Assembly: GCF_032191835.1 (NCBI RefSeq)
Contig: NC_083234.1
Location: 16,120,001-16,184,000, forward strand
DNA: 64,000 nucleotides
Direction of reading: 5' to 3'
DNA from: Heteronotia binoei
Lineage: Eukaryota
Shown here: positions 1-64,000 of the stretch, piece after piece
How positions within the stretch are numbered: position 1 is the stretch's first letter
Layout: each line of letters opens with the position of its first letter
Translations under genes and position numbers: made by a program
The notes under the pieces: generated by a model
What the model was told of the DNA's origin: nothing
Databases searched by the model: none
The model's input: only the letters and a program-made list of their open reading frames with translations

Positions 1-1587
1 GCTCTGGGGTCAGACACAGTGCTGCTGTCGTGGGTGTTATGTTGCTAGTTGTGTTTTGCCGTGTCCAGAACTTAGCCACCCCCCACTGAATGTTGCTGTG
101 TGAACTTCCTTTTGTGGTCGTCTTTCTAGGCAAAGCAACGCCCTGGCCTGCTCAAAGAGCTTGTTGGCCCCTTTCCCCATGGGGAAGAGGGGGCTGCAGG
201 GCGAGGAGGGGGGCTCTTGCTGCTCCATTTTGCTGTCCAGCTTTGCCTCAGCTGCTCCCCCCTTGTTTGCCCCATTTCCTGCCCCTGGAGGGGGCAAGCA
301 TCTTCTGCTTGGCTGGGGGGAGGAGAAGGAGAACAGCAGGCAGGCAGGGCTCTGGGAAGCCACCGGAGGAGCGTTCAGGGCCAGGATGGCAGCCAGTTCA
401 AGCACCATTGCCAGACCTTGTTTTCCCCACACCTTGATCTTGTTGTGGAAAAGCAGCCCCCCCCCCCCCAGCCATGCATGATTTGTTACGCCTGCTCCGG
501 CTGACCAAGCAGCTGGGGAGGGTCTTTTGGGGCAGGCTGCGTGACCCAGTCAAGCGTGTTATGGCTTGGGAATCATTTTGTGCCAGTGACAACCAAGGCA
601 AGCAAATAAAACTCTTGTGCCGAAAGATGCAGCTTTCTGTGACTCTGCTGGGAAGGGGAGGGCAGAGCTGCAAGCTGCATTCACACAAGGGAGGGATGTG
701 GGGGTGGGAGCGCCATCTTTTGTGCCAGACAAGGCATCAGGCTTGAATGAGCTCTTCCCACAGGTGTGGCAGAAGCTTGTCCCAGAAGCGAGACGTGCAG
801 AGGACTCCCCTGAGAAGGGCCTGGCCCAAGTTGAGCAGAGTGCCAGGAACTCCCCAGCCCGTCCAGCTGTGCCTCCAACGCACTTGGCAGCCTTACCCCA
901 GCGGGGCTGCTCCCTCCCTCCTTCCTCCCCCTCAGGCAACTAGGAGAGGGAGGATTGGGTGGCAGCGGCAGCCTGGCTCAGAGAGCTCTTGGAAGGATTC
1001 CAGGATGCCACGTGGAAAATGCTTTGGCAGTTAAGGGTCAAGAATGCGGCGGAGCTCTGGTGGGTGACAGCCTCGGCACCCCAGAGCCCAGCAGGGACCG
1101 GTTCTCTCTCTGGTTTGTCATTCTGTCACAAGGCAGCAGGAGCCTGCTTTTGCTGCCCACATGCAAATGGACAGCCTGGGTGCTGGAGCTGGAATCTTGT
1201 GTGGGGGGGCAGATGGAGGGCTGGCTGCAGGCCTTGTTTTTTGGGAGGCAGCTGAAGGCACAGCAGGTGTTTGAGCTCTCTGCTTTTGTTGCTATGCAAA
1301 CAGCCCTGCATGGTTGGAAACTGAGCCGCCTACGCCCAGCTGCCGCCACCCTCTGGGTCCTTCTGTGTGTGGCGGGGGGGGGGAGGCCCCATGGCTAAGC
1401 TCCACCCTGCCTCCCCCCCTTCCCAGCTCCAATTCAGAGGGAGCTAGGCCTGCTCATCAGAGAGCAAGAGAGAGGATGGTGGGGGTGGGGGGTGGGACCA
1501 GAAGGCAGCCTCCCACCCAGGGATCTGGGCAATGGATGGGGCACTTGGAGAACCTCAAGACAGACCTCACAGCTGGAACTGGAAACT

Positions 1588-1593
1588 TTTATT
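1588..1593 (-). terminator. Putative HPS4 polyadenylation signal AATAAA
   Basis: First canonical hexamer on the minus strand, ~610 nt after the stop codon. Confidence 0.55.
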
Positions 1594-2205
1594 ACATTAG
1601 TGCTCCTCCCTGCACAGGTACAAAAAGTCTGCCCCCTACAAAACATTTCCTTTCCCCTCCCATTTGCAATTCCCTCCCCCCAGGGAAAGGGCGTGTGTGC
1701 GTGAGCATGTTCTGTGTCAAACGTTTGGTATCAGCAGTCGGGACATAGAAGTCATCTGGTGCCCAACAGTGGCAGAGGTGTCCAGCGGTTAAACCTTTGG
1801 AGAGCGAGGAATGCAGCCTCTCCTAGGTTAGGGACAACCCCCCCCCCTCCACTCAGAGAGGAGGCTAGTGAGGTACAACCCAGAACTGCAGCACTGTGCA
1901 GGGGGCTTTGTGAGTGCGCGCTGGAAAGCGTCCCACCTCCAGGAGCTGTACTGTCTGCCAGTCCACAGACTCCAAGAGTTTTCTCTGGTGGGTCTGGACT
2001 CTCCCTCTCTCCTGAAGGCAGGAAGCAGCAGCCCCGCCTCCCCTCAGCAGGGAAGGCTAGCACCCTTTGCCCTTCTGGCCTGTGGCTGGGGGGAGGAGGC
2101 GGCTGCGGTTTCTTGGACAAAGGCACCAACAGGGCTGCTGCCCCCCCCCCAAGGCATCTGCCGCAGTGCTAAAAGTACCGAAGGGCCACCGGCTGGCTGG
2201 CTGGC

Positions 2206-2380
2206 TCACAGCAGCAGGTTCACACCGTGCTTCAGCAGCTTCTGCTTGGCCTTGGTGGGGAGGGTGAAGGCGTTGTCACGGGGATTGGGGGCCCCTGAAT
2301 TGCGGAGAGGGGAGCCCAGCTGCTGGAAGTAGGTCTCATGGACAGCGTTGCGGCAGGCGTACACGGCGGTGGAGGCGTTC
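2206..2380 (-). CDS. HPS4: HPS4 coding exon 13 (last), [20 protein letters not shown]...KHGVNLLL*
   Basis: Acceptor ccctcAG at 2382-2381, TGA at 2208-2206. Matches the HPS4 C-terminus. Confidence 0.95.
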
Positions 2381-5300
2381 CTGAGGGACCAGCACGGCAA
2401 CAGGCGGGGGAGAAAGAGAGGCACCATTGAAGAGCTTGGCCAGGAGACAGGAAAGGCCCAGCTGTTGCCCCAGCCACTGCTGTTCCCTCAGCCCCCCAAT
2501 ATGCAGAGCAGCCTGTGCCAGCAAGCTCTCTCTTCTTGGCCAGCGTAGAGGTCAGATCTACAGGGATGCCCTGCCTTCCCCCCCACCCCAAGCTATCCTG
2601 CCATCTCCGAGCTCTCTGGCTAGGCTGGGGGAGGAAGAATCATTCCATCCCATGTTACCACACTTGGTGTCTGCAGGCACACAGGACCTGCAGCATTAGG
2701 GAACTCCCATTTGTGTCCTGAATAAAGGTATCACAGCCAACAAGCAAGACAGCCCCCCCTCCCTCCTTGGCCCTCCTAAGGTCACCTTTACAGGCCCAGA
2801 CAGGCTTGAGGAAGGGGAGATGCTTGCAGGGGGGCTCCCAGGAGAGCAATGCCTGTCCTGAACTGGAAGTTCTCCCAGCCTTGGATGACCAGCCACTTGA
2901 TTGCTAAATGCTGTATGCTAACAAGGCAGCTATTGCAGGCGTTTCATTTCATTCTACCCTCTACTAAAGGCAGGGAAAATGCCCTGTGTTATTTCTGCTG
3001 CATTTGTGAAGGAGGCAAGACGCGATGCCTGGTGAACTGGCTTCCACCTTGAGAGTTATTCCAGAGTTCACAACCCATAACTGAGTTGCAATCTGCACAT
3101 GCTCACACTTTACAAAGTGCTTTTGCTGGCTGCCAGAGGGGAAGAGAAAGAGTATTTGAACCAGAGTCGGCGCCAGAGAAGCACAGATGATCCTAGCGGG
3201 AGGAGATTCAGTATAAGGCAGCTTCATATGTTCACCTAGGCAGGAGGGGAAGGCCAGAGCAGCTCTACTTTGGGAACCAGGAAAGACAAGAGGCTCTGCA
3301 AAGAGCTTATAAAACCCCTGGACACGACAAAGGATGACTGTCTCCCGTTTACTGCAAGCTGGACTCTACTGTGGCAGCCATGGCCATGTGCTCAAACCAG
3401 AAGGGGGAAACCAAATGCCGATTAAGGCAATGGAGGATTCCTAAGCGTTTGCATTTTCAGGACTCAAGCAGCCTATGTGTTTAGTTTTCATCATTAGTAA
3501 CATGTAATTCAGCAGCAAAACCTGCGTTTTTAGCACTTCCACTTTGATCCCTGCTCAGTCCATGGATTTGCACAGGACCTGTGTGATTTTTAGATGCTTA
3601 ACAGGCTTCCTTTCATCCTGCCTCTGTGACCCACCTGCCAGTTCCTGTGCAAGAGGACAGCAGTTCCCCCCAGAGTCCAAGCAGGTGGGTCAGTTCCCTT
3701 GGCAACCAGAGAAGCGAGGAAGATGTGGCTGCAGCATGGGATCTCCACACAGCAAAGCAGCACATGGTGTGTGTGGGGTGGCGGGGGGGGGGTGGGCTCA
3801 GGTGGAACACAAGCCTCTGTCACTGGCTTGATGCTTGCAGCTGAGGAAGAGAAACCGGGAAGGGGCGGGGCCGAGTACCCTTTTCACACCGCGTGAGCAG
3901 AAACGAACGCTGCTGCCCCCCCACGACACACCCCAGCCACCCTCAGAATCACAAGCATTATGTCTGACTTCTGGGTAAGCCAATCAGCTGGGGTTTTCTG
4001 CCACAACAACTGGAAGCACAGATGTTTGCTGGAACTGGATGCAGCTAACACAACCTAGTCAGGGCAAGAGCTGTGTGGAAGCGCCCATTCCTGTCCAATG
4101 CGGCCAGGAGACCCCAACCGGGGCTTCCACAGCATGCTGCTTGCTCGAGCATGAAAGGACCTGTGACCCAGGAACTGAGAGAGACGCCCATGAGCCATTC
4201 ATTTAGCCACCTGATGGGCCAGCTGTGGGGACTGAAGCCTGATGCTTTACTGGTGTGGGACATTTTCTTTCGGGAAAACAGAGGGGCTGACTTGATGTGG
4301 GTGAGGGGGAATTAGCAAGCTAAAGAAAGGAAGACAAAGGAAGCCTTGCTATGCCTGCCTCGCTTTTGCTCAAAACCAAGCTGTCCCCACGGGGCCTGAG
4401 CTGGCAAGCGCTTGTGAGCCACAAGGATCTGCACACAGCCCAGCCACACCAGTACCTCTGAGGCACTCCCATCTGACTCTCTTACCGGACAGTTATTTCT
4501 GATGCCAGTGGCAGCTGGTCAAAGTCCGTGTGGATCAAGCTCACAGCTCTCAGGAAGTGCTGGTCCTGGGGGCTGGCGGCTGGCAGGAAGTTAGCTGCGG
4601 AGGGAGAGGGTGGGGGTCAGTGAGCAGTGCCAGGGGCCAAGGTGGAGGGAGGCCATGGGGTGGCTTAGGGGTACTGCCAAAGCTATGTTCACATGGACAG
4701 GCAAGTCAGCAGCCGCCTCATTTCCTGGGACAGTTTGCCATTCATGTGGATTCATTCATTTCCCCAATTCGTTCCTCACCACCCCTACAAGGACTTCAGA
4801 GCAAATTTAAGCAGCTGTCAATGTGGTTCACTTGGATTTTAACAAAGATATGCATGATGCCAAGAGACGAAGCCAGAAAGTGCACCTGCTGCTCAATGCA
4901 GGTGGTTTTCACAGGGCCTGAAATAGTGCTGCACTGCATTTTCTGTAGGTTTTTATGAAGAAGAAAAAGAGGAGATTGGTTTTTACCCCGCTCTTCACTT
5001 GGGAGTCTCAGAGCAGTTTATAATCTCCTTCCTTTCCCCTCCCCTGTGAGGTAGGTGGGGCTGAGAGAGCTCGAGAGAACTGGGACCAACACAAGGTCAC
5101 CCAGCTGGCTTCATGTGGAGAAGGAGGAGTGGGGAATTCCAACCTGGTTCTCCCCGATTAGAGTTCACATTCTTAACCACTACACCAAACTGGCTCTCTA
5201 GTTGAAATCCTTATGCTATCCCTTTAAGGTAGGCCAGTAGTTTCACCCTACTGGGGCTGAAAGAGGCTGGCCAAAGTAGTAGAGTCAGCATTCGAACCCA

Positions 5301-8300
5301 GGGCTGTATGGCCCCAACCAGCTTGACTCTCCTCTACACCCAAAAAGACAGGAGGCCCCTCTCTGGCTCCAGACCTGCCCCAAAGAAATGAAAGCTGCAG
5401 GCTCTCCTGGCCTGGCTGCTCCATGAACCACCCTGCCGCGCCCCGAGCCCAGTTCTAGCCTGGCTGGGCCTGCAACGCCCTCCCCGCCTGCAGGACCAGC
5501 ACTCACTGGTGAGGACATTCTGGATTGAGTCGTAGTGTGCAAAGCCGTAGGAGCTCTTGGCAGAGGCGGGGCCATCTCTCGGAAGGGTCTCCTTGAGATG
5601 CACCTCCAAGCCGTTCAGCGAGGCCAGGCTGCTGTGATGCTGAGAGAGAGAGAGGGGGGGGGGGGTGGCAGTGCAGGAAAAACTTGGGGGTTCTGGATGC
5701 AGCTTGGGATGCCTCTCCCACCCACCAGCAGCAGGGACCAGCTCTTGAGAAGGCACTCCCAGGACCAAGTGCAGCGCCCCCCCTCCACAACCTCTGCCTG
5801 GCTGGGGCAACTGGGCCTGATTTAATCACGACTTTTCAGGCACTGTACTGCAAGCTGTGCATTTTCAATCTCTTTTTATACTGCAAATTTTAATTTTGTT
5901 TTAATGTTGAATTTCTAACGGAGCACACTCTGTGCCTGCTTTGCGGGAAGAGCAGGGTAGATAAATGCAACCCAAGAACGTAAAAGAAAGACAAGCCCAG
6001 CACAACTGGCAGCTGCTGCAGCCAGGCAAGGCAGGCCACTCCCGGCTCAGTGGCAGGCCTGGGCCACCAGGGGGAGCCAGGGAGGGAGGGAGGGAGGGGG
6101 GCAGCTGCAATGCAGCCGGGCCTTTAGGGCACCTTCGGCTCAGCAAAGGGCGGAGGGGAGGGGAGGCCAGGGCAATGAAGCGGCCTGCTCAGGCAGCAGG
6201 GAGAAGCAGAAGGCATGAGAAGGCGGAGGGGCAAGTCTGAGGCCTGGCAGGTCTCCTGCTGCTGGGAAGGCGGGGCAAAGGGAGGGCAGCATCCACCAAT
6301 GGTGACCTCCAGATTCATTGTGCAGACCCAGCCTGGGAACCTGCAGGACGGCTGCAGGGGGCCCTTCGCAAAGGCAGGGGGGTTCCTGGGGGCGGAAGGC
6401 AAAGAATCTTGGCTAACTTGGCCTCTGCTCTGACAGCATGACGGGGGGGGGAGTGCTAAGCACAAACAAAGGCATCTCTCACCACGTCCTGGATGGAGCC
6501 CTCGCTCTCCGCAAAGCACTCTTCAGCCAGGAGGGCCAGCACCAGGCCTCGGACGCGGTGGACGTACAAGACCATCCTCACCAAGGGCATTCTGCCAGGC
6601 CTGTGGGCGATGGCTGCCGACGCTGCAGCCGCTCCCCCCGGACTCCTGTGGCAAGAATGGTCTGCAGAATGGGGCAAAGAAACCCCCTCCTCTGGCTTTC
6701 CCTTGTGGGCAGAGAGTGCAGAGTGCCACCAACCCTGCTCCAGCCCCTCCAGGGGAAGGAGCACAGGAGCCCTGGGCTGGGAAAGGCCTTCCTTTGCCGC
6801 TGAGGCCCAGGAAAGACAGCTGCTGCTGGGGGGGGGGGCGGAGCCAGGGCTGAGGTCCCACCTCACTTCCCAGCATCCTTGGCAAGACCACTGGAGCTGA
6901 GGGCTGCCAGTCAGAACATCCAGGGGAAAACCTTCTGCAGCCTGGAGGCCAGGGGGTGTTCAGATCCAGCCCTTGACTTAAGTGGCTGGATTTAGGGGAC
7001 CAGATCACTGCCTGAGGCCAACGCGTTCAGTCATGCCCTGCTTTTCTCCCCAAATGGAGACAAAACAGCTCAGAAACTGAGCACTTAGAAGTACTTGAAA
7101 GGCTGTCACATAGAGGATGGTGCAGAATTGTTTTCTGTTGTCTCAGAAGATGGGACCAGAACCAACAGGTTGAAACTAAATCAAAAGAGTTTTCAGATAA
7201 GCATCAGGAAGAGCTTCCTGACAGTTAAGAGCAGTTCCTCAGTGGAACAGGCTTCCTCCTTGGGAGGTGGTGGGCTCTCCTTCCTTGGAGGTTTTCAATG
7301 GAGGCTCGATGGCCACCTGGCAGCACTGCTGATTCTGTGAATGAGGCAGGTCATGAGAAGGAGGGCAGAAGGGCTGCGTCAGTGCTTAGTTCTCATGGCC
7401 CTTTTCCTACACGCCCAGGCAACTATTTTTCTCCAGGCCAGTTTGGCAAGGGATCCTGGAGGGTTTGTTTTCTTTTGCCATCTTCTGGGAATGCAGCAGG
7501 GGTCGCTGGGGATGTATGTGTGTGCGGGAGGTGTTTGTGAATTTCCTGCATTGTGCAGAGGGTCAGACTAGATGACTCTGAGGATCCCTTCAAACTGTAT
7601 GATTCTATCATTCTCCTTTCCTCCAACTTTACTCTGGCAAGGGGGGATTTGAACCTGGGTCTCCCAGGATCCTAGCCAGAAACTCTCTTACTGTGCCATG
7701 ACAGCACACTCCCCCTCCCCAGTTCATAACCTCTGAGCTGAATCCTGGGTACGACCGGGGGTGGGCCTGAAGGGAGCAACAGAAGCCAAGAGCAGGGAAT
7801 CTCCGCAGGGCATTAGTCGTCCCCCCCTTACCTGGCCATCCACTCCAGGGGGAAGTCCCGCAAGGCAGCTGCTTCTTTTTCTAAGAGGTAAACTGGGGTG
7901 ATCTGGACCCCCTGCGGCAAACAGGAAGCTTCAGGGGGCAGCTGGATGCTTTCTGGGGAAAGGAAGAACAAAGGGCCAGAAAACAGTAGCATAAAGTAGC
8001 CAGACATAACATTTCTGCAGCTTCCCTTTACCCTTGCAGGCATTTGCTTCTTCATGCACTGGAGTGAGGGGGGAAGCATGCCCCCCACCCCAGGCTCCCC
8101 ATTCCTCTCGTACTGGTCTGTGCAGAACGACAGAGCTTCCTCGTTGCGGGGTGGGAGTGGGGTTTCTGCAGCAAAACATCCCCGCTGGAACGCATTCCTG
8201 GCATGAGCACCACTTCTCTGCATGGAACGCCTCTGAGTGTGGCCTGCGCTGAGAGCAGAGCTACTGAGGGCACAGCAGAGGCCGCAAAACCCATGAGGAA

Positions 8301-11300
8301 GGCCTCCAGTCCCTGTGCAGCCGGCTGCAAAGCACAGAGCCCAGGGAGGAGTCAGAAAGACCGCAGGAGCCCTGCCCAACCCTCCTTCGGGCACTTGAAT
8401 CTCTCTGGGGGGAGGGGAGACTGTGACCTTCCGCGTGGCCAGAATGCACCCAGCAATCAGTCTCTCTGGAAATGCAGCCCATCTCCCTCCTGCACCCATG
8501 GTAGCTAACCCCACAAAGCCTGCCCATCCCGCCCTCACCTCGGAGCGGGCACAAGGGCAAACTGCTCTCCGTCCCTGGAAGTGAGGGAAGGATGTAGAGC
8601 CTTTTGAGCCTACAGGAGTCTTTGGAATCTGATGAAAGAGTGGCGGGCAAGACACAGCCAGCACGTTTTAGGCACAAGCTCTGCCTAACAGGACGTCTTT
8701 TGAAATGAAGATCCCTTGCATGCATGCGGCTCCCTGTAGATCCTTGTGCTGTGGAGGCAGCAGCTGCCAAAACAACTTCTAAAACATTCATTCAGGCAGC
8801 CAGATCTCCAATGACCAATCAGAAGCCCTGCTGGGGACAAAACCCAACTGGCCCCGCCCACATTCTCAACACACAAGAAAGGTGCAGGCAGCAGCCATGG
8901 GCAGTGGAGACGGCTGCAGGCACAACCAACCTCCAGTGGGGGAGGAGTCTGCCTTCCCAGGAGGTGATGCCCCCGCTGCCCTCCCCCCGCTTACCCTGCT
9001 CCTGTGGCTGGACTCCATTTGCTGGCGGGCCCTGAAAGAGAAAGGAGCCCCCAGAGTCACCTGGATCGGCTGAGCTGCCCGCAGGGTCCCCCCCCGCCCC
9101 CCCAAGCCTGGCCTCTCTGGTGCTCCCCTGCCCAAGCCAGGCCTCCTTCATAACTGGCTGGCCTCTCCTCGGCCACTGGCACTTGGCCTCTAAACCTTCA
9201 ACTCCTCCCACCCCGGGCTTAAAAACGACAGCCACAGGTGCACCCGTCCAAAGATGACTGCATGACTATCTTCTGGCTTCTGTTCCTTTAAAGTCTGGGG
9301 TTACAGTTTCCTAATTTCTTCCAACTGATGCCCCAAAAGCCCTGGACTGGGAGGAAGGAGGAAGAACAACTGGGAATTTCCCAGAGAAATGAAGCAACCA
9401 ACATCGTGCTAATCACACATTCCTGCATTAGAAAGAGAGAGAGGCAAGGCGATGGCTGTGGATGCCCTCTTGCTTTGAAGCCAGTCACCAGACCAGGGGA
9501 CCCAGCGGGGGCATGGCCAGGTTCTGCACTGGCTGCCTTCCAGCTTCCCTGCACGCCCCTCTGCTGAGCTGGCACCTACCTTGGGGTCTGCCTCTTGCAG
9601 CAGAACCTTGGCAGTGAGGCTGGGTGGCAGCTGCGTGCTGACAACCCTGCGGAGAGAGGATGGTTGGATGGACACGCTTCCTCCAGCGGGAGGGGGCATT
9701 TCTTGCGAGCAAGAGAGCTCAAAGCCCAGGCAATGCACTTCAGAGATGGCTTACATCACACGGGGAGCGGTCCACACCAGTGTTCCCTCTAAGCTGAGTT
9801 AGTGTGAGCTAGCTCACAGATTTTAAGCCTCCAGCTCACACATTTGTGTCTTCGCCCAGGAAAAATGCCCCCAAAGCAAACTAATTGATGCAGTAGCTCA
9901 CAAGTTTAATGCCAGTAGCTCATAAAGTAGAATTTTTGCTCCCAAGACTCCGCAGCTTGGAGGGAGTATTGGTCCATAACCACAAGACCATATGCTGAAT
10001 GAAGAGCACTCCCTCCCCAAGTCCTCTTGCAGGCCATAGAGATGAATAGACATGGCTCTGGTCAGAACATGAACACCCATGGAGTTGCCTTCCACTGAGC
10101 CACACCAGTGACCATCAGGTAAGCAATGTCTACTCAGATGAGCAGCGACTCTCTGGGGCCTCAGGTGGAGGACTTTTGCATCACCTACCACCGAGTCCTT
10201 TCACTGAACCTGAGGCTTTTCTGCAGGCCAAGCAGATGCTCCCCCCCTCCCGAGCCTCAGCCCCTCCCTCCCTCCCTCTTTTGAAGTGCAAGCACAGCGT
10301 AGAGGGAGGATTGCCAGTCATTCAGATTCCCTCTTCCAACTCCCCTGCAATCTGGCCAGCAATCCAAAGCCAGGCACAGAGGAGGGAAGGAAGCAAAGGT
10401 AGTTATGTGGATCCAAGACTGTACGTAGACTCATAGAGTTGGAAGGGATCTCCTGGGTCATCTAGTCCAACCCCCTGCACAATGCAGGAAACTCACAAAT
10501 ACCTCCCCCTAAATTCACAAGATCTTCATTGCTGTCAGATGGCCATCTAGTCTCTGTTAAAACCTCCAAGGAAGGAGAGCCCACCACCTCCTGAGGAAGC
10601 CTGTTCCACTGAGGAACCGCTCTAATGATCAGGAATCCTAGAATCATAGAGTTGGAAGGGATCTCCTGGGTCATCTAGTCCAACCCCCTGCACAATGCAG
10701 GAAACTCACAAACACCTCCCCCTAAATTCACAGGATCCTCGTTGCTGTCAGATGGCCATCTAGCCTCTGTTTCAAAACCTCCAAGGAAGGAGAGCCCACC
10801 ACCTCCCGAGGAGGAAGCCTGTTCCACTGAGGAACGGGGATTCATAACTTACCACAACTGGATTCGTAACATATCACCTTCCTCCAGGGGCTTCTTGCTT
10901 GTGGAGAGGCCAGAGGTGGCAGAGAGAAGGGACCACATGTAGGCCCTGGCCTCTCCATCTCCCAAATTGGTCTCAGGCAGCCAGCACAACACTCAACAGC
11001 AGGGGCCAGAGCCTGGCCCCAGAAGAAAGCAGCGTCTCAAGCCTCAGTGAGAGGCAGGTCACCCCACAGCAGCACAGTCCCGGTTTCTAGGCCCTTCAAC
11101 CCCAGTACTCACAGCCCCTTGTAAAGAATGCAGCCAGCCAGCACGTGGAGGGCACGCTGGCACGTCTGGAGGATCAGGGCTGCTTTCAGCAGCAGCAGCG
11201 GATCCACCTGGACAAGAAGACAAGGAGACTTAGGACTTGGGCAGTGCCATGGCAGAGAAGAGCCAGGGGAGGTGAGTCAGTCCCGCCAGGCATTACTTTG

Positions 11301-14028
11301 GTTTTGTCCATGGCCCAAAGGGAGCTGAAGATCCGGTGCAGGTCGCTGGTGTTGTGCTGCAAATGCCTCACGTACTTCTCCCATGCCTGGTCCAGTTCTT
11401 CTCCCAGCCGCTCCTGAGAAGAACACGGAGGAGGCCCCATCAGCCTCTCAAAGAGTCCCAAGGAGAAAGACCACCGGGGAAGGAGAGCTGCTTATCTGCT
11501 CCCTCAGAAAACTGCTCTTCCTACAAACTGGGCATTTGCATACAAAATGCTGGATTTCTGAGAGCACCAACTTGCCACCCTGAACCACCTTTCTGTAAAA
11601 AGAAACCAGGTGGAGAAAAGGTGGAGTTCTGGGCAAGAGCTTTCTCCTGGCTGTGGAAATGGCTGCAGGCTGCTGTCCAACAGGAGAGGACCCTTAGCAG
11701 TAATTCAAGAGGAACCCCAGTTCAGCCCTGGAAACTGATCTTCATGTCAGAAGAGCTGGGCTCTCGATTTCCAGAAGTTCACCACAAAGAAGCAAATGCC
11801 TCTGAGCACATGCAGAACATCAGGCTCTCACAGACCCCTGCCCTTCTTTGCTAGGGAATTAAGGAGGCAAAACTGGGATCCAATGGAAGAGGGCAAACAG
11901 ACCCACCCGCTGTCACCACAGGGTGCCCAGAGAGCTTTGGGGTCACATTCTTGAATGTATGTAAGCAGCCACCTCAACTCCTCCAGAGAACCTCACTGGA
12001 GCTAAGAAGAACTGACTGTTCAGACAAAAGGAAAAGGGGGAAGTGGCAATCCAACAAACAGCATGGTCCAGAAAGCCCACAGCAATGCCCAGAGTGACCT
12101 GGGAGGCATGCTGTTCCCAGGCCCAGGCTGCCAGCTCCCCCAGGGAACCAGGCCCAACTCAGCAGGGCAAGTGGGGGTCAGGAAGAGGCACAGCAGGAGG
12201 GGAAGGAAAGGAGCTCCCAGAAGAGAGTGGAGCAGTCAAGGCCCCCCACTCACCTCATAGGCTTGACCAAGGGGTCCGTTGTAAAAGCAGAAGAGTCCCA
12301 TCAAGTGATCCAGGAAGTGCTGGCAGCTGGTATCAGGCAGGTCGGCAGCACAGCCCAGCACCTGCAGCATGTCAGTGCGTGAGACCAGCACTCCATTCGG
12401 GCATGGCGCCCCTCCCCAGCTCCTGCCGCTTTCACAAGCCACCCCCCCCCCGAGGCTCACCCAAAGGTAGCTGCCGTCCACTCGAACGGCAAACTTGAGC
12501 TTCCTCAGCCGAATGAGCTGCGGCGGAGAGCCAAGGATCTCTGCCATCCAGCGGACCACGCCGGCCACCTGGCTGCAAAGCAGCTCCTGCTGATCCAGAG
12601 GCGTCTGCCAGGGAAGGAGGGAAACGATGTTGCACAGGCTGCTTACTGGGACTGCAGGCGCAGAGGCCAGAACTCAAGTGTGAGGAGCCGGCAGCCAGAG
12701 AGGCCTGTCCCTCAACCCCCCCCCCCCATTACAGAAGAAGTGCATGTGGCAACTCCCCCCGCCCAGCTTGCTGAAGGCACCAGAATAAGAATGGCAAGAC
12801 GGCATCCATAGCTTGGGGCACCAGGACAGCCAGACAGGGCACTACACGCCTTGAGCCACCGCCCAGAAACCTTGTTCTGGAGCCCCCATCCGAAGCAGCA
12901 GAGAGGCTGAAGCCCTGGCCTTCCCAGCGGTCTTTCTCCCGACTTAGTCCCTCTGCTCCCCGGCCGAAGTCTTGTCCAAGGGCTTACCTGGCGAGGGCTG
13001 AAGTAGCAGATGCCGGCTTGTGTGGGGTCCCCTTCTTCCCTCACCTTGGAGCCATCGTACAGGAAGAAGCAATCCCACCTGCACAGCAGCACCGGAGAAG
13101 AAGCGGTCAGGCCAGGCCAGGAGAGAGGGTCAGGCGCCCCCCCTCCAGCTCCGCTCCTGGCCACCTGGGGGGGCGGGACTGGCTGCAAGGGGGGCAGCCC
13201 CTCTGGAGGGAGGGCAGGGGGGAGAGGGGGGCACGTGGGAGGGGGCAGCAGCCGCCCCTCTGGTCGGGGGGGGGCGGCCGGGCTCATCAGGCGGGAGGAG
13301 GGGCGGGAGGGGCACGTGGGAGGGGGCAGCAGCCGCCCCTCTGGTCGGGGGGGGGGGCGGCCGGGCTCATCAGGCGGGAGGAGGGGCGGGAGGGGCACGT
13401 GGGAGGGGGCAGCAGCAGCAGCCCCTCTGGTCGGGGGGGGGGGCGGCCGGGCTCACCAGGCGGGAGGAGGGGGCGGGAGGGGCACGTGGGAGGGGGCAGC
13501 AGCAGCCCCTCTGGAGGGAGGGCGGGGGGGGCACGTGGGAGGGGGCAGCAGCAGCCCCTCTGGAGGGAGGGCGGGGGGGCACGTGGGAGGGGGCAGCAGA
13601 AGCCCCTCTGGAGGGAGGGCGGGGGGGGAAAGGCGGCCGGCTCCCCCGGCGGGAGGAGGGGCGGGAGGGGCACGTGGGAGGGGGCAGCAGCAGCCCCTCT
13701 GGGCCGGGGGGGGGGAGGCGGCCGGCTCCCCCGGCGGGAGGAGGGGCGGGAGGGGCACGTGGGAGGGGGCAGCAGCCGCCCCTCTGGTGGGGGGGGGCGG
13801 CCGGGCTCATCAGGCGGGAGGAGGGGCGGGAGGGGCACGTGGGAGGGGGCAGCAGCAGCCCCTCTGGGCCGGGGGGGGGGGAGGCGGCCGGCTCCCCCGG
13901 CGGGAGGAGGGGCGGGAGGGGCACGTGGGAGGGGGCAGCAGCAGCCCCTCTGGTCGGGGGGGGGGCGGCCGGGCTCACCAGGCGGGGGGAGGGGGGGCGG
14001 GCTCCGGCTGGGGGGCGGCCGAGGCCAT
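2206..14028 (-). CDS. HPS4: HPS4, BLOC-3 complex subunit (Rab32/38 GEF partner of HPS1). CDS span of 13 coding exons, ~555 aa
   Basis: Exons translate to [65 protein letters not shown] and [15 protein letters not shown], matching vertebrate HPS4. Exon sum is 1668 nt (divisible by 3), with GT/AG at all junctions. Confidence 0.95.
4486..4594 (-). CDS. HPS4: HPS4 coding exon 12, [36 protein letters not shown]
   Basis: 109 nt, ctccgcAG acceptor, GTAAGA donor, phase 1 to 2. Too short to appear in the ORF track. Confidence 0.92.
4958..5199 (-). mobile_element. tRNA-derived SINE, diverged subfamily (HPS4 intron)
   Basis: Ends ccactacaccaaactggctctc (reverse complement of the A-box head); (TTC)n-like tail at left. 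Confidence 0.8.
5507..5639 (-). CDS. HPS4: HPS4 coding exon 11, [22 protein letters not shown]...SIQNVLT
   Basis: 133 nt, (ct)n-cAG acceptor, GTGAGT donor. Confidence 0.95.
6483..6903 (-). CDS. HPS4: HPS4 coding exon 10, low-complexity linker plus [22 protein letters not shown]...IQDV
   Basis: The 3' end (GTGAGA donor at 6482) and conserved motif are clear. The 5' boundary is inferred: a phase-2 in-frame AG with a pyrimidine tract before the in-frame TGA at 6960-6962. Confidence 0.7.
7085..7615 (+). mobile_element. CR1 LINE 3' fragment (family with GATTCTAT tail), interrupted
   Basis: Translates [29 protein letters not shown]; 3' UTR ends tatgattctatcattct. Confidence 0.75.
7832..7952 (-). 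CDS. HPS4: HPS4 coding exon 9, [39 protein letters not shown]
   Basis: 121 nt, ctttccccAG acceptor, GTAAGG donor. Similar to human [28 protein letters not shown]. Confidence 0.88.
8995..9031 (-). CDS. HPS4: HPS4 coding exon 8 (37 nt), [12 protein letters not shown]
   Basis: ctctttcAG acceptor, GTAAGC donor. Phases fit the neighbouring exons. Confidence 0.85.
9580..9646 (-). CDS. HPS4: HPS4 coding exon 7, [22 protein letters not shown]
   Basis: ctccgcAG acceptor, GTAGGT donor, conserved motif. Confidence 0.92.
9778..9971. mobile_element. hAT-type MITE
   Basis: TIR CAGTGTTCCCTCTAAGCTG...CAGCTTGGAGGGAGTATTG, imperfect 8-bp TSD gtccacac/gtccataa. Same family as 31318. Confidence 0.75.
10431..10836 (-). 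mobile_element. Two head-to-tail CR1 3' ends (213-bp period)
   Basis: tcatagagttggaagggatctcctgggtcatctagtccaacc starts at both 10431 and 10644. Confidence 0.85.
11113..11207 (-). CDS. HPS4: HPS4 coding exon 6, [31 protein letters not shown]
   Basis: 95 nt, AG/GTGAGT boundaries, conserved peptide. Confidence 0.95.
11297..11413 (-). CDS. HPS4: HPS4 coding exon 5, [14 protein letters not shown]...[19 protein letters not shown]
   Basis: 117 nt, ttctcAG acceptor, GTAATG donor. Confidence 0.95.
12254..12361 (-). CDS. HPS4: HPS4 coding exon 4, [36 protein letters not shown]
   Basis: 108 nt, AG/GTGAGT boundaries. Confidence 0.95.
12461..12604 (-). CDS. HPS4: HPS4 coding exon 3, [17 protein letters not shown]...[16 protein letters not shown]
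   Basis: 144 nt, AG/GTGAGC boundaries. Confidence 0.95.
12988..13078 (-). CDS. HPS4: HPS4 coding exon 2, [30 protein letters not shown]
   Basis: 91 nt, AG/GTAAGC boundaries. Confidence 0.95.
13190..13980. repeat. G-rich VNTR (~45-90-bp units) filling HPS4 intron 1
   Basis: Recurrent ggcgggaggaggggcgggaggggcacgtgggagggggcagcagcagcccctctgg...ggcggccgggctca(c/t)ca units; ten CACGTG cores. Confidence 0.92.
13979..14028 (-). CDS. HPS4: HPS4 coding exon 1, [16 protein letters not shown](W)
   Basis: ATG at 14028 and a TG|GTGAGC phase-2 donor. Splicing recreates the conserved WW dipeptide (human ...SASWWNYFFLY). Confidence 0.88.
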
Positions 14029-14368
14029 CTGGGCGGGAGGGGCCGCACCGCCTCAGCGCATCTCCGGAGGGGCCTCTGCTGGCCGCGGGCGAGGAGGCGG
14101 GGGCGGCGGGCCGGGCGGGAGGAGCGCTCTGCACACGCTCAGAGGCCGCTCGCGGGGCTTCCGGCGGCGGCGGAGGAGGCGGGGCCGACACGTGACACTC
14201 GGGCCCCCTTCCCCAACGCGACTTCCGGCTCTCCGCGGAGGGGCGAGGCGGAGCCGGAAGTGAGGAGCGGGTCTTCTTTCCCGGCTAACTCTCGGAGGGG
14301 CGGTGGCCCCGCCTCCTGCTCCTGTACGGGTGCGGTGGAGGGACAATCGAGGCCGTCCCGCGCGCGGC
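14029..14368. promoter_or_regulatory. HPS4/SRRD bidirectional CpG-island promoter
   Basis: Divergent ATGs 340 bp apart, CpG-dense, no TATA box. ETS/GABP-type CCGGAAG sites at 14157-14164, 14221-14229 and 14254-14262; GACACGTGAC E-box at 14187-14196. Confidence 0.85.
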
Positions 14369-14484
14369 ATGGAGCGCTGCGGAGGAGCCGGAGGCTGGAG
14401 CCGCCCGCGGGGCAGGAGACGGCGGCAGCGGCGGGAGGAGGACGAGGAGCAGCAGCAGCAGAGGCGGCGCCTGCAGGAGGCGCG
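14369..14484 (+). CDS. SRRD: SRRD exon 1, [38 protein letters not shown](R)
   Basis: ggcATGg Kozak context, CG|GTGAGG donor. The W..R-rich N-terminus resembles orthologues. Confidence 0.88.
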
Positions 14485-15776
14485 GTGAGGCTTCCCTGAC
14501 CGGGAGGGGAGGCAGAGGAGGTCTCTCTCTCTGCCCCCTTTGCAGGGGCTCTTGACGCTCCTCGGAGAGCCAGCGGTGGTGTCTGACCTGGAGAACCGGG
14601 CTCCTCCCCCTCCCCCGTGGGGCAGTCACAGTTCTCTCGGAGCTCTCTCAGCCACACGGGGGAGAGGAGGGGAAGTCGACTGACTGCAAGGAAGGGTCGA
14701 AATCCAACCCCTTCTCCTTCCATCCCCACTCCGGCGGCTGGTGCTTATAGCTAGGCTGGCCCTGAACATGCAGTGTCCCACCGCTTTAAGGAAGAGAGCT
14801 TTGCTGGGTTGGCAAGGGGTGCATCGGGCAGCCTCCTGCTCTCAGCTGTGGTCGGCCAGATGCCCAAAGGCCTCCCTCGTCCCTCACGTCTTTTCTGGTG
14901 CTTCTCGGAGTCGTCGTCGGGAGCATCCCAGGGAGGCGTCTTCTTCTCACTTCGGGGCGTGACTCCCTGGCAGCGGTCTTGCTCTGCACACAGCAGAAGC
15001 CAGCGGAGGTGCTGCGGGAGGAGAACCTGTTCTGCCCTGGAGGGGCGCTGGGCAGCCCCATTCAGGGAGAGAGGGCAGCCTAGCAGGCGTGCCGTCCCCA
15101 GCAATACTGACAATGGAGGACGAGGGTCTGATCCTCTCGCTGTATCCGTCTTTCGAGACCGATTAATGCTGCTGCTGCTGCTACCTGTTGGTTTTGGGGG
15201 GACCTGTCTGATTGTCTTTTAGCTGCTAGACTGCAAAGGCCAGGAGTGCAGAAGGAAGGGCAAGCACTGCTTTCACTCATCCTTCCTCCAAGGAACTCCC
15301 TCCCACAGGCATCCCTTCTCATCCTCGCAACAGGCCTGCAAGGGAGCTGGGACTGCAAGAGGCCATCCAAGGGCCTGCTAGTTATTTGAATGCTAAGTGG
15401 GGGGAGGGGGCCTGGATCTGGGGCTCCCAAAAACCTACTCTGGCCCCCTTGCCACTACCTGGTCATGGGCGACAGACCTTTCCGGAGGTGTTACCTAGGG
15501 TGGCCAAGAACAGAACCTCCACGGACAGAGAAACATGTTTTCTGTCAACTTTTCTGCTCTCCTTGGGGCTTTTGGGTAGCCATAGAGGGAGGCAGGAGGC
15601 TGGTGGAAACAGTGCTTGAGCGGGATATTTCCTTGCGCTGACTCCCAAGTGACAGTGCACAAGAGAGTCAATATAATAGAGTGGGTTCCATGCAAGGAAC
15701 ATAAGAACATAAAAGAAGCCATGTTAGATCAGGCCAATGGCCCATCCAGTCCAACATTCTGTGTCACACAGCGGCC

Positions 15777-15834
<58 letters not shown>

Positions 15835-18800
15835 TGGCTAATAGCCACTGATGGACCTCTGCTCCATATTTTTATCTAACCTCCTCTTGAAGGTGGCTAT
15901 GCTTGTGGCCGCCACCACCTCCTGTGGCAGTGAATTCCACATGTTAATCACCCTTTGGGTGAAGAAGTACTTCCTTTTATCCGTTTTAACCTTTCTGCTC
16001 AGCAATTTCATGGAATGCCCACGAGTTCTTGTATTGTGAGAAAGGGAGAAAAGTATTTCTTTCTCTACTTTCTCCATCCCATGCATTATCTTGTAAACCT
16101 CTATCATGTCACCCTGCAGTCGACATAAGAACATAAGAACATAAGAGAAGCCATGTTAGATCAGGCCAATGGCCCATCCAGTCCAACATTCTGTGTCACA
16201 CAGCGGCCAAATATACGCACACACACACACACACACACACACACTGTGGCTAATAGCCACTGATGGACCTCTGCTCCATATTTTTATCTAACCCCCTCTT
16301 GAAGGTGGCCATGCTTGTGGCCGCCACCACCTCCTGTGGCAGTGAATTCCACATGTTAATCACCCTTTGGGTGAAGAAGTACTTCCTTTTATCCGTTTTA
16401 ACCTGTCTGCTCAGCAATTTCATCGAATGCCCACGAGTTCTCGTATTGTGAGAAAGGGAGAAAAGTACTTTCTCTACTTTCTCCATCCCATGCATTATCT
16501 TGTAAACTTCTATCATGTCACCCCTCAGTCGACGTTTCTCCAAGCTAAAGAGTCCCAAGCGTTTCAACCTTTCTTCATAGGGAAAGTGCTCCAGCCCTTT
16601 AATCATTCTAGTTGCCCTTTTCTGGACTTTCTCCAATGCTATAATATCCTTTTTGAGGTGCGGCGACCAGAACTGCACACAGTACTCCAAATGAGACCGC
16701 ACCATCGATTTATACAGGGACATTATGATACTGGCTGATTTGTTTTCAATTCCCTTCCGAATAATTCCCAGCATGGCGTTGGCCTTTTTTATTGCAAACG
16801 CACACTGTCTTGACATTTTCAGTGAATTATCTACCACGACCCCAAGATCTTTTTCATGGTCAGTCTCTGCCACTTCACACCCCATCAAGGAAGAGATGCT
16901 GCTGTTGTGATCATATCTCCTTTATTAGATACAGCATGGCAAAGGCTGAACTCTAGCTGGAGAAGGGGGCCACTATATAATAATAATAATAATAAATTTA
17001 TTTTTGTATCCCGCCCTCCCCCGCCAAAGGCAGGCTCAGGGCGGCTAACACGACACGGTATATACCATGATAGTAAAATACAATATTACAACAAACAATT
17101 AAGCAATTAAAACAAATAAAATTACATTCATAAGTTAAGTTAATATACACTTCAAGGTTCCCGTGCTTGGGCACCATTGGGTCATTCAAACCAGCAGGGG
17201 GGCCATGCTTGGAGCAGGCCAGCAGGGATTTGGATCCTGCTGCCCCTTGTTCCCGAGCCCCCAAGCTCAGTCCTGCAGGCTCCAATGAGCCAGGCAAGAA
17301 CACCTTTAATTATACACAACCTTAGTCCACGTCCACAAAAATTAGCATGCAGATGAACAAACAAAGCTGCCTTATACAGAAGCAGACCCTTGTTCCATTG
17401 TCTCTGCTGGAAGCCGACAGTCACCTACCAACCTATTTAACATCTTCGGAAGTAAAAGACTTTAGAAGACCCTTCACTCTGGCAAGGTGCTCTGTCCTCC
17501 TGCCTGCTGTACTTCAAGGGAAATAGGAGAATATTGCTTTCTGTCCGTTAAGGGAGGCTAGATTGCAGAGCGCCTCTTTTTCATGTGCCCTTATTATAAA
17601 GTGGCACGTAAGGCGTTCATCACCCTGCTGATTGGAAAAAAAAATTGGGATTGCCAGAAAAGGCTAAACGTGAGTTTCTTTTATCTGATTGCCTTCCAAA
17701 TAGCCAGTTTCTGCATGGCCAGACTCAGGTTGCGGGAATTGCATGGCAGTTCGATAGCAGATGGTTATGGTAACTGAATATTAGATGGATTTAAAAATGT
17801 TTTTAGTATTTTTAAAATCTTGGAATCTTGTACATTGGCGTTTTACTTCTGTGCAAGTGGCCCAAGGACCATTGTAACAATAAGCTAACCCCGGCTGATC
17901 CTTTGAGTTGGAGCTGCTGCTGAGGATTGGGGCTGAGGCCTTCTGAGGCCAAGCAGAGGCTCTGCCGCTGAGCCATGGGGGTGGAAGGTAGGAGGGGCCG
18001 TCAGGTAGATGCAAAATTGGAGGGCAGGAAATGCTCAGAAATGTGTCATGACCCTGGAGTTCCTCCCTAGTCTCCCATCCAAGAACTCACCAGGCCGACC
18101 CTGCTTGTCTTCCCAGATCGGATGAGCTTTGGCTAGCCTGAACTGTGGGCCCTCCCCAGTGCTAGGAAGTGCACAATTCTTTGTAATCCATGCAGCAACT
18201 CTGCAAAGTCGGCCAGTAATATGAACGTGATGTTGCAAACTGGTAGCTGAGAAAAAGTGGCCTGATACCGGACCACTTCCTTCCTGTGCTGGGACAGAGG
18301 GCCTTCTGCCTGCCAGCTCAGTTCCTTCGCTGCTCTTCCAGGCTTGCTCTATTGCCCCCCCCCCCCCTGCTGATTTCTGTGAGGCTTGTATCTAAGCTAA
18401 ATGCAGGCAAGAGGGAGGCCTTACAGCAAGAGATGCTGGGGCTCAGGTCCCCTTGGAAGTGTCGCCTCCATAACCTCGTGGAAGGGGGTGGAGCTCAGGG
18501 TGGCATTTTCTTGTGCCTTCAGGGTTTGACCCCTGGTCTCTGTGACAGGTGGGGAGACCTCAACCCTGCCTCTTGTCTCCCACACGCCACACAGAGAGTC
18601 CCCAAATTTACTTTTTCTCCCCTCGTCTTTCTTTCTCACAGGGCAGAACTGCTGGACTCTGAGTTCTGGAATTCAAGTCTGAGTAAGTCCTGGCTTCAAA
18701 GTCTGTTTTCATCCTTTTGAGAAACTCTTGAGATTGTCCACATGGCTCCGGGGAGGGGGAGATGGCTGCCCACCTGCCTCTCAGTCCTGCTTCATTTACG

Positions 18801-20988
18801 CACCCTTTGTTCCCCAGAAAACGCCCAGCCAGGCAGCTACCAAGGAAATTGTGACTTGGGCTTCACAAAGCCAGCCTGGCAGAGGGGGCTATGCTGGCTT
18901 TCCTGCCTTGCCTGGCAAGTGAGGGGTCTTTTTCCTCCTGAGAAGGAGGCCGGGAGGCCTTGGTGGTTTCTGCTGGGATGAAGTGTTGTCGGGCGTGGTG
19001 GTACACCCCGACTCCTGTGCTGCTTGTCCGCCTGCTCCAGAAATCCTCTCAAGATCCCTGCGAGAAGTCCTGGCACACAGGAAAGATTTGCCCATGCCCA
19101 CCGGGGATGATGCCCTCTTGGCATTGGAGGAGCTGCAGCTGTGCCCTCCAGCCCACCTGCCTGGAAGAGCCTGCTTGCGGTGTGTGTGTTATGGCCTGGG
19201 CAACTTCTCTTCCTGCTTTAAGGCCCGCTTCCAGCTGGCATTTCTGCTGCTGCTGCTGCAGGAACTCCAGGTGAGTGTCTGCCCCTCCCTTGGCAGGGCT
19301 CAGCCCACTGGCCCAGAGGCCCCACCCCTCTCCCAGCAGCCTGCCTCCTCCGCTTCTCTCCCTCCCTGGCAGGTTCCGGAGGAGTGTCTCTGCCCCCTCC
19401 CTTGGCAGGGCTCAGCCCACTGGCCCAGAGACCCCTCCCCTCTCCCAGCAGCCTGCCTCCTCCGCTTCTCTCCCTCCCTGGCAGGTTCCGGAGGAGTGTC
19501 TCTGCCCCCTCCCTTGGCAGGGCTCAGCCCACTGGCCCAGAGGCCCCACCCACCAGCAGCCTGCCTCCTCCGCTTCTCTCCCTCCCTGGCAGGTTCCGGA
19601 GGAGTGTCTCTGCCCCCTCCCTTGGCAGGGCTCAGCCCACTGGCCCAGAGACCCCTCCCCTCTCCCAGCAGCCTGCCTCCTCCGCTTCTCTCCCTCCCTG
19701 GCAGGTTCCGGAGTGTCTCTGCCGCCTCCCTTGGCAGGGCTCAGCCCACTGGCCCAGAGGCCCCACCCACCAGCAGCCTGCCTCCTCCCCTTCTCTCCCT
19801 CCCTGGCAGGTTCCGGAGGGGCTTTGCTGTGTCTTTGATCCTGCTTTCTCCCTGTTGGAAAGGGAAGTTCTCAGCAGCCTTGGCTTCTCTGTCCTCTTGT
19901 GGAATGAGGTGCGTGCCATCTTTGCCTGGGGGATGCCCAGAGCACCAGGTGGCCCTCATTGGGGGAGGGGCTGGGGGTAAGGGGGCTGCCTGTCCCCACA
20001 ATCTGGTGGTGGGGAGGGTTGGGGCTGGCTGGAGTTTCTAGTTTGCTGCTGGTCTTGATTGCAGGAGGGGAAGCGTCCCATAGATGAGCCCACAGTCTTC
20101 TACATGGTCCACTGTGGCAAAGCCCTCTACAACAACCTGCTGTGGAGCAACTGGTCAGCAGAGGCCTTGTCCAAAATGGTCATCGTAGGCAACAGTTTCA
20201 AGGGGATTGAAGAAAGGTGCCCCCTCCCCAAAGGACTGCTGGGGAGGGGGTAAAGGGGCCTCTCTAGCTGGCCCCCAACCTGCCCCTCATGCTTTCTGTC
20301 CCTTTGGCTTCTAGGGTCCCGGGCAGGATATTCCAAAGGGATTACGCTTACATTGCCAAGGTAGGCTGGGTGAGTGTGGGTGGGGTGAGGACATGGCTGT
20401 GTCTCCAGCTGCCAGTTTGGGGGAAACTTGACTCGGGACTTCCCCACCCCCCATCTGGTTGTGTTCTGACATCTGGCCCAAGAGCTCACGTCCCCTTCCA
20501 TGTTGGGGGGTGGGATGGGGGTGGCACACGCTGCTCTCACATCAGCCAGTTGTTGAGCTGTGCCACCCTCTGCTGCGCAGGCAACCCCAGAACCTCTGCA
20601 GCCTCTCAGAGTGGACCTTTCTCAACAATAGCGTATTTCTTGAGTTATATCCAGTGAATTCTGAGGTTAAGATGGGTCATGCAAGGGGGAGGGGAGCTCT
20701 GCTTGGCCTGTGTGTGAGCTGCCCCATTGCTCTGGGCCTGTTGCTGGCAGGCCCCCTCACGACCGATTCTCTCCCTGTGCCAACCATGGGCAGATATTAA
20801 CAGCCTCGGAGGAAGACGCCCTCCCTCCCCACGACAGGTTTCTGGATGTGTTCAACGACACGGCCGTCCACCGCTTCCCGTGGCAGAAGCTGAGGGAGGT
20901 GCCCCGAGAGACGTGGGCCTTCCACGAGGAGCCCCTTTACCCTCCCCAGGACCAGTTAGAGATCATCAGGAACAGCGACGGGACTTAG
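14369..20988 (+). CDS. SRRD: SRRD, SRR1-domain-containing protein. CDS span of 7 exons, 292 aa
   Basis: Contains [19 protein letters not shown]...[33 protein letters not shown] and [10 protein letters not shown], typical of SRR1/SRRD. Exon sum is 879 nt. Confidence 0.95.
15698..16124 (-). mobile_element. 5'-truncated CR1 (TTCTTATG tail) with a (TA)n(CA)n microsatellite in the 3' UTR
   Basis: RT C-terminal peptide [16 protein letters not shown]...[15 protein letters not shown]. Confidence 0.92.
16125..16888 (-). mobile_element. 5'-truncated CR1 joined directly to the previous copy
   Basis: ORF 16250-16888 is a CR1 ORF2 RT C-terminus ([18 protein letters not shown]...[11 protein letters not shown]). 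Confidence 0.93.
16975..17130 (-). mobile_element. L2-like LINE 3' tail fragment
   Basis: (ATT)n tail plus tcccgccctcccc...ctcagggcggct, similar to the tail at 61225-61300. Confidence 0.5.
18642..18682 (+). CDS. SRRD: SRRD exon 2 (41 nt), [13 protein letters not shown]
   Basis: Long pyrimidine tract with cacAG acceptor, GTAAGT donor. Similar to human DLFISDFWSSAL. Confidence 0.92.
19041..19270 (+). CDS. SRRD: SRRD exon 3, ILSRSL...[30 protein letters not shown]
   Basis: ctccAG acceptor, GTGAGT donor, phase 1 to 0. Confidence 0.92.
19271..19809 (+). repeat. Five tandem 102-112-bp copies forming all of SRRD intron 3
   Basis: Each unit ends cttctctccctccctggcAG|GTTCCG; first exon-like bases at 19373, 19485, 19593, 19705 and 19810. 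Confidence 0.93.
19810..19908 (+). CDS. SRRD: SRRD exon 4, [33 protein letters not shown]
   Basis: 99 nt, in phase. Similar to human [33 protein letters not shown]. Confidence 0.92.
20065..20216 (+). CDS. SRRD: SRRD exon 5, [30 protein letters not shown]...GIEE(R)
   Basis: 152 nt with AG/GT boundaries and a highly conserved peptide. Confidence 0.95.
20315..20360 (+). CDS. SRRD: SRRD exon 6 (46 nt), [15 protein letters not shown]
   Basis: cttctAG acceptor, GTAGGC donor. Confidence 0.92.
20794..20988 (+). CDS. SRRD: SRRD exon 7 (last), [12 protein letters not shown]...[10 protein letters not shown]
   Basis: gggcAG acceptor, TAG at 20986-20988. Confidence 0.93.
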   Translation: MLTASEEDALPPHDRFLDVFNDTAVHRFPWQKLREVPRETWAFHEEPLYPPQDQLEIIRNSDGT

Positions 20989-23110
20989 CTTCAGAGACTG
21001 GCCAAGAGGCAGTCAGCTGCAAGACTGCCATTTGCTCCTGGCTTCGTACCAAACTGAAGTCGACTCCATGGTCTGCCTGCTCCGGAAGCAGAGGGGCCTG
21101 TGCCCTTGGATCCTCTGGCAGAGCTCAGGGCACGCCCCCACCCAAGGCTGAACGGATGGACGCCCTGAGCAGCAGCAGGGGGCGCTCTGCTGAGGCTTCC
21201 GCTTAGGTCATCAGCAAGTGCAGCAGGGGTGGTGGGGGGAGGAGGCCTGTGAGGGAGCTGGTGCAGTTGGGATCTCGGTGTTCTTCTCTCTGGCTCAGCT
21301 TACAGCTGCTCCGTCAGCCAAAGAAAAAGGCAGCTGTTCTGGGAAACCAAACCTTAGCACAAATCGTGGATGTTTATTTTTAAAAAAAAAATGGTTTAAA
21401 ACTCTGACTTTTTGTGTCATTTTATTCTTTCCAGAGTGTGAGAATAAGATTTTGCATTTCTGTCGTCTAGCTCATGCATCTGGCCAGAGGTAGTGGAACA
21501 GCAGCTGCCTCCACAGGCTCGCTCTCCACTGAGACCCAGACAGGAAGGCCAGAGATCCAGAACAGCAGAGCTGCTTTGGAGCAGAGGAGTGACTGACTGA
21601 CTGGTATGGCCTCTAGCAGACCAGAAACAGCGGAATAGCAGGAGATTCCTGTCTGGGCCCAAGTGCAAAGAAGCATTTGAGAATGGCAGGAATGTCTGAC
21701 TAAACACAAGTGAGGATACAGTTCACGAATGGGGTACATCGGTTTATTTGTGAAAACATTTCTATCCAGCCTTTTCTTGTGGTGTCAAGTGACTGGGAAA
21801 GCAGCAGTCTCATGTATGAGAAAAAAGCAGTCACGCATTTTGGTGTTCTTGGTTAAGACTCAGAGTGCTAAAAATGTATTAACACGGCACTGAGATGTTT
21901 TTACAAAAATGCATGCGTACGTATAACAGGGTGCGCATTCTTTCCTAACTGCTTTATGTTTATACAAGGAATAAGGCCCCTTGTGAAGAAAAATACAACG
22001 GCTCTAGAAAGAGGCTATGGGCAAGTGCCCCCCCCCCATTCACCCCCACCACCTCCAGGGGAGATCTCTGCCAGCCAGAGAGCTCTTGTAATACTGAGTG
22101 ATCTCAGCCCTCACCTGGAGATCGGCAACAATGGTTCCCCAGAGGAAACTGCTGGTTTGGAGGGCGGAGTGCATGGCATTGCACCTGTTGGAGATCCCAT
22201 CCCCTTTTCAGATCCCACCTTCTCCAGGCCGCACCCCTTAAATCTTGAGGAATTTCTTAACCTGGAGTTGGGAACCCTATCTCCTTCTCTTTATCTGCTC
22301 AACTTAAGCTTTCCATTACATCCCCCCTCCCTGCAGCCTCCTGTAGGGAAAGGACAGTCTTTCTCCACAGCAGCGGGGACCAAAGCAGCTTACATCATTC
22401 TCCTCTCCTCCTGAACAACAACCCTGTGAGGCAGGTTAGGCTGGAAGTTTGTGACTGGTCTGAAATCCTCCCGTCAGCTTCCACAGCAAGAACGTGGGTC
22501 TGGCAGACCTTGCTCTAAAGCCCTAATGCCTATGGCCTCCACCACAGGATCTGCAGGGCTTTCCTACCAATCTGGAACTGGCCCCAACGAGTTCTCCCTC
22601 AGAGGCCTTGAGTGATACGTCCAGACCAACAGTCCGTCTCTGATAATGTTGTGGGTCTTAAGCATGAAACTTCAGTCTCTCCATGTGTCTCACTTTCCCA
22701 CCGTATCTCTCTCTATATCTGCTCTGTTCTCACAGGATACCATCTGTTCCGCTTTCCAGGAAGGTAGGAGTCCTCAGCCAATCAAGGGAAGCCTTTCTCT
22801 GGCTGTTTCCCTCCTCCTTCCTCAGCTAATTGAGGGAATGTGACAGGCAGCTCAGCCAATGGGAGAGTAGGGAGAGCCAGCAACTGCCAGAACTAAGGTT
22901 GGTTGCCGTTTACTGACATAATGAACTTTGCTGGCTAGCAGCAGCCACTTGGATGGGTGGGAGACAGAAGCGGATTCAACCAATGGCATGCAAATACTCT
23001 TGACTTGGCCAAGGGCTGACGCACCACAGTCCCAACCAATCAGGCTGCTGTTTTGCCAAGAGGGGTTTTATTATGTCCTAGAATAGAGAGTTGTATCTTG
23101 CTCTGAATAG

Positions 23111-23121
23111 AATAAAATAAA
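23111..23121 (+). terminator. Possible SRRD polyadenylation signal (overlapping AATAAA x2)
   Basis: First canonical hexamer I could find after the SRRD stop; it would imply a ~2.1-kb 3' UTR. Confidence 0.35.
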
Positions 23122-23546
23122 TTAGAAAAGCTGATTTTGAAAACCTGTAACTGACATGGAGCATTTTCACTGAAGAGTGTTTTCCTGGGGAACCTGTTTG
23201 CTTTTGGCAAGAAAGAGCAAATAGCCTCAAGTAATCACTCCTATGTCATTAAATATTGTTTTGATAAACTGGAGAGAGGATTCTGCTGTAATGTTTTCAC
23301 TTGCTTACTGTATCAAACCCAAAGCATTGTGGGGGGCACATACCTCCGGCTCCTTATGTGCATGGGGCCACGCAACAGAGGCGGGCCCTGGAGACACCTG
23401 CCAGGCTCCCGCACCACCTCAGCTCCAGCCTCCGACCCCCGCTCTGTTCTGCTGGGAGCTCATCACGGCCCAGAAGGGTGGGATGTGAAACTTCCAGGCC
23501 TGCAAATGAGTGGACTGGACACTCACTAACACAAAAGAAAATTCAT

Positions 23547-23552
23547 TTTATT
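23547..23552 (-). terminator. Putative TFIP11 polyadenylation signal AATAAA
   Basis: ~120 nt after the stop codon, followed by a U-rich tract on the minus strand. Confidence 0.7.
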
Positions 23553-23669
23553 TACACAATGAAGCCTCTTCAAGCACAAGAGGCCTGGACCCCAGAGCTG
23601 TGCTTGGATGAAGCCCTTGAATGCTGCTGCTGCTGCTGCCACTGCCAGTGTGGGCCCAGCCCCTCGCCC

Positions 23670-24025
23670 TCATTTTGTCATGTCAATGAGGCTCTGCAGG
23701 GAGGTGGGGACCCAGGTCTTCTCCCCCTGCACAAAGACCACCCCCCGGTCGATGTAGATGACAATGCGCCCAAAGGTGTACAGCTGCTTCCCTTCGTGCC
23801 GCTTCCCAATGACGGGCATGAAGACAATGTTGTGCTCCTCAGCCTTGGTCTGGATCAGGTCCTTGAAGTTCATGGGCACCGAGCCGGCGGCCATGCCAAT
23901 CCCCCGCTGAGCCATGTTCTCGGCTTCCCGCCGCTCCTGCATGGCCTCGTACTGGAAGTCCTTCCGGCGCTCCGTGTGCGTCAGGTAAGCGATGTTTTCT
24001 CGGGCACCAGGTTGCATGTAGCCCC
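23670..24025 (-). CDS. TFIP11: TFIP11 coding exon 12 (last)
   Basis: ctAG acceptor; [14 protein letters not shown]...SLIDMTK*. Confidence 0.95.
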
Positions 24026-27000
24026 CTAGCCCAGCAAAGAGAGAGGAAATGGTGAAGAGGGAACCGCTTAGCTTCTCCTTTGGGGCAGGAGACGGCACCG
24101 GGCCCTGACACTCAGGAGTGGGTAGGGAAGAACCACCTCTAGCAACTGGCACTGGCTTCTGGGAGGGCTTTGGGAGCAACTTCTCCTCCCCCCCCGGGGC
24201 AGAGTCACATGGCGGGGCCCAATTTGGCACCCCCAGAAGGCAATGGCTTGGTTTGCCTAGTGGCCCGGCCAGCCCTGATTGACTGAGATTCAGGTGAGGC
24301 AGCAACACTGAGCCAGCCCCTCCCTCGCCCATGGCTCAAAGGCAGCAGAGGCCCTTGGGCCAGAGCTAGCAACCGACTCACGCACCAACACTGGAAGAGA
24401 CGGCTCTGTTCATGACGTCCAGGGCTTCGTTGAATTTCTCCTTGACGGAGGGGTGGGCCAGCACCTGGTCTGAGAACATCGACTTCCAGCCCAGATACCA
24501 CTTGGTGATCTCTTCGTAATTAGGGTTGTTACTTAGCCAGGAGCACAGGACCTAGAAGGGGGGTGGAGGAGGCTGAAGCACGCCTGGGCTGGAACGGAGC
24601 TGACGCAGACAGTGGGCAAGGAGGCAGAGAGGAGAATTCTGCAGGTGGGGTCACATACCTGCAGCCACTTGGGAAAGAAGTGCTTCTCCAGCAGCCCCAC
24701 CAGGCTGGAGACAGAGATCATGCCCTCCCAGTCCATCACCCAGAAGAAGGCATCCATGTGCTGCTGGTGAGGGTTGATCAGCAGCTCGTTCAGGCACAGA
24801 CCTGCAGGAAGGAGAGAGGGACGAAACCACCTGAAGTCACCTTGGCCTGCAGCAAAGCTCCAAGCCTTCTGCTCTACCCTGCAGGCTCCGCGCAGCCAAG
24901 AATTTCCTGCAGGCGAATGTGGAAGACGGAACCTGGGACTAGACATTATGGGAAAGCTCTGCTGGTTTCCCAGGCTCATTTGTACAAGAATGGTTCTCTG
25001 TGCTGCTGAAGAGGCAGGCAAGGGGCTCTTCAGACGCTGCCTCCTCCTGGACACAAGGCCCTCCCTGCTGTGCAAGGGGACAGTCCCTGATTCCTGCAGC
25101 CCAAGCCTTTCTCTGCAACCCTCAGTCCTCCCCTCCCCTGGCCACCCCCAGCAAGCCAAGCAGAGAGAAAAGAGTGAAAGGAGCACCACAGGGGCCAGCC
25201 CGATCTCAGGCAAGTTGACCAGAGAGCCTGCTGATGCAAATGGGGGGCTTGACCTGGAAGCCCCTGGTGTCCCACTCTGTTTGTCTGCCGGGCTCTCCTT
25301 ACCCAGCTTTGGCACAATATTCTTGATCATGAAGGCCTCCCAGGACCCCGGGGTGAAGACCTCCTTCCAGGGCTGCAGGATGAGCTTGGCAGAGGAGTCG
25401 CTGGGGTGCCACTTCTGCAGGGCGCTGGCCAGCTTGTTGCGGATGGGGGAGTAGAGGGGCTCCAGGCGGGCCTGCATCAGGGGCAGCCAGGGGTGGATCC
25501 ACGAGTGGATGGGGACCGTGTCCGTCAGCGGGTTCCAGTTCTCCACCTGCAGGGCGGAGCAGAAGCCAGCTCTGTGGTGGACCGTCAAGGATCCTGCAGA
25601 GGCAGCCACACTGAGGGAGGCGCCTTCCTACCTCCTTCTGCAGCTTGGGGAAAACGAGCTGGTCGAGAATGTTCTCCAGGATCCAGACGGGAATGATGGG
25701 CGCCCAGCTGTCCAGGAAGTCCACCATGGGGATGCAGTTCCGGGGCTGCCACTGCCCTGCAATGTTCCGCACGTAGGGCATCCACGTCTCCCACATCAGC
25801 CTGAGCAGGAGAGACCCTCTCACTGAGTGCTGCAGCTGGGGCCATGGCCACGCAAGAGAACACGCATCAAGCAGGGATTCTAATCACTGCTTCCTTCTTG
25901 GCAACGCAAATGCCACTGACTCATCACCAAGACCTCCTTCCCCATCTTCTCTCCAGATCTGAGGGCCAGACTGTCACCCTGCCAGGCAGGGGAGGGGGTG
26001 GTGCTGGTGGGTCCCTACCCCAAGGGTCACAGCAGAGCAGCTCTAGGGGAGAAAGGCTCAGCCTCCCCTCCCTCCACAAGCCAGGCAGCCCATTTACCGG
26101 TGGAAAGCATCCGAGGAGAGGTCCTGCCCACCGTGCGACAACAGCTGGTCATTCTCCAGCAAGCTCTTCCACTGGCCCAGGATGTCCGTGCCGTACGTGC
26201 AGTCCTGGGGAGAGAGGAAGGAAAGAGGCCCAAAGATGGAGCACATGGGGACCCGGGAGGGAGGGAGGGAAGGGGGCCTTGCTCCCCAGCACGGGACCAG
26301 CCGTGTGCTTTCTGCTGTGCTTGTTTTGAAGTTTCTTTTAACCCTTTCCATAGGGGAACAGGGCCGTGGATGCCTCTGAGGCAGAAAGACACTGCACGCA
26401 CTTCCCATATCTGGTGTTTGGAGGCAGAATTTGCCCGGGGGGGGGGGGGAGAGATGACTTTGTGCCACTCTCCCCCAATGGCCTCTTCCAACCCCACCCA
26501 CCCAATGCCAGGAAGGTCGAGACCTCCAGCCACCCACCTTCAACGGGTCCCAGTTCTTGAAGTAGTCTTTCACCAGTGGGAACACAATGGCAGCGGCCAG
26601 ATCCACACGGTCGGACATCCGGTACTCCTCGTAATACTTATCCTGGAGAGTCTCGAAGACCTTGGCGCACTCGGCCAGGGTCAGGGGGTTGTCGCAGCCG
26701 GGTTGCATCCGCCGCTCACACTCCTCCACCGTCTCCAGGACCTTGCTGAGGTTCCGGATCTCAGCCTCCTGGCGCGCCAGGACCTCATCCATCTTCTCGA
26801 TCTCGTGGGTCAGGTTGACCACTTGGTCCCGCTCATACTGCAGCTGCCGGTCGTTCTGGATGATCTCCTGCTCGGTGAGGTCGATGAGGAGCTGCAGGTT
26901 GTGCTCCAGCTCGGGCAGGGCGAAGGCCTGGGGCTTGGCGTCCTTGCCCAGGGGCAGCGGCTGCTGGGGGTTGTCGTCGGGGATGTTGTGCTTCTGGCTG

Positions 27001-30000
27001 ATCTGGCTGTAGCTGTAATAGACCTTCTGCTCCCGGCCGGTCATGTCGATCACCTTCCGAAAGAGCCCAAGACAAAACAAAGGTCAGCAGCTCAAGGCAG
27101 GCGGGAAGACAAGTTAACGATGTCACTGGCAGAAGTCAAACAGAATGGTTAAGTATTGTAACAGGTCTGTTCTGCTGACACAAATGCTGATGTTGGACCA
27201 GTATTTTTTGTGCTGCAAAAGATAAGTCCGCATGCAGGCCAATGAAGCTATAACTCTCCAGAGTCAACTGAAATTGCTTTGCTTCCCAGTCCTTGTATCC
27301 ATCCAGAGACGGGCATTTCTAAAATTTCTCTTTTCTCTGTTGCGGGACCTCTTGTACTAAGACTGTGGCCATAGGGAAGCTTCACTGTCCCATGAGAAAA
27401 GGCCAACTCCTCCTCCTCCTCCCCCAGGCTGCAGAGCCTTCTGATTGGTCAGCCCGCCTCCAATCGCAGCAGAGGAAGGAGTACTGAGCAGCCCTGTTAG
27501 CTCCACCTGGGAAACCCTGTCCCGGCCTCACCTTGACTTGGGCCAGATCCTTCTGAGGTGCTGTTAGCTGCTTCCCCGCCCTGCCCTTGGCCTTCAGCTC
27601 CTCCACGGTCTTGTAGGTGTACTTTGGCTTCTTCTTGCTCCCGCTTGGGTCCTTCCGCCACTGGCTGAGCTCCTTCTGGAACTCCTAGAAGGGAAGCAAA
27701 GGCTGATATGGAGGCAGGCTGCCATTTGCTGGGAGCTGAAGGATGTGCCATTCCACTCCACAGAGCTCATCAGGGATTGCTTCCTCCAAGAGGGCTGTGC
27801 TGTTATTTTTGAAGATGATAATATTACATTTATATCCCACTCTCCACTCTGAATTTCAGAGTGGCTCACAATCTCCTTTATCTTCCTCCCCCACAACAGA
27901 CACCCTGTGAGGTGGGGGAGGGGGCTGAGAGGGCTCTCACAGCAGCTGCCCTTTCAAGCACAACTCCTGCCAGAGCTATGGCTGACCCAAAGCCATTCCA
28001 GCAGCTGCAAGTGGAGGAGTGGGGAATCAAACCCGGTTCTCCCAGATAAGAGTCCACACAGTTCACCACTACACCAAACTGTCTTCTGACAGACACCCTG
28101 TGGGGTTGAGAGAGCTCTCCCAGAAGCTGCCCTTTCAAGGACAACCTCTGCCAGAGCTATGGCTGACCCAAGGCCATTCCAGCAGGTGCACGTGGAGGAG
28201 TGGGGAATCAAACCTGGTTCTCCCAGATAAGAGTCTGCACACTTAACCACTACACCAAACTGGCTCTCAGAAGACAGACACCCTGTGAGGTGGGTGGGGT
28301 TGAGAGAGCTCTTCCTGCAGCTGCCCTTTCAAGGACAACCTCTGCAAGAGCTATGGCTGACCCAAGGTCATTCCAGCAGCTGCAAGTGGAGGAGTGGGGA
28401 ATCAAACTGGGTTCTCCCAGATAAGAGTCCGCACTCTTCATCACTACACCAAACTGAAGAGATCAGGGAGACAATGCAGTCCTCCAAAGCAGCAGGGGCT
28501 AGAGGAAGTCTTTGGAAAAGCTGATTTGGTCAGATCCAGTGGATTACTAATCACTCTGCTCCCATCTCAGCAGACCAAGTCCATAAAGAACTTTAGATAA
28601 ACCTCTAGGAATGGGGCAGAAGCAGCCCCAATAAGTAATGCCCACAGGGCACCTGGGGGTTGCGGGGGACACTCTCCTGGCTCCAGTCCTGCACCAGGTA
28701 GAATTTGCCTTGCAGGCCACTTCTCTGACCTTTGGCCTCCCTTGTGGGTACAGGCAACTCATTAACACCCCCCACCCCCAATGGGAATGGAGAGGGACGT
28801 GTGCTCTTCTCAGTGGCAGTTTGTTTCTCCTTTACAAAACTGGATAACAACTTCTGTGCCATATCTTACACCACCTCTTAATTTCCTCTTCCTATGAACG
28901 TCAAGACTGCGTGTTCTGGGTAGGGTATCTGGGAGTAAGAAGCAAGAGTCTTACTTCTGCTGGACTTCCACCTTTGCTGCTACAACTGGGTTAGTGTCCA
29001 GCTGAGAATTTTTCTGACTGCCTTTGCAAAGGCACCCAGCCTCATTTTTCACAGAGGCCAAACACACCTGCCTCTTTAGCACACAGTCTGCGAGGAAGTC
29101 TCTGATGCAGCCACTGAGAACCACTTTCGTTCATGGCAACTTGAAAGGAAAAGCATCCACAAAGTGCCCCAACGTAATACAAGGTGGTGGTGGGGGGGAG
29201 ATGTCCTACCTCTTCGGCTTCTTCCTCTGAGTCAACCACAGGGAAGTCCTGCAAGGACTGCGACGTCCGTTCTGAGCCATAGGCTCCCACGGCCCCTTTG
29301 CCTTTCCTCTGCTTGGCCTCAATGGGATTGATGATACCTGAGAAAGTGCAGTGCAGTCAGTTCATGGAATGCTCCCTGCAAACACCAGAGTGATCCAAGC
29401 TGCCTGGAGAAAGAGGGAAGGAAGCCCCACAGCAGCATCCACCCGACACCAAAGGCCCGGGATGGGGAGGAGGAGGGGCTCCAGTGAGCGGCCAAGCAGC
29501 TAAGCCCAGGAGTGACGCTTCCTGCCTGTTCACCCTGGGTGAGCCACATCCTGTCCTACCTTGAGCATTCTTGCCAAGACCCCGGCCGGGCACGTAGCCC
29601 ATTTTCTGAAGAAGCTTCTGCCCAATCCCCTTGGTGTGCCTCTCCCAGCTGCCAAAGTCCAAGAAGGACTTGGTTCCTCCTACAAAACCTTTCTGGCTGG
29701 GCTTGAAATTGCCACCCTGTTAAAAAGAAGAAATGGCAAATAAAAGCCAGTGTTAGTGAGACTAAACTGATGCATTTTAGAGCAACCTTCTACACACACC
29801 CCTCCTTAAACTAACAGTCTGACAAAAAAAAATCTTTGGGTTGCAACTTCAAGAAAATGTTGACTCAGCATGTAGAAGCAATGAAAATTAAGCAAGGTTT
29901 ACAGGACTGAAATAAAATGGCCGGTATCGTAATGCCCTTGAACAGATTTATGAGGTGGTACCATCTGAAATTGTTTTCCGTCATCCTGGAAGGTAGGACC

Positions 30001-33000
30001 AGAACCAATGGGTTGAAATCATAAATGATTTAGAGTTGGGAGTGAGCAGTGAAGTGGCCAAGTTTGCGGATGACACTAAATTGTTCAGAGTGGTGAGAAC
30101 CAGAGAGGATTGTGAGGAACTCCAAAGGGATCTGTTGAGGCTGGGTGAGTGGGCGTCAACGTGGCAGATGCGGTTCAATGTGGCCAAGTGCAAAGTAATG
30201 CACATTGGGGCCAAGAATCCCAGCTACAAATATAAGTTGATGGGGTGTGAACTGGCAGAGACTGACCAAGAGAGAGATCTTGGGGTTGTGGTAGATAACT
30301 CACTGAAAATGTCAAGACAGTGTGCGTTTGCAATAAAAAAGGCCAATGCCATGCTGGGAATTATTAGGAAGGGAATTGAAAACAAATCAGCCAGTATCAT
30401 AATGCCCCTGTATAAATCAATGGTGCGGTCTCATTTGGAATACTGTGTGCAGTTCTGGTCGCCACACCTCAAAAAGGATATTATAGCATTGGAGAAAGTC
30501 CAGAGAAGGGCAACTAGAATGATTAAAGGGCTGGAGCACTTTCCCTATGAAGAAAGGTTGAAACGCTGGGACTCTTTAGCTTGGAGAAACGTCGACTGCG
30601 GGGTGACATGATAGAGGTTTACAAGATAATGCATGGGATGGAGAAAGTAGAGAAAGAGGTACTTTTCTCCCTTTCTCACAATACAAGAACTCGTGGGCAT
30701 TCGATGAAATTGCTAAGCAGACAGGTTAAAACGGATAAAAGGAAGTACTTCTTCACCTAAAGGGTGATTAACATGTGGAATTCACTGCCACAGGAGGTGG
30801 TGGCGGCCACAAGTATAGCCACCTTCAAGAGGGGTTTAGATAAAAATATGGAGCAGAGGTCCATCAATGGCTATTAGCCACAGTGTATGTGTGTATATAA
30901 AATTTTTGGCTACTGTGTGACACAGAGTGTTGGACTGGATGGGCCGTTGGCCTGATCCAACATGGCTTCTCTTATGTTCTTAAATTAAATCAAAAGAGTT
31001 TCCGGCTCAACATTAGGAAGAACTTCCTGACCATTAGAGCAATTCCTCAGTGGAACAGGCTTCCTCTGTGGGAAGTGGTGGGCTCTCCTTCCTTGGAGGT
31101 TTTTAAACAGAGGCTAGATGGTCATCTGACAGCAATGAAGATCCTGTGAATTCAGGGGGAGGTGTTTGTGAGTTTCCTGCATTGTGCAGGGGGTTGGACT
31201 AGATGACTCTAGAGGCCCCTTCCAACTCTATGATTCTATGAAATACAATGTGTAATTTATTCATACAAAGTGTCCCAAGTAAGCTTTGAAATAATGGAAT
31301 AAGGGAATGGTCCTCTTCAGTGATCCCTCTAAGCTGAGTTAGTGTGAGCTAGCTCACAGATTTTTAGCCTCCAGTTCACACATTTTTGTCTTAGCTCAGG
31401 AAGGATGGCCCCAGAGCACACTAATTTATGCAGTAGCTCACAACTTTAATGTCAGTAGTTCACAAAGTAGAATTTTTGTTCACAAGACTGCAGCTTAGAG
31501 GGAGCATTGGTCCTCTTAAAGATTTAGAAACTGGCTAAATGACAGAAAGCAGAGAACAGGAATAAATGGACAGTTCTCACAATGGAGTAAACAGTGGGGA
31601 TCAGTATTAGGACAGATGTTCTTTAATTTGTTCATAAATAATTTGGAACTGGGGGTGAGCAGGGTAGCAAGTTTGTGGGTGACTTAAAAATAGAATCCCT
31701 CTGAAAGTCAGTTGCTGGAAGGGAACCAACAATTAAGGATGGTTCCTGTGGAGAAACATCATTTTAGGCCTGTGCTTGTCTGGGAGTTGGCTAGAGGAGT
31801 CTTAAACTCTAGGCAAGGCTTTGGCCTAGTCTATTCCTCCTCCCTCCTCCCCTCCTGTCTGGGAACAGCAATTCTGCGGAGGCCTCCTAGAGTGACAGGA
31901 AGTCTGTCAGGCTGGTCTCCCAGAATGCTGCAGGTAGGTAGACCAGTTCCTAGGCGGGAACGGGGTTTTATATTAGAGGCTTTTGGAGGGAAACGGGCAG
32001 TTAAAAGTTGTCAGGGGAAGCTGACAGTCAGCTGAGTTTTGATTTAAGTCTTGGTGACTGGTGAGTCGGTTCTGGATGGTAGGGTCAGGGCCAGTTATAT
32101 ATTAGGGAAAGGAGTGTTTATCTCTACTTTCATTTATTACTTCACCCTGTACTTAAAAATGCCTGTAAAAAGTTATAAATTTTAAATAAATATTTTGTCT
32201 GTTTAAAAAGGTCTGTACCACATAGGTTCCCCAACTGCCTTAGACCACACTACTTCAAGTGGGGAGTCCAGGGAAAGGCACACAGTTGGTAAGGTGCCGG
32301 TCCTCCAGGGGTCTCCCAAAGAAGGACTGTGGTCTCTGTGTTAACCAGGTGCTGGGTTGGCAGAGGACCTTGCGGCCACAGAACTGGCAAGGGGGATTGG
32401 GAGTCCAGTTCCTCTCGGTCAGGAACCCCTAAGTTGAACAGGTAGTGGCAGTGTGTCCTAGTGGTGGGAAGAAGATTAGCTCTCTTCAGGAGTTGGCTAC
32501 TCAAAAGGGAGTTGATGGGACCGGGTCTGAAGGCAGAATCAGGCTGGTTCCGTCACAGTTCCTCTTACAGCCTCTGTTGTGGTCTCTCCAGGGGCATCTA
32601 AACGTACATGCATATTGGAAGGGGGATACACTTCCAAGTTCCAGTATATGTGAACAAGACCTTGGAATACGGGTGGACTGAAAGTTAAATATGAGCGGCC
32701 AGTGTGATGCACCAACAAAAAAAGGCTAATGCCATCTTGGGGTCAACAGAGGCATAACATCCAAATCTTAAAATGTCCTAGTCCTGCTTTACACTGCGTT
32801 GGTTAGGCCACATCTGGAGACTTGTGTGCAGTTCTGGACACAATGGCCCCTTCTAGCTGTCTACTGGGGAGAAACAGGATGCCGGACCAGATGAAGCCAG
32901 TTATCATTTGTGCTTTGTGATGTCTTTAAGGTTTCAGAGGCCTTGAGTGCATGCAGATAATGTACTGCTACAATGACTCACTGTTTTTAACTTTTTTGGC

Positions 33001-33651
33001 ACAAACTCTTTGGGGGCTTCCTCTTGCTTCAAAGGCTTCTCATCCTCGTCAGAATCTTCATCTAGCACCTCATCTGCTGCTGTCTTCTTCAGCCCGGCGC
33101 TGATAAAGTTCACAGGAGCGGAATAATCTTTAGACCTGGAGACATTTTAAAGACAACATCCTTCAGAGGCATCCCAGTGAAATCTGCTTTCTGAATTAAG
33201 GCTGGTGGGCAGGTGGGCCTTTAGGGGAGCAGCAGCAGCCTGCCTTTGGGGTCCTGGACAGAGCAGATGTCCATCCTCCATTTATCCCCGGCTGAATGCT
33301 GCAAGCGAGCTCAGAGGCTGGCAACGCGTGATGCAAGCAGCAGCTCAGCGCCTGCGCCCACTGGCTCCCTCCCTCCCTGCAAGGGGGCTGGCGGCTGCTG
33401 GGCTCCCCTCACCGCTTCCCTCCGAAGCTGGGCCGCTGCTCGGGGTCGTCGTCGCCGCCGCCGTCTTCTTCGTCGTCGCCGTCGCCGCGCGGGCGGGCCC
33501 AGAGGCCGTAGAGGGCCTCCTCCTTGGTCTGCCAGCGGCGCTGCCGGTGCGGGTTGAACTCGTTCTGCAGGTCCCACTCGGTGATCTCGAAGCGCTCCAG
33601 CTCCACCTCGTCCTCCTCCTCCGCCGCCCCGTAGAGGTGCGACAGCGACAT
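23670..33651 (-). CDS. TFIP11: TFIP11, tuftelin-interacting protein 11 (G-patch activator of DHX15, intron-lariat spliceosome disassembly). CDS span of 12 exons, 843 aa
   Basis: Begins MSLSHLY, carries the G-patch [29 protein letters not shown] and GCFC region, and ends [14 protein letters not shown]. Exon sum is 2532 nt. Confidence 0.97.
24386..24551 (-). CDS. TFIP11: TFIP11 coding exon 11
   Basis: [23 protein letters not shown]...RAVSSSV. Phase requires the GTGCGT donor. Confidence 0.92.
24659..24801 (-). CDS. TFIP11: TFIP11 coding exon 10
   Basis: [18 protein letters not shown]...FFPKWLQ; AG/GTATGT boundaries. Confidence 0.95.
25303..25546 (-). CDS. TFIP11: TFIP11 coding exon 9
   Basis: [16 protein letters not shown]...KNIVPKL; AG/GTAAGG boundaries. 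Confidence 0.95.
25632..25800 (-). CDS. TFIP11: TFIP11 coding exon 8
   Basis: [12 protein letters not shown]...FPKLQKE; AG/GTAGGA boundaries. Confidence 0.95.
26098..26204 (-). CDS. TFIP11: TFIP11 coding exon 7
   Basis: [20 protein letters not shown]...DAFH(R); AG/GTAAAT boundaries. Confidence 0.95.
26538..27053 (-). CDS. TFIP11: TFIP11 coding exon 6
   Basis: [15 protein letters not shown]...KNWDPLK; aAG acceptor, GTGGGT donor. Confidence 0.95.
27532..27684 (-). CDS. TFIP11: TFIP11 coding exon 5
   Basis: [22 protein letters not shown]...LAQVK; 153 nt. Confidence 0.95.
27811..28456 (-). mobile_element. SINE trimer: one full copy plus two tandem copies of its 5' ~185 bp
   Basis: cagacaccctgtg recurs at 27897, 28090 and 28275; each block ends actacaccaaact. 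Confidence 0.88.
29210..29337 (-). CDS. TFIP11: TFIP11 coding exon 4
   Basis: [23 protein letters not shown]...EEEAEE; 128 nt. Confidence 0.95.
29560..29716 (-). CDS. TFIP11: TFIP11 coding exon 3 (G-patch)
   Basis: [11 protein letters not shown]...[32 protein letters not shown]; 157 nt. Confidence 0.95.
29930..31240 (+). mobile_element. Older CR1 3' fragment (29930-30020 plus 30981-31240) split by a younger CR1
   Basis: ggaccagaaccaatgggttgaaat|...|taaatcaaaagagtt rejoins as in the copy at ~7150. Confidence 0.8.
30021..30980 (+). mobile_element. Young 5'-truncated CR1, antisense within TFIP11 intron 2
   Basis: ORF 30036-30611 ([11 protein letters not shown] motif), a 1-bp deletion near 30568, and a cttatgttctt tail. 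Confidence 0.93.
31318..31509. mobile_element. hAT-type MITE with perfect 8-bp TSD
   Basis: TSD GTCCTCTT at 31310-31317 and 31510-31517; TIR CAGTG.TCCCTCTAAGCTG. Confidence 0.9.
31525..32850 (+). mobile_element. Degenerate CR1 RT fragments (~31525-31700 and ~32600-32850) flanking a solo LTR
   Basis: Decayed matches to [25 protein letters not shown] and ggccacatctggag...gtgcagttctgg. Confidence 0.6.
31747..32557 (+). mobile_element. Solo LTR (811 bp), Gypsy/ERV-type
   Basis: TG...CA ends, exact 5-bp TSD GTTCC (31742-31746 and 32558-32562), internal AATAAA at 32185-32190. Confidence 0.75.
32982..33135 (-). CDS. TFIP11: TFIP11 coding exon 2
   Basis: [17 protein letters not shown]...PKKLKT; 154 nt, AG/GTGAGT boundaries. 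Confidence 0.95.
33413..33651 (-). CDS. TFIP11: TFIP11 coding exon 1
   Basis: MSLSHLYG...[14 protein letters not shown]...RPSFGGK(R); gccATG start, GTGAGG donor. Confidence 0.95.
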
Positions 33652-33761
33652 GGCGCCCCGGCCCTGCCCGGCGAGAAGAGGAGGAGGAGGAGGTCAGCGG
33701 GAATGGCCGCCCCGCGCCATGGCAACCCCGGAGCGCAGCCCGCCCGCCCGCCCGCACCTAC

Positions 33762-33870
33762 CTCGCTCCCGCTGCCCTGCCCTCGGACGCCACGGCGCCT
33801 GCGCAAAGAGCCGCTTCCGGGCCTGGCCGGAAGCGCTCCCCATTGCCGCTCTTCCGCTCCCTCTCGGTGG
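33762..33870 (-). other. TFIP11: Putative non-coding first exon of TFIP11 (98-nt 5' UTR intron at 33664-33761; upstream edge approximate)
   Basis: GAG|GTAGGT donor at 33761, branch-like GCTGAC and a (CCT)n pyrimidine tract with cAG acceptor 12 nt before the ATG. Confidence 0.65.
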
Positions 33871-33989
33871 CCGGCGGGGGAGGGCTCGGGCCGGCCTACC
33901 TGGCAGGGCTGTCGTGGCGGCTGGAGCCCCGCCCCGTGGGCAGGATGCCGGCCCCAGCAGGGAGGGAGGGGAGGGCAGGGCAGGGCAGA
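33780..33989 (-). promoter_or_regulatory. TFIP11 CpG promoter
   Basis: CpG-rich. NRF1-like GCGCCTGCGCA at 33795-33805 and paired ETS sites CTTCCGG (33814-33820) and CCGGAAG (33827-33833). Confidence 0.7.
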
Positions 33990-36900
33990 GAGAGCCAGTT
34001 TGGAGTAGTGGTTAAGTGTGCGGACTCTTATCTGGGAGAACCGGGTTTGAGTCCCCACTCCTCCACTTGCAGCTGCTGGAATGGCCTTGGGTCAGCCAGA
34101 GCTCTCTTATCTGGGAGAACCGGGTTGGATTCCCCACTCCTCCACTTGCACCTGCTGGAATGGCCTTGGGTCAGCCAGAGCTCTCTTATCTGGGAGAACC
34201 GGGTTGGATTCCCCACTCCTCCACTTGCAGCTGCTGGAATGGCCTTGGGTCAGCCAGAACTCTCTTATCTGGGAGAACCGGGTTTGAGTCCCCACTCCTC
34301 CACTTGCAGCTGCTGGCATGGCCTTGGGTCAGCCAGAACTCTCTTATCTGGGAGAACCGGGTTGGATTCCCCCCTCCTCCACTTGCAGCTGCTGGAATGG
34401 CCTGGGGTCAGCCAGAGCTCTCTTATCTGGGAGAACCGGATTGGATTCCCCACTCCTCCACTTGCAGCTGCTGGAATGGCCTCGGGTCAGCCAGAGCTCT
34501 CTTATCTGGGAGAACCGGGTTTGAGTCCCCACTCCTCCACTTGCAGCTGCTGGAATGGCCTTGGGTCAGCCAGACCTCTCTTATCTGGGAGAACCGGGTT
34601 GGATTCCCCCCTCCTCCACTTGCAGCTGCTGGAATGGCCTTGGGTCAGCCAGAACTCTCTTATCTGGGAGAACCGGGTTTGATTCCCCCCTCCTCCACTT
34701 GCAGCTGCTGGAATGGCCTGGGGTCAGCCAGAGCTCTCTTATCTGGGAGAACCGGATTGGATTCCCCACTCCTCCACTTGCAGCTGCTGGAATGGCCTCG
34801 GGTCAGCCAGAGCTCTCTTATCTGGGAGAACCGGGTTGGATTCCCCCCTCCTCCACTTGCAGCTGCTGGAATGGCCTTGGGTCAGCCAGAACTCTCTTAT
34901 CTGGGAGAACCGGGTTTGATTCCCCCCTCCTCCACTTGCAGCTGCTGGAATGGCCTGGGGTCAGCCAGAGCTCTCTTATCTGGGAGAACCGGGTTGGATT
35001 CCCCCCTCCTCCACTTGCAGCTGCTGGAATGGCCTCGGGTCAGCCAGAGCTCTCTTATCTGGGAGAACCGGGTTGGATTCCCCCCTCCTCCACTTGCAGC
35101 TGCTGGAATGGCCTTGGGTCAGCCAGAACTCTCTTATCTGGGAGAACCGGGTTTGATTCCCCCCTCCTCCACTTGCAGCTGCTGGAATGGCCTCGGGTCA
35201 GCCAGAGCTCTCTTATCTGGGAGAACCGGGTTTGATGCCCCACTCCTCCACTTGCAGCTGCTGGAATGTCCTGGGGTCAGCCAGAGCTCTCTTATCTGGG
35301 AGAACCGGATTGGATTCCCCACTCCTCCACTTGCAGCTGCTGGAATGGCCTCGGGTCAGCCAGAGCTCTCTTATCTGGGAGAACCGGGTTGGATTCCCCT
35401 CTCCTCCACTTGCAGCTGCTGGAATGGCCTTTGGTCAGCCAGAGCTCTCTTATCTGGGAGAACCGGGTTTGATTCCCCACTCCTCCACTTGCACCTGCTG
35501 GAATGGCCTTGGGTCAGCCAGAGCTCTCTTATCTGGGAGAACAGGGTTTGATTCCCCACTCCTCCACTTGCAGCTGCTGGAATGGCCTTGGGTCAGCCAG
35601 AGTTCTCTTATCTGGGAGAACCGGGTTTGATTCCCCACTCCTCCACCTGCAGCTGCTGGAATGGCCTTGGGTCAGCCAGAACTCTCTTATCTGGGAGAAC
35701 CGGGTTTGATTCCCCCCTCCTCCACTTGCAGCTGCTGGAATGGCCTGGGGTCAGCCAGAGCTCTCTTATCTGGGAGAACCGGGTTGGATTCCCCCCTCCT
35801 CCACTTGCAGCTGGATGAATGGCCTTGGGTCAGCCAGAGCTCTCTTATCTGGGAGAACCGGGTTTGATTCCCCACTCCTCCATTTGCACCTGCTGGAATG
35901 GCCTTGGGTCAGCCAGAGCTCTCTTATCTGGGAGAACTGGGTTGGATTCCCCTCTCCTCCACTTGCAGCTGCTGGAATGGCCTTGGGTCAGCCAGAGCTC
36001 TCTTATCTGGGAGAACTGGGTTGGATTCCCCTCTCCTCCACTTGCAGCTGCTGGAATGGCCTTGGGTCAGCCATGGCTCTCTTATCTGGGAGAACCGGGT
36101 TGTATTCCCCACTCCTCCACTTGCACGTACTGGAATGGCCTTGGGTCAGCCATGGCTCTCTTATCTTGGAGAACAGGGTTTGATTCCCCACTCTTTCACT
36201 TGCACCTGCTGGAATGGCCTTGTGTCAGCCAGAGTTCTCTTATCTGGGAGAACCGGGTTTGATTCCCCACTCCTCCACTTGCAGCTGCTGGAATGGCCTT
36301 GGGTCAGCCATGGCTCTCTTATCTGGGAGAATCGGGTTGGATTCCCCACTCCTCCACTTGAAACTACTGGAATGGCCTTGCATCAGCCAGAGCTCTCTTA
36401 TCTGGGAGAACCGGGTTTGATTCCCCCCTCCTCCACTTGCAGCTGCTGGAATGGCCATGGGTCAGCCATAGCTCTCTTATTTGGGAGAACCGGTTTTGAT
36501 TCCCCACTCCTTCACTTACAGCTGATGGAATGGCCTTGGGTCAGCCAGAGCTCTCTTATCTGGGAGAACCGGAATTGATTCCCCACTCCTCCACTTGCAG
36601 CTGCTGGAATGGCCTTGGGTCAGCCACAGCTTGATTGGGTTTGATTCCCCAGTCCTCCGCTTGCACCTGCTGGAACAGCCTTGGGTCAGCCAGAGCTCTC
36701 TTATCTGAGAGAACCGGGCCTGATTCCTCCCTCCTCCGCTTGCACCTGCTGGAATGGTCTTGGGTCAGCCAGAGCTCTCTTATCTGGGAGAACCGGGTTT
36801 GATTCCCCCCTCCTCCGCTTGCACCTGCTGGAATGGTCTTGGGTCAGCCACAGCTCTCTTATCTGGGAGAACCGGGTTTGATTCCCCCCTCCTCCGCTTG

Positions 36901-38580
36901 CACCTGCTGGAATGGCCTTGGGTCAGCCACAGCTCTCTTATCTGGGAGAACCGGGTTTGATTCCCCACTCCTCCACTTGCAGCTGCTGGAATGGCCTTGG
37001 GTCAGCCAGAGCTCTCTTATCTGGGAGAACTGGGTTGGATTCCCCTCTCCTCCACTTGCAGCTGCTGGAATGGCCTTGGGTCAGCCATGGCTCTCTTATC
37101 TGGGAGAACCGGGTTGTATTCCCCACTCCTCCACTTGCACGTACTGGAATGGCCTTGGGTCAGCCATGGCTCTCTTATCTTGGAGAACAGGGTTTGATTC
37201 CCCACTCTTTCACTTGCACCTGCTGGAATGGCCTTGTGTCAGCCAGAGTTCTCTTATCTGGGAGAACCGGGTTTGATTCCCCACTCCTCCACTTGCAGCT
37301 GCTGGAATGGCCTTGGGTCAGCCATGGCTCTCTTATCTGGGAGAATCGGGTTGGATTCCCCACTCCTCCACTTGAAACTACTGGAATGGCCTTGCATCAG
37401 CCAGAGCTCTCTTATCTGGGAGAACCGGGTTTGATTCCCCCCTCCTCCACTTGCAGCTGCTGGAATGGCCATGGGTCAGCCATAGCTCTCTTATTTGGGA
37501 GAACCGGTTTTGATTCCCCACTCCTTCACTTACAGCTGATGGAATGGCCTTGGGTCAGCCAGAGCTCTCTTATCTGGGAGAACCGGAATTGATTCCCCAC
37601 TCCTCCACTTGCAGCTGCTGGAATGGCCTTGGGTCAGCCACAGCTTGATTGGGTTTGATTCCCCAGTCCTCCGCTTGCACCTGCTGGAACAGCCTTGGGT
37701 CAGCCAGAGCTCTCTTATCTGAGAGAACCGGGCCTGATTCCTCCCTCCTCCGCTTGCACCTGCTGGAATGGTCTTGGGTCAGCCAGAGCTCTCTTATCTG
37801 GGAGAACCGGGTTTGATTCCCCCCTCCTCCGCTTGCACCTGCTGGAATGGTCTTGGGTCAGCCACAGCTCTCTTATCTGGGAGAACCGGGTTTGATTCCC
37901 CCCTCCTCCGCTTGCACCTGCTGGAATGGCCTTGGGTCAGCCACAGCTCTCTTATCTGGGAGAACCGGGTTTGATTCCCCACTCCTCCACTTGCAGCTGC
38001 TGGAATGGCCTTGGGTCAGCCAGAGCTCTCTTATCTGGGAGAACCGGGTTTGATTCCCCACTCCTCCACTTGCAGCTGCTGGAATGGCCTTGGGTTAGCC
38101 AGAGCTCTCTTATCTGGGAGAACCGGGTTTGATTCCCCCCTCCTCCACTTGCAGCTGCTGGAATGGCCTTGGGTCAGCCAGAGCTCTCTTATCTGGGAGA
38201 ACCGGGTTTGATTCCCCCTTCCTCCGCTTGCACCTGCTGGAAAGGCCTTGGGTCAGCCAGAGCTCTTTTATCTGGGGGGGCCGGGTTTGATTCCCCCCTC
38301 CTCCATATGCACTTGCTGGAAAGGCCTTGGGTCAGCCACAGCTCTCTTATCTGGGAGAACCAGGTTTGATTCCCACTCCTCCTCTTGCACCTGCTAGCAT
38401 GGCCTTGGGTCAGCCATAGCTCTTGTAGGAGTTGTCCTTGGAAGGGCAGCTGCTGTGAGAGGCCTCTCAGCCCCACCCATCTCACAGGGTGCCTGTTGTG
38501 GGGGAGGAAGGTAAACGAGATTGTGAGCCGCTCTGAGACTCTTGAGTGGAAGGCAGAATATAAATCCAATGTCGTCTTCT
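33990..38580 (+). mobile_element. Single tRNA-derived SINE (gecko Squam3-like, unverified) inflated by an internal tandem array
   Basis: 5' head with A-box TGGAGTAGTGG (34001-34011), then the array, then a normal SINE 3' half (~38420-38580) matching intact copies at 59717 and 63056. Confidence 0.9.
34025..38420 (+). repeat. 79-bp SINE-derived minisatellite, about 55 units
   Basis: Unit ctcttatctgggagaaccgggtt(t/g)gattcccc(a/c)ctcctccacttgcagctgctggaatggccttgggtcagccagagct. ORF-track starts recur every 79 bp. Confidence 0.97.
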
Positions 38581-38959
38581 GCTCTCCCCACCCCAGATGC
38601 TGCCCCCTGGTACGGAGTTCCCAGCTCCACCCCCCCCCCCCCCCCGAATCTCTGGAATGGCGTTTCCAGTCCAGAGCTGGTAACCCTCTGAATTGGCTCA
38701 CCTGGCCTCAGTTCTGCCCAGCCACCAACTTTAGCCAGGATCTTCCTGCGCAGGATTAGCTGGGGAAGTGCTTCCGTCCCTCTCTGGGAGGATGCAGAAC
38801 AAGGGGGGGGCAGCAGGGCCCCTTTCCAGCCCTGAGCTCGGAAGAGGGGAGGCAGGGCATGGTGGCCCCAAGGCCTGAGCTCTCCCTCCCCCCCCACTCC
38901 AGTACAAGCCCTAGGCCACAACCCCCCCCCCAAGAGGCCCGCCCAACCAGGGCTGAACC

Positions 38960-39441
38960 TAGGGTTGCCAATCCCCAGGTGGGGACAGGGGATTCCCCGG
39001 TTTGGAGCCGCCCCCCCCCCCCCGCTTCAGGGTCATCAGAAACCCGGGGGGGGGGGATGTCTGCCGGGCACTCCATGATTCCCTACGGAATCCAATTCCC
39101 ATGGCATAGGGTATAATGGAGAATTGATGCTTGGGTATCTGGAGGAACTGTTTTTTGAAATAGAGGCACCAAACTTTCAGCATAGCATCCCGTGCCTCTC
39201 CTCAAAACACCCTCCAAGTTTCAAAAGAATTGGACCCAGGGCCCAATTCTATGAGCCCCCAAAGACGGTGCCCCCATCCTTCATTATTTCCAAGGGAGGG
39301 AAGGCATTGAAAAGGTGTGCCGTCCCTTTAAAAGTGATGGCCAGAGCTCCCTTTGGAGTTCAGTTATGCTTGTCACACCCTTGCTCCTGGCTCCACCCCC
39401 AAAGTCCCCAGATATTTCTTGAATTGGACTTGACAACCCTA
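38960..39441. mobile_element. Non-autonomous hAT element (TAGGGTTGCCAA TIR)
   Basis: TIRs TAGGGTTGCCAA/TTGACAACCCTA; TSD gctgaacc/gctgaccc (7 of 8). Confidence 0.85.
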
Positions 39442-40104
39442 GCTGACCCGAGGCCAAACTTGGAACCTGGCCGGTTGGGCCTCCTCAGATCAGCCTGAGC
39501 AGCAGCAGCAGGAGGTGGGCAGGCTGGTCCCAGAGCAGGATCCATCCCCTCCCTTTCAGGGGAGCTCCAGCCCAAAGCCCTGCTGCTGCTCCTTCGGAGC
39601 TTCACTTGTGGGGCCACAGTGGGTCGGGCTCCTTTCAACCAGAGCAAAGCAAAAACCCTCCCTGGTCTGCCTGACTGACTGAGGTGGGAGATGGCAGGGT
39701 AGCTGCGAGCAGAGCCTCCCCTTGGTGCGAAACCCCTGCCAGGAGCCCATACAGGGGAGCAGCTGGGTTGCTTGCCAGATTCGGGGTGGTTAGGGGTGTC
39801 AGGCTAGGAAGTTCAAATTTGGATCTCTACCTTGCCTGGGAAGCATGCTGGGTCACCTTTGGACAGTCACAAACTTGCAGCCTAACCGTATCCTCGCAGA
39901 GTAGGTTAAAATGGAGAACGATGAAAGCTGCTTTGGATCCTCTCCCCAGCCCCAGGAGAAAGGCGGCGTATAAATGAAGTAAAGAAATCATTCAGCATCA
40001 ACACGATGAGCAGGGAGGGGCTGCGTGTGGTGCATGGACAAGGCCTATGGGGGCTGCAGATTTCACAGCAGAGAACATCCCTCCCACCCCTGTGAAGATA
40101 TAGC

Positions 40105-40265
40105 TATAGTATCCAAATACTTGAAGCTGCCTTCTACTGAAGCAGGCCCTTGGTCCATCCAGGTCAGTACTGTCTGCTCTCCAAGGTCTTAGGCAGATGG
40201 AAGTCTTTCACATCACTTGCTGCACCTCTTTCAACTGGAGATGCCGGGGACTGAACCTGGGAACG
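40105..40265 (-). mobile_element. Fragment of a second tRNA-derived SINE family
   Basis: ctggagatgccggggactgaacctggg is the reverse complement of a B-box-containing tRNA-like head. Confidence 0.6.
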
Positions 40266-40309
40266 TTAGTCATCATTATGTCAAATAAAGCCAGGCAAGA
40301 TGTGAAGGG

Positions 40310-40391
40310 AGAGAGCCTCATATATTAATTTTTATTTTCTTTTTTGTAAATTACAAATAAAAGTGACGGGCAGCAAGTTTCAGATTGTCAC
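40310..40391 (-). other. TPST2: TPST2 terminal non-coding exon with AATAAA at 40336-40331 (3' end approximate)
   Basis: cttttgtcttacAG acceptor, AU-rich sequence and poly(A) signal, downstream of the donor at 41251. Confidence 0.7.
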
Positions 40392-41274
40392 CTGTAAGAC
40401 AAAAGCACTCTAACAGGGTTAAATTAACAGAGTTATTTGAGATGAACCAGAGTTGCAAGACACTTTTTGACAAAGCCTCAGAAAAGGGCTCCAGCCCACA
40501 AGTATAAAATGTTCCCCAGCAGACATCTTTTGTTTCCATGGATTTTGCCTATGACCACAGAGCATTCACACAATGTAGACAGACTTGGGAGTCCAAAATG
40601 TCCAAAGTTTGCAAATAAATGCAAAAATGCCTGACAAAAAATGCTCCATTTGGCAATGTCAGTAGCAAGCAATATGCTTGGATAACAGAGTTCCACGTTT
40701 GCTATTTGCAAATTTCCATATCTTCAGCACAACCAGATGCAACTGGCACCTTAAGTGGAGAGAAAGTCAAAAGTTACTTCTGCAAAGGAAGTGCACTCCT
40801 TTTATTAAGCATGTAATTAAGTGCGTCTGTGTATCCCACTCCCCCCCAAACAGTCTCTGTTCAAGTTTGAGGACAGGCTTCGAAACATAAAAATGGGCCT
40901 AGGAGAGCATGAGGAAGAATTAGTATCTGAAGAGCTCAGGGAAGCCAGAAACCCTTCCTGGGAAACATTTTATTTACTCATTTATTTACTCTGGATTTAT
41001 ATCCCATCCTCTCCACGAACAGACTCAGGGCAGCTTGAGAAAACATCAGGCTCAGGAAACATCAGCCACTCCACCCTGAGGCCCTGCAGAGCCCCACGAC
41101 TGGTTGTGTTGCAAGACCATCGCAGTGTTACCACCAGGTGCTTAAGAGGCAGTCACCCAGGCCCTTCTGCATGATGCTGGAGGTGATCCAGCTCATCACC
41201 AAACGCCAGGAGAAGGAAGGGGCACTGTTTGCGAGCAGCTCAAGGACCTACCTGCAACATAGCCCCTAGCTGCA

Positions 41275-41304
41275 TCAGTGAAAAGCAGTAGTATTCTGAG
41301 TTGC
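41275..41304 (-). CDS. TPST2: TPST2 last coding exon, ATQNTTAFH*
   Basis: ctcttccAG acceptor, TGA at 41277-41275. The exon continues to a GTAGGT donor at 41251. Confidence 0.8.
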   Translation of the reverse strand, partial: ATQNTTAFH

Positions 41305-44300
41305 CTGGAAGAGCCCAAAAAATAAAGCAAAGCAATTATCAGCAGTCCTTTAGATTGTGGCATTCTGCCCTTCTGAACTGGGCAGCAGAAAGCTGGAAGA
41401 CATAGAGCTGCCAGTTGGGAGCTGCCTTCTCACCCCACCCAAGGCTCTCCTGGCCCAGAGCAGTCTCCTCTGACTGGCCACACACATTCGGCAGAGGCAG
41501 GTTATCTCCACCCTGCTGCCTGGGAGCCTTCAGCTGGTGGGGAGGGGAAGCATGCCATGCACGCGCAGCCACAGGCCCTCCCCTCCAGAACTGTGCTGCT
41601 GCTGCTCAGGCTTTTCATGATCCTTGGCCTCAGGTTTACAGAATTCACCCCTGGAGGGGGGAGGGAAAGAAAAAGCTCAAAGAAAGAGGCAGCAAGCAGG
41701 AAAAGACAAGAAACTTCACCTGAAACTGTCCCTTCAGATTGGCAGGTGTTTTAAAGTCCCCTTTTAGAACCTGTGCGAGGAACAAGAAAGGAGGGTCAAG
41801 ACAGCCGAGTAGACACGAGAGACAGTCCCCTGTGCTCTGCTGACTGGCCTCTCGCCCACACAATGTGGCAGAAAGGCTGTCCCTGACAGAAGAAAAAGAT
41901 TTGAGCAATCAGACAGCTCGCTATCCTGATTTACTAGCAACGCTGATAAAGGGGCCTTCTGAATGAAAGTGGGATCCTCCTAACCAACATTTCATGCAAC
42001 TAAGTACTGCAACTGACTGATTCCCATTAAACACAAACTATCCTGGTTAAGTGGGGAGATGTGGAAGAGAGTCCCTAACACCCAGAGCAGCAACGCTCCG
42101 AGAGAGACAGGCGCCCTCGACTGGAGCCCCTCTCAAGCAGACAAGTCCGCTGAGAAAGGACCCCTTTGTGCTGCTGGCCCCACTTCTGCCAGATGTTGCC
42201 ACCTGACAAGAACACACTGCTGAGAACTTTTCCTGCTGGCTAAGACCCAGCATCAGGTCGCCTGAACAACTGGCATTGTTTGCTGTAATCTGTCGTCAAT
42301 GAAAAGAGAGTTCAAGGAGGCACTGGGCCATGGCAGGAAATGTCCTCTGTTCCAGCCAGAGAAGAAGCAGCAGAAGAAATTGGATTTATATCCTGCCCTC
42401 CACTCCGAATCTCAGAGTGGCTCACAATCTCCTCTATCTTCCTCCCCCACAATAGACACCCTTTGAGGTGGGTGGGGCTGAGAGGGCTCTCCCAGCAGCT
42501 GCCCTTTCAAGAACAACCTCTGCCAGAGCGATGGCTGACCCAAGGCCATGCCAGCAGCTGCAAGTGGACTTCTTCATTCCTGGCTCATTGTTTTAGCTGC
42601 TGCTGCTCTACACCAGCTTGCAAGCTGAAGAAGAAGAAGAGGAGGAGGAGTGGGGAATCAAACCCGGTTCTCCCATATAAGACTGTGCACACTTAACCAC
42701 GACATCAAACCGGCTCGAGTTACCCGGTTCCAAGATCAGAGCTGGCACTCACCCTATGGGTGTTGTTGATCACCAAGGGGTCTGGGTGCCCATAGTTGGG
42801 GGGGTTGGCATAGGGGTCGTAGCCCAGCCTGGCCAGCATTGGGGCGATGTGGGCCATGTCCTGAAGTACGTCCCCTGGAATGTGCCCCAGCCACCTGGAC
42901 AAGGCCTCCGTGTTCACCGGCTTGATCACCTGGTCTGTGGACCGCTCAATCCTGCACAGGAGTTAAAACAAAAAGAGGTCAGGTTCTCAAAGGCCCCTTC
43001 CCCATCACTGCCCCCCCTTGGCCCTGGCTGTCTTTACAGCATAGATCAAACTCTGTCGGTCCTCCAACTGAAGGCCCTGGCTCTCTTGGAGGTTGAAGGT
43101 GGGGGGGGCAGAGTGAGCTGGGAGTGGAAGTGTTGGGAGGCTGAAAGGCAGAAGGATCGGAGTAGCCTTGGAAGACAGCCTGTTGTGCAGTAATGCTAAA
43201 CAGAAAACAAATCTTGCAGATGTCCTCAGTGTTAACTGATGAAAACATGTTGTGTCTTATACTAGGGAGGGGGAAGCAGCATGGATTTATATGTCAGCAT
43301 TTCTTACATGTGCCCCCCCCCCCCAAGTGGTAGATTCATCTGCCCAAGTGGAAGAGCCCAGCCCCTTCCTGCCAGGAGCATCCAAGCAAGGAGGCTCCAC
43401 TGAGTGCCCCCCTGGGCCTGTCTGCCACCACACAGCTGTGCTGGGTACTGACAACAGCTTCAGGGAACTCATGAGATGGACTCCAGCCCCACTGTGACCT
43501 CTGTCCTCTCTGCTGCTGAAGCTTCACTAACCCTGCTTGCCAGAGAGAACGGCCTGCGTCCCTCAGACTGAAATGCTGGCACGTCATGGCAGCCAGAGAA
43601 GGTTCCTCGGCAGCCAGCAACATCGGCTCCTTCACTACTTGCTCCCTTTAGGAAGCGCTGCCCAGAGAGGGGGAGGCACCTGTGATGCTGAGAGGAAGCC
43701 CGGCACTGCCTTTAGATCCCTGTGTTGCTAGCGGCTACTTTAAGAAGTGGCTATTTCTTTGGCTGCTTTCTTGTGGGCTGCCGAAACTCAAGGGGCAGCC
43801 ACCTCTAGCACGCCAACCCTGCTTGCAGCCCCTCTTCAACTGCCTTTGCCCCCACTCACCTAAGCCAGTCCCCCCTGCCCCCCCCCGCCGAACACAGTGC
43901 CCAGAGGAGCCGAAAGAGCACATGCACACATGTGCACTCACTTGGAGAGTGAGACGCCACCGGGCTTCCCAATCAGCTCCTCGTGGTGCAGGACGGCATC
44001 GCTCCAGGCGATGTCCAAGAACTCCATGATGTCCCGCATGGACCTCTGGGGATGCAGCACCAGCTGCTCGTAGTAAACCGGGAGGCACCGTGCCCGGCCA
44101 ATCTCCAGGCACTGGTTGTGCATCACCTCGATGGCCTTGTTCCACTTGGTTAAGCAGTCCCGGTAGCTGCTGAGGTCGAAGCCTGCGATCGTGACCTTCC
44201 TGGTGATCATGGAGTGGACGGAGGCCCGCCCGTCACGCACCATCAGGAGGAACTTGGAGTTGGGGAACAAGCGAGACAGGTAGACGGAGGACTTGAGTGT

Positions 44301-44783
44301 GAAGGGATCTTTGTTGCAGAGGTACCTGGCCGGCTCCCCATGCTTGGCAATCACCTCCAAGATAAAGGCCTGCATGGCAGCGTCCAAGACTTGGTCCGTC
44401 ACCCCAGCTTCATCCAAGCGCATTTTCTCCCGCCCGGATTTGGACCAGGCCTGCCGCATGGCCAGCACACGCGGGATGATGCGGGTCTCCTCCCCACAGC
44501 GCACCTCCGGGTGAGCATCCAGCATGGCCCGCATCAGTGTGGTCCCGCTCCGAGGAACCCCGCCGATGAAGATGAGCGGCATCTCTTTGCTGTAGCGGTA
44601 CTCGACTCGGTTGGAGTCCAGCATCACCAGCTCCTCGTTCTCTGGCCGCATCAGGCCCCGCTGGCTGGAGCCCTGGCCCAGGATCTGTTGGCACTGCAGC
44701 ATCTGCTGGCCCAGGTGTGCCGACACCATCAGGCCAATGGCAAAGCCCACCCCCAGCAGCACCCGCTTCATGGTCACCCGCAT
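41275..44783 (-). CDS. TPST2: TPST2, protein-tyrosine sulfotransferase 2. CDS span of 4 coding exons, 373 aa
   Basis: N-terminal TM anchor, PAPS-binding [18 protein letters not shown] and RDGRASVHS motifs intact. Exon sum is 1122 nt. Confidence 0.97.
41720..41770 (-). CDS. TPST2: TPST2 coding exon 3 (51 nt), [17 protein letters not shown]
   Basis: cacAG acceptor, GTGAAG donor, conserved peptide. Confidence 0.95.
42361..42716 (-). mobile_element. SINE copy with an internal insertion (TPST2 intron)
   Basis: Matches the major SINE tail and head; ~70 bp of extra sequence plus (GAA)n near 42570-42645. Confidence 0.82.
42753..42951 (-). CDS. TPST2: TPST2 coding exon 2, [13 protein letters not shown]...INNTHR
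   Basis: 199 nt, AG/GTGAGT boundaries. Confidence 0.96.
43942..44783 (-). CDS. TPST2: TPST2 coding exon 1 (CDS part 842 nt), [10 protein letters not shown]...GGVSLS(K)
   Basis: Acceptor cacAG at 44814-44813, ATG at 44783, GTGAGT donor at 43941. Confidence 0.96.
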
Positions 44784-47067
44784 CCTCTCCCCACCCACAT
44801 GGGCCCAGAAACCTGTGGGATCTGCTCTGCTTTCAGCTTCCAGACAAGAAGAGGCCGCAAAGACGATCTGTCAAGACAAAGCCAATAAATCAAGGCAGAG
44901 TCAGAAAGGACGCAGCCTGCAAGTGTTACATCACACACCTCTTCTTAATCTGCACCTCTTCAAAACCTGCAAGAAGGGAGTTCCGCCAGTCTCAGACATG
45001 GCAGTGTGGGGAGGGGCCAGTGTGCAAAGAGTCGATCTGAAGCAAAATCACACCCCCTTCCAAGGCCATGGATGTCAGTGAGGTTAAAAGGAGACAACTC
45101 TGTGCAGGAATGCATGTTGAAGCTCAAGTTCTGGGAAATCCTACTGTTTTGATAACTGCAATCTAGGGTATTGTTCTAAACTTTGTTGCTACCTGACCTG
45201 AGCCCTGCAGTGTGCTTGGCCTCCCCCACCCAAAGCTAAGAAAGCCCCTAGGATCGGGACCAGCTCAAAAATGGCCCAGAGAATCACAAAGTCCATTAGA
45301 CTGAGGACTGATTCAGACTGGGGATTGCTGCTTTAATGCGAAATGGGTGTGCAATGCAGATAACTTTAACCAGGAGGAAAGGGCACGTGGCCCATTAGAA
45401 AAGCTTTTAGAGTGTGCGGGGGGGAGGTACATGTCGCCATTGCCAAAGCCGAGTCCAGCACGCACTGTGCGAGAAAGCCACAGGTGGGAATCCAGACCAA
45501 TTCAAGCCGGCGCAAATCTCATCCTTGGGGTCAAGGACACCGCCAGCAAGCCCCCCTGCCCTCCCCCCGAATTCCCTTCCAATAATGCCAACAACCAGCA
45601 AGTCTTAATTGGTGTGTCTTGTGGCTATGAACATGTTCAAATATTAATGGTGCATGCAGGGCGGTGGGGGGGAGCGAGAATGCAATAGCATCAAATATTC
45701 ATTAACACACTGCCAATATATGTCAGAAGAGCCCATTAGGGTGACACTCACCTTGCCCTGGGAAGTTCATTTTGTCGCTCACCACTTGCTGGGCTCAAAA
45801 ACGGGGAAGGGAGAGAAATCCTGGGGAGGGAACAGAAAGGGAAAACCACAAGGTCAGGTGCTTGCTCAGCAGTCTGGCTGATCTACCTGGGAACAGCTTG
45901 GAAGAAGCCTCCTCCTGTTCCCCAGGTACGGTCCCCTGCCCTCCCTCCCTCCCAATTAATGTTTCTCTGGACAGATTTCTACCCTCTGCTTACAGGCTCC
46001 TGAGCAACGACATGGTGCTGCACTGGGCAGAAAGCCAGAGAGGCCTGGCTGTGCCCCAGCTGTCGTTTGTGCAAGGGCTGTGCCATCGAGCACCAGAGGA
46101 GGAGGCCTGCAGCTGCCCTTCAGGCTGCCCAGAGCAGCGGTTATGCAACTGCCTGCTGAGACCCTGGGGCAACTGCTCTGCCAGTGGACTTTTGCCAACT
46201 GCCCCGTGGGCTGTTCCCAGCATCACCTCTGCCCAGAAGAGGAAGCGCAGCCAGGCAGGAGGTGGCCACGTTGTGCCAGGGGGAGCTTTCCTGCCCCAGA
46301 GATCTGCCAAGTGAACAAGTTGGATTTCACCACACGTTTGTGCCGGCCGGAGCTCATCAGTAGCCTCTGGATTCACCCCTGCCAGAGACTGCAGGCTAAG
46401 CACTGCTACGTGAACGGGCCCGGCCTGTTGAGGAGGCCCCCTGAATGAGCCCTGAAGCCAGCCAGCCGTCTTGTGAGAAGGACTCTCACAACAACCCGCT
46501 CTTGCCAGTGGCCTGCTCCTGAGAAGATATCTATCCCTTATTTCATCAGCGACGCAAGCCAGTGGCAAGCTCCTGGCACAGAATGGGTCTCCTTTGACAC
46601 TTGTTGCCATGACAACAGATGGGCAACCATGTTGTGGGAGGTGAAGAAGTGTGTGCCGGGAAGGCCACAAGGCAGCAGAGGCCAGAGGCAAAGCAGAACT
46701 AACTCCCTGCAAAGAAGAGGAAGGAAAGGGCAGCTTCCCCTACAGCCAGGCCTGATGAAACTTCCTCTCTCCCGGTGTTCAAAAATACAGCAGGAAGGCG
46801 AAGGACACACATGTCTCTTCTGCCTTTAACAGCAGCAACCAGACTGGCTCTGGCTAAAGAACACAAAATACACATGGCCGTCACAGAGAAGAATCCGTGA
46901 GGAAGGGGTGGAATTTAAGCAAGATTTGTAATTAAAAATCACCTTTTAAATTGCAGACTATGAGAAAAAGAAAGGGGGAAATTCAGCTCTAAAAACCACC
47001 AGCACCACACACCAGCTTTCTCTCCCCCTTGCCCACAAAAGCAGGGGCTGGGGGCAATGTCCTGCAG

Positions 47068-47188
47068 CAGGGGTGGCCAACGGTAGCTCTCAGGATGTTT
47101 TTTGCCTACAACTCTCATCAGCCCCAGCCATTGGCCATGCTGGCTGGGGCTGATGGGAGTTCTGGAAAGCTACCATTGGCCACCCCTG
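47068..47188. mobile_element. Palindromic hAT-type MITE
   Basis: Perfect 13-bp TIR CAGGGGTGGCCAA, internal inverted repeats, imperfect TSD tcctgcag/ccctacag. Confidence 0.8.
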
Positions 47189-48169
47189 CCCTACAGTGAA
47201 TAAAGTCAAAAAGGATTTGAAATTCCAGTCTGTGGAGCAATTTAAATACTTTCTCATACGGTTAACGAAAAAGACTGGTGCAGGTAAGCCCCCGTGCCCA
47301 TTTCTCAAGAGCAGTAAAGTCAGAAAGGCCAGCGCCCACGAAAGGACCCTGAGGCAAGCAACTGGCCCCACAAGACCAGCAAGGGGCCCTGCCCTCTCTA
47401 CCATGTTGAGAACACGGCTGGCATTCTGAGCCTGAAGAGAGAGGTCACCAGACCGCAGCAAGCCCAGCTTCTCTGCTCTGCACCTGGTTCTGCTCCATAG
47501 CCACAGAATGGCTCCTATTGGCAGGACACCCATTTGTGGAGGGAGTCTAGCCAAGGGTTCCTTTCACACAAGACGTTTACACGTGTTCTACACAGGCAAC
47601 AAGAAAAACCACACGCAGAGAGCAAGAGATGAAAGGGGTGGAGTCTGTGTTTCTGCTGTTAAGGAAAGGGGAGGCTGCTGCATTTGCTTCCGTGTCCGTC
47701 TCCCACCTGCCTCTTCTTCCTCCCCCCTCCACTCCCCAGGCTGTAAAAGAAGCCAAAGAGTGAGGCAGGGCAGGAAAAATGATGCCCCCACCTGCCCCAC
47801 CTCTGCAGGAGCACCTCCTCTGCCGTGCATTCCAGACCACCTGGAAGGAAACCTCCATCCCACCCCCACCCCCACCTGCCTGCAGCTCCACTCTCTCTCT
47901 TTTCTTGGAGCCAGAGGCCCCTGGCAAGGCCATTCCAGAGCAGGCAGGCTCAGGATTCCAGAACAGTCAGTTGAGCTGGTTGCTAAGGGATTCCGAGAGC
48001 AGCCAAGAGCCAAGGACCCTCTGAGTCCTCTCCATGCCCATGCCTGAACAAAGACAGGCTCCTTCGGCAGGCCTGCAAGAAACCCAGCAGATGCCTGGAA
48101 GAGGAGGGGGGGCGGAGGGGGCTGGCTTCTGTGGTCAGAAATGAGTTTCTTCATCCTGCTAACAGAGTC

Positions 48170-48335
48170 CAGCGGGCAACCCTGTTGGTCTGAAGCAACA
48201 GAGCAGCGTTTGAGTCGAGAGACACCTTTCAGACCAATGCAGTCTTATTATTCTGGGCATGCACATGAAAGCGTCTACACAGAATTAAACTTTTTTGGTT
48301 TTAAAGGTGCCTCTTGACTCAAACTTTGTTTTGGG
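48170..48335. mobile_element. Degenerate Penelope-like inverted terminal remnant
   Basis: tgttggtctgaagc...cacctttcagaccaa...ttggttttaaaggtgcc...caaactttgtt, related to 62907-63016. Confidence 0.55.
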
Positions 48336-49435
48336 AATCACAAACTGGAGCAGCATTTCTTTAATGACTAAATAAGGGTTTCTCCCCCTCCCCAAACCAG
48401 GGGACAGAGGAGGAGCTGCAGAACCCTCAAGACAGGGAGGGCCGAACCTGGACCCCAAAAGCCCCGCTGCATCTCCTCTCACTGCAACATGCTCAGGCAG
48501 GGACACCCATGTGAAGACATGGAGCCAGTAAGGAGAAAGAAGGGGACTTTTGCTTGGAGGTCATCCCCCTCCCTCCCTCCCTCGCAGGAGAGCCTCCCCT
48601 CCAATGCTCTTCACCTGCACCGAGCAGACAGCCAGGGCTGGCAGCAGGTAAGAACTGCACTCCCCCCTACTCCAGTTTTCAGAGCAAAAGCCCTGCAGCC
48701 ACCAGCAAATCAGGAACTGGCTGCAACTCTCTATAAGATGTATTCAATAGCTGCGCCCCCCCACCTCCCCACTTAGCAAGCAGAGGCTTTGGTTCAGGGT
48801 TCTAGTCACCTCGAGAGCAGACCACCATAGCCCCTGCAGGAATTGCCTCCTGTTTGCACAAGGGGGGGGGCAGATCAGGGATTAAGCTGCCCCCTCCCCA
48901 AAGCCAGTTCATCCTCTTCCCTCTTTGCCTGTTGGCACCAAACAAGCAAGGGAATATTTTTGTTGTCTGGATGGATGTCCACATTTCTGGGAACAAAGGG
49001 GTCAGGCTGTATGCAACACTTCCCAGGACACAAGAGCTCAAAGCAACTATTGCAAAATGTGATGTTCTCACACATCCAAGAAAAGGAGGAGAAAAGAGCT
49101 GGGCCCAAAACTCACCTGTACAGAACACAAAAAGACAGAACAGTACAAGTAAGAACAACACTGCAACATTTCACTTCTGGAGGCCAGAATGGCCATCACC
49201 TTCCCTTCTGTCTTGCCAAGTGGAAGCCAATATTCTGTACTGCTGAGGTCCCCCAAGCCCAGCCCACCCCCAAACTTCAGCCACACCAGCCTTTGACAAT
49301 AATGTTTTTGGAAGTGCATCAGAACACCAATAGGCATTTGGTGGGGGGTGAAATCCAAGTTAGAATTTTCTTGAACTTCTCTTCTCAAATAAAGCATGCT
49401 TTAGAAAAACAAACAAACCAGGATTTGAACAAACT

Positions 49436-49606
49436 GGACAGTTTCATGCTTTAATGACAGTGCAAAACGAGACTCGCTAGAAAAAGGTTTCCGGACAGTT
49501 TCACACTTTAATGACAGTGCAAAACGAGACTCGCTAGAAAAAGGTTTCTGGACAGTTTCACACTTTAATGATAATGCAAAACAAGAATTGCCTGAAAACT
49601 AGTTTC
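49436..49606. repeat. 57-bp tandem repeat, ~3 copies
   Basis: ggacagtttca starts at 49436, 49493 and 49550. Confidence 0.85.
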
Positions 49607-50024
49607 CGGTGTCTTTCTGACTGCAACAGGAAGGCGGAGTGGTTTGGGTGGATTCAGCAGCCTCCTTTCAGAGATCTCATCTGCTGCTCTGTGCTCCCAC
49701 AAAGACCATTTTGCCCGCCCCACCCCCTTTCCAAAAGGAGCCGGCCTCTGTTCTTCAGGCACACAAGTGCCCAGAGTCCTGGCATCTCAACCCAACTGAG
49801 CGGGCATTCCCTGCCAGTGGAGACGGGCGTGCTGGCCACAAGGCAGATGGCTTTCAAAGGGGGCTTGACAAGTCTGCAGAGGACTTGAGCAGGTACTAGT
49901 CATGGTCACCAAAAGGAACCTCCATATTGAAAGGCAGTCTATCTTAGTCCTGGGAAGCAGCCTCCAGGAAGGCCTCAGCCTCTAAGTGCTCCAGGGCAGC
50001 TGCTTGGCTGCTGGACTAGGTGGA

Positions 50025-50175
50025 CCACTGGCCTGTGGCTCAGTGGAAGAGCCTCTGCTTCGCATGCACAAGGTCCCAGGTTCAAGGGAAGGACCCGGCA
50101 GGCGGTGGTGGGAAAGATTTCCCTCTGCCTGGGTGAGATCCTGGAGAGCTGCCGCTGCTGGCCTGAGTGGACAAC
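50025..50175 (+). mobile_element. tRNA-derived SINE, second family (tRNA-Ala-like head), degenerate
   Basis: TGGCTCAGTGG A-box, then agagcctctgcttcgcatgcacaaggtcccaggttcaa. Confidence 0.65.
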
Positions 50176-50199
50176 GAGGCACCACAACTACAAAGGTTT

Positions 50200-51200
50200 C
50201 CCTGGCCTTCTGCTGGCAGAGCACACAGGCCACGAAGGGGGCTCAGCCAGAGGCGTTGCCAGGGCCCCAATGCCAACCCTGGGCCGCCGGGTGGCTCCGG
50301 CCCAGCCTCGGTGGGTCCTCGCTCTGCAAAAGAGGCCGACAGAGACGCCCTCCCCAGCCTTCTCCTCCTGGCACAGCCGGAGGGCACGCAGCTCCCGAGG
50401 AGCCCCCGCCGCCTCGCAGCAGAGAGCCCGGGAGGGAGTGCCCGCGCGCCCCGGCTGGGGGGGGCAGCTGTGCCGGGACCTGAACCCACAGCCCGCGGTT
50501 GGAGGGGGGTGAGGAGCGCGGAGCTCCCCTGGCCCGGCTGCGCGGCGGAGGCTCAGCTCCGCTCCGCTCGGGGAGGGGAGGGGAGGGGAGGGGGCGCCGC
50601 TTCGGAGGGACTCACCGCCGCCTCTCGCCCGTCCTTCCGTCGGGGCTGCTGCTGCTGCTGCCTGCCCGGCTGGCTGGCTGGCTGGCTGGGCGCTCGGGTG
50701 CCCCTGGCGGCCTCCACTGGCGGCGCCTCCTGCACGTCACGCGCCCGGGGGGCGGGGGAGGGCGAGGATGGAGGGGGGGCCCGCCTCCTGCACGCACGCG
50801 CACACACGCGGCCCCCCAAGGGCAGGGCAGGGACGGCTGCGGCGGGGCCCACCTGCCTGCAGGGACGAGCTCCCCGGGCCGGGCGGAGGAGGGGGCGGCC
50901 CTGCAGCAGTGGCGGCAGCTGCTCGCTCCTTTGTGTCCCCGGCGGCGGCGGCGGCGGGAGGCAGCCCGAGAAGAGGCGGCTTCCTTCCGGGAACCCGTGC
51001 TGAGCTTGCGGGACCAGCCGGCTCTTCCAGTTGTGCGCGCCAGCAGGGCTCCTCCGGCCCCCCAGCCCGGGCCTGCAGCAGGGCACGGGAGGCGGGGAGG
51101 GGGCTGCCAGCTCAGCACCCAGCCTCCATGGCAGCGCCTGCCCTCGTGCTGGGCGCGGAAACTGGCTGCCAAGTCGACCAAGCCCCGGGGGACAGGCCGG
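50200..51200. promoter_or_regulatory. CpG island, probable TPST2 promoter
   Basis: Very high CpG density, GC boxes and a CRE-like CACGTCA near 50733. Confidence 0.75.
50616..50740 (-). other. TPST2: Putative non-coding first exon of TPST2 (upstream edge approximate)
   Basis: GCG|GTGAGT donor at 50615 inside a CpG island ~5.8 kb upstream of the coding exon. Confidence 0.65.
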
Positions 51201-51347
51201 CCCTAGACTGTTGGCACCCTAGGCAAGCCCCCCAGCCGCCACCCCGCACTGATGACGTCACAGGGGAGGGGGCGCCCAATTTGGTGCCCCCAGAGGGCCA
51301 GTGTCCTAGGCAATCCCCTAGTTTCCCTAGTGACAGGGCTGCCCCTG
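51193..51347. mobile_element. hAT-type MITE, reverse-oriented relative of 53051
   Basis: CAGGCCGGCCCT...GGGCTGCCCCTG ends; shares ccaatttggtgcccc and ctaggcaa motifs. No TSD seen. Confidence 0.6.
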
Positions 51348-51353
51348 CAGAGC

Positions 51354-52505
51354 ATAAGAACATCAGAGAAGCCCTGTTGGATCAGGCCAGTGGCCCATCC
51401 AGTCCAACACCCTGTGTCACATAAGAACAGAAAAGAAGCCCTGTTGCATCAGGCCAATGGCCCCTCCAGTCCAACACTCTGTGTCCCACAGTGACCAAAA
51501 AAACAAGTGCCATCAGAAGATCCACCAGTGGGGCCAGGACGCTAGAAGCCCTGCTACTGTGCCCCCCCCCCCCCCAAGCACCTAGAAGACAGAGCATCAT
51601 TGCCCCAGACAGAGAGTTCCATCAGTATGCTGTGGCTAATAGCCACTGATGGACCTCTGCTCCATATGCTTATCCATTCCCCTCTTGTATGCTTGTAATC
51701 ACCACCACTTCCTGTAGCAGTGAATTCCACACGTTAATTGCCCTTTGGGTGAAGAAGGACTTCCTTTTATCAGTTCTAACCCAACAGTTCAGCAATTTCA
51801 TTGAATGTCCACAAGTTCTTGTATTGTGAGAAAGGAAGAAAAGGACTTCTTTCTCTACCTTCTCTATCCCATGCAGAATCTTGTAAATATTGTGTCACCC
51901 CGCAGTCAACGTTTCTCCTGGCTAAAGAGCCCCAAGCGTTTTAGCCTTTCTTCATAGGAAAAGTGTTCCAACCCTTTAATCATTCTAGTTGCCCTTTTCT
52001 GCACTTTTTACAATGCTAGAATATCTTTTTTGAGGTGCGGTGACCAGAATTGTACACAGTACTCCAAATGAGGCTGCACCATCGATTTATACAGGGGCAT
52101 TATGATACTGGCTGATTTGTTTTAAGTACCCTTCCTAATAATTCCCAGCATGGTGTTGGCCCTTTTTATTGCAATCGCACACTGTCTTGACATTTTCAGT
52201 GAGTTATCTACCATGACCCCAAGATCTCTCTCTTGGTCAGTCTCTGCCAGTTCACACCCCATCAACTTGTATTTGTAGCTGGGATTCTTGGCCCCAATGT
52301 GCATTACTTTGCACTTGGCCACACTGAAGCTCATCTGCCACGTTGACGCCCACTCACCCAGCCTCAGCAGATCCCTTTGGAGTGCCTCACAATCTTCTCG
52401 GGTTCTCACCACTCTGAACAATTTAGTGTCATCTGCAAACTTAGCAGTTCACTGTTTACTCCCAACTCCAAATCAATAATGAACAAGTTAAAGAGCATGG
52501 GACCC
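51354..52505 (-). mobile_element. 5'-truncated CR1 with a duplicated 67-bp 3' terminus
   Basis: ORF 52122-52421 is RT-like ([18 protein letters not shown]); taagaac starts at 51355 and 51422. Confidence 0.92.
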
Positions 52506-52984
52506 AGTACGGAGGCTGCCTTGGAGAGGAGAGGGGGCGGGAATTCAAGGCTCAGCAGCTGTTTCTACCCACAGGGGGATCAGAGGAACTCTAGATTTGG
52601 TTGGAATTTTTAACCCACAAGGCCTGACTGCCTGCGGGGAAAAGACATCTACCCCCCCCCCCCACCACCAACTGGTTCTCCTGCTTGGATAGCTCTCCTG
52701 ACCTGGCAGAGGGAACCTGCTCCCCACCCCCATCATGCCCACCAGCCAGGCCTTTGAGTAGAGATGGGAAGGCCACAGACATGCAGGCGCTGGCATCTCG
52801 GGACTGGCTGCAGCTGAGGCTGCTCTTGGGGTGGTATGTGAGACTCTCCTTGGCCAGAGAGGCAGCTGGAAGCACCAAGAGGGCTGTGAGTTTGGTTCAG
52901 AAGGTGGGGTCTTTTTCCCAAAAGGGAGGTGAAAAAAGTGACTGAGGACCAGGCCTTTTGTTTCGGGGTCCAGATGACATTGAG

Positions 52985-55067
52985 AACAGCAGAACTCTGC
53001 TGGATCAGACCAGTCAGGGTCATCTAGTCCAGCATCCTGTCCTACACAGTCAGGGCTGGCACTGCCATTAGGCAAAACTAGGCAATTGCCTAGGGCGCCA
53101 GCCTTCTGGGGCACCAAATTGGGCATTTCACTTCCCCCACAATTCATCTAATTTTGAAAATTGGTTATAAGTGCGGAAGGGGGTGGCGCCAGAAGTTGGC
53201 CTTGCCTAGGATGCCAGACAGTCTAGGGCAGGCCCTGTACACAGTGGCCAACCAGTTCCACAGGAGGGCCAACAACAGGGCAGAGAGGTCAAGGCCTTCC
53301 CCTGAGAAGAACCTCAGAAGAGCCCTGCTGGGTCAGACCAGGGAGGGTCCATCTAGTCCAGGCTTTTGTCTCACACAGTGGCCAGCCAGTGCCTCTGGAG
53401 GGCCCACAACAGGGCAGGGAGGCTGAGGTCTTCCCCTGAGGAGAACCTCAGAATAGCCCTGCTGGATCAGACCAGGGAGGGTCCATCTAGTCCAGCCTCC
53501 TGTCTCACACAGTGGCCAACCAGTTCCTCTGGAGGGCCAACAACAGGGCAGAGAGACCGAGGCCTTCCCCTGAGAAGAACATCAGGAGAGCCCTGCTGGG
53601 TCAGACCAGGGAGGGTCCATCTAGTCCAGGCTTTTGTCTCACACAGTGGCCAGCCAGTGCCTCTGGAGGGCCCACAACAGGGCAGAGAGACCGAGGCCTT
53701 CCCCTGAGAAGAACATCAGGAGAGCCCTGCTGGGTCAGACCAGGGAGGGTCCATCTAGTCCAGGCTTTTGTCTCACACAGTGGCCAGCCAGTGCCTCTGG
53801 AGGGCCCACAACAGGGCAGAGAGGTCAAGGCCTTCCCCTGAGAAGAACATCAGGAGAGCCCTGCTGGGTCAGACCAGGGAGGGTCCATCTAGTCCAGGCT
53901 TTTGTCTCACACAGTGGCCAGCCAGTGCCTCTGGAGGGCCCACAACAGGGCAGGGAAGCTGAGGCCTTCCCCTGAGGAGAACCTCAGAATAGCCCTGCTG
54001 GATCAGACCAGGGAGGGTCCATCTAGTCCAGCCTCCTGTCTCACACAGTGGCCAACCAGTTCCTCTGGAGGGCCAACAACAGGGCAGAGAGACCGAGGCC
54101 TTCCCCTGAGAAGAACATCAGGAGAGCCCTGCTGGGTCAGACCAGGGAGGGTCCATCTAGTCCAGGCTTTTGTCTCACACAGTGGCCAGCCAGTGCCTCT
54201 GGAGGGCCCACAACAGGGCAGGGAGGCTGAGGTCTTCCCCTGAGAAGAGCATCAGAAGAGCCCTGCCGGATCAGACCAGGGAGGGTCCATCTAGTCCAGC
54301 CTCCTGTCTCACACAGTGGCCAACCTGTTCCTCTGGAGGGCCAACAACAGGGCAGAGAGGCTGAGGCCTTCCCCTGAGGAGAACCTCAGAAGAGCCCTGC
54401 TGGATCAGACCAGGGAGGGTCCATCTAGTCCAGCCTCCTGTCTCACAGTGGCCAACCAGTTCCTCTGGAGGGCCAACAACAGGGCAGAGAGGCTGAGGCC
54501 TTCTGATAAGAGCATCAGACGAGCCCTGCCGGATCAGACCAGGGAGGGTCCATATAGTCCAGCCTCCTGTCTCATTCAGTGGCCAGCCAGTTCCTCTGGA
54601 GGGCCAACAACGGCAGGGAGGCCGAGGCCTTCCCCTGAGAAGAACCTCAGAAGAGCCCTGCTGGATCAGACCAGGGAGGGTCCATCTAGCCCAGCCTCCT
54701 GTCTCACTCAGTGGCCAACCAGTTCCTCTGGAGGGCCAGCAACAGGGCAGAGAGGCCGAGGCCTTCCCCTGAGAAGAACATCAGAAGAGCCCTGCTGGGT
54801 CAGACCAGGGAGGGTCCATCCAGTCCAGCCTTCTGTCTCACTCAGTGGCCAGCCAGCTCCTCTGAAGGGCCAACTGCAGGGCAGAGAGTCCAAGGCCTTC
54901 CCCTGAGAAGTGCTTCAGAAGAGCCCTGCTGGATCAGACCAGGGAGGATCCACCCTGTCCAGCCTCCTTTCTCACTCAGTGGCCACCCAGTTCCTCTGGA
55001 GGGCCAAGAACAGGGCAGAGAGGCCGAGGCCTTCCCTTGAGAAGAACCTCAGGAGGGCCCTGCTGGG
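52985..55067 (-). repeat. 134-bp minisatellite derived from a CR1 3' UTR, at least 14 units, running into an assembly gap
   Basis: agccctgc anchor at 53321, 53455, 53589, 53723, 53857, 53991, 54125, 54259, 54393, 54522, 54654, 54788, 54922 and 55056. The unit aligns to the CR1 end at 57838-57968. Confidence 0.93.
53051..53237. mobile_element. hAT-type MITE with perfect 8-bp TSD, inside the first unit of the 134-bp array
   Basis: TSD TACACAGT at 53043-53050 and 53238-53245; CAGGGC...GCCCTG ends. Confidence 0.9.
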
Positions 55068-55167
55068 NNNNNNNNNNNNNNNNNNNNNNNNNNNNNNNNN
55101 NNNNNNNNNNNNNNNNNNNNNNNNNNNNNNNNNNNNNNNNNNNNNNNNNNNNNNNNNNNNNNNNNNN
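55068..55167. other. Assembly gap (100 N)
   Basis: Run of exactly 100 n; the true size is unknown. Confidence 0.99.
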
Positions 55168-55299
55168 TAGAAGCTAATTTTCTTCCCCAAAGCATTTCCC
55201 CTCTCTTCTCATCAAGCTGATTACTATGTGTCATACCCCTGCATCCTGAATTCCTTCTTTATAGCATCTCTCCCACTTTCTGACCGGGATATAAAGAAT

Positions 55300-55445
55300 T
55301 AGAGATCGCCATACCTACTTGTACCTGATGAAGGAAGCTTTGACTCTCGAAAGTTTAAGCCCCCCAAAATTGTGTTGGTCTCTCAGATGATCCTGAACTT
55401 GACTCTAACCCTTGTACTGAAGACCAACATGGCTGCCCTCTAGAA
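55300..55445 (+). mobile_element. Penelope-like terminal remnant with a hammerhead-like core
   Basis: cCTGATGAag...ctcGAAAg...ttgtgttggtctct...agaccaacatggctgccc. Confidence 0.6.
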
Positions 55446-55647
55446 CTATCAACAACTTCCTGCATTGGTCAGCTTCACACCACAAGCAACTTGATCTTAC
55501 TATTAATTTATTTCACTTCGTTCAGTACTTCAGCTGTGGTCCTAAGTGAAGGGGGGGGGGCGGTCCTCACTGCATAAAATGGGACTTACTTCTGAATAGA
55601 TTGACTTTGGAATACTGCCCAACAGCACTGTCCTAAGCAGAGCTACA

Positions 55648-55885
55648 CCAGTTTGATGTAGAGGTTAAGTGCACAGACTCTTATCTGGGAGAACCGAGTT
55701 TGATTCCCCACTCCTCCACTTGCACCTGGCGATGTGACCTTGACTCATTCACAAGTTCTCTCAGAACAGCTCCTCTCAACAGCAGTTTCTGTTTCCACTA
55801 GCCCCACAGGGTGTTTGTTGTGGGGAGGGGACGGGAAAGGAGATTGTAAGCCACTCTGAGATTCTTTCGGGTAGTGAAGAGCAGG
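55648..55885 (+). mobile_element. tRNA-derived SINE, diverged
   Basis: ccagtttgatgtagaggttaag head, ctgggagaaccgagtttgattcccc and the typical 3' part. Confidence 0.78.
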
Positions 55886-56093
55886 GCATAGAGGCCGAGA
55901 CCGTCCCCTGATGTTGCCTGCTGGCACTGACTTCCTCTGAATGTGGAGGTTCCCCTCAGTCACCATGGCTAGGAGCCACTGATAAACCTATCCTCCATGA
56001 ATCTGTCTAATTCCCTTTGAAAGCTGTCTGTTCCTGTGGTCATCACTACATGCTCTGGCAGTGATGTCCACATTTTAATCACTCTCTGTAAAG
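55886..56093 (-). mobile_element. Older CR1 3' UTR/ORF2-end fragment
   Basis: Aligns to the 57950-58160 part of the CR1 at 57838. Confidence 0.65.
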
Positions 56094-56444
56094 TAAGAAC
56101 ATAAGAGAAGCCATGTTGGATCAGGCCAGTGGCCCATCCAGTCCAACACTCTGTGTCACATAAGAACATAAGAGAAGCCATGTTGGATCAGGCCAGTGGC
56201 CCATCCAGTCCAACACTCTGTGTCACATAAGAACATAAGAGAAGCCCTGTTGGATCAGGCCAGTGGCCCATCCAGTCCAACACTCTGTGTAACATAAGAA
56301 TATAAGAGAAGCCCTGTTGCATCAGGCCAGTGGCCCATCCAGTCCAACACTCTGTGTCACATAAGAACATAAAAGAAGCCATGTTGGATCAGGCCAATGG
56401 CCCATCCAGTCCAACACTCTGTGTCACACAGTGGCCAAAAAAAT

Positions 56445-56496
<52 letters not shown>

Positions 56497-56950
56497 CACA
56501 CACTGTGCCTAATAGCCACTGATGGACCTCTGCTCCATATGTTTATTCAATCCCCTCTTGAAGCTGGCTATGCTTGTAGCCGCCACCACCTCCTGTGGCA
56601 GTGAATTCCACATGTTAATCACCCTTTGGGTGAAGAAGTACCTCCTTTTATCCGTTTTAACCTGACTACTCAGCAATTTCATCGAATGCCCACGAGTTCT
56701 TGTATTGTGAGAAAGGGAGAAAAGGACCTCTTTCTCTACTTTCTCCATCCCATGCATTATCTTGTAAACCTCTATCATGTCACCCCGCAGTCGACGTTTC
56801 TCCAAGCTAAAGAGCCCCAAGCGTTTTAACCTTTCTTCATAGGGAAAGTGTTCCAACCCTTTAATCATTCTAGTTGCCCTTTTCTGCACTTTTTCCAATG
56901 CTATAATATCCTTTTTGAGGTGCGGTGACCAGAATTGCACACAGTATTTC
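56094..56950 (-). mobile_element. 5'-truncated CR1 with five tandem 67-bp 3' termini and a (CA)n(TA)n microsatellite
   Basis: taagaa starts at 56094, 56161, 56228, 56295 and 56362; ORF 56509-56952 is an RT C-terminus. Confidence 0.95.
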
Positions 56951-57072
56951 ATTTGTCCCTCCTGAATCTAAAGATGCAACAATTGGACTCATAAAGTTTG
57001 GTGCTTAATTTTATTGCTACCCTTAGCAATTTGTAGACCCTTGCTTGTGAGAAACTTGAGATTTTGGGGGAC

Positions 57073-57310
57073 TAGGGTTGCCAAGTCCCCTGTGGCCTCC
57101 GGTGGCGGACTTTTTTCATGCACGCATACTACCATAGAGTTTCCATTCCAAATTGCTAGAGTATCCGGGAAAACCATAGAGTTTTTGGAAGCTCCTAGAG
57201 AGGCTGGTGCACGACATCACTACTGCGATGACATCACTTGCGAGTGATGTCATTGCGCCAGCAATATTGGGAGGAGATCCCCCACCTGACCCAGGACCTT
57301 GGCAGCCCTA
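57073..57310. mobile_element. hAT-type MITE (TAGGGTTGCCAAG TIR)
   Basis: TAGGGTTGCCAAG...CTTGGCAGCCCTA with internal palindrome gatgacatcac...gtgatgtcat. TSD is poor. Confidence 0.7.
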
Positions 57311-57837
57311 TGAAAGATGTGGAACTTGGAATTCAGATAACATGAGCAAGATTTCTCCTGATCTCCTTTTCTGCAATACAGCTGGCAACACACATGCTAA
57401 GATGTTCTCCAAACATCTACATGAGCAGTACAACACTACTCCAGTCTCGAAATATCTCTCGTCCAGAATCCTTGCACACTTGTCTGAACTCATTCACTGA
57501 CCCCTTCAGTTCTGCTTGTTCTGAAGGAAATGAATGTTTTTTTTCCCCTTTTCATTTCAAAGGTCTGGAGTTGGCAATTGTTGAAAGTTTGACTATAAAT
57601 ACTGCATGGCTATCCAAGCCTCATTTCTTGATTTCCTTGGGCTAGTAAAGCGGATCCTATACCCTATGGTGAATAGAGAATGCCAGCTTATAAATAGACC
57701 TCATTTAATGCTGCAAATGTGCTGTTGAGACAGGAAAGCACACCAGTTTCTAGAATGAAATATTCATCCACACATCCCATAGGGGCACTAATAATCGAGG
57801 TCTCTTCTGTAGCGTAGAACTGTGGAATGCCGTAAGA

Positions 57838-58425
57838 GTATAAGAACAGAAGAGTCTTACTGGGTCAGACCAAGAGTCCATCTAGTCCAGCATCCTGTCT
57901 CACACAGTGGCCAACCAGTTCCTCTGGACAGCCAAAAACAAGGTATAGAGGTCGAGGGCTTCCCCTGATGTTAGCTCCTTTCTCTGGGATTCAGAGGATT
58001 AGTGCCTTTGAATTTGGGGGTTCCCCTCAGTCACCAGGGCTAGTAGCCATTGAAAGACTTCTTCTCCATCAATCTAATAACTTTTTAAAGCTCTTCATTC
58101 CCGTGCCAATCACTACATCGTCTGGCAGCAAATTCCACATTTCAATCACTCTCAGTGTAAAGTAGTGACTTTTGTCCATTCTGAAGCTACTGCCCATTAG
58201 TTATTGGATGCCCTCGATTTCTAGTCTTTTGGGAGAAGGAGAAAATTCCTCTTTGCTTACTCTCTGCGCTCCATGCATAATTTTATAAACCTCTATCATG
58301 TCCCCCCCTTAGTTGTCTCTTTTCTAAACTGAAAAGTCTCAGATGCTTCAGCCTTTCCTTATAGGGAAGGTGTTCCAACCCTCTAATCATCTTGGTTGTC
58401 CTCCTCTGGACTTTGTCCGGCTTTG
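57838..58425 (-). mobile_element. CR1 3' fragment, parent-type family of the 134-bp array
   Basis: Peptide [37 protein letters not shown]; 3' UTR as in the array. Confidence 0.85.
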
Positions 58426-58431
58426 AAGATA

Positions 58432-58482
58432 TTGAAGAAGAAGAAGAAGAAGAAGAAGAAGAAGAAGAAGAAGAAGAAGAAG
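58432..58482. repeat. (GAA)n microsatellite, expanded SINE tail
   Basis: About 16 GAA units directly abutting the SINE 3' end. Confidence 0.95.
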
Positions 58483-59270
58483 ATATTGGATTTATATCCC
58501 GCCCTCCACTCTGAAGAGTCTCAGAGCGGCTCACAATCTCCTTTACCTTCCTCCCCCACAACAGACACCCTGTGAGGTAGATGAAGATATTGGATTTATA
58601 TCCCGCCCTCCACTCCAAAGAGTCTCAGAGCAGCTCACAATCTCCTTTCCCTTCCTCCCCCACAACAGACACCCTGTGAGGTAGATGAAGATATTGGATT
58701 TATATCCCACCCTCCACTCCGAAGAGTCTCAGAGCGGCTCACAATCTCCTTTCCCTTCCTCCCCCACAACAGACACCCTGTGAGGTAGATGAAGATATTG
58801 GATTTATATCCCGCCCTCCACTCCAAAGAGTCTCAGAGCGGCTCACAATCTTCTATACCTTCCTCCCCCACAACAGACACCCTGTGAGGTAGATGAAGAT
58901 ATTGGATTTATATCCCACCCTCCACTCCGAAGAGTCTCAGAGCGGCTCACAATCTCCTTTCCCTTCCTCCCCCACAACAGACACCCTGTGAGGTAGATGA
59001 AGATATTGGATTTATATCCCGCCCTCCACTCCGAAGAGTCTCAGAGCGGCTCACAGTCTCCTTTACCTCCCTCCCCCACAACAGACACCCTGTGAGGTGG
59101 GTGGGGCTGGAGAGGGCTCTCACAGCAGCTGCCCTTTCAAGGACAACCTCTGCCAGAGCTATGGCTGACCCAAGGCCATGCTAGCAGGTGCAAGTGGAGG
59201 AGTGGGGAATCAAACCCGGTTCTCCCAGATAAGAGTCCGCACACTTAACCACTACACCAAACCGGCTCTC
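58482..59270 (-). mobile_element. SINE with its 104-bp 3' segment repeated six times
   Basis: gatattgg starts at 58482, 58586, 58690, 58794, 58898 and 59002. Only the last unit continues into the SINE body and head. Confidence 0.95.
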
Positions 59271-59716
59271 CAATGTCCTGTTTGAGATACAAGGACCAGA
59301 ACAATGCCCAGTATTCCAAATTCTCTATAGATCTATACAAGGTATTACAATATCGGCCGTTTTGTTCTCAATCCCTTAATAACGTCCACCCTTTTCTTCT
59401 CTTCAGAATTGACTGTTGCTCTCCCTTTAAAAATGTACTGTTCTGCGGGTATTTTTGTATGAATGCGTATTGTGGTTTAATGATAGGTATTTAAGATTTT
59501 TCTATTTCTATTGTCTGTACTTGATTAAGAAATTTTACCTGGGGATTGGCAACTCTAATGGCTGCATGGCTTACAGAAGAAGAAACCTCAGGGTACCTGT
59601 CATGGACAGCTTCTGAGTCTTGGAAAACTGCAATTGGAATGGACCTCATCCTGCAAACTCAGAGTGCCCAAGGCTGAATGCATCCTTGGACAACATATTC
59701 AGGCTACTGGCTCTGT

Positions 59717-59995
59717 AGCCAGTTTAGTGGAGTGGTTAACTGTGGGGACTCTTATCTGGGAGAACTGAGTTTGATTCCCCACTCCTCCACTTGCAGCTGC
59801 TGGAATGGCCTTGGGTCAGCCATAGCTCTCATAGGAGTTGTCCTTAAAAAGGCAGCTGCTGCATGAGCTCTCTCAGCCCCACCCACCTCACAGGGTGTCT
59901 GTTGTAGGGGAAGAAGATATAGGAGATTGTAAGCAGCTCTGAGTCTCTGATTCAGATAGAAGGGTGGGGTATAAATCTGTAGTCGTCGTCTTCTT
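59717..59995 (+). mobile_element. Full-length SINE
   Basis: gccagtttagtggagtggttaa head through ggtataaatctgtagtcgtcgtcttctt tail. Confidence 0.85.
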
Positions 59996-60499
59996 TTTGA
60001 ATCCTTAGCAACCCATCCTGACCACATGGTTTAAAACATGTCTAATACTCACTGAGGCAGAGACAGAAATCTTGATAACATAACGGTTAAAAAAAATGCT
60101 TTGACCTAATAAAAAGACCATTTTTCGTCTCATTTCGAAGGCCAAATCCAACCAAATGGGTTAGTCCCATTGACTTGTTCCACTGATTTTAAAAGAAGAG
60201 CAGACACACTAGACTAGTGGATCAGGCCAGCATTTTGTTTTATACAGTAGCCAATCAGATGCCCCAGAATGCATGGAATCAGGGCAGGGAGACAAAAAGC
60301 CCACCATGTTGTTACATCCCTTGCTTTCCAGCACTGGTATTCCAAGGGCTTCTATGTGGAGATCCAGTTTAGCTAACCTGGTTAATAAGAACTCTCTCAC
60401 TGGAAAAGACCAAAGTTCTTTACTCCTGGGAACTGGTTGGCCACTGTGTGAGACAGGATGCTGGACCTCCACATTCAGAAGGAGCAAACTTTTGAATCC

Positions 60500-60650
60500 C
60501 AGAGCCAAGAGGCAACATCAGGGGGAGACCTTGACCTCTATGCCCTATTGTTGGCCCTGCAGAGGAACTGGTTGGCCACTGTGTGAGGCAGGATGCTGGA
60601 CCAGATGGACTACTGGTCTGATCCAGCTGGGCTCTTCTTATGCTCTTATG
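60500..60650 (+). mobile_element. CR1 3' end fragment
   Basis: ggaactggttggccactgtgtgaggcaggatgctggacc...ctcttcttatgctcttatg tail. Confidence 0.75.
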
Positions 60651-60694
60651 ACCATCAAATCCACCATCCTATTTCAGACACTAGATGACCAAAG

Positions 60695-60900
60695 AACATA
60701 AGAGAAGACATGTTGGATCAGGGCAATGGCCCATCCACTCCAACACTCTGTGTCACACAGTGGCAAAACGCCCCCCCCCCGTTGCCATCAGGAGGTCCAT
60801 CAATGGGGTAGGACACTAGAAGCCCTCCCACTGTCCCCTCCCCCCCCAAACACCAAGAATATAGAGCACTGCCCCAGACAGAGAGTTCCAACGATACACT
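60695..60900 (-). mobile_element. CR1 3' UTR fragment (same subfamily as 51354)
   Basis: gaacataagagaagacatgttggatcagg...ctagaagccctcccactgt...ccccagacagagagttcca. Confidence 0.75.
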
Positions 60901-61224
60901 GAGACTAACGTCCCTTGGAAGGACTACCAGCAGGGTATGAAGGTCAAAGCCTCCTAATACGTGTTTTCCTCCTTTAGTTACTTCCCAGCACTGGTTTTCA
61001 AAGGCTTTCTGGAGGTTCTATTTAGTTGTTCTGGTGGCTAGTCATCAACAAGACCACCCTCCATTTCTAATCCCCCTTTAAAGACACCAAAACTAATTGC
61101 AGTCACCACACTCTGGCAACTCCACAGGGTTTTCAAGGCAAGAGATAAGCAGAGGTGGCTTACCATTACCCGGATCTGCATAGCAACCCTGGGCTTCCTC
61201 CGTTGTCTCCCATCCAAATACTAA

Positions 61225-62165
61225 CCATTTATTTATTTATTATTTATTACTTTCCATTTATATCCTGGCCTCTCCGCAAGCGGACTCAGGGCGGCTTACA
61301 ACATCATAAAAACAATCAATCCAATAAAACATATAAAACCATAATTTACATATATCAACTTTGAAACCATTCTATAGCGCTATTTCAGTCCAGTAGAAGA
61401 AGATATTGGATATTGGATTTATATCCCGCCCTCCACTCCGAAGAGTCTCAGAGCGGCTCACAATCTCCTTTACCTCCCTCCCCCACAACAGACACCCTGT
61501 GAGGTGGGTGGGGCTGGAGAGGGCTCTCACAGCAGCTGCCCTTTCAAGGACAACCTCTGCAAGAGCTATGGCTGACCCAAGGCCATGCTAGCAGGTGCAA
61601 GTGGAGGAGTGGGGAATCAAACCCGGTTCTCCCAGATAAGAGTCTGCACACTCTTATCTGGGAGAACCGGGTTTGATTCCCCCCCAGTATAGGCGGTATT
61701 GACTTCTCGACTATGATTGCCAGCATTCTGTAGGATGTCCGGTGGCAGCCCTTTTTCAATCAAACCGCAAAAGCCTGTTTAAACAATTCGGTCTTACAGG
61801 CCCTGCGGAACACAGACAAATCCCGCAGGGCCCTTATGGCTTCTGGGAGGGTGTTCCAAAGTTCTGGTGCTGCCACCGAAAAAGCCCTGGATCTCGTCAT
61901 ACACAGCCTGGCTTCTTTTGGGCCAGGGGCAGACAGCAGATTTTTTGTCCCTGATCGCAGTGCTCTCTGGGGGATATATGGGGAAAGGCGGTCCCGTAGA
62001 TAGGCAGGTCCCTGACCATAGAGGGCTTTAAAGGTTAATACCAACACCTTGAAGCGAACTCGGAACACAACAGGCAACCAGTGCAGCTCTCTCAGCACTG
62101 GCTGAATGTGCTCCCGTCGCGGCAGCCCCATTAACAGCCGTGCCGCAGCGTTCTGCACTAGCTTC
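61225..62165 (-). mobile_element. L2-clade LINE 3' part (ORF2 C-terminus 61760-62158; tail ~61225-61395) split by a SINE
   Basis: QNAAARLL...HIQPVLRELHWLPV..R..FK.L.LTFKAL.G.GP.YL..RL..Y.P.R.LRS is the L2 ORF2 C-terminal signature; (TAAA)n tail on the minus strand. Confidence 0.88.
61396..61683 (-). mobile_element. SINE with a 5' fold-back inversion, TSD CCAGTA
   Basis: CCAGTA at 61390-61395 and 61684-61689; the A-box head is replaced by an inverted 33-bp copy. Confidence 0.88.
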
Positions 62166-62879
62166 TGAGATCTGAAATCAGGCTAACCTGGGCCATCCAG
62201 ATTAAGGTATACAACACCGCATGGAGGTAAATTCCAAAATTAGCTATTCTCTGAGTAAAAAAAACCCCACCATTTCCTTTTATGTATCCTGAACCTGTTT
62301 ATTCATTAATATCTTAAATTGGGCTGCGGCTCAAAATGCTTTCAAAGCTCTGCACTCCCCCCCCCCCCACCCAATCCTTGGCACTAATTTTAAAAAAGTC
62401 TTCATTTTTTTTTCCTGCAGAAAGAGACATAAAATTTCTGCGACATTGTGTGCTGTTGGTCTCGGGCAAAACAGAAAGCAGAAATATATGGAGAGGTGAA
62501 AACAACAAATTACTTGAAGCTTCCTGGGAATAGATTCCAACGAATGGGAAATGGGGTTTTTATAATCTCCCAGCAGTTTGTTATTTTTGACCTTTGCATA
62601 TTTTTGCACAGCTGAGGTTGGGTGCACAGTTTGAATAAAGTGCAGCAAAAGAGTGCGATAAAGGATTATGAGCTCAGCAGGGGATCTCTTGCATCCTAAT
62701 GGCCAATTTCTAGACATTTCCTACTCCCCCCCCCCTTTTGCATTTTTTGCACATATACAGTTTTTGCAAAATGCTGTGGTCTGACGTTCAACTAGAAAGA
62801 CGCTCTAGACTTTTAACACATTTCATTTTATGTATCATTTCCTGTTCAAAACTTATACTCAGTCCGTCGCTTTCTCATC

Positions 62880-63360
62880 AGAGAGCAAAGCAGTCGACAA
62901 GGGGCACCTTTAAGACCAACTAAGTTTTATTCAGAATGTAAGCTTTCGTATGCTCTTAAGCAGACTTCATCATACGAAAGCTGACATTCTGAATAAAACT
63001 TAGTTGGTCTTAAAGGCGGCCTTGTCTACTGCTTTGTTCTACTGCTTCTCCCCAGGAGAGCCAGTTTGGTGTAGTGGTTAAGTGTGCAGACTCTTATCTG
63101 GAAGAACCGGGTTTGATTCCCCACTCCTCCACTTGCACCTGCCGAAATGGCCTTGGGTCAGCCATAGCCCTGGCAGAGGTTGTCCTTGAAAGGGCAGCTG
63201 CTGGGAGAGCCCTCTCCAGCCCCACCCACCTCACAGGGTGTCTGTTGTGGGGGAGGAAGGTAAAGGAGATTGTGAGCAGCTCTGAGACTCTTCGGAGTGG
63301 AGGGCGGGATATAAATCCAATATCTTCTTCTTCTGCTTCAGACCAACACGGCTGCCTACT
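62880..63360. mobile_element. Penelope-like inverted terminal remnant (hairpin 62907-63016) interrupted by a SINE
   Basis: 46-bp arms with 1 mismatch; the element resumes ctgcttcagaccaacacggctgcc at ~63333. Confidence 0.72.
63056..63332 (+). mobile_element. Full-length SINE (best reference copy in the window)
   Basis: gagagccagtttggtgtagtggttaag head with A-box, B-box-like GGTTTGATTCC and a (TTC)n tail. Confidence 0.92.
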
Positions 63361-63444
63361 GGGATCATCAGAGAGTGATTGGTGAAGCTCATATATATTT
63401 TTTTAAATTACCACGTCTGCCCTACTTTACAAACTTGCAATACA

Positions 63445-63653
63445 GACTGATTTCCCACTCACCTTACACTGTTCTCAGCGGGGCTTCCATCTGATTTCAC
63501 ACTATCGGCTCTGAGGCAGCAGCTGGCTTTGGCTTTTTTGCACGGCAAAAAGAAACCTCTGTTGTAGCTCTGGGGCAGATAGTGTGAATTCGGACGGAAG
63601 CCCCGCTGAGAAGAGGAGTGTGATAGTGGCATAAGGCAAGTGGGAAATTGGTC
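63445..63653. mobile_element. Palindromic MITE-like element
   Basis: gactgatttcccact/agtgggaaattggtc termini (13 of 15) and inner inverted arms ctcagcggggcttcc...cacactatc / gatagtgtg...ggaagccccgctgag. Confidence 0.65.
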
Positions 63654-64000
63654 AAAGTTTCCTCAAGGAGCCGAAGTGATGTACCTCTGATCCACAATGT
63701 CAGGGGTCCCCTACCTGCTTGAGTCTGCGAGTACCTTCGGAATTCTGACACCGGATGATGGAGACAACCACAAAGTGGCTGCTGTGGGTGGTGGAGCCAA
63801 CCACAAAATGTCAGAGTTTGGTTACGCATAACTTTCATAGCAGCTCTTCTGTATTTAAGGCAGACACTCTATTTAACTGGATGCCTTTTAAAATGGCACT
63901 TCCAATAGGAAGCCCTGCTGGGTACAAGCCCCAATTTGCCCTGCCCACTTTATACAATTCCTTGGTTGGCATCTGGAAAGGAGTTCCTGTTACAAAAAAG

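What the first reader, a model, noticed from the sequence alone, without database searches (positions are those of the whole stretch)
19271..19818. SRRD intron 3 is five tandem copies of an entire intron, leaving five near-identical 3' splice sites
Seen: each unit is the intron from +3 (GAGTGTCT...) to its AG plus the first exon-4 bases GTTCCG(GAG). The last junction (GTTCCG-GAGTGT) shows a GAG microhomology. Only unit 1 keeps the GT donor, but all keep the pyrimidine tract and cAG|GTTCCG (19373, 19485, 19593, 19705, 19810). Offsets to the true exon are 437, 325, 217 and 105 nt. The first three shift the frame; 19705 is in frame and stop-free, adding 35 aa ([35 protein letters not shown]) inside the SRR1 domain. 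Each unit also has a second cccttggcAG. Inference: the spliceosome must skip four proximal decoys, so this is a natural test of 3' splice-site choice and possibly a copy-number-dependent NMD rheostat.
Basis: partly seen in the sequence, partly recalled or inferred. Interest (0 to 1): 0.75.

Follow-up and report, generated by a model that had tools for sequence, protein, structure and literature searches.

The report
Five-fold repeated intron in gecko SRRD
In Bynoe's gecko a once-tiny intron of the SRRD gene has been copied head to tail, splice acceptor included, so four decoy acceptors now precede the real one; this kind of splice-site-copying repeat is already known, and nothing shows it does more than sit there.

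Summary
Window 19273-19818 holds five tandem units of 108-112 nt (96% mean column identity). Each unit is the old intron 3 from base +3 to its AG, plus the first 9 nt of exon 4. The window is Heteronotia binoei CM063336.1, and the gene is SRRD (SRR1 domain), lying between HPS4 and TFIP11.

A second assembled copy of the locus, on CM063335.1, carries the same 539-nt five-unit intron with one substitution. An assembly artefact is therefore very unlikely.

In seven other squamates, five of them geckos, intron 3 is single-copy and 80-100 nt long, and it aligns with the Heteronotia unit from end to end. The array is thus a lineage-specific expansion of a whole short intron.

The class is known: amphioxus "mirage" minisatellites, and the human F7 intron-7 VNTR as its donor-side mirror. 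In both, the extra sites are silent.

The "NMD rheostat" idea has no support. The two copies have equal unit number, and each has a single RefSeq isoform using 19270>19810.

The scan already reported this array on the other copy (s1-321126).

The parts
19041..19270 (+). SRRD exon 3 (ends in phase 0 with ...CTC CAG, residue Q129 of XP_060106914.1)
   Evidence: The translation matches P0097 and Pfam SRR1 profile positions 15-47.
19271..19276 (+). The only 5' splice site of intron 3 (CAG|GTGAGT)
   Evidence: Read directly from the sequence. The later units begin GAGTGT and have no GT at that place.
19273..19381 (+). Unit 1 (109 nt). Its decoy acceptor AG ends at 19372, 102 nt from the donor
   Evidence: Use of this acceptor gives frame +2 and a first stop in exon 5.
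19382..19493 (+). Unit 2 (112 nt, A-type). Its decoy acceptor AG ends at 19484
   Evidence: Use of this acceptor gives a stop at 19836.
19494..19601 (+). Unit 3 (108 nt, B-type). Its decoy acceptor AG ends at 19592
   Evidence: Use of this acceptor gives a stop at 19836.
19602..19710 (+). Unit 4 (109 nt, A-type). It equals unit 2 except for the missing terminal GAG. Its decoy acceptor AG ends at 19704 and is in frame, adding 35 aa
   Evidence: 0 substitutions against unit 2.
19711..19818 (+). Unit 5 (108 nt, B-type). It holds the authentic branch region, pyrimidine tract and acceptor (AG ends at 19809) and the first 9 nt of exon 4
   Evidence: It has a G>C at -21 relative to the other units. 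The one difference from the second genomic copy is at 19724.
19810..19908 (+). SRRD exon 4 (99 nt, V130-E162), followed by the donor GAG|GTGCGT
   Evidence: The RefSeq protein junction is LQELQ|VPEGLCC.
20065..20216 (+). SRRD exon 5

Best explanation
This is a young minisatellite of the 'mirage' type, specific to the Heteronotia lineage. A mirage is a tandem duplication that spans an intron/exon boundary.

The ancestral intron 3 of SRRD was about 100 nt. A tandem duplication ran from intron base +3 to exon-4 base +9, with breakpoints sharing 1-3 nt (GAG). It created a second copy of the branch region, pyrimidine tract, AG and the first exon bases, but not of the GT donor. Later unequal exchange, including duplication of a two-unit block (units 2-3 giving units 4-5), brought the array to five units and a 539-nt intron. 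These steps are shown by the sequence and by comparison with relatives.

The rest is inferred, not shown. The productive mRNA is made by joining 19270 to 19810. The acceptor beside the real exon probably wins because only it is followed by real exon sequence and by a good donor 99 nt downstream (exon definition). The decoys are followed by C-rich, intron-like sequence. Any decoy use would be a minor by-product. From three decoys it would be removed by nonsense-mediated decay. From the fourth it would yield a protein with a 35-aa proline-rich loop insertion. The array itself has no function.
For: Array and units.

Homology of the whole unit to single-copy introns:
- Gekko kuhli 99 nt, G. japonicus 100 nt, Paroedura picta 94 nt, Eublepharis macularius 87 nt, Podarcis muralis 80 nt.
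- Two further Logan contigs, 86 nt (lizard, species unknown) and about 100 nt (gecko-like).

Two-unit periodicity and unit relations: units 2 and 4 differ by 0 substitutions; units 3 and 5 differ by 2.

The second assembled copy on CM063335.1 has the same five units and one substitution in 610 aligned bases. Its flanks differ by 0.38% substitutions and many indels, and a nearby VNTR differs by about 2 units.

The RefSeq proteins of both copies (292 aa, a single isoform each) use the distal junction, and Pfam SRR1 is colinear across it.

There is no RNA family match and no unusual RNA structure in the intron (z = +1.17).

Precedent: mirages in amphioxus Adh, TnC, globin and PGBD5 duplicate splice sites without producing aberrant mRNAs (PMC3087553; PMC3902484). 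In the human F7 intron-7 VNTR only the site next to the exon is used (PMC1557585).
Against: The RefSeq model may rest on protein homology rather than on transcripts.

The first decoy together with the donor recreates the ancestral 102-nt intron exactly. Short introns can be recognised across the intron. Classic duplicated-acceptor constructs gave conflicting results: the F7 paper says globin constructs used the proximal copy, while another group found the opposite. Substantial use of decoy 1 therefore cannot be excluded from sequence alone.
Confidence: 0.78

Rival explanations
1. Regulatory reading. The decoy acceptors are used at an appreciable and possibly tissue-dependent rate. SRRD output would then be tuned through NMD, with the dose set by the number of units.
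For: All four decoys keep an intact CAG|G, pyrimidine tract and upstream CAGCAG branch region. Three give premature stops upstream of later exon junctions.
Against: - The two assembled copies have the same unit number, while a neighbouring VNTR varies between them.
- The intact decoys are explained by youth, since the units differ by only 0-5 substitutions.
- There is only one annotated isoform.
- Known mirages and the F7 VNTR are silent.
- An earlier scan note on the other copy reports only normal splicing. I did not check that note.
Confidence: 0.1
2. Damaging reading. Pairing across the intron between the donor and decoy 1, which recreates the ancestral 102-nt intron, takes most transcripts. 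SRRD in this gecko would then be a hypomorph or on its way to becoming a pseudogene.
For: Decoy 1 matches the authentic site over -20 to +9 and lies at the ancestral distance from the donor. The older globin constructs cited in PMC1557585 used the proximal copy.
Against: - The reading frame is intact in both copies, which differ by 1 aa in 292.
- All residues invariant across 22 vertebrate orthologues are retained.
- The decoys carry only 9 nt of exon sequence.
- The array is too young for decay of the gene to be visible, so this counter-evidence is weak.
Confidence: 0.07
3. Assembly artefact. The true intron would have one unit, or fewer than five.
For: Tandem repeats can be mis-assembled. 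I could not inspect raw reads.
Against: - The same five-unit structure, including the 3-nt deletion and the unit variants, was assembled independently on CM063335.1 with one substitution.
- The units are not identical to one another.
- At 539 nt the array is far shorter than a long read.
Confidence: 0.02
4. Recursive splicing. Exon 4 starts with GT, so joining exon 3 to a decoy recreates CAG|GTTCCG. That site could act as a donor towards the next acceptor, removing the intron stepwise and leaving a normal mRNA.
For: The CAG|GT juxtaposition is present at all five sites.
Against: GTTCCG matches the donor consensus only at +1 and +2. It has T at +3, C at +4 and C at +5. Known recursive sites need a strong regenerated donor and occur in very long introns (my own knowledge).
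Confidence: 0.03

Closest known systems
Amphioxus 'mirage' minisatellites (Adh3, troponin C, globins BflGb6/BflGb9, PGBD5)
   Same: They are head-to-tail repeats whose unit spans an intron/exon boundary and copies the splice signal. BflGb6 copies the 3' end of an intron plus the 5' part of the next exon in 150-160-bp units, with 3-6 copies. Splicing is reported as normal (PMC3087553; PMC3902484).
   Different: Here the host is a vertebrate (a gecko). The unit is almost the entire intron (+3 to AG) with only 9 nt of exon. No copy-number difference is seen between the two copies available. Amphioxus mirages are length-polymorphic and even somatically unstable.
Human F7 intron-7 37-bp VNTR
   Same: It is a minisatellite whose first unit spans an exon/intron boundary. 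It produces 5-9 splice sites identical in sequence, of which only the one adjacent to the exon is used (PMC1557585).
   Different: F7 repeats the 5' splice site downstream of the exon. Here the 3' splice site, with its branch region and pyrimidine tract, is repeated upstream of the exon. Use in F7 was tested experimentally; here it was not.
Engineered tandem duplications of globin splice acceptors (cited in PMC1557585 as refs 40-42)
   Same: One donor faces duplicated, identical acceptors.
   Different: Those are artificial two-copy constructs with differing amounts of exon sequence. Their results conflict (proximal copy versus the opposite). Here there are five natural copies in a 539-nt intron.

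Membership tests
Mirage-type minisatellite (tandem duplication across an intron/exon boundary) | Head-to-tail tandem repeats of a 10-200-bp unit | tested here: met
   4.9 copies of about 110 nt, with 91-96% matches.
Mirage-type minisatellite (tandem duplication across an intron/exon boundary) | The unit contains the boundary itself, both the splice signal and the adjacent exon bases, in register with the authentic junction | tested here: met
   CAG|GTTCCGGAG occurs five times, and the last occurrence is the authentic exon-4 start.
Mirage-type minisatellite (tandem duplication across an intron/exon boundary) | Derived state: relatives have the single-copy boundary | tested here: met
   Single-copy introns of 80-100 nt in seven other squamates. 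They are alignable with the unit.
Mirage-type minisatellite (tandem duplication across an intron/exon boundary) | Regular splicing is not disturbed | not testable with these tools
The only indirect evidence is a single RefSeq isoform using the distal junction.
Mirage-type minisatellite (tandem duplication across an intron/exon boundary) | Length polymorphism or instability | tested here: inconclusive
   The two assembled copies both have five units. Only two alleles or copies were available.
SRRD / SRR1-domain gene | SRR1 domain (PF07985), with orthology shown by sequence and synteny | tested here: met
   Pfam hits on exons 3-5. The window is 100% identical to the locus encoding XP_060106914.1, 'SRR1-like protein'. 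The gene is flanked by HPS4-type (Intu_longin) and TFIP11-type (TIP_N, G-patch, GCFC) genes, as in other lizards.
Recursive splice site | A 3' splice site directly followed by a strong regenerated 5' splice site (GTRAGT-like) | tested here: not met
   The regenerated site is GTTCCG, which matches the consensus only at +1 and +2.
NAGNAG / short-range tandem acceptors | Alternative AGs a few nucleotides apart that share one branch point and pyrimidine tract | tested here: not met
   The acceptors are 105-112 nt apart, and each has its own tract and branch region.

The most novel reading that the evidence does not exclude
The decoys are not fully silent. A measurable, perhaps tissue- or temperature-dependent, share of SRRD transcripts would use them. 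One product would be the in-frame +35-aa isoform, whose insertion falls in the loop between helix 112-127 and strand 135-138 of the SRR1 fold. That would make this locus a natural five-way competition assay for 3' splice-site choice in a vertebrate, with identical sites that differ only in position.
Probability: 0.15. Interest if true: 0.55.

Novelty: new member of a known kind. Interest (0 to 1): 0.3.

Why it matters
Five acceptors with identical core signals differ only in their distance from the donor and from the real exon. That separates position and context from site strength in 3' splice-site choice, as the F7 VNTR did for donors.

If the decoys are silent, as I expect, the locus is a clean natural example that exon context outweighs both proximity and the ancestral intron-sized pairing. 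It also shows how a minimal intron can grow fivefold in one lineage.

Earlier scan notes, which I did not check, list several other splice-site-copying arrays in this genome. The broader point may therefore be a genome-wide tendency rather than this one locus.

Tried and rejected
- **Word search with single exons.** This was not possible because of its length window, so exon 3 went to the exhaustive representative search to obtain a full-length orthologue id.
- **Joined exons.** Exons were searched by reference, and full-length proteins were taken from the database.
- **Pogona vitticeps locus.** It is not on record.
- **Decoy-spliced or partial Heteronotia products.** Searches with P0097 and with P0097:70-200 found none. 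This is weak negative evidence, because the collection seems to hold no Heteronotia transcript contigs for this gene.
- **Rfam.** No match within 2 kb, so a mirtron or snoRNA origin of the unit is rejected.
- **RNA folding.** The fold is no better than shuffled sequence (z = +1.17), so masking of the decoys by structure is rejected.
- **Transposable-element origin of the unit.** Rejected, because the unit aligns end to end with single-copy orthologous introns.
- **Recursive splicing.** Judged unlikely because the regenerated donor is poor.
- **Literature search for natural acceptor-side VNTRs in vertebrates.** It found nothing specific.

Full report
**What is there.** Reading window 18900-20200 shows exon 3 of a gene ending ...CTC CAG, followed by the donor GTGAGT at 19271. 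Tandem Repeats Finder reports one array at 19278-19819, either as 4.9 copies of a 112-nt unit (91% matches, score 918) or as 2.5 copies of a 220-nt double unit (96%, score 993).

An exact search finds CAGGTTCCGGAG five times, with the AG ending at 19372, 19484, 19592, 19704 and 19809. Cutting at GAGTGTCT gives units of 109, 112, 108, 109 and 108 nt, with 96% mean column identity.

Units 2 and 4 are identical except that unit 4 lacks the last GAG. Units 3 and 5 differ by two substitutions. Unit 1 is intermediate. The last growth step was therefore a duplication of the two-unit block. Only unit 1 is preceded by GT; the others start GAGTGT.

**The gene and the genome.** The translated exons 3, 4 and 5 each hit Pfam SRR1 (PF07985) colinearly. 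Exon 3 ends at profile position 47, and residue 6 of exon 4 aligns to position 53.

An exhaustive search with exon 3 gave lizard SRR1-like proteins. A word search with the Pogona protein then listed gecko orthologues. One of them, XP_060106914.1 of Heteronotia binoei (P0097, 292 aa), equals the window's exons. Its locus on CM063336.1 (GCA_032191835.1) is 100% identical to the window over 18.6 kb.

The neighbours are HPS4-like and TFIP11-like genes, as in Podarcis, Paroedura and Eublepharis. The RefSeq protein reads LQELQ|VPEGLCC, which is the junction 19270>19810.

**Real or artefact.** The assembly holds a second copy of the HPS4-SRRD-TFIP11 block, near the end of CM063335.1 (L007; protein XP_060105451.1, 1 aa different).

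- Over 13.7 kb it differs from the window by 51 substitutions (0.38%) and many indels.
- The VNTR on the HPS4 side has 10.9 copies there against 9.0 here.
- Intron 3 is 539 nt in both, with the same spacing of 112, 108, 112 and 105 nt. There is a single substitution in 610 aligned bases, at window 19724.

Two independent assemblies of the same non-identical five units make an artefact very unlikely. They also show no difference in unit number.

**Origin.** Intron 3 is single-copy in every other squamate I could fetch:

| Species or source | Intron 3 length |
|---|---|
| Gekko kuhli | 99 nt |
| G. japonicus | 100 nt |
| Paroedura picta | 94 nt |
| Eublepharis macularius | 87 nt |
| Gecko-like Logan contig | about 100 nt |
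| Podarcis muralis | 80 nt |
| Logan contig from a lizard of unknown species | 86 nt |

The Heteronotia unit aligns with the Gekko and Eublepharis introns from the GTGAGTGTCTC start, through GGGCTCAGCC and CAGCAG, to CCTCCCTGGCAG. The unit is therefore the ancestral intron and not a mobile element.

The duplicated segment runs from intron +3 to exon-4 +9. The junction GTTCCGGAG|GAGTGT allows 1-3 nt of microhomology. The other geckos start exon 4 with ATT or ATC, whereas all five Heteronotia copies have GTT, so that change predates the duplication.

**Predicted consequences of decoy use (for the in-frame case).**

- Acceptor 19373: a 102-nt intron and a 536-nt exon. The frame shifts, and the first stop falls in exon 5 after 184 codons.
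- Acceptors 19485 and 19593: a stop at 19836.
- Acceptor 19705: in frame, adding 35 aa.

An AlphaFold model of P0097 (mean pLDDT 81.6) places the exon 3/4 junction (Q129|V130) in the loop between helix 112-127 and strand 135-138. The in-frame product would therefore carry a long proline-rich loop insertion in the fold.

All five acceptors are identical from -20 to +6. The authentic one differs by a G>C at -21, which removes a purine from its tract.

Each unit has further AGs: after ...CCCTTGGC, and in CAGCAG. The stretch from CAGCAG to the main AG, about 33 nt, has no other AG. The CAGCAG element is conserved among geckos. That makes it the likely branch region, which is an inference.

**How it most likely works.** Nothing points to a function for the array. 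There is no Rfam match, and the RNA fold is no better than shuffled sequence (z = +1.17).

I infer that the acceptor next to the real exon is chosen for two reasons. It alone is followed by real exon sequence and by the donor GAG|GTGCGT 99 nt downstream. The decoys are followed by C-rich intron-like sequence and would define exons of 204-536 nt.

This matches the described precedents. Amphioxus mirages duplicate splice sites without producing aberrant mRNAs (PMC3087553; PMC3902484). In the human F7 intron-7 VNTR only the site adjoining the exon is used, although the pseudo-sites are functional (PMC1557585).

The caveat is real. The donor plus decoy 1 recreates the ancestral 102-nt intron, and the older duplicated-acceptor constructs gave conflicting answers.

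Two searches for proteins carrying decoy junctions, or for partial Heteronotia transcripts, found none. The collection seems to hold no Heteronotia transcript contigs for this gene, so this says little.

I list it as a lead that agrees with my reading, not as evidence.

**Verdict.** The structural interpretation and the prediction about relatives are correct. The rheostat idea is unsupported.

The locus is a new vertebrate member of a known class, splice-site-copying minisatellites. Earlier scan notes (s1-337998, s1-318594, s1-335958, s1-321189; unchecked) suggest that this class is common in this genome. Interest is modest: it is a neat natural substrate for acceptor-choice experiments, but probably a neutral young repeat.

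Noticed in passing
L007 (CM063335.1 85363775-85382411) vs window 8369-26988: The HPS4-SRRD-TFIP11 block is present twice in the 21-chromosome assembly. One copy is at 16.13 Mb of CM063336.1. The other lies within the last 120 kb of CM063335.1. They differ by 0.38% substitutions plus many indels. This is either a retained haplotig scaffolded at a chromosome end or a very recent segmental duplication.
   Followed up: partly
window 13228-14001: A G-rich 86-nt VNTR lies on the HPS4 side of the shared promoter, with 9.0 copies here and 10.9 in the other copy. Some units carry CTCACC (GGTGAG on the minus strand) and others carry mutated versions.
   Followed up: partly
L003 4329-4458 (Gekko japonicus KQ754655.1): The G. 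japonicus SRRD model reads LLLLLK-DGCLCLPPWQ-IPEE. The old Illumina assembly lacks the GTGAGT donor at this place (it has GATGGGTGGCG and a long C run), and the model translates the end of the intron. This is probably an assembly or annotation error, not biology.
   Followed up: no
window 19886-19888 (codon of residue 159): The window copy encodes Leu where the second Heteronotia copy and the other geckos have Ser (SVLS/SVLL). It is the only amino-acid difference between the two copies.
   Followed up: no
window 15700-16560: Two adjacent copies of about 430 nt of an interspersed repeat, each with a (CA)n tract, lie in SRRD intron 1.
   Followed up: no
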